64,000 nucleotides of DNA from Selaginella moellendorffii (Eukaryota; Plantae; Lycopodiophyta), in contig NW_003314295.1 in the NCBI RefSeq assembly GCF_000143415.4, positions 747,038 to 811,037 on the forward strand. Direction: 5' to 3'. Position numbers and translations under genes: made by a program. Shown here in pieces: positions 1 to 64,000 of this stretch; positions within the stretch are counted from its first letter, which is position 1, and each line of letters opens with the position of its first letter. Under the pieces are notes generated by a model. That model worked only from the letters and a program-made list of their open reading frames with translations, had not been told where the DNA came from and did not search any database.

Positions 1-1650
1 AAAGGGTCCCCACGGGGGGTGGCATGACCAGCGGTCTGGCGTATATCTCTATCTCGGCACGCCAGGTTACGCAGATGGCTTCATCTTCAACAGGCAGATA
101 TACGGCGCAAACCTCAGGAGAGGTGGCGAGCGCTCGTCTTGTCCGAGTTGCCGCTCTACAAGCCGCTGGTGGAGCTCCTGGGACCGCTCTACCTTGAGAG
201 CGTGTGGCGGCGCCCGAGCATAAAGCTCATGCTCGGGAAAGTGGTGATCAAGTCTCATCTTCCGCCGCTTCACACGCTGCTGCCGGGGGCCTGGAGCTTC
301 CAGGACGGGTTTACGTGCGCCATGGCTCCCCGTCCAACTGATCGGTTCCACAGCACAACACGGAATTTCGAGGGGCTCTTGGAGCACTCTGGGAGCTGAG
401 CCGCTGCTGGTGATCGCCTTCCCAGTGCTGCGAGGCTGTTGGGCTGATCAGCTTGATCGCGGCTCTGCCATGTCGGCCGTACTACAGGATCCACGATCCG
501 GGCTTCGCTGCACGGAGGAGCCGATGATCCTCGGCATCAGCAACGTTTTCTTCTTGAAGGCACTCAAGATGTTTCCTCACGTCCTCTCGGTGGGAGCCTT
601 GGACAGGAAGAAGGTGGCACGCAAAGCAACGTCTCAGGGTCGTCTCCAAAAGCAGACACAGCTCGTGAGGCGGCTCTATCCAGCTAGAAGGACCTCTGTG
701 CCTGGTGGGAACACAGGGAAGCGCTGTGGACGACGCACAGCCCCGCGACCAAGGGAGATGTCCACAGGCTCTTTGCATCGAAGAAAGAATCGACTTCGGT
801 CAACAATGATGCCTTGAGGTGGCATTTCCTGGAGCTCACCACAAACTTTCTGGCTGCATTTGGTCCTTCCCCAGGAAGGAATGTCGCCGTTCTTGGGGCC
901 ACCGCCACTTCCACCCTTTGATGCGTCGGCGTTCCTAAGCTGTTGCCGAGCCCGAGCAATGGAAGTCGTCATTCAACGCTGTGGAGAGACAAAGAAACAA
1001 TCGCAGGACGACAATTCGGACCAACCATCTTTGGATTGTTGTAGTGCATCCGACTTTAACAAAATTCACAATGCATGCAGCAGCGCTTTCCAAAAAGCTG
1101 CACAATTCTACAGGGAATAAAACAACTACGCTAGCAAGTCTATTACCGAAAAAGCAAGCCACATTCGTGAAACAGCGTGTGCCAGAATCCGAGTGTAAGG
1201 GGTCGGATATGTGCAACGTATCATTGGCAGCCGTGTAGCGCGTGAACCACGTGCAGTTGTGTGTTCCGAGAGAACCATAGCGGATGCGATTGCGGAGTAC
1301 ATATCCTGCAAATTACAAAATTGTCCAGGGAAAGACATGTCACTTGTACCTGTTACTTGCGCCAGGGCCTCGAGTAAATGTCGATCCATTGGCCGCTTCT
1401 TCTTGTAGACCTCCACAATGTCTCTGGAACGTTACCTGGAAGTTTGTAATCGCCCGCAGCATACGTTACAACTCGGTCATCGGTCGTTAGGAATCCCTGA
1501 AAGGAAAATAATAAATATAAGCTTGAAAACATTAAAAAAAAAACAAGAAATACCTTCACAGCCAACAAGAGCAAGGACTACATCACGTAAGAGTGCCTCC
1601 TCGGGAATTTACATCACAGCCAGCAAGCATGAAATCTACAACACACCCTA
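1..1650 (+). pseudogene. Degenerate coding-like sequence of unknown family (frameshifted/stop-interrupted ORF pieces)
   Basis: Successive protein-like ORF pieces in different frames (139-399, 410-817, 860-1120 continuing past stops into 1211-1408); no recognisable motif. Confidence 0.25.
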
Positions 1651-1661
1651 GATTAGGTCTT

Positions 1662-3084
1662 ATGGCGTCGGGCAACAGCAAAAAGGGCACTTTGTTGCTA
1701 TGGAATTATAGTCCGCCGCCTGAGCCCGTGATTCATCTGAATCAGCTTGCTGGGATCCTTGTGCCGCGCTGCTCGCCTGCCTATATGAGGCTGCCACTGT
1801 TGGAATTCATTTGTCCCGTTGACGATAGCTTTGTGGTGGTGGATTGGCCAGGATTCAAGACAGGTTTCCAAGCATGGTGGGCATCTCACTGCACTGATCC
1901 TGCGAAGGTGGAATCTGTAGCAGTGTACAGGCAGGAGTTGCAATACACATTTTCAAAGGACATTGAGATGGTTTTGCAAATTGTTATTTATCCTTTCCTC
2001 GCGAAAGGAGAAAGGTTTTTGAAACCTTTAATCGGGTATCAATTTCTAATTCTTTAGGTAAGTGATTGTTGATATGTGATAAACATCTAAACCTTTAAGT
2101 TTTCATTTTTGCTGGACAGTTGTTTCATTCAATGGGGTGGCTTACTTATCGCTACCAGTCTTGCTCATTAGTGTCACAAGCAAGGGCGACCAGAGCATGT
2201 ACTCGTTCGCCAGGTTCTGGGCATATATGCTCCTCAACAGTGTTGCCTTTGGTGTGATGGCATTTGATGACGATCGGCTGGCATTGTGCATGCGAGACAG
2301 TATACAGCTCAGGGCTTATATTACTTCTCGAGAGGATGCAGCAACGCTGTTCAAGCTGGGGTATCTCATCAACCTTGCTAGGAACAACAATCCTGCACTC
2401 GCAGAAGCTCAAGAAGCTGCGATACTGTGGAAGCCAGTTCGTGTTTCTCGTCTGTATGAGCAGAAGCACTTGTTCATAGAGCTGGCCAAGAAGATGGGAC
2501 TGACAGCCATAGCTACTACCGAGTTAGAGTGTTTGGACGTGAGCAGCTTGCAAGGGATGGTACGACTTCACTCTTCCTCATCCTGCGTGGTTCGAGCGGC
2601 TTGGAAGGGCAAGCAGGTGGTGCTCAAGATGAGGGACCTGTCCCTGTCCGATCGCTGGTCCGAGGTGCTGATCAAGACGATCTGGGAAGGGGAAGTTTAC
2701 ATGAGACTGAACTCTCTCCAAGGTCAGTGCATCCCAACGCTCTACTCCGTGGGCTTTCTGCACGGGGGGATGTTCTCCTTCCTCATGATGTCCGACGCTA
2801 GAGTTGGGGACATGCTGCTCCCGCATCCTACGTGCCCGCCAGAAGCTGCGCTAGCTGTAGCGCAGGGATGCAGGGAAGCTGTGAGTGATATGCATGGCAT
2901 GGGGATTCTCCATGGGGACTTAGCGTTTAGCAACATGGCCGTCTCGCAGAGGCCCGGTGGAGGCTACGTTGGCATGCTGGTGGGATTCTCACAAGCCAGG
3001 TTTGCTGAAGAGAGTCTACTGGCCAAGGAGTGGCTTCATCTGGAGAGATTGCTCAATTTAGTACAAGTGATCCGTAGGAGTTAA
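1662..3084 (+). CDS. Atypical (fungal-type/Bud32-RIO-like) protein kinase-like protein, probably a pseudokinase or decaying gene
   Basis: ORF 2137-3084 has VVLKM, EGEVYMRLNSLQGQCIPTLY and catalytic loop HGDLAFSN, but LVGFS at the DFG position. Upstream ORF from ATG 1662 ends in a stop at 2057 next to a GTAAGT donor, so the join is uncertain. Confidence 0.6.
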
Positions 3085-3867
3085 GCGGTATGTACTGCTT
3101 TTAGCAGCGAGATGGCTATAATGTTTCCTTTCAATCTATTGCAAATCCCTCGATAAGTTATGGACACCAGTCTCTTAGTTGGAACATATTTCCCTTTCAC
3201 TCTTTACTGTAGAACGCACGAGAAGAGTAGCATCGATTACCAGCGTCAAAAGATCTCTGAGGCAAGTACTTCACATTTTCCTGCAAAGGTCGATAGTTTC
3301 TCATAGTTTTCCCGTGGAAAGAAAGAAAGACTTGGAAGCGTTTCTTCGTAGACCCACCTCATCCAATGAAGGGACTCCGTCGACACGAACTTTACCATCC
3401 TAAAGCGATGAGCTTGGCAGCCCAATTCCCAACCGCAACCTGATCTCTCACAGAAGTAGCCATGGACGCCACAGGATAAAAATCTTTCCGTACCAATCAA
3501 TGGCGAAACCACAAGAACAATTTCTGGCTTTGCAGAGAGATTCTCCAGCACCCGGTCATGCAAAACACAGTGACTCACCTGCTAGAACGGCCTCGATCGA
3601 GTACTCCTCTAAACCCAAATAGCTCGTCCCATGAGCAAAGAAAGAGTTGCTCGCCGAGCGATTCAAGCTCTGGACTTGGTCTCGCCCTTTTCTTCACCCT
3701 TGCTGACCGAAGTATTCCCGGTTATCGCACTACACCTTTTCGACCGGCGACTCCGGATTTCTCCTCGGTTCTTCATGAACACGCAGAATCCACACGAGCG
3801 CGCGGAATCTCTTTTCTGAAACCACGAAAACCTTCCCTCCAAGTTTTTAAAATCCAAGATCTGGCAC

Positions 3868-3950
3868 GGTTCGATCCTGCGGCCTTGCGATTAAAATAAT
3901 TTGCTAAACGTGTTGGTTTCGAACCTGCGACCTTGGCTTGTTTAGCACCA
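3868..3950 (-). other. Two tandem tRNA-like 3' half remnants (pseudo-tRNA/SINE-like)
   Basis: Minus strand reads tggtgctaaacaagccaaggtcgcaggttcgaaacc (tRNA-Ile-like anticodon arm plus B-box), then caaggccgcaggatcgaacc; no D-arm or acceptor stem seen. Confidence 0.4.
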
Positions 3951-4039
3951 AGAAAATGCCGGCATGGCATCGCGTCCTGGAGTGAGCATGTGGCAGCCAG
4001 CACAAGGAACCCAACACAGATGTATGGACATAAGGGCTG

Positions 4040-4215
4040 GTAACATTCCATCTCATATTGAAAGGATCCTTGGAAATCAGTATGTAACTGCTGCAAAGAT
4101 GTTACTACAGGTATAAAGTTGCTTTTCTATCAGAATAGCGATCTCCATAGATATACCCATGTAGGTTCGTGAAGCTACAAGCAGTGGAGCTTCCCTGGGG
4201 TGATATCGCGTCGAG
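4040..4215 (+). pseudogene. Collapsed fragment of histidinol dehydrogenase gene
   Basis: Encodes GNQYVTAAKMLLQ, a short intron and NS..ISID; colinear with 6560-6985 but with large internal deletions. Confidence 0.75.
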
Positions 4216-4344
4216 CACCATAATAATAGCAGAATTTCTAGGGTAAAAATTGTTTTCAAAACTTCTCTCACTTGGTAAAGGGATATCCTTCTTCGAATCG
4301 TGGAGTGAAGCTGGCTCAAGTATATAGATTTTAGTAGACTTTGA

Positions 4345-5330
4345 TTATGAATATCTGGGCGAGCGGGTATTCGCTGGGAGCGACTGGATCGGCAGCGGCG
4401 TCGGGGGCTTCTTCGGGTAGGGAATCGAACTCAGGAGAAACGGGTTTGCAGTTATAAATTGCCCAACACGGTTAATAGGCTGAATCCGGTTGGTCCTCCA
4501 ATTCTTTGTTTGTTGGTCATAAAAAGCCAGAAATTCATGGTGCATAACCAGAATTGTGTTCTCGTAAACAATGCATATAGGTTCCTCACTACCAGGCCAA
4601 GGATAAGCACCTTCCTCCACAAATCCTTTAGTAGGATCCATCCTCAACAAGTAACAGTTTGAATTGTTTGCAGTTGCCACAAAGAAGGATTTTGCTGTCA
4701 CCACAAAGATATCACCTGTGAAAATCACAAATCCAGCACCATTTATTCTAGGTCCACCATCAAATTGAGGATGGTTAAATGATGTCACTTGTCAGGATAA
4801 ACTGCAATCTTCCATCTTTAGGGAATAACCTTCTACCCTTTTACAGTTAGATTGTTGTCCCTGACAATTGCAGGAGAGTAATATAAGCCAGACCAGCCAA
4901 GAGGCAGAGCAACCTTGTTCCACAATCCTGTTTTTCCTGAATCATATACATACATAACAGCTTTCATTATTATACAGATCCAGTAGCACTTTCCAGACAA
5001 GTCCACCCCCATTGCACACTCTGGTTCCCTTTCCAAGAAAAGTGCTGGGAGAATTTTCTAGAGAGGATTCCATACTATAAGATCTTTCCCTTTCATCCCA
5101 AGTAACAACCCACTGCTAGCATTTAGAACATCATGCTCCATGGCAACCCAGCTTGCTTCTTGTCCCACAAAGGGGTAAAGAAACCTTTGGCCATATACTC
5201 TAGACCCCAAACATGAGGAGGACTACGATTCAAGTGGTGTGTGTAGTGAAGAGCTGGTGTCTCTATGAGATCCTTCCATGCCTTGCACACGGCTCTCTGT
5301 AAAACAGCTGCTGGCAGGCGCTTGAGCACT
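4345..5330 (-). pseudogene. F-box protein pseudogene
   Basis: LKRLP...RAVCKAWKDLI F-box motif, then GLLLLGMKGKDLIVWNPL; split over frameshifted ORFs 5123-5329, 4833-5036 and 4345-4788. Confidence 0.75.
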
Positions 5331-5411
5331 CCTCAAGTGGTATTCTAGTTTATTTTAGTTACTAGTCTTAAGGGTTCTATAACGAAAAACCCTAAAGAAG
5401 GTTCAGCAGCG

Positions 5412-7417
5412 ATGAAGGCCGCTACTCATCCGTCCATGACGCTGATCGAGAATGCGAGGTGCGCGAGGAGAGCGCCAGTAGCAGCGGCAAAGATCGCTCT
5501 CCACATTCCTGGAATTTGAGCCTGAAATTCTCAGCTGTGGAGAACCAGCAGCTCCGATTGCGCACTTACAAGCTATCCGAGCTGAGCGACAGCGATATGA
5601 AAGGCCTGGCAGCGCGTCCCAGGATTGATATCTCCTCCATTTTAAAAACAGTGAGGAAGAAACAGTGAGGGGTGGAACCAATTGTCGAAGATGTGAGATT
5701 TTCTGGCGATGAAGCGGTGATCAAGTAAGCATTCGTTTTTCCTCTCTTCTCTTTGCTCGTGCCTTTAATATCTTCCCGCTGGCGAGCTTTCCAGGTACAC
5801 CAAGAAATTCGATGGAGTGGAGCTTGACAACATTGTCGAAAGGGTGTCCGACCTTCCAGATCCAAAGGTAAAACTTTTCGATCTATCTTTCTCCAAAGCC
5901 ACAAAGAATGATCTCATTCACGTATTGGCAGCTCGATCCAGATGTCCAAGCTACATTTGATGTGGCCTTCGACAACATCTACAAATTCCATCTAGCACAG
6001 CGAAAGACTCAACAGCTTGAAGTAGAAACCATGCCCGTCAGTGCTCTATCCGAGTCTGGTAACTTGGAGCTTGTGTGATAAATGCTAACTCCTTGGCTGT
6101 TTTACCACCCAGGGAGTTAAATGCCGGCGAGTTGCGAGGAGTATCGACGCCGTCGGACTTTACGTCCCTGGTGGAACGGCTGTTCTTCCATCAACAGCGC
6201 TCATGCTAGCAGTGGTACGTCATGTCTTTCACTGATCTTTCTTAAAGCTGCAAGATTAATAGCCGGATGTGAGACGATTGTTCTTGCGACTCCACCAGTC
6301 GGACGGTTCAATATGTCCGGTACGTTTGTTTTCCTCGAAAAGTTGTCAAGCTTAGTGGAGCAAGCAGGAAGTTTTATATTGTGCTAAGAAAGCTGGAGCT
6401 ACTCACATCCTAAAAGCTGGAGGAGCACAGGTACTCCACTCTTCATGCTCTTTTGTTACGTGTTCTCATCTTTGGAACTGTTTAGGCTGTAGCTGCCATG
6501 GCATGGGGCACTAATCCCTTTCCAAAAGTAAGAATTTGTTGTTGAAGCTTCCGTGATTGACATTCCATCTCCATATTGCCACAGGTCGACAAGATCCTAG
6601 GCCCTGGAAATGAGTATGTAACTGCTGCGAAGATGTTGCTGCAGGTACGAAGTTGCATATTTTTCCTTCTTAGTTTACCGTTTTTTCAAGCTTTTCTATC
6701 CTACAGAATAGCGAGTCTATGAATATGCCTGCTGGTCCCTCGGAAGTCCTTGTCATCGCGGATAGAAACGCGAATGCGATCCATGTAGCTGCGGATCTCT
6801 TATCCCAGGTTCGTCAAGCTTTAGCTTTGTTTTTTGCTTAGAAACGCTTTGTGTACTTACAGGCGGAGCACGGCCCGGGCAGCCAAGTGGTTCTCGTGGC
6901 TGTCGGCAGCGTCGACTTAGAGGCCATCGACGAGCAAGTTTACAAGCAGCGCCAGGAGCTTCCCCGGGGAGATATCGCGTCGGTCGCGCTGGGTCACAGC
7001 TTCATCGTCGTTGCTCCAGGCATGGCAGAGGTCAGTCAGTCAGTCCTTTACGCGATCGTAGAAAACTAGATAAGAGTTTTCATTCATTCCTTTGGTTCTT
7101 CCAGGCTTGCAAGTTCTCCAATGTCTACGCGCCGGAGCATCTCATTGTCAACGCCGAGGACGCTGAGGCTTGGCTGGATCACATAAAAAACGCAGGTTTG
7201 CATAGCACATTCTTCGCGATTGAGTGGAAGTCTTTCTCTTCGCAGGGTCTGTGTTCTTGGGAAGATGGACGCCCGAGAGCGTTGGCGACTACGCGAGTGG
7301 AACAAACCACGTCCTCCCGACGTACGGCTACGCTGCGGTGTGTCGCTGGACTCGTTCGTCTGGCGAAGATGGCCGAGGTCGAAGGCCTGGACGGCTGTGA
7401 CGCTGCGCTTGGCGTGA
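5412..7417 (+). pseudogene. HISN8: Histidinol dehydrogenase (HisD), intron-containing pseudogene
   Basis: Exons encode [81 protein letters not shown] and [18 protein letters not shown] 3-codon deletion precedes MPAGPSE, and frameshifting deletions at 7330-7400 remove the His of the EGLxxH motif. Confidence 0.92.
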
Positions 7418-7492
7418 TCCATTCGATCTATACATCCATCGTCCTGCAAACAATCCTTTTGGCGCTAGGTTTTAGGGTTCTTGGAGGGGGCT

Positions 7493-7955
7493 ATGTCGTT
7501 CCCACTGTTTAGTTTCCAGCCATCCTTCCCGTCCCCATTCGCAGCTAGCAGCACGCCATCGCCATTCGCTCCTCCAGCTGCGTCCTCGTCGCCATTTGCC
7601 AGTGCTCCATCGCCATTTGCGTCGACGCCGCCCGCGTCCTCGCCATTCTCTCCTGCGCCATCGTCTTCACCATTCCCGTCGATTCTGGGAAGCGCATCCA
7701 CACAAGGCTTTAACTCGACGTCTTCGACTAACTCTACAAACACCATCTCTGTTCACAACACCCTCTATCGTTTTTCTTTCCTTTCTGTGATTCTGGTGTT
7801 CCAGGCACCAGAGGCTTGTTCGGACGAAGTTCGTGACTTCGGTTTCGCTAGCGTAAAACAGAGATAACTCACCGACGGTGCCACACCGGAAGAAGTCGAA
7901 GATAGAAATCTTATTTGGGCCGCGGTATACCATTGTCGAATTTTTGCTGGAGGTA
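7493..7955 (+). pseudogene. Low-complexity SPF-repeat N-terminus (possibly nucleoporin-like), probably a gene remnant
   Basis: Telo-box-like tagggtt just upstream of ATG 7493; MSFPLFSFQPSFPSPFAASSTPSPFA...; downstream exons not resolvable. Confidence 0.3.
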
Positions 7956-8114
7956 ACTTAAACTTTTGTGTGGACTTTGCGTGGTTGGCGATCTTTCGAA
8001 GATTTGCAAGCCTCGCGTGTGTTTCTTGTCGCAAGCTAGAGAAACCATGTCACCAAAGTTCATGAAATATTTTTCCTTTATACACTTTTTTTGTCTCTTC
8101 AATTTTTGTGGTCG

Positions 8115-8825
8115 ATGATATGCCTGTCCGCGAGCACAGCATCCTTTCGGGTAACCAGCAAGTTCATTAGATAAGAGAAGAGAGGAGGCTGCTCTCCTTT
8201 TTTTCTTTACCTTTCCTGTGTGTCGATCAATCACTCCTTCCAGAGGCTTGATCTCTTTACGTAGCGGAGGTGGAAGTGGAAGTCCCAGCAACTTGGTGGT
8301 GGAGAAACTAGCTGGAATGGAAACGGAGCTTGGGTCGAACCGCACAGCCAATCTTCCCTGCTCCAAATCTTCCACCAAGCACGCGCTACCTCCTCCACCA
8401 TCGGCGTTGTAAGCGAAATGTGGATACCAGGCAATCCCAAGCTTGCATCCACTGAGAGTTTCCAGCTTCACGGATTTGGCTGCGCTGCTCGCCGGGGATA
8501 GCTGCGCCGGAGAAGAAACACTGGCACCATCCGAGAGGCTCGACCGAGCTCGCAACGCCTCTCCCTTGTAGGTGGAGCTTAGATTCATCGCGGAGTTTTT
8601 CTTCACCGCAGGTCCAGTGTATAGAGCTCCAGCTCTTGTCGTGGATACGCTCCTCACGACGGGAAGTTCCAGTGGGGAGCACGGGAGCGGCCAGGGATTC
8701 GCCATGGATGAGAATGGGAGCTGCAAGCTCGTAGGCACTGCAGTCATCGACAAAGTGAGCGATGGGTTCCTCGATGCGTTTCTGGCGCTCCCGAGTGGCG
8801 CCTTGCTGAAATGTACGCACGGATA
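8115..8825. pseudogene. Conserved plant plastid-type uncharacterised protein gene, split by an internal inversion
   Basis: N-terminal exon CKLGIAWYPHFAYNADGGGG...LLGLPLPP...IDRHTGK on minus (about 8556 to 8211, GT donor at 8210); C-terminal exon VELRFIAEFFFTAGPVYRAPALVVDTLLTT...CKLVGTA...FLALP on plus from 8572 after an AG acceptor. Confidence 0.75.
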
Positions 8826-8859
8826 TGATCTTAGAAAAACGTACCAGTTGGTCGAAAGC

Positions 8860-11146
8860 TTATATGGTGACGACTATCTGCTTCTCTTCCGGCTCTGGTA
8901 TATCGTCTCGCTGCTGCTGCTGGTCCTCCTTTGCATGATCTGATGCTCCATCTCCGAGGTTCTTGTTCTGGAGAGCGACGAAATCCTGCTTCAGTTTGCT
9001 AATCTGCTCCAGAGCAGCCTCCAGCTTGTTCTCAATCTTTTGTTTGTTCTTCATCAGCGATTCTATCATTTCTTGGTTGTTGACCTCGATCTCCGACGCG
9101 CAGGAATGCCTTGCTGATGTCGGCACTGGCTTGTTGACGAACTCCACAACTTTGAGGTCACTTGGAAGAAAAGGACGCTGTTGTTGCTGTGGTCGTTGCA
9201 TGGCTTCCTCCGTTTGTGGAGGCTGAAGTTTCCTGTAATAGCAGAGAAGTTATTGAGGCGCGAAAAGAAAGAGAGAAATGAAAAACTTACGACAGCTGAA
9301 GCTGGACGGGACGAGTTCCTTTCTGGGTGGCGAATCTTTCTTCGCGGGGCTTTACCGCTGATCAAGCGGCTCCAGAAGGTGCGTAGTCGAGATGCCTTTT
9401 CAATCTTGAAACCTGTTTGGAGCTGGAAGTATAGTGGCAAGTAAACACCAGAAAGTTTCAAGACTTGAAGTTACCAGATTGCTGTGCCGAAAGACGTGTC
9501 CACCATAAGTTATTAGAAAGTTCAGTCCACGATGCTAAGCGCTCACAATGCTAATTCCCTGACAATCCAGAGTCAAGCTTGCAAAACCAGAAAACATATC
9601 GTACATCGTTTGCCAAGGGCGAGTTTGGTGAAACAGTCATAATAACAGCCCACGTTTGGGTCGGGAGAGTTCCAATAATTTCTGCAAAGCCCAAAGTTTA
9701 GATGCGATTTGCCAAGAAAAATCTGCATTTACCTTTATCGCTGTATTCTCCTCCTACAATGTACCACCTGTGGCCAACAATTACACTCGCATGACCAGCA
9801 CGAGGAACGACGTTGCCTCTCGGCTTCGTTGCAACCCATTCCATCTATAGATTTTGAAGATCAGAGCATGAAGAAACAGGACAACGGACTTACCGCACGT
9901 AGATCTAGCTAAGATAAGAAGTTCTTGATTTCCACCAAAAATCCACAGGTAACGCCCGCCGTAGCATGCAGCAGTATGACATTTCCTTGGACAAGGCTTT
10001 GAGCCACTGCATCAAGGAAACACAAGGGTCAGTGAGTGGTAGGAAGAGACAATGGAAAGCTGTACATGGTGCTGCAAGGAAGCCATGAAAACGTTTTGAG
10101 ATCCAGATTGAATATCATTTCTCAGCTGGCCTCTGGCATCCTCGCCACCAAACATAATCGGCATGGAACCAACATGAACGATGCTGTGGCCGATGCGAGC
10201 CATCTGCAAGGTGATAAACCGTTAGTCATTCTGGACAAATGTTAAGGAGCACATACCGGTATTTCTCCACCCACGTCAAGCTTTCGTGTTTCCAGTTCAA
10301 AAGCAATGACTGCAGGTTTGAGCGCTTGGTTAAATTGTTTATAGAACTACTGCTAGCAAACCTTCCAAGATCTTCTTCATCGGTTCTAATGGCCTCCAAG
10401 AACAAGCAGCTTCTTCTCCCAGAACACCTGCAAAAAATGCTCGTAAAAACAAAAGGTATAGTTCGAGACTGACACTACCAAGCTATGGCCGGCACAATGA
10501 GGGCCAGGATACCCCAGTTCCGGAACCCATAAACTCCATTCCCTCCATTCACCCGTAACCGTATTTAGTTCCTGTTAAGTAGAGGATTAATTTGAGCAAT
10601 AGAAACACTTGATTGGTACCTGGACGTCGTTTAACAAGCTCCAGAAAATGCCACCCACAACGAACATTCTTCGACCTACCATTGCCGCATGCTACAGAAA
10701 ATACGCCAGAAAAACTAAGCAACAGCACAAGATAGAAAAATCACACCTTGGAACGACATATCGGTGACTGTCCTGTTACTTGAAGTTTGTACCATGAGTG
10801 CTCATATTTAATCATGTCAAGGGACTTGATAAACAGGTTTTCTTCGTCTAAGGCAGCATGGTGCTTCCGGTACTAGTAATTTGTAAGATCAGTATCAACT
10901 AAAAGAGGAAAAAAAAAATGAAAAGAAATGAGAGAGCACCTTATAGGTAAACCATGGTACGCAGTGCACTTGACTGTAGTGCTTGCATCGGCAGCTGCAG
11001 TGAGACGGAGTTGGACTGGCACCGCTGCTACCAGTGACAAACTGGCAAACACTATCATCACTTCTCCGTGGCAAGGCCCAAGGAGCTTCCGGGATGAGAT
11101 CCAAGGGACTGCCCGGTGCACCATAATACAGATCAGTGTTGCTCAT
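8860..11146 (-). pseudogene. Kelch-repeat protein (ACBP4/5-like kelch domain plus C-terminal coiled coil), pseudogene
   Basis: Kelch blades ARIGHSIVHVGSMPIMFGGED, PRAGHASVIVGHRWYIVGG and HAAMVGRRMFVVGG; coiled-coil ORF 8860-9201; in-frame stops and frameshifts. Confidence 0.75.
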
Positions 11147-11309
11147 AGCTGCGGGTGATGAATCTTGCAGCTTGATACTGCTTCAAATGAAAACCAATGC
11201 CAGGCACGTGATGTATTTGAATGGAGACAGTTTCTGACGACGTCCACAAGGCTGGAAAAATGAACGGCCGGTGAGCCTTTCAAAGCATTTCAATGTGCTG
11301 ATCCTAACC

Positions 11310-12460
11310 AATTTAGAAATATTACATATGTCAATCGAAAATTTTTAAAATAAAGAAAATATATAAAATATCAAAGAAAATTAACTGTTACTGTATAATA
11401 TTGCAAATTATTATATAATTTTTAAGATTTTTCCTTAATAAGAACAGATAAATACTTTGTAAAAGAAATTACTTTATAATCAAGAATGAAAAATATTTAT
11501 CATAAGATTTTTTATTTCTCACACAAGTGTTATATGTCTTAAGAAACAGAGAATATATTTAATTTATATAATTATTTAATAAAGCTACTTTTTAATAAAA
11601 GAAACTAGATACTCACAATACCTCTATAATATTTTCTCAAAAATATTATTTTAGTTTATTTTGCTATTTACAGTTTCAAAATTAAATCTTTGTTTCAAAA
11701 TTTTAAACATTTTAATATTCATGGTTATCAAAGGAAACATTACTTCTTCTTGAAATTATTTTTTATTTACCCTTTGTTCATCATATTGAAAAAGCTAATT
11801 ATTTTTGCAAATAAAATTATTTTCATGAAATAAAAAATAGCATTAATTATTTTTCTGTTTTATTTTGCAGATCAGCACTTCCAAGTGTGATATACTTGAA
11901 AATTAGTCATATATTAAAACATGGGACATTTGGTATCTTTTTCTTTTTATTAAGCTTTGTTATGCTTGCAATTTTTAATTTCAGAATTTCAAACTTCCAA
12001 GTATATTGAATTTTTTAAGACTTTGTATTTGAACTTTAGCAGGTAATACTTTCCCTTGTTTTTTGATAAACATAATTTATTTTTGCATAACTGATTACAA
12101 TTTTAGGATTTACCACAATTTTTGAAGTGTTGTCATTTTTTTAATGTTATACTCCTTTTTAAAACATTTTTTATAAATTTTTGATTTGTAAATTTTAAGA
12201 AAATTTTGTATTACATATAAAATATTTTACAAATATTGTCATCACCCTTGCTTTTATAGTTACTTATATATTTCTAGTCAATTTTAACTATATTTAATCA
12301 ACTCTTTTACTATCAATTTTACTAAATTTTATATATAGATTTTATATAAAGTTTTTCTAAAGTAATTAGATTTTTAAATTTTAGTTTGAAAGAGTTTTTA
12401 GTTTGTGTTTTTAAAGTAAATTATTTTACTTGAACATTTGTTTAATCTTAAATATTCAAT
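11310..12460. other. Very AT-rich non-coding block
   Basis: No ORFs, poly-A/T rich, abrupt compositional contrast with both flanks. Confidence 0.7.
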
Positions 12461-12465
12461 TAAGA

Positions 12466-14135
12466 TTAACCACTCACATCTTGCTCAAAATTGAGTTTTG
12501 CTAAATCCACCCAAGTCTGCCAAGCACTAGGCTCAAACAAAACAAAATGGATCTACAAAAACGAAAACAGGAAAGTTCAAGCAAGATAGAAGGAGAACAA
12601 AATAAAGGATCACTCACCTCTGAAAAGCCCTCAGAATTTTCTTTGATGGTATTCAACGAGATCTTGGCAGCGTCGTCCAATGGATATCTGCATAACATTC
12701 ATTCAATCATCGAGGATTTAAACAAGGAAGCTTTTACCCGTAGATCCCACAGGAGATGGCCGGGAATGCGATGTACTTGACGCCCTTCTCCCTTGCAAGC
12801 TTTATCGAGTTCCTGAGCAAAAAAAACAGCAAAGCTTCATTATTCTTTTTTCTTTTCTCACTTACCTGTAAGCACTTGCAAGATAAGAAGCACAGTCATC
12901 TTTCACTTCCTTGTCATAAACCGGGCCTACGGTGTGGATAATCCGCCGCACAGGCAGCTGGAAGCCCCTGGAAAAAAACTTCAATCAAGAACAAAATGAA
13001 AAAGAGGAGTACCAAGAAGAAAACTTACGGTGTCTCCACGGCCATTCCAACGCCACAACGAACACCACCGTGGCTAGGCAAGTCCCTACAAGCACGGAGT
13101 AGCTCTCCTCCAGCGGCACGATGGATCGCTGCAAGAAAAGAAAGAAAGAACTGTCTTACGATCGATCAAACACTAAAGCTTTGGAAGAAAAGAAAAAAAG
13201 GAAAAGAAACCTTACGAACCTCCGTCCACTCCACCGCCTCCCATCATTAGCTCGTTGGCCGCATTCACGATGGCATCCGACTCTCCATCAATCTTCCACT
13301 TTGTGATATCCCCTCGCTGGAGGACGAGCTTGCATTCTCCGGAAGGGAGCTTGAACTTGAGCACCTGGGGAAGGAGATCCGGCTGCGAAGAGCTGGAGAA
13401 GGACCTCATGGCTGCCTTGGAGCGTTTAGTAGTCGCCACCCCTTCACCACTAGAGAGGAAGCCACGCTTCCCACATGAAAAGGAAAGCCCCATTGTGGAC
13501 GTGGACAAAGAGTTTTTAACTATTTGTTCTTCCTCGCTTTGGTAGCGTTTTCTCGCTAGCCGAGCAGTGAGAAGAAGATCTCCTCCTCCTCCTCCTCCTC
13601 CTCCTTCTTCATAGTTTTTCACCGATCTAGCCGTCCTTCGCTCGAGGAGGTGATGATCCACGCTGCCAAACTGGAGCTCCTCCAGGCTTGCTGGAAGAAG
13701 AGAGGGAGCAAGCTGCTGGATCATGCCATCTTGCTGAGATTTTTCCAGGCTTTTGGCCTGGATGGAGACCATTTCCATGGTGCCAAACTGGAAAACGTCA
13801 AAGCTGCCGAACTGGAACTTCCAGTTTGCGAGAAGAGGCTCGCCGCGCTTGTCCCGATCGTGCCGGGTGATTGCCGCTGCCACTCTGTGTGAATCCCGGC
13901 GCTGGAAAGAGCTGCTGTGGATGTGGATCCATTCTTGCGCGGCATTGATCGCGGCCACGTCCATTGGAGCAGCAAAATGCCTGGAAGATCGAAGAGGAGG
14001 ATTCTTTTCGCTCACCAGAGATCTTGAATCGCCGCGGCTGGAGATACTCCTGGAAATGTGGGGTGACCTCGAGAATCTAGCAACAGACCCCAAAAATAAT
14101 TTCCAGCGCCTCATCGTCTCATCCAACACCAACAT
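12466..14135 (-). CDS. MacroD-type macrodomain protein (ADP-ribosylhydrolase/Appr-1''-p processing family) with long N-terminal extension
   Basis: GDIT, DAIVNAANELMMGGGGVDG, IHTVGP, IAFPAISCGIYGYP and IHFVLF across GT-AG exons; stop at 12466; true start codon uncertain. Confidence 0.9.
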
Positions 14136-14183
14136 TCCCTCCCCTGTTCTAGGGCAAAAGGGTTAGGGTTCTTCGCGACAACG

Positions 14184-14768
14184 ATGGCGTTTAGCGGGAG
14201 CGCTAGCAATTCCAGGTGATTCTCTCTCGCTCTCTCTCGCTCTCTCCTCATTGTCTAGATCCGATCGTCCAGGCAGAGGCAGAGCTCCAATCGGCTGCCA
14301 CAGCGGGAGGAACACGTCCAGCTCCGGATCGATCCCGTCCACGGCGATCTCGACGATCACGTCCAGGATCTCCACCAGCGAGTGGTCCTCTTGAAGAATG
14401 TAAGGGTTTGGATCAATCAAGAGAAGATTCTCACGACCGATCTCCACAGGTTGCGAAGGAAATCGAGCAGGAAACGAAGTACCAAAATGACCTTCTCAAT
14501 CAGCTGGTATAATCGTTTGATCTATCATAGCTCTCTCTTTTCTTCGATGATATCTTCTTTTTTATTTGGCTCTTATCTTTCTTCCTTTTTTCGTTCTTCA
14601 TTCTCCTAGGAAGAAACGATGGCCAAGGCTGGTGCTGGGCTCAAGAACAGCATGAACAGACTATCCAGAGCGATGGCACAACATAGCTCCAACCACGTCC
14701 TCCACGTCGTCATGTTTGCTCTGGTTTGCTTCTTCTTTGTATACCTCTGGTCTCGATTTTCCAGATAG
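14184..14768 (+). CDS. SFT1: Bet1-like/SFT1-type Qc-SNARE
   Basis: 4 exons: EEHVQLRIDPVHGDLDDHV...LLKN/VAKEIEQETKYQNDLLNQL/EETMAKAGAGLKNSMNRL plus C-terminal TM HVVMFALVCFFFVYLW. Confidence 0.88.
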
Positions 14769-14901
14769 TAACAACTGATCTTCTTCTTTGCAATCGATCG
14801 ATCACATCTTGCTTTGAGGTAAAGGAAGGTCTTTCCATTCCAAGAAATTTTCTAAAGATGTTACAACACACAGGTTATAAATCCAAAGACTTATAGCTGC
14901 T

Positions 14902-15270
14902 CTAGTGCCGCTCCACCACTGCTCCCAAGCTGTCCGTGACGAAGAACCTCAGCGTCCTGGGGTTGACAACCTCCAGCGTGCACAGATCCCCGATCCTCAT
15001 CTTGTAGTGCTTGACGATGGCCGACCAGCCCTGTGTGAGCATCCGCTTCCTCGCCACAATCCACCTCATTTCCCATTCTTTGCCGGCTCTGTCAACCAGC
15101 TTCACCATGCACGTCTGTGGCGGAAGCCACCGCAACGCAAACGCCTTCTCGATCGTCTGGAGGAACCAAAGTCAGGCAAAGGAGACGAAAAGAGCGACTC
15201 TTACCAGTCGAGAGTAGGGAGCGACGTTGGTCGTCCGGATGGGAATGGTTATCCTCGGCAGTGGAGTTGT

Positions 15271-15338
<68 letters not shown>

Positions 15339-16394
15339 TAGCAGCGGTAGCATCAGACGCAGCAGCAATTTGAGGCTTGGTCTCCAAAACGTTCACTGGA
15401 TTCTCCGGCTCGGCAACAGGAGTATCGGGTGCCGTGACAGCAGGATTCTCCACCACGCCAGTGTTATTCGTAACGTCCGGCTCCGGTGTAGCAGTGTTGG
15501 CAGCAGCAGCCGCCTCGATGGCGGAGACAGAAATAAAGACCTTGAAGTTCTTCCTCTCGGTTTTCAGCACCAGGTGTATTCCTGCTTCCTCCGCGGCACC
15601 TTGTCCTCCAGACATATCGATCTCTAGCGGGTCCTGTGCTGTTCCCAGTGACTGCCTTCGCTCTGCTCTTTCCGGGGTTACCATCTCGCTGGCTGGTGTT
15701 ACTGGTGTTGCTGCTGCTACCGGTGCAGCATGAACTTCATCATCCTCCAACCGAGCAGCTTTCCTTGGAGGACCATGCTGGAGCTCTTGCTCCTGGGCAG
15801 TCCTCTTCCTCAGTTCAAACTGATCTTCCGACTCTGGAGCTGGAGAAGTGGCAGTCGCAGGTGCAGTAGCAGCAGCAGCTGCAGCAGTCGGATCTTCCAC
15901 AAACTTTGAGGCTACAGTTTCTTCTTCCACGCCCGGCATCACGGTCTCTGCAACAGCCGACTCCACCTCCGGCTGCTCCTGCTTCACCTTGACATTCCGC
16001 CTGGCATCCGAGTCCTCCCCCGCCCGCGTTATCTTCACCGAGAAGAGGCTGGGACTGAGCATGGTGAACATCACCTGGTCGTCGATCTCGAGCTCGTTGT
16101 CCCTCGCAAAAGCAGTCCACCCGGGCCCCCGAAACGCATACGTGGAGCTCTTCAGCACCGCAACCTTCACCACCCATTTCTTGTGGGAGTTGATCTTGAG
16201 CACCGCTTCGCTGGCCAGCTTGCCGCGCTGCTCGTCGTGAAACTCCTTTGGAATAGGCTGTGGCGCGGCATCACAAGTTAGTTCGTCTTCTAGAGATCGA
16301 GAGAGCTTACCAGGCATCCCGGGTAGTCCTTTGATACCGCTACTCGAGTGATCGTCTTTGTGAAACACGGCAGTGTGCCGATCTTGGAACCCAT
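14902..16394 (-). CDS. B3 DNA-binding domain protein (REM-like, two B3 domains)
   Basis: B3-1 IPKEF...KWVV...GWTAFARDNELEIDDQVMF; B3-2 VKLVDRAGKEWEMRW...LTQGWSAIVKHYKMRIGDLCTL; Ala/Pro/Thr-rich linker. Confidence 0.85.
15268..15346. repeat. (GCA/GCT)n microsatellite encoding poly-Ala in the B3 gene
   Basis: Long agc run with occasional agt interruptions. Confidence 0.95.
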
Positions 16395-16519
16395 CTCACT
16401 CTCCCAGTCTCTAAGTCTCTCCGAGTCCCACAGGACCATTACCCTTCCTCGGCTCACTCTAAAAACCTAACAGCAAAAAGGAAGTCTCTACTCTACCTCT
16501 CACCTCCCTGTTTCCTAGC

Positions 16520-17746
16520 TTAACTATCGGAACCACGACCTCTTTTCTCGCCCCTTCTCTTTTCTCTAGCAGCCTCTTCCTCCCTCCGTCTATAATCACC
16601 TCGATATCGTCCTCGCTGTGGAGTGGCCTCCGGCTGCGAGCTTCGAGCGTTTCCCAGTCCACCACCGAGTCTCTTTGGAAGCCAGTCCTTGACCGTCCTG
16701 CCTCTCTCAACGTCTACGAGAATTCGGCGGTTGTCAATCTTGGTTCCATCAGCGTGCTTGTAAGCATCTGCAATGAAGGGAAAAAGAAAAGAAAACGTTT
16801 AGCTTGCTGTGTTGTGCGCGAAGAGAAAACGAAACCCACTTTTCATGTCTTGGCTGTGGTAGAATTCCACGAAGGCGTATCCGCGGGGCTTGTCAGTGTG
16901 CTTATCGTGGACAAGGCGTACCTAAGGAAAGAATCTTAGAGACACTGCGAAGGAGAAAAGAAAGAAAAGACTCACCTGGCTAGCTATAGAGAGAGACAAG
17001 AGACCTCATTTGAGAAGCATGAACTGGACTGAGACACACCATCTTTAGGACCAAAGGCAAAAAAAATAAAAAATTCATGCACTTACCACCATGCTCGCAC
17101 TCAAGCCATGGTACTTACCCTTTTAACCGGACCATACCGTTCGAATTCACGCTGTAGCCGGTGCTCGGTTGTGTCGTAGCTCTGGAAAGCTAAATGGTAA
17201 AACGGATATGACAAAAAAAACGATGAGAAAACTTACAAGCTTGCCGATGAAAAGCGTCTTGTATGGATCACCTCGAGCATTGGGATCGGAACGAGGATCA
17301 TCTGGAAAGATCACGAGTGATGGTACCGAAAGGAAAAAAGAAAAAGGAAGAAAGAAAGAACGCAAGTGAACTTACACTTTGGAATCTCTTCGGCCAATTT
17401 CTCCTTTCCCTTCTCCAAGCGAGCGGCATTCACTCTCGCCCTTCTTTCGGCGGTGGTCTCCACTTTCGCCTGGGATTCCTGATCATCGATCGATAGGTTC
17501 TCAAAACAGCTGACGAATTGCGCGATGCCAGTGTAGGGAGGCAATTCTTTCTTCTCGATCGGCTCCTTGTACTCCACCGGGGGCGGAGGATCGAACAGCC
17601 GCAGCAAATTTGGGGTTAATCCAGTCGGATGACTCTTGGCCAGCTGAAAAGGAGATCAAATCAAAGAGCGTAAAAAAGATAGAACTTACCTGCTTCAAAT
17701 GCTTCACATGTGGCGAGTCCTCTTTCCTCTGCCTGGGCTTGCCCAT
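16520..17746 (-). CDS. U1-70K: U1 snRNP 70 kDa protein
   Basis: [46 protein letters not shown] (RNP1) and [24 protein letters not shown]. Confidence 0.95.
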
Positions 17747-17796
17747 TGCTCTAGAACACGACGAACCCTAAATATCAGAGCGTTTTAGAAGGCGCT

Positions 17797-17845
17797 CCAA
17801 CGGCTACGATGATTTTCCTACTCAACGGCCACGATGCCCTCATAC
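17797..17845. promoter_or_regulatory. Promoter element with AACGG (MSA-like) cores, duplicated at 24006-24045
   Basis: ccaacggctacgatgattttcctact...gatgccctcata upstream of U1-70K, with telo-box-like aacccta nearby. Confidence 0.45.
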
Positions 17846-20182
17846 ATTGTAAGAGAGGCAAGTCCGTGAATAGCTAGAAAAATAAAAAAAAGTAGAAAGA
17901 GAACCTCCTTAGATCAAACTCTTGCATCCTCCTCAAGGCGATATCTTATGTTCGTTTCGTGGCTGCCAAGTGGAGAGCCTGTACGGCACATCAAACCATA
18001 TCCACTACCAAGTTTTTAGGTTCAGACATTGAACGCTAATGTCAAATGTTTGAAAGTTGTTTTTCATTTTCTTTCTTCATTTGATCTAGATCTTGGGTTA
18101 GTAGATCTTATCATACCTTACAGCTTGATCACGAAGTTGCAAAATTTAACTTTTGGATGCAATCAATTTTATTTTAGTGCCATATGCAACATTAGTGCAA
18201 GCTCACAAATTCATCTTTTCTTGATAGATCTTAACTGAATTGCTCTGCTGAGTGTTTGCATGAGAACTTTAGAGTGATGTTTTGCAATTTCCTCCCACAT
18301 TAGTTTATTTTGAGTGGGGAAGAGGTTTCTAGAGCTTCTTGCAGATAAACCTAAAGAAAAGTTAAATAAGTGATGGCCACATTTGTCTGCTCTCAGCAGA
18401 GACGAACAACATGTGTTTTCTGAAACAAGTGAGTGTTTAATAAACTCACTCCCAAAATACAATTGCTTACTCGTGGACGAACGCTATGGATTTGTACACT
18501 ACAGAGCAGAAAAGAAATTTAACATAAGATGAAACGACAGTGTAGATCAGAGCTAACAACCAGTCCCGCAACATAGTCTTCCACACAGCAAACATAGCCC
18601 GGTATTGTTTTGCAACGCAATCAGTAGTATCTACATAGAAAAAAGGAAACATAGGACGGTCTTATGGAACAAGTAAAGAAAGACTTTGAAGGACAGTAGA
18701 GTCATCAGTTGGAAAGCCACTGCTCCCACAGCTCTTAGAACAATGGAGAAGCTTTGTGAGCCTGTTTCACGCTGAAGACTGTGGCACCACTTGAAAACGA
18801 CTGCCACCTCCAAGGTATCATGAAATCTAGAATGCAAATGCCCTTACTATATGCATGTCCTTTTCCTCTCCCCTCACAAAGTGCCACATGGCATGCTAGG
18901 CACCATCCAATAAAAATGTCCCATTAACAAACCGAACCAATGGAAATTCAAGTGTTGAAGCCACAGAACCCTTTGTTATCACATCTGGATCAGAGTTTAG
19001 AGAATGTAGCAGAATAGAATTGAAGAGATAGTCAATGAGGTAAAATATTACTCTAAACATATTGGATTATACAGCTAGAAGGTGCAGTGTTGTACTGAGT
19101 GGTTGCTGGATTTGCCATTGCAAACAAATCAATTAAGCTTAACTTAATTTTTTTATCTCACAGTTTTCACTTTTGCCCTAAAGAATTGGAGTCAGAAGTT
19201 TATTTAGTATTTGTGTTGAGATCAGTGTATTTCTCTGGGAAGATACCCTCCACTCCCGTAGAACAACCATTACAGTAGTGCATATGGTAGCACCCACTGT
19301 AGTAGGTGCTACTGCCCACCATATATTTGCAAAATACAATGTTCTCTCCTTTTGCTCTATGAAAAGTAGATTAGTATATAGATTTTTTTAGAGAAAAACC
19401 TTGAGTTTTACCTCTTTTGAAGTGATTAATTAGTTTTTTTATGTCACAAGGCTTTTTAATTTGAATGATTGAGCTGATTGTGATCTTGACTATAGATGAA
19501 TATGGAATGAGGGCAACTTGTGAACATATAATATTATATGAGGTGGAAATAGGCCGATTTGATGCTAAGTGAAGTTATTTTTGTATATTAAAAAGAAGCT
19601 CATCTTTTATTATATGTAGGATATCATATTTCAAATTGAAGACAATAGTTTAATAGTTTTGCACTCTATTAAGATTATATTGAGTTGCAATTATTAGGTT
19701 GGTTGGTATTGTTATTTTGAGTGATAATGAATTTTTCTTAAACTTTGATTTTTTATGTCATTTTTTTTATTAGTGTTTTAGCTTCACATTAGATCTTGAA
19801 AATGGTTGAATAAGAGTGTTAATGCAATATAGATATCTGAAGATATAGTCGTCAAGATCAAGCCTTGGATGTTCATTTTATATTTTTATGGATGTTAGTG
19901 TTAAATTTGGAGATATGGCCATAATATTCAATGCTTAAGCATGCTATTGGGTCATAGAATTTGTATTACTTTTTTAAGGTATATTTTCCATTAAATGTAT
20001 TGATAGTGATTGTAACTTGTAGAAAACTTATAGTCTTTTCATGTGGTTTGGTTGTGATCCTCTCTTCTTTCACCTCTAAGTATTCTAGCATGTAAACTTG
20101 TTTTATATTTTCTGACCTTCTTGGGCTAAAGGTCCATTGATAACAAACAGTCACCTATATATCTTGAGATTTGTATAGATAC

Positions 20183-20260
20183 ATGCTATTGCATTTGTTA
20201 GCCATCGAAACATTCATTTATATGCTATTGCATTTGTTAGCCATCGAAACATTCATTTAT
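20183..20260. repeat. Perfect 39-bp tandem duplication
   Basis: atgctattgcatttgttagccatcgaaacattcatttat x2. Confidence 0.95.
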
Positions 20261-20499
20261 ATGATTTATATGTGTCCATGAAATATGGGAATGTATTCTT
20301 TTCAATATGATCCTATTGTGGGAGTAATGTTATGATTTTATTGCTTAAAGTGGATCATAAAACCTCAATGTCTCCTCCTGAAGGAGAGTTGAAACCCCAC
20401 CATGAGCAAATACTTCATATTAGTTCCTCCCATTTTCTACAAATTTCTATAACCACAACAATTGTTTTTAGTTGGGCATGTATTGCCCAAATACAGCCG

Positions 20500-21055
20500 C
20501 TTAAACAAGTACCCCAGGTGGAATATGGTTAAAGCTGCAACGAATTTTGGTTGCCATTTTTCTAGAATGAATAATGCCGATATCCATGGTAAGGACATGG
20601 TTGAATTCGTCATTAATAAAGTATGTGAGCCAGGGAACTTTTAGGCATCTACATACAATTTCTAAGTTAGAAAATTGGAAGTCGGTGAAGAACTCTGGTA
20701 AGAGCTTTGATATTTCCGAAAAATTCCATATTTGTGAAATAAATATGGTCAAGGATTTGTTATCCGGACGTAAGTCTAAAGGTCAGCTTTTGGTTCGCAT
20801 GTATTGCCAGCTTATTACTTTTTGGAGAAAAGGGCTGATTGTGAGGGACTTGCCGATGAAATGGATGGATCACAAAGGCACTTAACAATCAACATAAGAT
20901 TATATGAGAAGTTATACATATTAATTCCACGGTTTTACAAAGACAACCTTTTAACGGTGTTCGGGCCTGAAATAAAATCGCTTTGTGACCTGCATAGAGT
21001 AGAACAGTTTGCCGCTGCGTGTCTTTGGCTGCCAGACAAAGCAGAGGCAGTGTAG
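20500..21055 (+). pseudogene. Degenerate coding remnant, unknown family
   Basis: Overlapping protein-like ORF pieces in three frames. Confidence 0.25.
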
Positions 21056-22199
21056 ACGCCTCCGTCGCTTCGTGAACAGAACAACTAATCGAGAACAGGG
21101 CTCCTTGAAACAAGCCTTAGTATAGTGCAGAAAGCCGCTCCAGTAGCATCATCAGCGGATCGTAGACACTGCACGAACACGCTTGTTCTAGTCTTGTAAA
21201 CCCCTCTACAACGTTGGCTGCAAAGGGAGTTCATGCGAGGGATGTAAAACTGGACGAATGGACTTTGACAGCCGACGTCAGACCGGACATAGGGACTCTC
21301 CCTGCGAAATCACAACCGTTAAGATGTAGATTGTTTCTACAAGAACTTACAAAACGCTCCTGGTGCCAAGCTTGTTTCAAAATTTCCAAAACTCGCCATG
21401 AGCTTATCCTACACAAGTGCGCAAGTTCCACATCAGCAGAAATAAAAGACAAAAGAGATTTCATCACTGCAGCTTCACGCTCCCGGTTTCCTCTCTAAGC
21501 TCAACGTGCAGTTCCTTGCCTCCGCCTTGGGAGGACGATACACGATGTAATATCTCGGGTACAAGCGCTTATATGCACTGACGGCCTAGCTCGTAGCGAT
21601 ATCGTGCTCGATCATCTGCTAATTATAGTGGTGTCCACTGCAACCATTATCATTTGCTTTTTCCTGTACAAATGTTAAAAACGTACTTTTTGGAATTACC
21701 TTGGACATTTCCCTGTCGTAGACTCCGACTTGTATCTGAAAAAGAGCACAAAAAGTTTCCTTCCAGAGGTTTTTCAATAAAACCGGACAACATATTCTTG
21801 ATCAGGTGTGACTTTCACTGAACTTTAAATCCTGATCTTGCCATTTTTGTATCCACGATTGAAATTTCCACAAGGCGAATGCATCTCGTCCCTCTGGTGG
21901 TTTTTTTGCGTAGAAAAGAAAGATCTTGCTGTTATTCAGGTGTGTCCACGAACCAGATGCGACCTGCAAGATCGTTTTTACACAAGGTGTGAGCATATAG
22001 CTCGTGGAGGATACACACCTGAAAAAGAAACAGCAAATGACTCACACTCAGCAAAAGGTGCGAAGACCTTACATGGATCTACGCAAAAACTTTCTTGTGG
22101 CAACAGCACTGACTGGTCCACTTAGAATCGAGCAACACAAGAATCTAAAACGACGCCACCATTCTGATAAACCCTAATCTCTCTTTGCAGTCGAGGGCA

Positions 22200-22608
22200 G
22201 TCTAAGATTCTCCCAGCACTTTGTTGGAAGAGAACACTGCCATGGGGATGGACTTGTCTAAAAAGCGACTATAATATTGGAGGCCGATAATTTGTGGAAT
22301 AGGGTTGCATTGCCTCTTATCACTAGGATAACAATATGTATACTTGCAAGGGAATCTGGAGAGTTATAACTTATACTCAGTGTTGCAAGATTATCCTTAC
22401 GAGTTCTAACCATCCTAAATTTGATGGTAATGGGCGAGTTCGTCATGGAGCTTCGATCCTTTGTGGCGACAGCAAAATCCTTGTTTGTAACAACTGCAAG
22501 CTATTCGAATTGAGGATGGATCCTACTAAAGGATTTGTGAAGGAAACTATCCTCAAGTGGCATGTCGTAGTCCAGAGGCACAAGCTTCACGGACTCCCGG
22601 TGTCTTGA
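22200..22608 (+). pseudogene. F-box gene paralogue of 4345-5330, 3' part (displaced by inversion)
   Basis: SKILPAL..., SNHPKFDG...LRMDPTKGFVKE match NHPQFDG...LRMDPTKGFVEE of the 4.3-5.3 kb copy. Confidence 0.75.
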
Positions 22609-22874
22609 TCCTGGTACATTATAGAGAAAGCACTGATCACAAAATGTAAACGAAGAAAAAGTATTGACAGTTCTGGAAAGCCAACTTCGGCTAAAAATGT
22701 TGATCTATATGTGTTAGTGAATCATGGAGAGACTATATTGATTATGTTGCCATCCAAGTTCCAACTCTTGACGGAACTCCTGCTGATATACCAGCTCCAC
22801 GGATCGACCAAGCACGAGAGCAAGCGATGCTTGGAGTCGACAAAAACGGCCAAGGCACCGGAGCTCCGGCAGTA

Positions 22875-23797
22875 CTAAATGTCGGCACGCTTGTTCACGA
22901 ACATTGTGGGAAAGAATGGAAAGAAAAGCTTTGAGAACTGAAGTAGCTCACACCATTTCCAGCATCCAATCTGGCTTCTCCTCCAGAGATAATCGCCTGC
23001 AAAGATTAGCCATGGCCAATCACTCAAGCAAAATAAAAAAGGGTTTTTTACCTGTGGCTTTGCCGATTGCGGCAACAAGAAACAAGAAGGTCGAATGTTG
23101 GGCCTGGATCGCCTGAGGCTGCTGACAATGGAGCTCCGGAGGCAGCAACACATGCGCGATCGACTTCCCCGGGATATGGATGGCGTCGGCACTGTCTCGG
23201 ATGCGAACGTCGCGATGCCACTCGCTCACCGTATTCCATGAGCGGGAGCGCGCAAGATGACGAGATGATACCACTCAACATCCTTGCTGGGATGCACGAC
23301 TTGGCAGGCTTGGACGCCACCGCCGTCATACTCTGCTGGTAGCTCCAAAACGGAAGCTTGATGCTGCTGCTCCGGATCAAGGCTGTAGCAGAGAAGGGAG
23401 TGACGATCTCCCGCCTCGCCTTGGACAGTGTTGCAGTAGAGAACCAGCAGCCCGCGAGGAGACACGGCCAGGAGGCGCCTCTGCGACGAGCTGTGATCAT
23501 CCCTCTCATCGAGTTGGAGTCGGAGCCGCTTCCACCTGGGCGGGAGATCTACCTCGAATCCAAAGTTGTGCAAGACGAGGTTTTGATTCGGGAGCAGCAG
23601 CGCACACTTGTCTTGCTTCAAGGGCTGCAACAGAATGGCGGCGGTGAGCTCCCAGTCGCCGTCGGCAAGGCGGAACAGATGATCCAAGGCGAGGTGATCG
23701 ATAAGAATCTTGAGCAGAAGCAGCGCCGGCAAGCCCTTCCACAGCTCTGGAACCAGATCACTCTCTTCCTCCAGAGAGTGATCTTCTTCAGTCGCAA
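22875..23797 (-). pseudogene. Second F-box-like gene, disrupted
   Basis: DLVPELWKGLPALLLLKILIDHLALDHLFRL F-box-like start; stop at 23226 and continuation in another frame. Confidence 0.55.
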
Positions 23798-23950
23798 CTT
23801 AGACGCTGCAGTGAGAGGATTCCAGACTAAAAGATCTTCTTTCATCCCAAATAACAAGCTACTGCTCGAGTTTAGAACATAAATCCATGTAACAGGTTGG
23901 CATGCTTCTTGTCCATAATCTAGACCCGAGGACTATGATTCAAGTGGTCT
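23798..23950 (-). pseudogene. F-box gene paralogue of 4345-5330, 5' part
   Basis: LLFGMKEDLLVWNPL; nucleotide match to about 5060-5240. Confidence 0.7.
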
Positions 23951-24217
23951 TGGGTGACATATTTAAAAGGGAAAAGTCCTAAACCCTAAGATGGTAGGCT
24001 AAATATCCGACGGCTACGATGAATTTCCTACTTGATGCCCCACATAGGGTTTTAACGTGCGGCCAAGATTTTTGAAATTGAGAATGTCCAAGCGATGGAC
24101 GGCCAGGATCCAGAAGGTGCAGATAAATATCTCTAGGGGTTTAGGGTGTTTGAGGGGAAGGGTTTTGGCGATCGATTCTTTCTTATCGGGGGCGCTCCAT
24201 CTCGAGTTTCAGCGGCG

Positions 24218-25436
24218 ATGCAGGCCGGGGTCGTGAAATGCAAGGTCTTCCCTCGCTTGGCGCAGGCGTCGCAGCTGTTGGAGAGGAATGCCGGCCTTGC
24301 ATCGCTCTACAAGCGAGCGTCGGGCATTCACACGACGCCGGCGGTGGAGGTAGCGCAGCCGACGAGGATCAGCTGCGCAATGGGTGGGCCGCGATCTATG
24401 GATAGGCCCCGCCGTCGCCCAAATTTCGATAGGCCGGGCGATACTCCCCCGACTCCGCCGCCGCCGCCGCCGCCAGAGCCTCTCAGCGGCCAGGTCAAGT
24501 ACAGGATCTCGGAGAACTGCGTCATGGCGATCTGGAAGGGCGACATTGCCTTGTGGCACGTCGATGGACAAAACGATTGCATTGTAAGGCTTTTTTTTTT
24601 CTTGTCTCGTTTTCGTGATGGTTCTCATGTCTTCTTTTGCTTTCCAGGTTGCTCCTGCGAACAAGCGATGCAATGCCGGATTTGGAGTCGATGGAGGTGA
24701 GTTTTGATCGGTTTTTCACCATTCTAAGGAAGCTCTTTTTTTTTTGTTGTTGTTCTAGCTATTCACCGTGGAGGAGGACCACGTCTTCTGGATGCTTGCC
24801 AGAAGCTCCCGGACGTAGCACCGCAAGGCATCAAATGCGAGGTCGGGAATGCTGTGATCACAAGGTGGGTGTAGCAAGGCCTTCTCTCGGGATTCGTTGT
24901 CTTATGTTTGTTTCGTGGTTGCCAGGGGATTCAATCTTCCTGCTTCTCGTGTGATTCACGCGATTGGTCCCGTCTACGAGGACAAGAACCGAGACGAGTC
25001 GGAGAGAAACCTCACCAATGCATACAAGTAAGACTCTTCTTCGATCAGAAAAAAGATGTTTTTAATCCCTCGGTGGTTATAGGAGTGCTATCGCGTTAGC
25101 TCTCAAGGAAAGCATCAGATTCATGGCGTTCCCTGCGCTCTCCTGTGAACTCTACGGGTAATTCTCGTCTTTCTAAGAGTTTCGAGTCCAAAAAATCGTC
25201 TTTTTTTCCAGATATCCTTACGACGAGGGAGCCGAAGTCGCATTGAACGCTGTGATAAAAAACCACCATGGATTGTCTGAGGTATATGAAGTTGGAGCTA
25301 GAACCTTTTTTCATTTTTCTTTTCTTTTTGTTCTCTCCAGGTCCATTTCATTATCAAGGCACAGGATGGATACGATTCCTGGATCGACGAGGCCAAGAGG
25401 ATGTTTAGACACCAGCCACAGGCACTGATGCAGTAG
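24218..25436 (+). CDS. Divergent MacroD-type macrodomain protein with putative plastid transit peptide (paralogue A)
   Basis: 7 exons: WKGDIALWHVDGQNDCI/VAPANKRCNAGFGVDG/AIHRGGGP.../VIHAIGPVY/MAFPALSCELYG/YP.../VHFII. Confidence 0.9.
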
Positions 25437-25825
25437 CAGCAAAGTTGCGAGAGCTCTATTCCTCTTAACACAGTCTGTAGCTAGAAACTACGTTAAATTT
25501 CAATCTGGAAAATGTGTGCCGATCCAACGGCTGTGGCTCGCTCTCTACTTTGTATCCATCGGATGCCATTGCCCAGTTGTTATGCGGTGGAATATCCACA
25601 TGAAGCAGGATATTTGAAAGAGAGCTCGAGGAAGCAAAGCGCTAGGGCAGCGCAAAGGCGCAGGCGCGCGAGGCGTTGGAGGTCAGTCATTTCTTCTGCG
25701 CTTGGATGTAGATTCGTTAGCGCGCTTTCATCCGGGCCAGAAATCTCCCAGGGTTTTGGGTTTTGGCTGGAAATCTCGCATTCTTCTCGCCCTGTTCCTT
25801 TCTAGGATTTCTTCCGGCACTCACA

Positions 25826-27115
25826 ATGGCCGCATTCTTGTGTGAAACAATCGCAGGGAAGATGGGGGCCGTGGGAGTGGTCCAAGCTTCGCAGTTCCTG
25901 GGCGCGGTGAAATCGCCGCCAGGTCTATCATCGCTAACGCAACACACCCAGCTCGTTGGGTCGAGCATTCGCAGGAAGAACAGCATCCACACGCAGCCAT
26001 CGCTTCACATCAATTGCGCCATGGGCGGGCCTCGCTCGGCGGGAATGGATCGGCCTCGCAGGAGACCAAACTTCGATCGTCCCAGTGGAGAGAAGCCCGT
26101 TCCTCCGCCGCCACCTCCGCCAGAGCCCCTCACTGGGGCGGTCAAGTATAAGCTCTCGGATACGTGCACCATGGTGATTTGGAAGGGCGACTTGGGACTG
26201 TGGTATATCGATGGACAAAACGATGCTGTGGTAAGCAAAGCTTTTGCGTCTAGGCTTTTCTTTTCTCGCTCTTTTTTCTCTCGAAGAAGTCTGAAGTTCA
26301 TGTTCGTTTTTTTTTCTTCTTCGTTTTCCTAGGTGGCTCCTGCGAACAAAAGATGCAATGCTGGATATGGTGTCGATGGAAGTAAGCTTTGATGCGCTTT
26401 AAAAGCCAGGAAAACATCGAGCTAAAAGTTTCTAAATGGCAGCTATCCATCGCTTTGCGGGTCCGAGGTTGCTTGATACTTGCCAGAAGTTACCCGACGT
26501 AGCACCTCAAGGGATCAAGTGCGAGGTCGGTCAGGCTGTGATCACAAGGTAAAGCTCTCTCTTTTTTATCTTAGAGTCTTGTCCACTTCATTCTTCCTTT
26601 CTTGCAGGGGTTTTAATCTCCAGGCGTCTCGTGTGATTCACGCTGTTGGTCCTGTTTACGAGGAGAAAAATCGAGACGAGTCCGAGAAAATGCTAACCAA
26701 GGCCTATGTGTAAGTGTCTACTATGATGATCTGGAGCTGGATTTTGGCATTCTCTAAACTTATTCGTTCTTTTTCTCAGTGCTGCTTTGAATCTGGCAAC
26801 TTCTAATGGCATTAAGTACATCGCATTTCCAGCTTTGTCTTGCGAGCTCTACGGGTATGTTTCGTAGAAAAACTAGAAAAGCTCAAGAGCTTGCATTCAC
26901 CAGGTATCCCCACGACGAGGGAGCTGAGGTTGGTCTTACGGCTTTGAGGAAGAACTGGGCTGGTTTTCAAGAGGTTTGTTTGATTCAATCTCTCGCATTT
27001 CTTTGTGGAATTCATGGTTTTGGATGGGTGTTTATAGATCCACTTTGTACTCAAGAATCCAGACGCTTATGAAGCGTGGCTAGACGAAGCAAAAAGAATG
27101 TGGAGGTTTGGCTAA
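25826..27115 (+). CDS. Divergent MacroD-type macrodomain protein with putative plastid transit peptide (paralogue B)
   Basis: Same 7-exon layout: WKGDLGLWYIDGQNDAV/VAPANKRCNAGYGVDG/.../VIHAVGPVY/IAFPALSCELYG/YPHDEGA/IHFVL. Confidence 0.9.
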
Positions 27116-27281
27116 AACTTTACACACTATAGAGAATTTAAAATTATGCTTTTTGGATATTCTTATCTCGAGCCCGATCAATCTACGCCGCCGACTTACA
27201 ACGGCTGGATGAGATTAAATTTGAATTTGTGCTTTTTGGATATTCTTACCTCGAACCCTAGATTTTAGAGCGAGAAGAGAG

Positions 27282-30200
27282 ATGGGGATAGTGCTGTCGA
27301 TATGCTTCGAATGGTCAGCTCCGACGCTCGCCCCCGCCATGTCACTCAAGAGCGCCTCACTCCGGCGTCTTCGATCTCTCACGCCCTGGGCGATCCAGGT
27401 GATTCCAAGCATGGATCGGCAAAGGCGCGCTTCACAGATTCTAGGTTTTGCAGGATAGCAGGGAATTTCTGGTGAGAACGAAGAAATTTGCCATCAAGGA
27501 GCACATACAATGCAAGTTTGAGGGTCTCGGATCCTCGGAACGCTGCCGATGCGAAGATTTCAAGCAGCAAAAGGGGCAGCCAGCGATTGTGGGACTCCAT
27601 TCCAACTGGGTGACTGATAACATAGTAGCTACAGCTCGTCCATCGGATGCTCTCATCGGTGATTATTCCGTGCTAGAACAGGTAAGAACGTGAATCTCAG
27701 AGTAAATACTACTACTGTTGTTGCATGGACAGTTTGCAAAATGCGGTTTAGGTGCGATTTTCAATCTACAAGAGCCTGGCGAGCATGGAGATTGTGGACC
27801 AGGAATCAAAGTCGAGAGTGGATTTTCATACACACCAGAAAGTCTCATGAGAAACAAGAGTAACTCCCGTTATGCTCCAGTGTTTATTGTTTTTTTCTTC
27901 TTTTTTTCGGTGATTTGGCAGTCTTCTATTATAACTTTCCATGGAGGGACATGACTTGCCCGAGCGTCGAGTACACTCTGAACATTGTGGCAGTGATGGA
28001 TTTCCACATTTCTAAGGGAGCTAAGGTTTGTTTTGTGATCTTTGCGACCTTCGCGATCTTCAGAAGAGTTTTTCTATGCAGGTAGCTGTTCACTGTCATT
28101 CCGGACTTGGTAAGTTACTTTCATCTCATTGTAAGCAGCTTTCTTACGGTTCGTTTGCCACAGGACGCACTGGGCTTGTGATTGCTTGCTACTTGGTGTA
28201 CACGGGGCAAAGGAATGCTGTCGGAGTACGTTCTCTTGCAGTTAGATCTTCTTTTTACGAGCTAAATGCAGCTTTTTCCTGTGGCTCAGGCTGTGGAGCT
28301 GGTCCGCATGCATAGGTTTGCCACCATTTTCCCAAGCGATTCAACATATTTCTGTGCGTATTTAATCAAAAGTCTTAGCACACTGAGGCGTGAACTTACA
28401 TGCATTTTACAGACCAGGAGCTCTTCAAACAAAACAACAAGTGCTGCACGTGAAAGAGTTTGAGGACTTTCTATCAGGATTGAAGATTGTGTACGTGCAG
28501 CCTTGGCAAACTCTGGACAATGCCGGTACCAAAGGAACGCATCCGACGCTAGAAATTTTGATGGCAAGGCAAAGACAAATGCTTCATGGGGAAGAAAGTC
28601 GCCTTCTCCGATATACTCCAAAGGTAACAGAGGTCTAGCGCTTTTGTTGAGGACTTTCTTGGTACAGGTTTTGGTGTGTTTGGTTCGGGAGCTTTCAAGC
28701 CGTATTGTTTTGAGCAAAATCAACAAAGAAGCAGTCGCTTCTGCTCTTTTGCAAGGATTGGCACTTGAGATGACAACCGAAAAAGATCAAAACTTCATCT
28801 CAGACGTACAAACGGCGAAGGTATCAATAACTTTTTGTGGATGTATACTATTTGCCGTCCATAATCATGCAGAAAAAGCTAAACACGGGCAATTGGGAGG
28901 TACTTTGTAGCCTCGATGTTCGAATACTTGTGCAGCTGTTTCTAGATTGGTTTTACCTTCTTAAGGTCTGAGCAACTTCTTGTTCCTAGTAGCGCTCAGA
29001 CCAGCGTTTCTGGCAGGATCCCATAATCCCCGATGCAGCTTTAAGCAAAGCGTTAAGTCGTGGCGAGATTCGAGCTGCAAATTACGAGCTAAAGAAAGGT
29101 GGCAAGTGTTGCTTTTACACAATCAGGCTGTTGGCTTGCTGGATGCTTCAGGTACTATTTCCCTTTACTCCGTCGCAACTGCGCAACAACTATCTATGAC
29201 AGGTTGTTCCGGCAGAAAAAGACATGCGACGCAGATTGTTTAGCGGCTTGGCACATTTATTACTTCGACCGTCGAGTCTGGCCAGCGAGGGAAAAGTAGA
29301 GCTCTTGGACAAGATTGTAGATCCATTAAATCAGGAACATCAGAAGACGGTGGAGAGAAGCAGCACCTTTTCTCCATCGCTGCTGGAGGTAGAGTTCGGT
29401 TTGCTTTTGGAGGCGGCTGCGAAATACTGGTACAAAGTTTTGCTCCTGCAACGCAAGCTCGGCCCACTAAGCTCCATCAGTCCCAAGCTGAAAACAACCA
29501 AGAGCGACGACTTATGGGTGTACGACAAGGCTGGTATCGAGGCAGAGATTTGTAGCAATCCGGAGAGCGTCGAGGAGCTGCAAAGTGGCAACGAAGACGT
29601 CCAAGAATACATGTCAACTGTTTGTGTAGAAGATATCATCGACGAGGTCTCGTCTAGCGGACAGCTCGTCTTACCGAGCGCAACCTCCACTCCCATATCA
29701 TCGAGGCCGGAATCCAGCAATGTGTCAACTCCTCACAGAGGCTGACATGACTCCGGCAAAGCGAGCTAGCATCTCTTTTAGCGGGGGGGCTTAAAGCGAC
29801 TCACAGGCATCTCGGGGAGCTTGCGACACGTATGTGAAAGTGGCAGTGGTTACTGTGAAGGCATCGATCACAAAGCAAGGTTGTCACAGGTAGAGTGGAA
29901 CAGGAAAGTTGAGAAGCGATGGATCGTATATGTGAAAGTAAAGGTACTTCAAAAGCAGCCGAGTCAACAGGGGAGAAATAAAGGCGTAAACTTTTCATCG
30001 CTCTCGTGTCCAGCTCAGAGGAGAAATCGGTTTCTTCCTTGTTCTTCGACTCCTCAACTTCGCGGAACGAGCGCGTTGATAGAATCTTTGCACACCGGGG
30101 AGTCAAAAGAGGTAACGTGTTGCTTTTTCTAGTTCTCGTTTTGTCTTTGCCTCACCTATCTTATAATATAATCAGATCGATCGATCGATTGGTGGAGCAA

Positions 30201-30483
30201 TGGCTAAGTGATCATCGATCATATACGATTATCACGCTACAGCTTCAAAGCTACCAAAGCTCTACAACTTGACTGTTCGACTGTGCATAAGGTAAGTCTA
30301 CCTCTCATCCATTGTGACTTGACAGATTGTTTTCTCGTTGTTGGTAGGATTGACTCAACGCCCCCAGGATTCGACGCTTCTTCGCCTCGTCTCAGAGACA
30401 CAAAATGGTTGTGTTCCTTGAACCGTGCTCGCGAGCTCGACAAAACACAATCGGATCAGAGCCATAAAAAGCCTCTCGCGTGA
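27282..30483 (+). CDS. PTPDC1: Protein tyrosine phosphatase domain-containing protein 1-like dual-specificity phosphatase
   Basis: AIVGLHSNWVTDNIVATARPS, IFNLQEPGEHGDCG...SGFSYTPE, YYNFPWRDM, VAVHCHSGLGRTGLVIACYL (CX5R) and RPGALQT; 3' exon structure uncertain. Confidence 0.85.
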
Positions 30484-31597
30484 CAATCCTCAAACATAAT
30501 CCGGACGTTGACACGGCGAGATCAAACTTTATTTTGTAGCTGGGAAAGAGAAGCGAAAGTTGCTAATGAGCGCTGAGAAAAGCGCGGCTGTCTTTGTCGA
30601 CGAACACCACACTGTTGAGTTTTATCGCTGCTCCCAGATCGGCTGCTGGCACGATTGGCCCTCGCGATCAAAAAAAGAAAAGAAAAATCTCTCGCACGAG
30701 AGGTGGTCCAGATAATCACATCGATCGTACCGGAGTGAGCGGTCGAGGTGAATAGAAACACAAGTATGCGTTGCTGGTGCTAGTCTGTCGAAGATCCCTC
30801 TATCGTGAATCTAAACTTCCAGAAGGTGAAACTTCTCCCCTTCGTAAGCAAAAACAACCAAGATGAGCGAAGGCTCCACCGCCAAAGAAAGGTCTATAGC
30901 TTTAGTGGAAGTTTTTGCTCGCTTTAGCACCTAGCGCGAAGAACTTAGCACCGAACTTGGAGCTATCCCTGCCACCAAACGATGCGGAAGCGAGCAAAGT
31001 CTTGGCAGGTAAAGCTGTGGGGCTTTCAACACGGGAAGAAAGCCCTTCTTTTTGTTTGTGAGTGTGTGTCTTCTACAATGGCAGGAGAGGACCACTCTAC
31101 CCTATATGTGAAGGAGCTCCAGTCGAAAGTTTTTGCGTGATCTAGTGGCGCTTACATCAACTTGAGCGATCCAAACTAATGGAAAGGGCCAACAAAATGG
31201 GAGAGTATGAAAGGTTAACAAATATAGGACCACTTTTTTGTGCCATTTTTTCTAAACATGTAAAAAGGGAAAATTTTCTCCTGGAGAATCAAGGAGATAA
31301 AGATACCGAAAAAGAAGAGATGTATCATGTACAACGTTATAATCTCCCACCTAATCGAGAGGATCGAAAGGAAAAAAAAGAACAAAACTAAGAATCGATC
31401 GATCGATAATTACTTTTTTCCCCTCGCGTTTTAATCTTCTTTCTTCGCTGCCTTGCCGTTGCCTTGTCGTTGTTCCTGTGTTGATTACCTCCAGCTATAA
31501 GCTGCTGTACACGAGAGAGAAACTTGGGAGAAGTCGATCAGCGAGCGAGCGACCCCACCTTGTCACTCCCAAGATCCCCACCTTGCCAGATCCTCCA

Positions 31598-33027
31598 TCA
31601 AAACTCGCCAAAACAATCCCGCTCGCGATTATCCGAGAACTCGTACGAGATCGTCGACGAGGAGCTACGCCGGCTGTCAATCTCCTCCTCCTCTTTCCTC
31701 ATCGAGGACGAGCTCACCTTGGAGGAGCTCCAACTCATGGTGGTGGCCGGGGTGGACTGGATCGTGGTTGCCGGCATCGTTTGCTTGAGCAGCTCGTCCA
31801 CTGTCACCACCTCCATCCTCTCCTCATCAATCGCCAGAGGCTCCGGAACCCACGGTGGACGGGCGACGTGTTGGATTGCCTCCCAGTCCACGCCCCGGAA
31901 GAAAGCGTGTGACTTGATCTCCTCGGCGCCACCTTGGCACCCCAGCCTCTTGGTCGGGTCTTTCGCCAGGAGCTTGGAGATCAAGTCGCTCGCCTCTGTC
32001 CAGTCCCCAGGAAATGCCGGCTGCGAGCTCAGGATGTTTAGAAACGTCTCCCTCCGGTTCCTCCCCTTGAACGGCGTCACCCCGTAGATCATCTCGTAGA
32101 GGAAGATCCCAAGTGTCCACCAGTCGAGCGGCTTGCCGTGCCCGGATCCCAGGATCATCTCCGGGGCGACGTACTCCTCGGTTCCCACAAAGGACTGCGA
32201 CTTGATTTCCTTGGCGGCTGCCGCCGCTGCGGCAGCTCCTTTCCTTCCTCTCATCTCCGAGGGAAAGATTTTCTTTGTTGGGCGATGAGACGGCTTAACG
32301 TCCACCGCCTTGCGAGCAGCGCATCCGACATCCACTGACAGGGGCGTTGAGCACATGAATGGAAGGTTCTTCATCTTTTTTTGCTTGGGCTGCGGAGCTG
32401 GAGCTGGAGCTGGAGCTCCAGGATGATGGTGGTGGTCACGGTCCTGCTCGATCCTCACGGACAGATCGAAATCCGTAAGCATTATGTGACCATCTTCCTG
32501 GATGAGAACGTTCTCGGGCTTGAGATCCCTGTATATGATCCCGGCCTTGTGGAGATACTCGATCGCTAGGCAAACCTCCGCGGCATAGAATCTGGAAGGG
32601 AAAAGGAAAGGCAAAGTAAGAAAACCAGAACTTCTCGGATGAGAGCTTTCGCTTACCGAGCGGCATTCTCCGAGAATCGTTTCTCGGGCTGGCGCTGCCG
32701 GAGCCTGTTCATGTCACCCCCGGGGCAGTAATCCATGACGAAGTAGATGTTCTTCTTGGACTCGAAATGGCTGAAAAGCTTGGGCGTGAAAGGATGAGAG
32801 AGCATCGAGAGTATCTCCAGCTCCCTCTCCACTCGGTACTGGTTGTGCCGGGCCTTCACCACCTCCTTGTTCATCACTTTCATCGCCAGGGGCTGTCCCG
32901 TGTTTCTCAGCGTCGCCAGAAACACCGTCCCCATGTCGCCATACCCAAGCCTCTTGAGCGCGTTGAAATCGTCGGATTCGTAGCCCGGCACGAGATCGGA
33001 GCCATGGCTATCGCTCCTCGACAGCAT
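31598..33027 (-). CDS. AGCVIII Ser/Thr kinase, AGC2 (OXI1/UNICORN-like) group
   Basis: GYGDMG, YRDLKPEN, DFD with activation-segment insertion, SFVGTEEY, C-terminal FGEF (FxxF PIF motif); one intron at about 32593-32657. Confidence 0.92.
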
Positions 33028-33589
33028 TTCGATCGAAATCTTGCCAAATTCCGTGAATTCCCCGCAGGATATCCCTGGATCGGCGATATTTCCTTCACAG
33101 ACCCCCTCTCAGCTCGCCGCCTAAGCCCTGTGACCGAATCGCGCCGTGAAGGGAAAGAAATCTACTAGATCGCTGGACGAAGAAGAATCGCAGAAACCCG
33201 CAGCTACAATACCTTGGCATTGTGACCGATCATCAAAGTCACAGCCGGGGAAGAACTAGAGATCGCGCAAAAACCTAGCGCCTTCGTCTTCTCCTTCTTC
33301 TTCCTTTCGAAAGAAAGACCGCCTTATAAATATAGGCGAAAAGTGCGCCACGTGTCCGCTGGCGGGAAAACCCCGTAAATTCGTGCGGCCTCCACCGAAA
33401 CCGTTGGATGTGACGCAGGCGCGCCGTTGGATCCGGGATTTGCAGATATTGTTTGTGGGATCTGATCACTAGTTTTTTGCCTTTGGAGATTTAGGGCTTA
33501 TAAACTTTGAATGCAATAGATCACTCACTGTTGCTTATCAACTTTGGAGATTATTTGCGATACAATACACTAATGCGCCCAACTAGATC

Positions 33590-35712
33590 ATTCCAACTCG
33601 AATCTCTTACACTCCAAAGTTGAGATTGGGTATCTGGCGACCAATGTTTTCTAATCTTTCCAAATCGAGTTGACGATCGATCAATCGAAAGATATCATAT
33701 AATGCGAGGGAACGAACAGATCGTGCGCGCGCGTATCATCGCTATCTTTGGGTCAAAAGCTTCCCACACGTTGTCAAATGCCCATGCCAGTTGCCAGATT
33801 TGGACCTCCTCACCAAACAAATCCCATCCCACGTTTAATTTTTTTTGTCAACAGGTGCGTCTTTCGTGAGAAAGAATCTCTTGGAAGAATGGTTGTTACC
33901 GTATTTAATACGCCAAGAGAAGAGAAGAAAAAACAAATATATACCTTTGATTCTTAAGGCGGTGATAAGAGGATTCGCCTTTAAGCTCGACTTTAAGCTC
34001 AGCTGGTCTGGAATGCGGCTGGAGCGTCAAACTGGAGTGAGCGTGGCGAGCTCTTTGTTTGATCCCTGGCAAAGAAACCACCATCAGCAGTTCCATCTAA
34101 CAAGAGGAACCTCTAAAGGCTCGTAAGAGATGAGGAGCATACCTCTTTGACGACCATGCGCTTGTAAGCCGTGAAGCTACCGTACGCGGAGGAGCTTTTC
34201 TCCGCGGGCTCCATGCTGCTCGCCATCGATCAGCGTCACCGTCCCTGAGGATGGATGCTTTTGCTGCTCTAGTCGTGGGAGAACTCGCTGCTGTTGGACG
34301 CGGACTTCGCACCGGCAGTGGCTGTGTTCTAGAAATCCTCAGGCTGCCGATGCGCGATCGCTGGCGATGGCGAGTGACACGGAAGAAGCCGTGAGCAGCC
34401 ACGAGGACGATGGCCACTGCCAAGGAGAGCTGGGAGGCTGGCGTCGTCGACCGCGGTAGAAGGTCGCCACTGACCAGCAAGCGAGGAGAATACGTCTGTA
34501 AGTCGTCGACGTTCTCAATCTCCGGAAGCTCGTCACCAACACTGGACAGGGCCTCGCCGCTGTGAACTTCACGTACAGTAGCAGCGTCGTCGTCACTTGA
34601 GGATTCCTGACTCTCCTTCTGCGGCCTTTGTGAACTCCAAAGACTCGCCAGCCAAGATGCTTCCCACATCATGATAAAACTCGACGTCTTCGTGTTCCAT
34701 CAGCTCCAAGTATCTCTGCTGGACGTCTCGCTCGGACCGTCATGAGCAGCGCATCCAGCTCCAAGGAATCCACCGAAAACAAACTGAGACCTGTGCTCTG
34801 ATTGCGAAAGCTCTCGCTTACATCGTAGTCAGGAGACCCTTCCCAGTCGTCGAAGTCAGCAAAGTCTCTTGTCACCAAGATGCTTAGTCCGAGTGAACTT
34901 CTGCCTTAAGGTGGGGACACTGCTTTCGCTCGCGATGTCTGTATCCGTTACATCGATTGCTACATAAACTTCCCAGCAGCAGAATGAATGATGCTGCTCT
35001 CAAAGTCGTGCCGAATGGCGCTTCCTCCTGTTCAGTCGCTACCACTTCACCATTTTCCTTCCCTTCTATCGTCTGGGTGATCGATCATCACCTAGCTTTT
35101 CCTGGAAATGGTCGTTCAAACTTTCCTGTGGTTCTTCAGTGGCTCGTACATCCTTCGGTAAGAACCTCGGTAGCAACATCTTCGACGTGAAACGAACGCT
35201 CTTCGTTGCTGAGACACTCTTCTTCGGCAAAACACTTCCATCACCCGTTGCGTTTTCTCCTCGAGACTTGAGAGACTAGATGGGACATTCCAGAGTCTCA
35301 CCTTCTTTAAGCTCGAGACTGCTGAGAAACTCCAGACGCCAGTCAAAACTTCGGCCTGGGAGTCCGCCAGTTCACCTTCGGATCATACCTGTTCACTCGA
35401 GCTCTCCGATGCATGGCTCTCGGCGGAGAAAGTGTAAACCACAAAGTTGGGCTTGGCGGAGACATCGACAGCGACGACAAGCTCTCGTCGCTGCTGCTAT
35501 CAGCACTGTAGAGAGCGATAATGCTCTTGGTGGTTCCTCGTCCACAGCACACCAGTCCTGTTCCTGGTTTTCCCGAAGGATCCTCTTGGAGCTGCTGGTC
35601 TTAGTCATGGAATTCCAGACCTTGAATTTTCCTCCACTATCCACAGCCGCATTCTCTTTGAACGATAAGTCAAGCCCGCCGATGATAGCTGTGAAGGCAA
35701 AGTCAGGGCTAG
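33590..35712 (-). pseudogene. Degenerate tandem duplicate of 36100-38280 (membrane-protein gene plus 3' part of the orphan ORF)
   Basis: Colinear high identity with many short deletions, frameshifts and loss of the 5' end. Confidence 0.9.
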
Positions 35713-35802
35713 AGTAGAAAGAATGGATTGCTTTTGCCTCTCTTCTTGTGCCTTCTTCTTTGCCTCTCTCTTCTTGTGCTTAATGGTGGAGCCTTTGCCT
35801 CT

Positions 35803-35820
35803 AAACCCTAAACCCTAAAC
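35803..35820 (+). promoter_or_regulatory. Telo-box/telomeric repeat (AAACCCT)x2
   Basis: aaaccctaaaccctaaac about 90 nt upstream of ATG 35908. Confidence 0.6.
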
Positions 35821-35907
35821 CAGCTCCCAGAAACATTCCTTTTCATTAATGAAGTGGTTCTCCGAGAAAGGAAAAACAGGACGATTACAAGCAGCCCTGG
35901 ACGCATG

Positions 35908-36369
35908 TCCGAGGAAGACAAGGAGCAAACCGTGTCAAACATCGCAAACCAGTTCATCCAAGAGCGTCAAATGGGCCTCTTCCGGAAATGCGATGGGGAT
36001 CGAGAAAAAGAAGTCGCCGAAACCGTATACCATGATCGCCTAAAGGAAAGCAAGTTTGCGGAACTCAGTTTTAATCCACGTGGCGCAGCAGCACAAGAAA
36101 CTCGAATTTCTTACACTGATTGGGTTTCGGGCGACCATGGTTTTCTAATCGAGTTGACGATCAATGACTCTAAAGATACCATACAATGCAAGGGATCGTA
36201 TCATCGTCCCCCGAGAATATGGGGATCGAATATGCAACATCAATATCTTTGGGTCAAAAGCCTCACACACGTTGTCAAATGCCTTTGCAAGTTGTTGGAT
36301 TTGGACTTTCTCACCAAACAAATCCCACGCTTCGTTTTTTTTGTCAACAGGTGCGCGAGAGATTCTTAA
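35908..36369 (+). CDS. Single-exon orphan protein (153 aa)
   Basis: Open frame from ATG 35908 downstream of a telo-box; the paralogous copy at 33590-33870 is decayed while this one is intact. Confidence 0.45.
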   Translation, partial: SEEDKEQTVSNIANQFIQERQMGLFRKCDGDREKEVAETVYHDRLKESKFAELSFNPRGAAAQETRISYTDWVSGDHGFLIELTINDSKDTIQCKGSYHRPPRIWGSNMQHQYLWVKSLTHVVKCLCKLLDLDFLTKQIPRFVFFVNRCARDS

Positions 36370-36443
36370 AACTGGATGGAAACGGTATTTATACACAAGA
36401 GAAGAGAAGTAAACTGATACATACCTTTGATTTCTTGTTTGAG

Positions 36444-38361
36444 CTAAGCCGGTGACAAGAGGATTCGCCTCACAAGACAAGGAGACCTCGACTTTAAGCT
36501 CCGCTGGTCTCGAATGCGGCTGGAGCGTCGAACTGGAGTGAGCGTAACGAGCTCCTTGTTTGATCCCTGGATAAAGAAAAGTCCATCAGGAGCTCGAAAA
36601 GAAAGGGGAGCATACCTCGTTGACGACGATGCGCTTGTAAGCCGTGAAGCTACCGTACGCGGAGGAGCCTTTCTCCGAGGGGAGGATATCATCGATCAAC
36701 GTCTTCGTGGGAGGACTCGCTGCTGTTGGACGCGGACTTCGCGCCAGCAGTGGCTGTGTTCTAGAAATGCTGCCGGTGCGCGATCGATGACAATATACAC
36801 GGAAGAAGACGTGAGCAACCACGAGGACGATCGCCACTACCAAGGAGAGCTGGGAAGCTGGCGTCGTCGACCGCGGTAGGAGCTCGCCTTTGGCCAGCAA
36901 GCGAGGAAAATACATCTGTAAGTCGTCGACGTTCTCGAGCTCCGGAAGCTCGTCACCAACACTGGACAAGCTCTCGCCGCTGTGAACTTCTGTATGATCA
37001 CGTACATCAACGTCGTCGTCACTTGATTGCTCTCCTTGGACTCCTGACGGTTCTTTTTCTGCTTCTTCTTCGGCCTTTGTGAACTCCAAAGACCCGCCGG
37101 CAAAGATGCTTCCCACATCATGATAAAACTCGACGTCTTCGTGTTCCATCAGCTCCAAGTATCTCTGCTGGACGTCTCGCTCGGACCCGTACATGATCGC
37201 CATGAGCAGCGCATCCAGCTCCAAGGAATCCGTCGAGAATAGGCTCAGACCTGTGCTCTGATTGCGAAAGCTCTCGCTTACATCGTAGTCAGGAGACCAT
37301 TCCCAGTCGTCGAAGTCAGCGAAGTCTCTTGTCACCGTGTCTTCAAGACGCTTAGTTCGAGTGAACTTCTGCCTCAAGGTGGAGACACTGCTGTCGCTCG
37401 CAATGTCTGTATCCGCTATGATCAGCGTTGTAGCGATTGCTACAAAACTTCCCAGCAGCAGCATGAATGATGCTGCTCTCAAAGTCGTGCCGAATAGTGG
37501 CGCTTCCTCCTGTTTAGTCGCTCCCACTTCACCATCTTCCTTCCCTTCTATCGCCCTCGGTGACTGATCATCGCCTAGCTTTCCATCCTGGAAATGGTCG
37601 GTCAAACTTTGCTGCTGTTCTTCAGTGGTTGTAGAGCTCTTACATCCTTCGGTAAGAACCTCGGTAGCAACATCTTCGACGTGAAACGAACGCTTTTCGT
37701 TGCTGAGACAATCCTCTTCTTCGTTGTCCGCGGACAAAACACTTGCATCACCCGCTGCGTTTTCTTCTCGAGACTTGAGAGACTCGATGGCACTTTCCAG
37801 AGTCTCACCTTCTTTAAGCTCGAGACTGCTGAGAAACTCGAGACGCCAGTCCGGGCGGTACCTCAAAAACTTCGGCCGGGGAGTCCGCAAGTTCACCTTC
37901 GGATCATACCTATGGCCACCTTCCACAGAACCACTCGAGCTCTCCGATCCATTCGGCGACATGGGTGGAGAGAGAGTAAACCGCGAAGTTGGGCTTGGAG
38001 GAGACGTCGACAGCGACGACAAGCTCTCGTCGCTGCTATCAGCACTGTTTCTCTCGGAGGAGAACGATAATGCTCTGATAGACTTTGGTGGCTCCTCCTC
38101 CACAGCACACCAGTCCTGTTCCTGGTAGCAATTACTTTCCCCAAGGATCCTCTTGGAGCTGGTCTTAGTCATGGAAGAATTCCAGACCTTGAATTTTCCT
38201 CCACTATCCACAGTCGCATTCTCTTTGAACGATAAGTCAAGGTCGCCGATGATAGCTGTGAAGGCAAAGTCAGGGCTAGAGCCAAGAATTTCCCGAGCTA
38301 GAAAGAATGGACTCACCGGGCGGATTATCGGCGGGGGAGCTCTTAAAGAGCGGATTTTCAT
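36444..38361 (-). CDS. Plant membrane protein with YDPKxNxxxPRPxFLRYRP and C-terminal YGSFT/TPVRRSSRIR motifs
   Basis: 591-codon first exon with two hydrophobic segments; last exon GSNKELVTLTPVRRSSRIR ends at 36444. Confidence 0.8.
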
Positions 38362-38826
38362 GGTAGCGCCTCAGCCTGGCGCCGAATGGAGACTCCTTGT
38401 CGATTGTAGCAGACATCTCTGCTGCTCGGAGGAATGGAGGAAGAAGATTCTCACCGCAGCCGAGACAAGAACAAAATCGCAAGAAGGAAAACCTGGGAAT
38501 CGATCGAATCGGTCGCAAGAATCTCGCTGCCTTGAAGGAGCGCCTTTGTCGCCTTCCCTGTCCCAAATGCTGGGGTAGCAAGAAAGAGCAATAGCCCTCG
38601 AATTAAGAATATTCTATACAACGGTCAAATGAATCTGGACCGTCCAAATCTGGACGGACCTAAAGCGACGTAAATAAACCAAGTTTTAAACCTCAGCTTT
38701 TATCTTCTTCCCAGATCTTCCCCTCCCACAAAATGGGAAGAACAGCAAAATTATACCAGAGTTTGTTTGATGGCTGGATTGCCAAGTTATTCCTCGCTGC
38801 CTCTTTAACGATGAAAATTGGAGATC

Positions 38827-41800
38827 TCACTGCTGTTGCTGCTGTTGCTGCTGCTGCTGCTGCTTTAATTTATTCTTCTTCTTCTTGCTCGTCTCTAGAC
38901 TCAATCCTTCGCCCAGTCCCACTGGAGTGCTCTTCCGATTATCAAAATTTGAGCTCGCTTGATCGCTAGTAGAAGTTGCTGCTGGTACCGATGCTGCTGG
39001 TGCTGCTGGTGCTGCTGCTAATGATGGTGTTGAGTTCTTCGAGTTTGAAGAGCCCTTGCCGTTGTTAAAGAGGCTGATAAGGTCGCTGAGAGTGGGATCA
39101 CCTGGATTGACGCTGGACGACGAGGACGAGGAGCGTACATTGAGGCCTTTCGCGACTGCCTTCTTGCGAACTTCCGCCGCTGCCCGAGCGCCACGCTCGT
39201 CCATTCCTCTTGTTCTCGGGAGCGTTTCTCCCAGGAGCGCCGCAGCCGCCACGGCTTTGTTTATCCCACGCCCCGCGCCACCGCCGGCTGCTTGGAAAAC
39301 TTGGACCAAGTCGGCCCTCGCCTGGTTTTCAAACAATCTGTTAGGAGGAAAGTCAATGATAACAATGCAGTCTACCTTCAAAGCTTCTGACTTTTGCGAC
39401 GCTACCATGGTCGCAGCCTGACCTCTTTGCTTTTGAGCATGAGCCTGAAGAAAACGGTTGGTATACTCGTATAACTTAGGCAGAAAACCAACCTGCAATT
39501 CGCGGACTTGAAACGTTCTCATCCAGTTTGCCGACTCCTTGGTTCGGGGATCATCTTCACCCAGCTGTTTAGACAGTATGTCGTGTGTACTCTTTTCATG
39601 CTGCAAGATTTCACGATTTGAAGTCAGGCATTCCAACTTCACGAAAGTCGATGAAAACAATACCTGTAGTGATAGCTTGTAGGCACCCATGAAATTAAAG
39701 GCCACGGCCAAAGCATGATAGCAAACCGCAGTCTGGATGTGATTACTTCCCAAAAGGCGCTCATTTTTCTTGAGCGCCTCTTGGAGGTACCTCAACGCAA
39801 CGTGCATGTTGCTTAGCTCTTGGTACATAACAGCAATATTGATAAAGGTTGCTGCAACGTCCGGATGATCACATCCACACGAAATATTAAGAAGCAGAAG
39901 CGTCCGGGCCATGTGTCTTAAAGCCGAATCGGTCTGGTTCAGTCCATGATAAAACAACGCCATGTTGCCATAGCTGTAAAAAGATAGACAACAACAAGCC
40001 ACAATCAAAAGAAAGGTTTTTCAGAGAAAAAAGTCATACCTGTGTGCAGTATCTGGATGATCACAGCCAAGGCAACGCTCATTAATTATGAGCTCTTTAT
40101 GTTGTTGCATAATCGCTCCTCCCATGTCACCGGTATGATATAGAACCATCGCCAAATACCTGAGTGTGCCTCAGAATGAAAAAAAATACAGAAAAAAAAC
40201 ATTGCATCAATACCTGCAACAATTTGCCACCTCCCTATGCATTGGGCCAGAAACCTGCAACGATTAAGAGAATGAGATCTCGTTAAAGAGAAAGAAGAAA
40301 GAACACCTGTTGCAAGATGAAGAAAGCCTCGGAGAAATGCTCGTATGCCTCGGGAACTTTGCCCTGATACGCACGCAGTAAGTCAATCCTCTAGATGCGC
40401 AACTTAGCTTACTTGGGCAAATAGAAGCTTGCCATTCTCCATAAGCTCTTGAGCATCTGCGCAAACTGGAGCAGCGTGTTTCACAACCGCCTGGAGGTCG
40501 AGTATGTCCATTTGTTCAAATGGGGTGGCTGACTCAAGATTATACGCCCTTGCAGCCAAAGTTATTCCAACCTGAAGTCGCCATTAAGACAATTGTGCAA
40601 AAATTAGAAGGTGTTACCTTTAGGCAGATATTCCTAACAGCTGAAATCTTGCGAATGATGGCTCTGAAGTCATCTGCAAAATCAAACTGCAGGGCGGTAG
40701 AAATAAATACATGAAAAAACTAACACAAATAGAAAGCTTCACCTGGTATTTAAAGTGAACGCTCTCCTTGATATCGATCCATACAAGCTCCGAAGTGATA
40801 CACGCATAAAATGGCTGCTTGTTGGCCTGCAGGTTACTGTAAGCAACTAACACATCCATTCCATACATTTACCTCGTCAGAGACAACAGCATTGGGTGAT
40901 GAATGACCACCTTTCTTCTTCTTTCCCGGGGACGTCTTTGTTGGAGTTACCTTCGGACTGGCAGATTGCACAGTACCGAAGAGACAGTTCAGAAAATGAG
41001 CAACGCATCCTCCAACATCCTGGTCAAGTGTTTCTCTTAGAATACCCTGCACATAGCAAAGATAAGCGCATTATGAACCAGCTTCGCATAAAAACTGCTT
41101 GAACAGAACCTTTAAAACGTGTTTTGCTGACCGAACAACCATTTCAACAACGCAAAGCTCGTAGATATGTGGCATATGCTTCGCTAGCTGAGCCACCTAG
41201 AAGAATGCAGCAAAACAGAGGTCAAAACAGAACTTTCAAATAATAAATCCCGAGTACCTTGCCAAGGTATCTAATATTGATGCCATGGGCGTGTAATGCT
41301 TCTGTTAAAGTTTGCCCATCCATAGGTGAAACTTCCAGGCTACTAAGGTCCTGAATAAATTTCTTGAGTACGACGTTCGTTAAGTAATCCCCAGCTTTTC
41401 TAACTAACTCTTCATCCGCAGCTTTTTCCTGGAACACGGAGAACCATTATGACAATCTAGGAGAACTGAGACGACAGTATCTACCTCGGGCTCTCCGGCA
41501 ACAGTGAAATCCGTAAAGACGTTAGGATTAAACAAAATCGTTGGGATGCTTTTATCATCCCTCTCCGTTTGTGACTCGGCCTACAAAGCATTTCACGTCA
41601 GTGTTGAAATATATTACGAGATCGTATACCTGACAAAATGCAGCGATTAGCTCAGGTCTCAAAACGGATAGACGAGATCCTGGTCCAGTGTAGTTTACAT
41701 CCCTTGGAAACGTCCTCATCAAATCAAGTATGTAGTATCTGCCCAACGTAAAGGAACGTTCGTTACTACGGGGTTTTAACTCAGACTAACCAGCACCTAT

Positions 41801-44410
41801 TATCACTTCCGACGATTCCCTTGCACTCAACGGGTGCACACAACTTCACTTTTCCACCAGATCCATCCAGCACTTCGTGCTCTTTGATGTGCAGTAGCTT
41901 TCCAGCTTCAACAACCTGACAACTTAGTTTAGAGGGTGATAGGAAAGCAAAAGAGAAAAGAACCTTCGTATGAAACTTCTCGTTCCACGAAATCTTTTTG
42001 CCGTTATCCAGGGAGCCATACAACAACGATTCGGATTTATCCCCTTGAAGAATACCAGGAATTATACTCTGAAAGGGAGGGAAACGTGAAGCGATCATAA
42101 ATTCTACATAACTGGAACGTACCTGAGCAACTACCCGATGCCCTCTGTAATCGACTATAGCCATTGCAAGCGTATACAACCCCGCGACATCAGCATTGTT
42201 ATACGCTTTTGTGCCTTTCAAGTCATTGTTGGCAGACGAATATGTAGCCTGCTCTCCCTCCATAGCATTAGTTGGGTCATCCTTCACTTCTGTAGAGTTT
42301 TTCTTCTGGCCTATAGATTGATCACGTTCGGCGTTCAAAGACGGTTCTATTGACTCTGCAAGTTTCGGCTCCTTTTCTGGTTGTTTCTCTTCTGGTTGTT
42401 TGTCATCTGGCTGTTTCTCACAGTCCGTCGTGTTTTGAGCTTCTTGCTCTCTATTTTGCTGCATGAGGAGAAAATCTCCATCAAGAGCAAAACTAAAAAA
42501 AATATTGTTGTGCACGTACCTATGGTAACAAGAACAATTAGCAAATAAGACACAAAACTTATCTTACATTTGAAAGCGATCTGGATCCGTGGGGTTAATA
42601 GGAGGAATGCATCGACCTATGACCGCCTTCGCGCCCTTGATCGCAGCATCTACAAAATCACAATTGACTTTGTATAGTGCTCTATCTCGCATCAGCCTGT
42701 ATAAAAAAGCTTTTAACCAGTTAAGTAGAAAGAAGAGAAATAAAAACATCTATACCTGTCCTGAGGAGTTTCTCGAGGGAAGTCCCTGCATGACTGAAGC
42801 TCTTCGTTCCAGTCCCTTTGTAAGCCAAATACCTCGGATCCATAGGACGACATTAGAGCGTCCTCAGCCCGTGAAATGTCTCTTTTGTGTGCTAAGAACA
42901 CGAATTAAAAAATAAGGCTCAATTAGCAGGAGTAAAGTTCAGACTTACGCGAAGGGGGGTAACTCCCTAGCCAATGATTCGGCGGGTGTAACACCGGAAC
43001 GTTTTCAAAAGGGTGGCCTGCTCCCTTCCGCTTCAAAACCTCTGAAAAACCTGTAAAACCATTTCATTTAGATAAGAAAAATTGAAGGAATAAAATTAAA
43101 AAACTCAACCTTTTGTAAAAGCAGGACTCAGCTGGTGAAGAAGTCCCACAAGCGTGGTCCCGTCGTGCCCAGCTTTCAAGGGGTGTGGGTTCAGAACATC
43201 GCTCTTACTAGAGTTCACAAAAAACCCCTGGCAGTGAGCCGTCACGCAGTAATTCTTTCCTTCCAATGTCGAGATATCCAGATATAGTAGATCTCCAACA
43301 AGCCTTTAAGCAAATGTCCATCACTAAGACAACATTATAACCAGGCTTACCTCCGGTAACCAGGAACCGGGTTAAACGAGGAAAAAGAAATACTTTGGAT
43401 GCATTTGACATCGGGTACGTCGGGACTAGAAACCAAATCTTTCAGCATCTTGCTAGGCTCGTCCATGAGTCCCAGCGCTTCCAGCTCGGTAATCTCTTGT
43501 CTGACTGTGGTAAGAAACTATGAGATAAAATGGTACTTATGGAGAAATAAAATACCTTCTTTTTCTTTCTCGTTTTTCGTCTTCTCTGCGCAAGCTAAGA
43601 ACGATTAGTAAGAGTACTTAAAGGTTTGACACTTCACGAACCAGAAGCTTCCTGTTTCCTTTCGAACTCCATGGCCAATGCAGTTGACACAGAAAAGTAG
43701 ATGTTTGATGTCGAAATCAGATCGCGTGTACGACGTACATGGACTCTCACAGACCTATCATCGTACGCAGCTAGACAAAGGAAAGGTCGTCTTAGTCTTG
43801 GCTGAATAACAAAAAGAAAACGCACGTACCATTGACCATCTCCAGCGAGAAACCTCCAACGGTGATATCCGCTACTTCACCTATCTCTAGAAACTCGGCT
43901 AGCTGATACTTTGCCCCGTTGGGGCCATGTAGTATAAGATCGTAGCAGGTGTAGAAGCAGCTTTCAATCGAATCCAACAAAAACTGCCTCAAGTCCATTA
44001 CCGAATCATTGGGACTTATCTAGAAGAAAGAAAATGGAAAGAGTTTCGTTTCCAGTTCCACAGAATGTTTAATCAAACGAATACCTGGAGTTCAATCTGT
44101 TCCCCGGCCGGGCCTTTGACTTTCACCGGGTAGAGCTTCTGCTCATCTGTATCCATCGCAAAACAAAATAATCAGCTACCAAGATATCGCAAGCACATGT
44201 TTTTCTCTCTCTCTCACCTTCGCGTGCGGCCTTTTCACCCAGTTGCTTGTCAGCTGAAAACACCTCAGCCGATTCATCGCTGTTCTTCACACCGCCCTCG
44301 CCCTCCACAGCAACAGTTTGCGCCTCACTAGCTCTCGGAGAATGTGTCTCATTCTCCCGGGACGCTCCTTTCTTTCCTTTGTTCTTATTCGAATTTAACT
44401 TCCCAGCCAT
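38827..44410 (-). CDS. FMT: Clustered mitochondria protein (CLU/FRIENDLY; CLU domain plus TPR)
   Basis: [103 protein letters not shown] and TPR repeats; C-terminal poly-Q. Confidence 0.95.
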
Positions 44411-44699
44411 AAAAAAAAAATCTGCGCCGGAAGAGCAAACGAAAGAAACAATGAGAAACGAAAAGGCAAAAGGAGGAGGAGCAGTGAAGAGAGCCCTAAT
44501 CGCGAAGAAGAAAACAAATGCTTACCCCCGGAAGGCGCTGGAGCAGCGCCTTCGGCCTGGCTCGCCGCCGCTCCTTCGATTACAGCTTCGGAAAAGCGCT
44601 CCCAGAAAGAAATCGACGTCACAGAAGGCGCTGGCCGAGAAAATTTCCCCCTGGAAGCTCTCGGCTCGTAGCAGCGAGCACAATATCTGCTAAAACCCT

Positions 44700-44850
44700 A
44701 GAATGCCGGTAAATGCCCGGCCTTTACCCCGGATAAGGTTCCTCCCGGCAGGGATATTCCGTCCATGGCGGCTTAAACCCTAAACCCTAAACCACGGTCT
44801 AAACCAAGGTTATCAAAAAACCCATTTTAGGGCTCTTGGGATCACGATCA
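44700..44850. promoter_or_regulatory. Bidirectional promoter region FMT/TIC21 with telo-boxes
   Basis: aaaccctaaaccctaaa at 44776-44791 between divergent genes. Confidence 0.5.
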
Positions 44851-44854
44851 CGAA

Positions 44855-45774
44855 ATGCTGCTCCTCCATCCTTCGCATTGCGGATCCCTGCTACTGGTAA
44901 GCAATTCTTCTCTCAAATCCTTGCGGCAGCATCGATTCCTAGGCTCGCATCCGCGCGTGGTGTTTGCCACTGCCCGGGCATCGTATGCTGCAAATTCTCC
45001 CCCTCCAGCTGCGGAGGATCCCTCCAAAGCTGAAAAGCTTGCTCAGGTATCACAATCTCTCATCGCGCCTCACTCTTTCTCACTCTTTCTTCGCTTTGGA
45101 GCATAGGTCTCTAAACGCTTGGAAGTGACTGGAAGATACTTTAAGAGGCTGGGTAACCTGGGATTTTGGTCTCAGCTTGCCTGCATTGTAGTCTCGGCCG
45201 GGATTACTGCCTTCTCGGTTTTGATCACTGGCAACGCCACCTCTCCCACGACGTTCTACTTGACTGTTGCTGGGATTGCTGCTGGATTTGTCTCCGTGTT
45301 TTGGTCCTTTGGATTCATCCGGCTTGGCACCAAGCTGCAAAGTGTGGATCCCGAGCAGGTTAGCAGCTTTTTCCTTCATTGTGAACTTACAAGCTACAGC
45401 TCTGTCATTGTTTCAGGCACCTCCTCGCATCGAAGTAGTCGAGAACATCAAGAACGGTGTTGGCATCAACCTGCTTGGAATGGGAGCGACAATTCTGGGA
45501 ATGCAGGCCACCGTCGGTGTTCTTGTCGCAAAAGCTCTAACGAGCTCGGCAGCACCGGTGCTTCAAAGACCATCTCCGAGCTACAGTCCAGTGCTAGCGC
45601 TCGATGTCTTTCTCGTGCAGGTAAGCTAGAAGTATTTGGTAATCACTAACTGGCTTTCGGTCGCAGGCTTCAGCAAATGCGTTACTGTCGCACTTCTTGG
45701 GTTTGCTTTTCTCTCTAGAGCTTCTCCGATCGGTCACTTTGTCGCAGAATGCTCCTCCGCCAAAGCCTGCGTAA
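44855..45774 (+). CDS. TIC21: Chloroplast inner envelope protein TIC21/PIC1
   Basis: KRLEVTGRYFKRLGNLGFWSQL, APPRIEVV, INLLGMGATILGMQATVGVLVAKALTS, PVLALDVFLVQASAN...SHFLGL; 4 exons. Confidence 0.95.
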
Positions 45775-45882
45775 TATGATGGTGGTAGAAAAGTTGATAG
45801 CCAGATCTGGACTGGTTAATGGTATTTGCATGTTTTTTCTTTCGTCGAAGACTAAGTGGTGAACCTTACAGATAAAGAATAA

Positions 45883-48056
45883 CTAGTTGCTAGAAGTGCT
45901 GGTGCGAGAAGAGTTGACATGCCCCGACTCGGAGCTGGAGTCCGAAACTTTGGCGGTGGCCATCCTCGAGGCAATGCTTCTGACCGAGTTCACTCGTGAC
46001 GGACCGACCGTGCTGACGCTCAATCGCGACGGAACGCTCCTCACCGAGTTGGCTCTGGAGTTGGCCATGGTCCTTCCGCCGTAGTTCCACTTGGAGGAGA
46101 AATCGCTCCTGGTTGACGCCATCTCACCGGAGGAGTCACTGTTGTTGTCAGCTACATGGCTTCTATTGCCGTCTTCACTGTCGCATGCTTTCAGCGTTGA
46201 TTCGTCGAGCCAGTTGCTACCATCCAAGGTTCGTTGTCTCGACAGTGGCACTAACTTATGGTTCTTGTCCCTTCCATTCGCTGCTCGACAGGATTGGCTG
46301 CTGTGATCGTCCCTTGCAAAGAGTGGCTGAGTGAAGACCCATGCAGCACTCCTTTCCATCGAGAGTGGCTGATTATTGTTTGCAAACCATGCAGCAGGAT
46401 CGTGCTCCTCCTCGTCGTCGTCCGCGTTGTCCACTTGCTGCTCGATTGATAACGGACCCCCGAAGACTGATCTGGTTGCCGATGATGCAACCGTGATTTC
46501 AGTTGTCATGCCGACGGAGAAGTTGCTCGGCCGTGGAGCAAAGTTTGCCATGCCGTGGAAGTCTTGGACAACACACAGTGCATCGAATCTCTGCTCGCGT
46601 TCTTTCCCCCAGACGACGAGGTAGAGTCCCAGTAAGATTATGCTACCACCGACCAGGCTGCGCAAAAACTAGTTGTTTTTCTTCAGGTAGCAATGGAAGA
46701 GATTGTACCTTCCCAGGTTTAAGCTCTCCCTAAGCAAGAAGAACGCCAGGATTATGGTTATAATCGTTTCAAGAGGCTGGTAAGCTGCAACCAGCATCGG
46801 TCCTCCTTGCTTTACTCCCCAGGATTGAATTCCGAATACCATTGATCCAATAATTCCCTGTTACAAACTAATGTTTTGTAGGTAATGAAAGAAAATTTTA
46901 CTTACTCCATAGGCTATGTTGATGCCATCAGCAATGCTAAACTTTAACCACTGAGATTTATGATGTACATAAATCGCAGCAATTACAGCAACTTGTATAG
47001 TGCTGAAAAAGAATGCAAATGAAGCAAATGATATAGGTGCTGCGTATTTTTCCATAAGGAATCCCTGAAATAAATAAATTTACGAGCTCATTGCTATAAA
47101 ATTATGATAACTTACCTGTAATGTTAGGAAGATTGAAAACGATACACAAGAAATGACAAGAAATAAAATTCCATATTGTTCGTTATTTAGCTCCAAGTGT
47201 ATAACACCCAACCTTATTGAATGGTGGGCAATAGATAGAGTTGGTATATCTCCATACGAGAAGTGACTCATCAAAAGCTCTTGACCTTTGTAAACTAAAA
47301 GTGTCATCCATCCGCATATAAGTAAGATAGTCCCTACTAACTTGACAATACCATGACTTTTCTCAATATCAACCTTCTCCATCCTGACAGAAGTAAGAAT
47401 CAACATAAGACGAATCAAGAAACATTGCAATTCATTACCTGAAGATCAAAGCAAAAATGAAAGTGAAGGCCGGAATCACATTCCGCATGGCTGAGGCAAA
47501 TATTGGTGTTGTATACTTAAGCCCTTGTAGGTAGCATAGCTCACTTACACAAACTCTGTAAGATTGGATACAGATTTTCCTCTCTAAATTGTTTTAAATG
47601 CTAAAACGTTTACAAAACTTACCCGAAGACACCAAGGAAGAACGTTGCAAATAATGCAGGAAAATTGAGAACCGGTTTCCTCTTCCTGGAAAAAAAAATT
47701 AAAAAATCCACTAGTGAGTAATTATGAACTTAGCAATGCAGAAAGAATCTCACAAACTTTTCCACAAAGGAGGAGAGAAATCTCAGCACCATGAAGCCAA
47801 GACAATTTTTGTACACAGAGTAGACAATCATAGAACTGCCCTTGCCAAATCTCCGCCTGACCAAGACTTCGTAGCCTGCAAAACCTGCTTGGGCAACAAT
47901 GAGAACGACATGAAATCGAAGCCGGGAAGAAGGTAATGAGATTGGTTGCTCATTATCAAATAATCTAATGCTATTAGCAGTAACTGCAGGTGGAAGAGGT
48001 AATGGAACATGTATCTCTTCTGAATCGATAGCAAAATCAGCCTTCTTCTCCTCCAT
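45883..48056 (-). CDS. WAT1-related/UMAMIT (EamA, MtN21) transporter with long Ser-rich C-tail
   Basis: GLKYTTPIFASAMRNVIPAFTF, RMEKVDI...GIVKLVGT, KYAAPISF, WGVKQGGPMLVAAYQPL, SLVGGSIILLGLYLVVWGK. Confidence 0.9.
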
Positions 48057-48829
48057 AATCAAAACTTAAGCTTTTCTTGAGAATCAAAATGAGAAAAAAA
48101 TGCATTAATTTAGTAGTGACTTATTATAACCATTAGTTTATTTGGAGTTCCAAGTTTTCATTCCTCAGTTTTAAGCATATGAATATTCTGAGCCTTCAAA
48201 TGAAAAGGATAGAAGGAACGCTGAAGAGCCACATTCGATCACCCAAAAGAGATCTCCTGTCATATATCATAGTGCCTCTGGTCAGGAACAAGCTCGATGG
48301 TGCTTGGCCAAACACTGTCACCTTCTCTCGGCAGCTCATATAGCATATAACCATTTGGAAAGGTGACAGCTCTCGTGGTGTATAGCCATTTAGGCATTGT
48401 GGAATCCTCTAATGTGGGCTTTCAAAAGATTTCCTCATCACAAATACTAATAGATTCTATGAATCGATATGTTGGTCCAATAGCTTTTGCATGTTAGATA
48501 TCAGAGTTTGTTCTTTTGTTTCTCTAAAGGAAGTGGATTCCAATAAGGTGATTAATCCCTTCTACAAATGAGGCACTAGATTAATGGGTAACCTCTTATT
48601 CTATATGTGTTGAGAATGGTGTTCTATGTATGTAAAAAACAAATGTAAATTTCTAATACAAAGTTTAACAGCCCTTGATATTAAAGCTTAACAGCAACAT
48701 TAAATTAGCTAAAGAAGAACGCATTTAAAATAAATTCTTACTTAAATTTTGTTCTTATAATAAAATACTAAGAAAAATCCACAGAAGAAAACCTCTTTCA
48801 ATATTAAACTACATTATTAGTATCAAAAA

Positions 48830-48990
48830 TGTTACATTATCCTTCATCCTAGTTTCAAAAAGGTGAGGAACTTCTGCTGCTATCCAAGGCCTAATACCCA
48901 AGCAAAGAACATACGCAACACCAAATCTAGGACTGGCAAAGAGATACAAATTAAAATAAATCAAACAATGAAAAATCAACTTGATGCACT
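48830..48990 (-). pseudogene. UFC1 last-exon fragment
   Basis: Diverged copy of about 56410-56575 (PRFGVA...AAEVPHL). Confidence 0.8.
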
Positions 48991-49019
48991 AATGTTCTTT
49001 ATATGAATTCGTCATCCAG

Positions 49020-50249
49020 GTTTGCCTTGGATGACAGATGTGCAACTGGGTTTTAACATTGCTTTGTGCTTCTTGAAAAAGTAACAGAGCTTCTAAACTT
49101 CATGATGAAGATACATGAACTTTTCTTTGCTTTGTAGGGCTGCTATGGGTACGAAAAAGGATGGGAAGCCAAATGTGATCATCAGACTGTATGTAAAATT
49201 GTCTTACACTTGGAATCACTATAACTCATGCTTTGTGCTAACAGATATACGCCCATAAGTGATCCATACATTCATGGTCACTTTGATTTACTTCTGAAGG
49301 TATTGTGTTCCTTGTTTTCAGCATTTGTGTGCTTTTCAGCTGTTAAGGGAAAAAATATTTCTTTTGTAGACTTACCCACAAGGAAAAATGAGCAAATATT
49401 CTGTTGCTCTTCGGCCCAGAGACACTTTGGAAATGAAAGCGTACATGTAGTTTACTACATTTCTTTCCATCTGTAGTTTTACAAGGAAGATCCACAGTCC
49501 TATTCCCAAGCTCCTATATAGCACCAACATGAAAGAACATATTGGGATGGTATATTTTTGAGTTCTCTGCGCCACTTTACTGTCGCTTAGATTGCAGGAG
49601 GTACCGGGATCACACCGATGTTTCAAGTGCTTAACGAGATCTCAAAAAATCCAGAAGATAAAACACAGGTTTGTCTCGAGGAAAATCGTGTCCTCGTAAT
49701 GTTTCTCCGCCGTTTCCTCCGATCAGGTCTCGTTGATCTATGCCAACTTGACACCGGACGACATTCTACTAAAGAACGAGCTCGACAAACTAGCTGAAAA
49801 GCATCCAGACTTCAAGGTCCTGTTTGAGACTATCAGACTTCCACTCTCGTGTTTCCAAGGAAAACTGACGCATGTTTACAGGTTTTCTATGTTGTCGATA
49901 AGCCAACGCGTTACTGGGGAGGAGGATCCGGCTTCATCACGAAGGACATCCTGGTGAAGGGACTACCACCTCCTTCGGACGGCAATCTCATCATGGTTTG
50001 AAGCTTATTCGCTGCTCGTTGTTACTTAATTCCCATTGACACAATTTCCAACAGGTGTGCGGGCCTCCAGGCCTCATGAACCACATCTCCGGCGATAAAG
50101 CACCAGACAAATCACAAGGACAAGTAAGCATTTTACGGAGATATCTATTCCAACACGCGAGCTTCCCTGATTCCACTCTTCCTTCTCAACAGTTGACAGG
50201 TCTCTTGAAGAGCATGGGTTACACCGAAGACCAAGTGTACAAGTTCTAG
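49020..50249 (+). pseudogene. 5'-truncated NADH-cytochrome b5 reductase copy
   Basis: Lacks the first exons, 1-nt insertion in the FALDD exon; 3' half near-identical to 58400-58970. Confidence 0.85.
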
Positions 50250-50372
50250 GCATTCTTTTATTCTCAGGACAAGAACAACACAATACAATACAAAGCTCTT
50301 TAAAGTCATGAGAGCCGTAGATTAAGGTCCCCTGAGACGCACTGGCTTATTCCGTGGAGTCATGCCGTGTGC

Positions 50373-51178
50373 TTATGGAGTCGCAGAGTGATGATCTTTC
50401 CCTCCTGAACGAATGAAAAGAAGAGCGTTTGCACAGAAAAGAGTGGAAAGTCTATACTGTAGCACCTGATGCCTTGGGACTGGCCTTTGGAGTTGGATTT
50501 GGAGCGGGGCTGGTCTTTGGAGGTGATGGGCTTGGAGCGGGGCTGGTCTCTGGAGATAAGCTTGGTGTTGGGCTCGTCTTTGGAGATGGGCTTGGTGTTG
50601 GGCTGGTCTTTGGAGTTGGACTCGCCTTTGGGCTTGAACTGGGACTTTCCGTGCATCCTGTTAACAGCAAAACTCTATCAGGTTCATGGTACGAAACGTG
50701 GAAGCATGAAAAGTTGGCCAGACAAACCTGGTGGGGGCGGTCCTGACAGAAACATGAAAGAAAAATAAAACAGTTAAGCCTGAAAAACCATAGAAAAGAA
50801 AGCAGAAGTTGGTATGTATATGGCACCTGCTTCAAATTTACGTAAAAAGTTTCAGTACGTGATATTAATCTTGCTGTTAAATTCAAGAGTTTCACCTGGG
50901 CATGGCGTCGTACCACGGAGCCAGCACCTGGAGCAACAAAACCAAATCAAAGGCTATAGTAGCACAAACTTGAATTCGAACTTTCACCTGCATCGATCTT
51001 GTGCTGCAGCAACAACAAGCAAAGAAAAGATGTTGGCAAGAGTCCCATAGAACACCATGTCAAATGCATCAAAAGAACCTTGGTTTGCTTGACGGACAAC
51101 AAACTCAGCAGCTCCATCATCCCCGAGACTGCAAACCGCAAGACATGAAATCACCAATGCCACAAAGACGGCCTTCAT
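50373..51178 (-). CDS. Secreted Cys-containing, Ser/Pro/Thr/Lys-repeat protein (HRGP-like), copy 1
   Basis: Signal peptide MKAVFVALVISCLAVCSLG; short exons giving AQDRCRCWLRGTTPCP/GPPPP/GCTES then SP(T/A)PSPSPKT repeats; exon model inferred. Confidence 0.6.
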
Positions 51179-51648
51179 CTTGTAGAGACACTGGCTGGCT
51201 GGCTGAGAGGCAATGCAGGAGGTAAAATGCGAATGCATATGCAGGGCCCCGAAGGGGGAATTTATTTCGAACCAAGGCTAGCAAACAAAGCCACTGGAAT
51301 CACAATGTACCGGGCAGAATCTCAGTTTTTGTTATTTTCCGAAAGAATTGACAAGGGAGCCCTTCCAAATCTTAGCTGGGTGGTAACAATAGACACAAGT
51401 TCTGCCAGGTTTACGAACAAGGTGATATGACCCAAAGCGCATATGATAGTTGTCTTTTTTCCCAAAGAATTGACGAGGGAGAACGTGAAAGAGAATTGTC
51501 TGAGATGATTCCAAATCTTAGCTGGGTGGCAACAATAGACACAAGTTCTGCCAGGTTTACGAACAAGGTGAACAGCAAAGGGACGTGATAGTTGTCTTGC
51601 CTATTTTATAGACAATGATTTTGATGTGCAAAGAAACCGATCCAGAGA

Positions 51649-52810
51649 CTAAATTGCAAGAAATTTTAAGCGAAGTGCAGCTCGTTTGCCACGAGTCACA
51701 TCTCCATGGAGCCTGCAAGCGCTCAACAGATTTGTCCATGCCACCGCATCTGGAAGAAATGGAATGGACTGGATGAGATTCTCGGCCTCCTCCAGCCGCT
51801 TAGCCCGCCCAAGCAGATCAACCATGCACCTGTAGTGATGGGTCGATCCCAAAGTTTGATTGGATCGACAGGAAGTGTTCTCGAGCATCAGTGATCTTCC
51901 CCGCGTGGCTGCAACCGCTCAGGATTGCGATAAAAGTGATCTCGTCCGGTGAAATCCCTTCGAGATTCATGGCCTGAAACGCATTAATCGCATCTTGCAT
52001 ATGGCCGTTTCTGGCAAGTACTGCGATCAAGGCCGTCCACGACCGCAGGTCTTTCCATGGCATATTTTCGAACACTTCAACGGGCGCAGTTTACATTACC
52101 ATTTACGGAAAATGCAACCATCATTGTAGTATTGTGCACCAGAATTCTGTCAAATATACTCTTCTCTTGCGCAAGACACCCGTTAAGGGCATAGACTGAG
52201 ATCATAGCTTTCCAGGACACTACGTCGTGCAAGGGCATTCGATCGAAGGCTTGAATTGATTCGTCAAATTCACCACAATCGCCATAGCCAGTCAGAAGAA
52301 CACACCATGCAAGGTGATCGCGGAAAGGCATCGAGAGGAACATTCTCTTCGCGTCTGTTTGATACCCATCCTATGCACAGGCTGACATTATGGTGTTCCA
52401 TGCCACGACATTCCAACTCGGCATTCTATCCAGGCCTCTTTTTCTTTGAAGGTTTGCATTGCAGTAAGAAGTCCACAGCTAGAGCATTCTAGGATTTCTG
52501 TTCCACAAGAGAAAACAATCTCCACATCTCCTCGAGATTCCCAACTCCGGCATTTGCAGAAATCATGCAAGTCCAAGTTGCAACATTGGTCTCGGGCGTC
52601 GACTCAAAGATTATCTTTGACTCAGTTACCTGATCCACATGCGCCAAGACCTGTATCATTGCGTTACTAGACAGAATATCCCACTGTGGCATCCGATCAA
52701 AGAGTATCATTTCTTCCTGAGTATCCCCTGTTTGGGCATATACTGTAATCATAGTATTCCAAGTAATGACATGCTTTTGAGGCATGTTAAGAAACACAGA
52801 AGTAGATTCA
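51649..52810 (-). pseudogene. PLS-E class PPR pseudogene
   Basis: FxxMP...VxxWNxMI repeats and YRCMVDLLGRAKRLEEAENLIQSIPFLPDAVAW...ACRLHGD; multiple frameshifts. Confidence 0.88.
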
Positions 52811-52859
52811 TTTAAGCAACAATTAGATGCTCAAGATGACTAGGGCCTTTGACCTTTGC

Positions 52860-53485
52860 AATTCAATACCTGAAGATGAAAGCAAGAATGAAAGTGAAGG
52901 CTGAAATCCCATTCCACATGGTTGAGGTAAATATTGGTGTTGTATACTTAAGCTCTTGTAAGTAGCATAGCTTACTTACATAAACTCTGTAAGATTGAAT
53001 ATAGATCTTCCTCTCTAAATTGTTTCAAATGTTAAAACATTGACAAAACTTACCTGAAGACAGCGAGGAAGAATGTTGCAAATAACATAGGAAAAATAAG
53101 ATTTTGTTTTCTCTTCTTGGAAGAAAACAAAAGAAATCCACTAGTGAGTAATATGAACTTAGCAATGCACAAAGAATGTCACGAACTTTGAGTAATATGA
53201 ACTTAGCAATGCAGAAAGAATGTCACAAACTTTTCCACAAAGGAAGAGAGAAATCTCAAAACCAGGAAGCCAAGGCAATTTTTATACATAAATCATAGAA
53301 CTACCCTTGCCAAAGCAAGACTTTGTAGCTTGCAAAACCTACAAAACAATGAGAACCACATGAAATCTAAGCTGGGAAGAAGATAATGAGATTGGTTGCT
53401 CATCATCAAATAATCTAATATTATTAGCAGTAGCTGTAGGTGGAAGAGGTAATGGAACATATATCTCTTCTAAATCAATAGCAAC
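52860..53485 (-). pseudogene. WAT1/UMAMIT 5' fragment
   Basis: Degenerate copy of about 47430-48035. Confidence 0.85.
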
Positions 53486-53699
53486 ATTGGAACAAGTACA
53501 ACTCAAATCACTATATATAACCTCAGAGATTTATAAAGGTCAAGTGAGGCAAGTTCAAAATAAAGACAAAAAATTAGCTAATGAACATTATCATCATCAA
53601 GGGTGACAAAGTTTTCCTTAAGCTATTGGATGCACAATGTTCTTTAAAAGGAGGTGGTAGTGATCGATCAGACATTGAAGAAGGTATAGATATTGTTCA

Positions 53700-54331
53700 G
53701 ATTGCAGGAAGTACCAGGATCACACTAATGTTCCAAGTGCTTAATGAGATCTTATAAAATCCAGAAGATAAAACACAGGATTGTCTCCATGAAAAATGTG
53801 TCCTCATAATGTTTCTGCAGCATTTCCTCTGATTAGGTCTCGTTGATCTATGCCAACTTGACACTGGACGACATTCTACTCAAGAACGAGCTCGACAAAC
53901 TTGCTGAAAACATCCAAACTTCAAGGTCCTGTTTGAGACTATCAGACTTCTCGTGTTTCCAAAGAAAACTGATGCATGTCTACAGGTTTTCTATGTTGCC
54001 AATAAGCCAATGCGATAAGGATCCGGCTTCATCACGAAAGACCTGGTGAAGGGACTACCACCTCCTTCAGACGGCAATCTCATCGTGGTTTGAAGCTCAT
54101 TCGCTGCTCGTTACTTAGTTCCCCATTGACACCATTTTGTGCAGGCCTCCAGCCCTCATGAACCACATCTCCGGCGATAAAGCACCAGACAAATCACAAG
54201 GACAAGTAAGCATTTTACAGAGATATCTATTCCAACATGCGAGCTTCCCTGATTCCACTCTTCCTTCTCAACAGTTGACAGGTCTCTTGAAGAGCATGGG
54301 TTACACCGAAGACCAAGTGTACAAGTTCTAG
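53700..54331 (+). pseudogene. Cytochrome b5 reductase 3' fragment
   Basis: IAGSTRITLMFQ with stop and frameshifts; terminal exons near-identical to the intact gene. Confidence 0.85.
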
Positions 54332-54454
54332 GCATTCTTTTATTCTCAGGACAAGAACAACACAATACAATACAAAGCTCTTTAAAGTCATGAGAGCCGT
54401 AGATTAAGGTCCCCTGAGACGCACTGGCTTATTCCGTGGAGTTATGCCGTGTGC

Positions 54455-55263
54455 TTATGGAGTCGCAGCGTAATGATCTTTCCCTCCTGAACGAATGAAA
54501 AGAAGAGCGTTTGCACAGAAAAGAGTGGAAAGTCTATACTGTAGCACCTGATGCCTTGGGAGTGGCCTTCGGAGTTGGGCTTGGAGCGGGGCTGGTCTTT
54601 GGAGGAGATGGACTTGGAGCGGGGCTGGTCTTTGGAGGAAATGGGCTTGGAGCGGGGCTGGTCTTTGGAGGAGTTGGACTTGGAGCGGGGCTGGTCTTTG
54701 GAGATGGGCTTGGTGTTGGGCTTGAACTGGGACTTTCCGTGCATCCTGTTAACAGCAAAACTCTATCAAGTTCATGGTACAAATCGTGGAAGCATGAAAA
54801 GTTGCCTAGACAAACCTGGTGGGGGCGGTCCTGACAGAAACATGAAAGAAAAATAAAACAGTTAGCCATGAAAAACCATAGACAAACCTGGTGGGGGCGG
54901 TCCTGACAGAAACATGAAAGAAAAATAAAACAGTTAAGCCTGAAAAACCATAGAAAAGAAGTTAAATTCAAGAGTTTCACCTGGGCATGGCGTCGTACCA
55001 CGGAGCCAGCACCTGGAGCAACAAAACCAAATCAAAGGCTATAGTAGCACAAACTTGAATTCGAACTTTCACCTGCATCGATCTTGTGCTGCAGCAACAA
55101 CAAGCAAAGAAAAGATGTTGGCAAGAGTCCCATAGAAGACCATGTGAAATGCATCAAAAGAACCTTGGTTTGCTTGACGAACAACAAACTCAGCAGCTCC
55201 ATCATCCCCGAGACTGCAAACCACAAGAAATGAAATCACCAATGCCACAAAGATGGCCTTCAT
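54455..55263 (-). CDS. Secreted Ser/Pro-repeat protein, copy 2 (duplicated GPPPP microexon)
   Basis: As copy 1; 15-nt exon present at both 54816-54830 and 54888-54902. Confidence 0.6.
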
Positions 55264-55641
55264 CTTGTAGAGACACTGGAAGGCTGCCTGAGAGGCAACG
55301 CAGGAGGTGAAATGCGAATGCATATGCAGTGCCTCGAAGCTGGAATTTATTTCGAACCAAGGCTAGCAAACAAAGTCACTAGAACGAGAATATTTCGGAG
55401 AACGTGAATGAGAATTGTCTGAGGTGAAGTTGAGGTGAAGTGTCCCTTTCAAATGTTAGCTGGGTGGCAACTCCATACAATATAGACACAAGTTCCAGCA
55501 AAATTGACAGAATGTCATAAATGTCAGATACCACGTTCATTGCCAACAGGATGATATGACCTAAAGCCCACAAAGAAGCTGGCGGCAAAGGGACGTGATA
55601 GTTGTCTTGCCTTCTGCAAACCAGTTTCTTTGATCCAGAGA

Positions 55642-56318
55642 CTAAATTGCAAGAGATATGTTTAAGCGAAGTATGTGCTCTGCAGCTCGCTTGCCACGAG
55701 CCACATCTCCATGGAGCCTGCAAGCGCTCAACAGAGTTGTCCATGCCACCACATATGGAAGAAATGGCATGGATTGTATGAGATTCTCGGCCTCCTCCAG
55801 CCGCTTAGCCCGCCCAAGCAGATCAACCATGCACCTGTAGTGATCCACAATTGGGTCGATCCCAAAGTCTGATTGGATCAACAGGAAGTGTTCTCGAGCA
55901 TCAATGATCTTCCCCGCGTGGCTGCATCCGCTCAGGATTGCAACAAAAGAGATCTCGTCCGGTGAAATCCCTTCGAGATTCACGGCCTGAAACGCATTAA
56001 TCGCATCTTGCATATGGCCGTTTCTGGCAAGTACTGCGATCAAGGCCGTCCACGACCGCTGGTCTTTCCATGGCCATTTTCGAATACTTCACAGGCGCAG
56101 CTTACATGATCATTTACGGAAAATGCAACCATAATTGTAGTGAACGATGAAAGAGTGTGTTCCAGAATTCTGTCAAATATTCTCTTCTCTTGCACAAGGC
56201 ACCTATTAAGGGCATAGACTGAGATCAAAAAGTTCCATGACACTATGTCGTGCAAGCGCATTAGATCAAAGGCTTGAATTGATTCGACAAATTCATCACA
56301 ATCGCCATAGCCAGTCAA
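55642..56318 (-). pseudogene. PLS-E class PPR pseudogene fragment
   Basis: ISFVAILSGCSHAG...DHYRCMVDLLGRA...; frameshift at about 56070, 5' truncated. Confidence 0.85.
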
Positions 56319-56408
56319 TATAAGAGAAGAAAAACAACTTCACACCAGAAAAACTCTTTCAAGATTAAACTACATCAACACCATTAGATTAGCATGATTT
56401 CGAAAATG

Positions 56409-57205
56409 TTAATTAGATACATTATCCTTATGAGAAATCATCCCAGTTTCAACAAGGTGAGGAACTTCTGCTGCTAGCCAAGGCCCAAGACCCAAGCAAA
56501 GCGCATGTGCAACACCAAATCTAGGACTGGCAAAGAGATACGAATTAAAACAAATCAAACAAGGAAAAATCAGCTTACCAGTTCTTTGCCCATAAAGGTT
56601 TGAAATGGATTGTCAAACAAATCTTTCCACCCCTATACATCTGGAAAAGAGAGAAGAAGGTAAGAATTTTTCCTTGATAATGAGCTAGAGATTGAGCGTC
56701 TCTACCTTGGCTGTTTTCCCGTCCAGTTCCGGGAGCTCAAGCTCTGGAGCGGTGGCGGGGTAAGTCACGGGGATCTCGAACTGCAAATCAAACTCGTATT
56801 TGAGAAGGTTGTGGATGTACCAGCATCGCCCCTTCCATTTGGTCCCATCTGGACTGGCCGAGATGCGAAACCAATCGTTATCATTCGCTTTGTTCATCTC
56901 CATGTACTTGATCAAAGCCTGGAGTAGCAAACCAGGAAATTAGAACGAATTCTTCTCTCCTTCCCTCGATCGATTCAAGCTGCCGCTACACGGTCCACAC
57001 ACCAAGGACGCAAATGTAGAGCAAACGAGAGAGATCGCAGGTGGAAAAATGCGTTTTAAATCTGAGAGAAACGTTTGGAAATTCATACCTGGTACTCCTC
57101 CTTGAGGCGCTGCTTCCACGCATCGCCATCCCTAGGCCCAGCTCGGGTCTTGAGCAGTGGGATCTTCGCGACGGTGTTCTTCGTCCCAGCGTCCCAGCCC
57201 TCCAT
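56409..57205 (-). CDS. UFC1: Ubiquitin-fold modifier-conjugating enzyme 1
   Basis: [12 protein letters not shown]...[75 protein letters not shown]; 4 exons. Confidence 0.96.
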
Positions 57206-57271
57206 GACGAAAAACCCTAGATGCCCACGCTCATGTCGAGAATATGCTTTGAGTCCAAATTTTCAGGGTTC

Positions 57272-58970
57272 ATGGCGCTGGCGCTGCGCTCTCGATCGGC
57301 TCTTCGAAAGGCTGCCCCGGCATTTTCATTCCACAGCGGAGCTGAGACCGCCGGATCTGGCGCCGATCGGCGGACTGGAGCCGCCGCCGCGGCGACTGGA
57401 GCGGCGATTTTGGCAGCAGTGGCGACGATCTACTCGACCTGGAAGAGCGAGGTGAGATATTTTCTTGTATCATTCTGCTGCTCATCTTTTTCTTGTGGAT
57501 TCTGCAAAGACCGCTCGTAGCGACGCTGGGGATTTCGGTTCGTGCTTTGCTTTTTGCTCGAAAGTTCTAAGTTTTGGTCGTGGTTTGCTCACATTGTCCG
57601 TCCAGCATTGGATCCGAACGAATGGCGGAAGTTTCGACTCTTAGAAGCGAAGCCTGTGACTCACAACACGAGACGTTACAGGCAAGAGGAAAGAAAGAAT
57701 GGAAAACAAGACGATGCGCTAACGTTCTTTGTACAGGTTTGCCTTGGATGACGATGCGCAACTGGGTCTTAACGTTGCTTCGTGCCTCTTGACAAAGTAA
57801 CGGAGCTGCCAAACTTCATGACGAAGATACGTGAATTTTTCTTTGCTTTGCAGGGCTGCTATGGGTACGAAAAAGGATGGGAAGCCAAATGTGATCATCA
57901 GACCGTATGTAAAATTGTCTTACGCTTGGAATCACTGTAACTCGTGCTTCGTGCTGACAGATATACGCCCATAAGTGATCCAGACGTTCGCGGTCACTTT
58001 GATTTACTTGTGAAGGTATTGTGTTCTTTGTTTTCAGCATTTGCGTGCTTTCTCAGCTAACGATGAAGAAAACATTTTCTTTGTAGACATACCCCGAAGG
58101 AAAAATGAGCAAATATTTTGCTGCTCTTCGGCCCGGCGACACTTTGGAAATGAAAGGGTACGTGTATTTTACTACATATTTTTTTCCGTCTGTAGTTTTA
58201 CAAGGAAGATCCACAGTCCTATTCCCAAGCTCCCATACAGCGCCAACATGAAAGAACGTATCGGCATGGTATATCTTTGAGTTCTCTGCGTCACTTTACT
58301 GTCGTTTAGATTGCAGGAGGTACCGGGATCACGCCGATGTTTCAAGTGCTTAACGAGATCTTAAAAAATCCAGAAGATAAAACACAGGTTTGTCTCCAGG
58401 AAAAACGTGTCCTCGTAATGTTTCTGCGGCGTTTCCTCCGATCAGGTCTCGTTGATCTATGCCAACTTGACACCGGACGACATTCTACTCAAGAACGAGC
58501 TCGACAAACTATCTGAAAAGCATCCAAACTTCAAGGTCCTGTTTGAAGACTATCAGACTTCCACTCTGGTGCTTCCAAGGAAAACTGACGCATGTTTACA
58601 GGTTTTCTATGTTGTCGATAAGCCAACGCGTTACTGGGGAGGAGGATCCGGCTTCATCACGAAAGACATCCTGGTGAAGGGACTACCACCTCCTTCGGAC
58701 GGCAATCTCATCATGGTTTGAAGCTTATTCGCTACTCGTTGTTACTTAGTTCCCCATTGACACAATTTCCAACAGGTGTGCGGGCCTCCGGGCCTCATGA
58801 ACCACATCTCCGGCGATAAAGCACCAGACAAATTACAAGGAGAAGTAAGCATTTTACAGAGATATCTATTCCAACACGCGAGCTTCCCTGATTCCACTCT
58901 TCCTTCTCAACAGTTGACAGGTCTCTTGAAGAGCATGGGTTACACCGAAGACCAAGTGTACAAGTTCTAG
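57272..58970 (+). CDS. CBR2: NADH-cytochrome b5 reductase, mitochondrial-type (intact copy)
   Basis: Presequence-like N-terminus, RPYTPIS, GKMS, GMIAGGTGITPM, LIYAN, VCGPPGLM and VYKF; GC-AG intron at 57682-57736. Confidence 0.92.
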
Positions 58971-59093
58971 GCATTCTTTTATTCTCAGGACAAGAACAAC
59001 ACAATACAATACAAAGCTCTTTAAAGTCATGAGAGCCGTAGATTAAGGTCCCCTGAGACGCACTGGCTTATTCCGTGGAGTCATGCCGTGTGC

Positions 59094-59899
59094 TTATGGA
59101 GTCGCAGAGTGATGATCTTTCCCTCCTGAACGAATGAAAAGAAGAGCGTTTGCACAGAAAAGAGTGGAAAGTCTATACTGTAGCACCTGATGCCTTGGGA
59201 CTGGCCTTTGGAGTTGGATTTGGAGCGGGGCTGGTCTTTGGAGGTGATGGGCTTGGAGCGGGGCTGGTCTTTGGAGATGGGCTTGGTGTTGGGCTCGTCT
59301 TTGGAGATGGGCTTGGTGTTGGGCTGGTCTTTGGAGTTGGACTCGCCTTTGGGCTTGAACTGGGACTTTCCGTGCATCCTGTTAACAGCAAAACTCTATC
59401 AAGTTCATGGTACAAATCGTGGAAGCATGAAAAGTTGGCCAGACAAACCTGGTGGGGGCGGTCCTGACAGAAACATGAAAGAAAAATAAAACAGTTAAGC
59501 CTGAAAAACCATAGAAAAGAAAGCAGAAGTTGGTATGTATATGGCACCTGCTTGAAATTTACGTAAAAAGTTTCAGTACGTGATATTAATCTTGCTGTTA
59601 AATTCAAGAGTTTCACCTGGGCATGGCGTCGTACCACGGAGCCAGCACCTGGAGCAACAAAACCAAATCAAAGGCTATAGTAGCACAAACTTGAATTCGA
59701 ACTTTCACCTGCATCGATCTTGTGCTGCAGCAACAACAAGCAAAGAAAAGATGTTGGCAAGAGTCCCATAGAAGACCATGTGAAATGCATCAAAAGAACC
59801 TTGGTTTGCTTGACGAACAACAAACTCAGCAGCTCCATCATCCCCAAGACTGCAAACCACAAGACATGAAATCACCAACGCCACAAAGACGGCCTTCAT
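59094..59899 (-). CDS. Secreted Ser/Pro-repeat protein, copy 3
   Basis: Near-identical to copy 1 at offset 8721. Confidence 0.6.
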
Positions 59900-60339
59900 C
59901 TTGTAGAGACACTGGATGGCTGGCTGAGAGCCAATGCAGGAGGTAAAATGCGAATGCATATGCAGGGCCCCGAAGCCGGAATTTATTTCGAACCAAGGCT
60001 AGCAAACAAAGCCACTGGAATCACAATGTACCGGGCAGAATCTCACTTTTTTATTTTCCCAAAGAATTGCCAAGGGAGCTCTTCCAAATCTTAGCTGGGT
60101 GGTAACAATAGACACAAGTTCTGCCAGGTTTACGAACAAGGTGATATGACCCAAAGCGCATATGATAGTTGTCTTTTTTCCCAAAGAATTGACGAGGGAG
60201 AACGTGAAAGAGAATTGTCTGAACAATAGACACAAGTTCTGCCAGGTTTACGAACAAGGTGAACAGCAAAGGGACGTGATAGTTGTCTTGCCTAGTTTAT
60301 AGACAATGATTTGGATGTGCAAAGAAACCGATCCAGAGA

Positions 60340-61510
60340 CTAAATTGCAAGAAATTTTAAGCGAAGTATGTGCTCTGCAGCTCGTTTGCCACGAGTCACA
60401 TCTCCATGGAGCCTGCAAGCGCTCAACAGAGTTGTCCATGCCACCGCATCTGGAAGAAATGGAATGGACTGGATGAGATTCTCGGCCTCCTCCAGCCGCT
60501 TAGCCCGCCCAAGCAGATCAACCATGCACCTGTAGTGATGGGTCGATCCCAAAGTTTGATTGGATCGACAGGAAGTGTTCTCGAGCATCAGTGATCTTCC
60601 CCGCGTGGCTGCAACCGCTCAGGATTGCGATAAAAATGATCTCGTCCGGTGGAATCCCTTCGAGATTCATGGCCTGAAACGCATTAATCGCATCTTGCAT
60701 ATGGCCGTTTCTGGCAAGTACTGCGATCAAGGCCGTCCACGACCGCTGGTCTTTCCATGGCATGTTTTCGAACACTTCAACGGGCGCAGCTTACATTACC
60801 ACTTACGGAAAATGCAACCATCATTGTAGTATTGTGCACCAGAATTCTGTCAAATATACTCTTCTCTTGCACAAGACACCCATTAAGGGAATAGACTGAA
60901 ATCATAGCTTTCCAGGACACTACGTCGTGCAAGGGCATTCGATCGAAGGCTTAAATTGATTCGTCAAATTCACCACAATCGCCATAGCCAGTCAGAAGAA
61001 CACACCATGCAGGGTGATCGCGGAAAGGCATCGAGAGGAACATTCTCTTCGCGTCTGTTTGATACCCATCCTATGCACAGGCTGACATTATGGTGTTCCA
61101 TGCCACGACATTCCAACTCGGCATTCTATCCAGGCCTCTTTTGCTTTGAAGGTTTGCATTGCAGTAACAAGTCCACCAGCTAGAGCATTTCAGGATCTTT
61201 CTCCTCCACAAGAGAAAACAATCTCCACATCTCCTCGAGATTCCCAACTCCGGCATTTGCAGAAATCATGCAAGTCCAAGTTGCAACATTGATCTCGGGC
61301 GTCGACTCAAAGATTATTTTTGACTCAGTTACCTGACCCACATGCGCCAAGACCTGTATCGTTGCGTTACTAGACAGAATATCCCACTGTGGCATCCGAT
61401 CAAAGAGTATCATTTCTTCCTGAGTATCCCCTATTTGGGCATATACTGTAATCATAGTATTCCAAGTAATGACATGTTTTTGAGGCATGTTAAGAAACAC
61501 AGAAGTAGAT
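60340..61510 (-). pseudogene. PLS-E class PPR pseudogene
   Basis: Duplicate of 51649-52810 sharing most lesions. Confidence 0.88.
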
Positions 61511-61564
61511 TCATTTAAGCAACAATTAGATGCTCAAGATGACTAGGGCCTTTGACCTTTGCAA

Positions 61565-62012
61565 TTCAATACCTGAAGATGAAAGCAAGAATGAAAGTGA
61601 AGGCTGAAATCCCATTCCACATGGTTGAGGTAAATATTGGTGTTGTATAAGAAAACAAAAGAAATCCACTAGCAAGTAATATGAACTTAGCAATGCACAA
61701 AGAATGTCACGAACTTTGAGTAATATGAACTTAGCAATGCAGAAAGAATGTCACAAACTTTTCCACAAAGGAAGAGAGAAATCTCAAAACCAGGAAGCCA
61801 AGGCAATTTTTATACATAAATCATAGAACTACCCTTGCCAAAGCAAGACTTTGTAGCTTGCAAAACCTACAAAACAATGAGAACCACATGAAATCTAAGC
61901 CGGGAAGAAGGTAATGAAATTGGTCGCTCATCATCAAATAATCTAATATTATTAGCAGTAGCTGTAGGTTGAAGAGGTAATGGAACATATATCTCTTCTA
62001 AATCAATAGCAA
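61565..62012 (-). pseudogene. WAT1/UMAMIT 5' fragment with further internal deletion
   Basis: Copy of 52860-53485 missing about 52947-53120. Confidence 0.82.
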
Positions 62013-62228
62013 CATTGGAACAAGTACAACTCAAATCACTATATATAACCTCAGAGATTTATAAAGGTCAAGTGAGGCAAGTTCAAAATAAAGACAAAAA
62101 ATTAGCTAATGAACATTATCATCATCAAGGGTGACAAAACTTTCCTTAAGTTGTCGGATGCACAATGTTCTTTAAAAGGAGGTGGTAGTGATTGATCAGA
62201 CATTGAAGAAGGTATAGATATTGTTCAG

Positions 62229-62867
62229 ATTGCAGGAAGTACCAGGATCACACTGATGTTCCAAGTGCTTAATGAGATCTTATAAAATCCAGAAGATAAA
62301 ACACAGGATTGTCTCCAGGAAAAATGTGTCCTCATAATGTTTCTGCAGCATTTCCTCTGATCAGGTCTCGTTGATTTATGCCAACTTGACACTGGACAAC
62401 ATTCTACTCAAGAACGAGCTCGACAAACTTGCTGAAAACATCCAAACTTCAAGGTCCTGTTTGAGACTATCAGACTTCTTGTGTTTCCAAAGAAAACTGA
62501 TGCATGTTTACAGGTTTTCTATGTTGCCAATAAGCCAATGCGATAAGGATCCGGCTTCATCACAAAAGACCTGGTGAAGGGACTACCACCTCCTTCAGAC
62601 GGCAATCTCATCATGGTTTGAAGCTCATTTGCTGCTCGTTACTTAGTTCCCCATTGACACCATTTCCAACAGGTGTGCAGGCCTCCAGGCCTCATGAGCC
62701 ACATCTCCAGCGATAAAGCACCAGACAAATCACAAGGACAAGTAACCATTTTACAGAGATATCTATTCCAACACGCGAGCTTCCCTGATTCCACTCTTCC
62801 TTCTCAACAGTTGACAGGTCTCTTGAAGAGCATGGGTTACACCGAAGACCAAGTGTACAAGTTCTAG
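62229..62867 (+). pseudogene. Cytochrome b5 reductase 3' fragment
   Basis: Duplicate of 53700-54331. Confidence 0.85.
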
Positions 62868-62990
62868 GCATTCTTTTATTCTCAGGACAAGAACAACACA
62901 ATACAATACAAAGCTCTTTAAAGTCATGAGAGCCGTAGATTAAGGTCCCCTGAGACGCACTGGCTTATTCCGTGGAGTCATGCCGTGTGC

Positions 62991-63829
62991 TTATGGAGTC
63001 GCAGCGTGATGATCTTTCCCTCCTGAAAGAATGAAAAGAAGAGCGTTTGCACAGAAAAGAGTGGAAAGTCTATACTGTAGCACCTGATGCCTTGGGAGTG
63101 GCCTTCGGAGTTGGGCTTGGAGCGGGGCTGGTCTTTGGAGGAGATGGGCTTGGAGCGGGGCTGGTCTTTGGAGGAGTTGGACTTGGAGCGGGGCTGGTCT
63201 TTGGAGATGGGCTTGGTGTTGGGCTCGTCTTTGGAGATGGGCTTGGTGTTGGGCTGGTCTTTGGAGTTGGACTCGCCTTTGGGCTTGAACTGGGACTTTC
63301 CGTGCATCCTGTTAACAGCAAAACTCTATCAAGTTCATGGTACAAATCGTGGAAGCATGAAAAGTTGGCCAGACAAACCTGGTGGGGGCGGTCCTGACAG
63401 AAACATGAAAGAAAAATAAAACAGTTAAGCCTGAAAAACCATAGAAAAGAAAGCAGAAGTTGGTATGTATATGGCACCTGCTTGAAATTTACGTAAAAAG
63501 TTTCAGTACGTGATATTAATCTTGCTGTTAAATTCAAGAGTTTCACCTGGGCATGGCGTCGTACCACGGAGCCAGCACCTGGAGCAACAAAACCAAATCA
63601 AAGGCTATAGTAGCACAAACTTGAATTCGAACTTTCACCTGCATCGATCTTGTACTGCAGCAACAAGGAGCAAAGAAAAGATGTTGGCAAGAGTCCCATA
63701 GAAGACCATGTGAAATGCATCAAAAGAACCTTGGTTTGCTTGACGAACAACAAACTCAGCAGCTCCATCATCCCCGAGACTGCAAACCACAAGACATGAA
63801 ATCACCAACGCCACAAAAACGGCCTTCAT
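62991..63829 (-). CDS. Secreted Ser/Pro-repeat protein, copy 4 (longest repeat tract)
   Basis: Same exon layout with an extra repeat unit. Confidence 0.6.
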
Positions 63830-64000
63830 CTTGTAGAGACACTGGATGGCTGGTTGAGAGGCAATGTAGGAGGTAAATGCGAATGCATATGCAGTGCCCC
63901 GAAGCCGGAATTTATTTCGAACCAAGGCTAGCAAACAAAGCCACTGGAATCACAATGTACCGGGCAGAATCTCAGTTTTTGTTATTTTCCCAAAGAATTG

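What the first reader, a model, noticed from the sequence alone, without database searches (positions are those of the whole stretch)
24218..27115. Tandem, probably plastid-targeted macrodomains that naturally carry the 'ADP-ribose-binding-dead' G->E substitution
Seen: both intact 7-exon genes read FPALSCELYG where the neighbouring canonical gene reads FPAISCGIYG. Both read VAPANKRCNAG(F/Y)GVDG instead of VNAANxxMxGGGGVDG. The Glu uses different codons (GAA 25147-25149, GAG 26844-26846) while introns have diverged, which suggests it is maintained. Known: G->E at this loop-2 glycine (human MacroD1 G270E, MacroD2 G188E) is the standard engineered mutation that blocks the ADP-ribose pocket, and the NAAN and GGGG motifs support catalysis. 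Inference: a conserved pseudo-enzyme subfamily repurposed in plastids for another ligand, nucleic-acid binding or scaffolding.
Basis: partly seen in the sequence, partly recalled or inferred. Interest (0 to 1): 0.85.

Follow-up and report, generated by a model that had tools for sequence, protein, structure and literature searches.

The report
Selaginella macrodomain pair with blocked pocket
Two neighbouring, expressed and selectively maintained genes of the spikemoss Selaginella moellendorffii encode MacroD-type macrodomains that naturally carry a glutamate where laboratory mutants use glutamate to kill ADP-ribose binding. They belong to a spikemoss-only gene expansion, so this is a modest curiosity whose function is untested.

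Summary
Window 24218-25436 and 25826/25862-27115 (+) hold two tandem 7-exon genes of Selaginella moellendorffii: LOC9655751 (287 aa) and LOC9628792 (282 aa). Both read VAPANKRCNAG(F/Y)GVDG and FPALSCELYG. The Glu (GAA 25147-25149, GAG 26844-26846) aligns without gaps to Gly188 of human MACROD2.

The genes are real:
- Contigs from four studies show the introns removed.
- dN/dS between the copies is 0.15 in the macro domain, with saturated dS.
- The two assembled haplotypes differ by 10 synonymous and 1 non-synonymous change.
- The predicted fold is an intact MacroD fold.

The genes belong to a strongly supported clade of about seven loci that I found only in S. moellendorffii, so this is not a subfamily conserved across plants. 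Within that clade the loop-2 residue is G, E, R or N. The Glu is confined to this pair. "APAN" is not disabling in itself, because the key second Asn is kept and angiosperm proteins with intact GGGG and Gly read TPAN or APAN.

The adenine-site Asp, the ribose-site Asn, and Asp137/His141 are retained. Loss of canonical ADP-ribose binding is a reasonable inference but untested. Plastid targeting is plausible but could not be tested here.

The scan had also flagged this same locus as "three macrodomain genes in 15 kb" (s1-405453).

The parts
24218..25436 (+). Gene A (LOC9655751), 7 exons, 287 aa, MacroD-type macrodomain with an N-terminal extension
   Evidence: Spliced model equals P0001 at 100%. 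Pfam Macro scores 115 bits against a cut-off of 22. Spliced contigs seen in 4 studies.
25826..27115 (+). Gene B (LOC9628792), 7 exons. 294 aa from ATG 25826, or 282 aa from ATG 25862 (the RefSeq start)
   Evidence: Model from Met13 equals P0392. All six introns are removed in contigs of 4 studies.
25147..25149 (+). GAA codon, Glu230 of gene A, at the loop-2 glycine position (MACROD2 G188)
   Evidence: Gap-free HMMER alignment FPALSCELYGYP / FPCISTGIYGFP to 4iqy. No variant at this codon in 4 runs.
26844..26846 (+). GAG codon, the same Glu in gene B
24648..24695 (+). Loop 1 of gene A, VAPANKRCNAGFGVDG. The N92, G98, G100 and D102 equivalents are kept. G97 is Ala and G99 is Phe.
26333..26380 (+). 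Loop 1 of gene B, VAPANKRCNAGYGVDG
24218..24376 (+). Poorly conserved N-terminal presequence of gene A (residues 1-53). It ends in I-S-C before Ala54, which resembles a transit-peptide cleavage motif. Predicted disordered.
   Evidence: Alignment of A and B, composition, pLDDT 45-60. Targeting itself was not tested.
24380..24481 (+). Conserved basic and proline-rich segment MGGPRS..MDRPRRRPNFDRP..PPPPPPPEPL, shared by A and B and lying ahead of the macro domain
   Evidence: Related PPPPP(T/E)(E/P)L segments occur in the other clade members.
12466..14162 (-). Canonical paralogue, gene C (LOC9655748, 449 aa), with VNAANELMMGGGGVDG and FPAISCGIYG. It has the same intron positions within the macro domain.
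   Evidence: Sister to the divergent clade in the tree.

Best explanation
Genes A and B are an old tandem duplicate within a Selaginella-specific radiation of MacroD-derived macrodomain proteins. I call this the 'APxNKxxNxG' clade. It comprises about seven loci and appears to have arisen from the canonical plant MacroD gene that still lies 10 kb away.

Shown:
- Both genes are transcribed, correctly spliced, present on both haplotypes and under strong purifying selection.
- The domain is predicted to keep an intact MacroD fold.
- Glu occupies the loop-2 glycine whose backbone binds the ADP-ribose pyrophosphate in MACROD2.
- Other cleft positions changed across the clade. The equivalents of G97, G99 and L96 in loop 1 differ from the canonical residues, and the adenine-stacking F224 is Lys or Arg in all but one member.

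Inferred:
- Loop 1 was remodelled first in the clade ancestor.
- This relaxed the constraint on the loop-2 glycine, which was then replaced at least twice: by Glu in the A/B ancestor, and by Arg (then Asn) in another branch.
- The A/B proteins therefore most likely no longer bind or hydrolyse ADP-ribose in the canonical way.
- The equivalents of D78 (adenine), N92 (distal ribose), G98 and Y190 are invariant across the clade, and A/B also keep D102 and H106. So the cleft is probably still used, for an altered adenine-containing or nucleic-acid ligand. The proteins would then act as non-catalytic binding modules.
- They act in an organelle, probably the plastid, reached through the N-terminal presequence.
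For: Identity and gene models.

E230 aligns to G188 without gaps. G188E and G100E cause dramatic loss of ADPr affinity, and the G188 backbone hydrogen-bonds the pyrophosphate. MacroD1 G270E is used as a catalytic mutant.

Selection: dN/dS is 0.15 in the macro domain with dS about 1.6. The haplotypes show 10 synonymous and 1 non-synonymous difference, binomial P = 4e-6.

Expression: GT..AG joints matching ten of the twelve introns were seen in contigs of four studies. Both alleles are visible.

Fold: pLDDT is above 93 for residues 81-280. TM-score is 0.91 to the O. iheyensis MacroD and MACROD2 also matches.

Clade: monophyletic at 100/100, sister to gene C at 90/75, all rows from S. moellendorffii. 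Scores drop from 283 to 219 bits at the nearest non-Selaginella protein.

Pattern of kept and lost conserved columns: A keeps 46 of 62.

Plastid plausibility: the tomato orthologue of the canonical plant protein (At2g40600-type) was detected in the chloroplast stroma proteome. The presequence is low in acidic residues and rich in Ser, Thr and Ala.
Against: - No binding or activity data exist for these proteins.
- The engineered G-to-E result comes from human proteins with an unaltered loop 1, so a remodelled loop 1 could compensate.
- Most catalytic-site residues (N92, D102 and H106 equivalents) are retained in A/B, which also fits a still-active enzyme.
- G99E and F224A are reported as wild-type-like, so those changes alone prove nothing.
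- I could not inspect model coordinates to see where the Glu side chain points.
- Targeting is unverified. The RPRRRP cluster could be a nuclear signal, and human MacroD1 is mitochondrial (paper).
- "Selaginella-specific" depends on which lycophytes are represented in the databases.
Confidence: 0.6

Rival explanations
1. A and B are still working ADP-ribosyl hydrolases or ADP-ribose binders. The remodelled loop 1 and the Lys that replaces F224 compensate for the Glu, perhaps with a shifted substrate such as ADP-ribose-1''-phosphate, O-acetyl-ADP-ribose or ADP-ribosylated nucleic acid.
For: The equivalents of D78, N92, G98, G100, D102, H106 and Y190 are all kept in A and B. Strong purifying selection acts on the domain. 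The changes at G99 and F224 are tolerated in MACROD2.
Against: G188E on its own abolishes affinity in MACROD2, and G270E abolishes activity in MacroD1. Sister paralogues replace the same Gly with Arg or Asn, and some also lose D102 and H106. This looks like release from the canonical constraint.
Confidence: 0.2
2. The cleft is no longer used at all. The proteins are pure protein-protein scaffolds or regulators, and selection acts only on fold and surfaces.
For: The pocket is altered at several positions. Other clade members carry long proline-rich or Q/G/Y/S-rich low-complexity tails, which suit scaffolding.
Against: The cleft residues equivalent to D78, N92, G98 and Y190 are invariant across all clade members despite deep divergence. 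That is unexpected for an unused pocket.
Confidence: 0.15
3. The copies are decaying duplicates, or assembly or haplotype artefacts, with no function.
For: Canonical motifs are lost. An old chimeric annotation exists: P0002 joins A exons 1-4 to B exons 5-7.
Against: Both copies have intact ORFs and splice sites after dS of about 1.6. dN/dS is 0.15. The haplotypes differ by 10 synonymous and 1 non-synonymous change. Both genes are expressed and spliced in four studies. Both lie in tandem on each of two haplotype scaffolds.
Confidence: 0.02

Closest known systems
Human MACROD2 / MACROD1 (MacroD-type mono-ADP-ribosyl hydrolases) and their engineered G188E / G270E mutants
   Same: Same fold (Foldseek E about 1e-16) and 34% identity. 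The motifs align without gaps. The natural Glu sits exactly where the engineered mutation is made.
   Different: Here the Glu is natural and kept by selection. It comes with loop-1 changes (G97 to Ala, G99 to Phe or Tyr, L96 to Asn) and F224 to Lys. The protein has an N-terminal presequence and a proline-rich segment. Activity is unknown.
Canonical land-plant MacroD protein (At2g40600 / Solyc05g052260 type; gene C in this window)
   Same: This is the parent family. It has the same intron positions and the plant-specific PDVxPxGxxC insertion. It groups with the divergent clade in the tree. The tomato member was detected in chloroplast stroma.
   Different: Canonical members keep GGGG, Gly in loop 2 and Phe at the F224 position.
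Natural macrodomains that do not bind ADP-ribose (macroH2A1.2 and macroH2A2, GDAP2, coronavirus SUD macrodomains). This comparison rests on my own knowledge and was not tested here.
   Same: The macro fold is kept and the pocket is altered, so the domain is reused as a non-catalytic module. Some of these bind nucleic acid.
   Different: They belong to different subfamilies and have different pocket changes. None is a MacroD-type protein with Glu at the loop-2 glycine, as far as I know.

Membership tests
Macro domain superfamily (Pfam PF01661) | Significant profile match over the whole domain | tested here: met
   115.2 bits against a cut-off of 22, covering profile positions 1-118 of 118
Macro domain superfamily (Pfam PF01661) | Three-layer alpha/beta/alpha macro fold | tested here: met
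   AF2 pLDDT above 93 for residues 81-280. TMt 0.91 and rmsd 2.1 A to 5fud / 5l9k.
MacroD-type hydrolases | Asn of the NAAN motif that contacts the distal ribose (MACROD2 N92) | tested here: met
   N127 is kept in A, in B and in every clade member. Only the first Asn is Ala.
MacroD-type hydrolases | Glycine-rich loop 1 (GGGG-V-D-G) | tested here: not met
   The loop reads NAG(F/Y)GVDG. G97 is Ala and G99 is Phe or Tyr. The G98, G100 and D102 equivalents are kept.
MacroD-type hydrolases | Loop-2 glycine that binds the pyrophosphate (G188 in MACROD2, G270 in MacroD1) | tested here: not met
   Glu in both genes. Gly in 359 of 372 sampled domains.
MacroD-type hydrolases | ADP-ribose binding and ester hydrolysis | not testable with these tools
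   This needs ITC or DSF and de-MARylation assays.
Plastid-targeted proteins | Cleavable N-terminal transit peptide and plastid localisation | tested here: inconclusive
   An N-terminal extension of about 53 aa is poorly conserved, disordered and low in acidic residues. It ends in I-x-C before Ala. No targeting predictor or localisation data were available. The tomato canonical orthologue is stromal.
   None was found among the 150 best hits (E up to about 5e-25) of the phmmer scan of 1.84 billion representatives. None was found in the profile search either, where scores drop from 283 to 219 bits at the nearest outsider. All clade members are S. moellendorffii.

The most novel reading that the evidence does not exclude
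The spikemoss lineage evolved a family of organellar macrodomain 'readers' with new ligand specificities. Opposite charges (Glu in A/B, Arg in the sister branch) would be installed at the former pyrophosphate site to recognise different nucleotide or RNA-linked ligands. This would be a natural example of a hydrolase pocket re-tuned into a set of binding modules.
Probability: 0.2. Interest if true: 0.65.

Novelty: new variant of a known kind. Interest (0 to 1): 0.4.

Why it matters
Macrodomain research uses the G-to-E change as its standard dead control. Here the same change is natural, selectively maintained and expressed, next to a canonical paralogue. That offers a ready comparison for asking what a macro fold does once the pyrophosphate site is closed.

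It also adds data on plant macrodomains, which a review of the field notes are uncharacterised. The reach is limited, because the clade was seen in only one lycophyte species and nothing about its function has been tested.

Tried and rejected
- Pseudogene or neutral decay: rejected by dN/dS, the haplotype comparison and the expression evidence.
- Assembly or haplotype artefact: rejected. Both genes lie in tandem on scaffolds GL377599.1 and GL377591.1.
- Gene conversion as the reason for the shared Glu: unlikely. Exon 5 is only 66% identical at DNA level and the Glu codons differ.
- "APAN" as a disabling signature: rejected. TPAN and APAN occur in angiosperm proteins with intact GGGG and Gly.
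- Orthologue searches outside S. moellendorffii found none.
- Literature searches for Selaginella or chloroplast macrodomain studies found nothing specific.
- I could not inspect the AF2 coordinates, so there is no pocket geometry.
- No targeting predictor was available.
- Two intron joints of gene A (24697-24758 and 25282-25340) could not be read, because the reads tool skipped T-rich repeats there.

Full report
**What is there**

The window is Selaginella moellendorffii scaffold GL377599.1.

I rebuilt two tandem, same-strand, 7-exon genes.
- Gene A spans 24218-25436 and encodes 287 aa, identical to LOC9655751 (P0001).
- Gene B spans 25826-27115. From its second ATG at 25862 it is identical to LOC9628792 (P0392, 282 aa).

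All introns are GT..AG, 49-102 nt long, with identical phases in the two genes. Within the macro domain the intron positions match those of the canonical paralogue, gene C, on the minus strand (12466-14162, LOC9655748).

Both genes read VAPANKRCNAG(F/Y)GVDG and FPALSCELYG. The Glu codons are GAA 25147-25149 and GAG 26844-26846. Gene C reads VNAANELMMGGGGVDG and FPAISCGIYG.

**Does the Glu sit at G188/G270?**

Yes. HMMER aligns FPALSCELYGYP to FPCISTGIYGFP of MACROD2 (4iqy) with no gaps nearby.

The paper read names G188, I189 and Y190, and G100 and D102. These fix the numbering on the chain sequence printed. G188 is the Gly of T-G-I-Y.

For MacroD1 (2x47) the aligned ranges put Glu230 at chain position 180. 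That is residue 270 if the 235-residue construct starts at residue 91. The construct start is from my memory, though the length fits.

The same paper reports the following:
- G188E and G100E lose ADP-ribose affinity dramatically.
- The G188 backbone hydrogen-bonds the pyrophosphate.
- G99E and F224A behave like wild type.

MacroD1 G270E is used as the catalytic-dead control.

In A/B the loop-1 changes fall on G97 (Ala), G99 (Phe or Tyr) and L96 (Asn). The equivalents of N92, G98, G100, D102 and H106 are kept. The "APAN" change affects only the first Asn. That position is also Thr or Ala in angiosperm proteins that are otherwise canonical. The one clearly disabling change, by analogy, is the Glu.

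**Are the genes alive?**

Contigs from four independent studies hold about 45-48% of the sampled words of the locus. That is roughly what an exon-only copy would hold. They carry GT..AG joints matching ten of the twelve introns. The other two lie in T-rich repeats that the tool skipped. Spliced forms show transcription, and allelic variants of both haplotypes appear in the contigs.

A and B are 65% identical in protein. Nei-Gojobori dN/dS is 0.19 overall and 0.15 in the macro domain, with dS about 1.6, which is saturated. The duplication is therefore old and both copies have been constrained.

The second haplotype (GL377591.1) carries the same tandem pair. Across 1713 coding bases the haplotypes differ by 10 synonymous changes and 1 non-synonymous change (A42T in the presequence). 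Introns differ at 3.4% of positions. If differences fell in proportion to the share of non-synonymous sites, P would be 4e-6.

AlphaFold2 gives pLDDT above 93 for residues 81-280 and a disordered N-terminus. Foldseek finds MacroD-type structures first, with TM-score 0.91 to the Oceanobacillus MacroD, and MACROD2 also matches.

**How widely is it conserved?**

Three searches were run: an exhaustive phmmer scan of 1.84 billion representatives and two word-indexed searches. They found proteins with the AP(A/G)NK..N(A/T)G loop only in S. moellendorffii. The members and their loop-2 residues are:

| Protein | Loop-2 residue |
|---|---|
| Genes A and B | Glu |
| SELMODRAFT_113024 | Gly |
| LOC9642578 | Gly |
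| LOC9644583 | Arg |
| SELMODRAFT_132911 / "AGP31-like" P0393 | Arg |
| LOC9649174 / LOC9637899 | Arg |
| SELMODRAFT_444786 | Asn |

Profile scores fall from 283 bits for the weakest member listed in the profile search to 219 bits for Physcomitrium.

In a maximum-likelihood tree the nine rows form one clade at 100/100. The clade is sister, with weaker support (90/75), to Selaginella gene C and sits inside the land-plant MacroD group. This is a lineage-specific radiation, not a pan-plant subfamily, and the Glu is private to the A/B pair.

Changes shared across the clade are the first Asn to Ala, L96 to Asn, G97 to Ala or Thr, and G99 to a variable residue; F224 is Lys or Arg in all but one member. 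Some members additionally lose D102 and H106. The equivalents of D78, N92, G98 and Y190 are invariant.

**Reading**

The most economical history has three steps:
1. Loop 1 was remodelled in the clade ancestor.
2. The constraint on the loop-2 glycine was relaxed.
3. The glycine was replaced at least twice, by Glu and by Arg (then Asn).

By analogy with G188E, canonical ADP-ribose binding and hydrolysis in A/B is probably lost. The invariant adenine-site and ribose-site residues, together with strong purifying selection, argue that the cleft still does something. I therefore favour an altered-ligand, non-catalytic binding module (0.6). The alternatives are a still-active hydrolase (0.2), a cleft-independent scaffold (0.15) and a dead gene (0.02).

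**Localisation**

The first 53 or so residues are poorly conserved between A and B, low in acidic residues and disordered. They end in I-x-C before Ala, which resembles the stromal processing motif (my own knowledge).

The tomato orthologue of the canonical plant protein was found in the stromal proteome.

Against this, the conserved RPRRRP cluster could be a nuclear signal, and no predictor was available. Plastid targeting stays plausible but untested.

**Novelty**

Macrodomains that have lost ADP-ribose binding are known. A MacroD-type protein that naturally carries, and maintains, the textbook dead substitution, within a spikemoss-only radiation, is a new variant of that kind. I found no paper on it.

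Noticed in passing
window 25679-25855: In two of the four runs a GT..AG splice joins gene A's 3' UTR (25679) to gene B at 25855. This removes B's first ATG (25826) and leaves ATG 25862. In those two runs the contigs carrying this splice join A's last exon and 3' UTR to B; in one run a single contig spans both genes. The NCBI gene range of LOC9655751 covers both genes. This suggests read-through or conjoined transcripts, or an upstream start for B.
   Followed up: partly
window 24218-27115 (protein P0002, SELMODRAFT_107247): The older gene model is a chimera of gene A exons 1-4 and gene B exons 5-7. It is an annotation artefact that hides gene B in searches.
   Followed up: yes
other S. moellendorffii scaffolds (proteins P0003, P0394, P0393; P0114): A second pair of divergent macrodomain genes lies on one 1.5 Mb scaffold, probably adjacent to judge from consecutive accessions: the G-type 113024 and the R-type 113089 / 'AGP31-like'. 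One clade member (444786, 762 aa) has a roughly 400-residue C-terminal Q/G/Y/S/P-rich low-complexity tail. Others have long proline-rich N-terminal linkers.
   Followed up: partly
window 27282-28500 (+): The next gene downstream encodes a dual-specificity phosphatase-like protein (HCHSGLGRTG motif; Pfam DSPc in the called gene). No evident link to the macrodomain genes.
   Followed up: no
window 13215-14162 (-): Gene C has an N-terminal extension of about 257 residues with repeated (F/L)QFG(S/T) motifs and a Gly run ahead of its canonical macro domain. The scan flagged this separately as s1-405381.
   Followed up: no
window 15250-15390: A long trinucleotide repeat that reads as poly-Leu, poly-Cys or poly-Ala in the three minus-strand frames.
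   Followed up: no
window 10000-12400 and 18000-20000: AT-rich stretches (GC 0.35-0.36, against about 0.49 elsewhere). Possibly repeats or transposon remnants.
   Followed up: no
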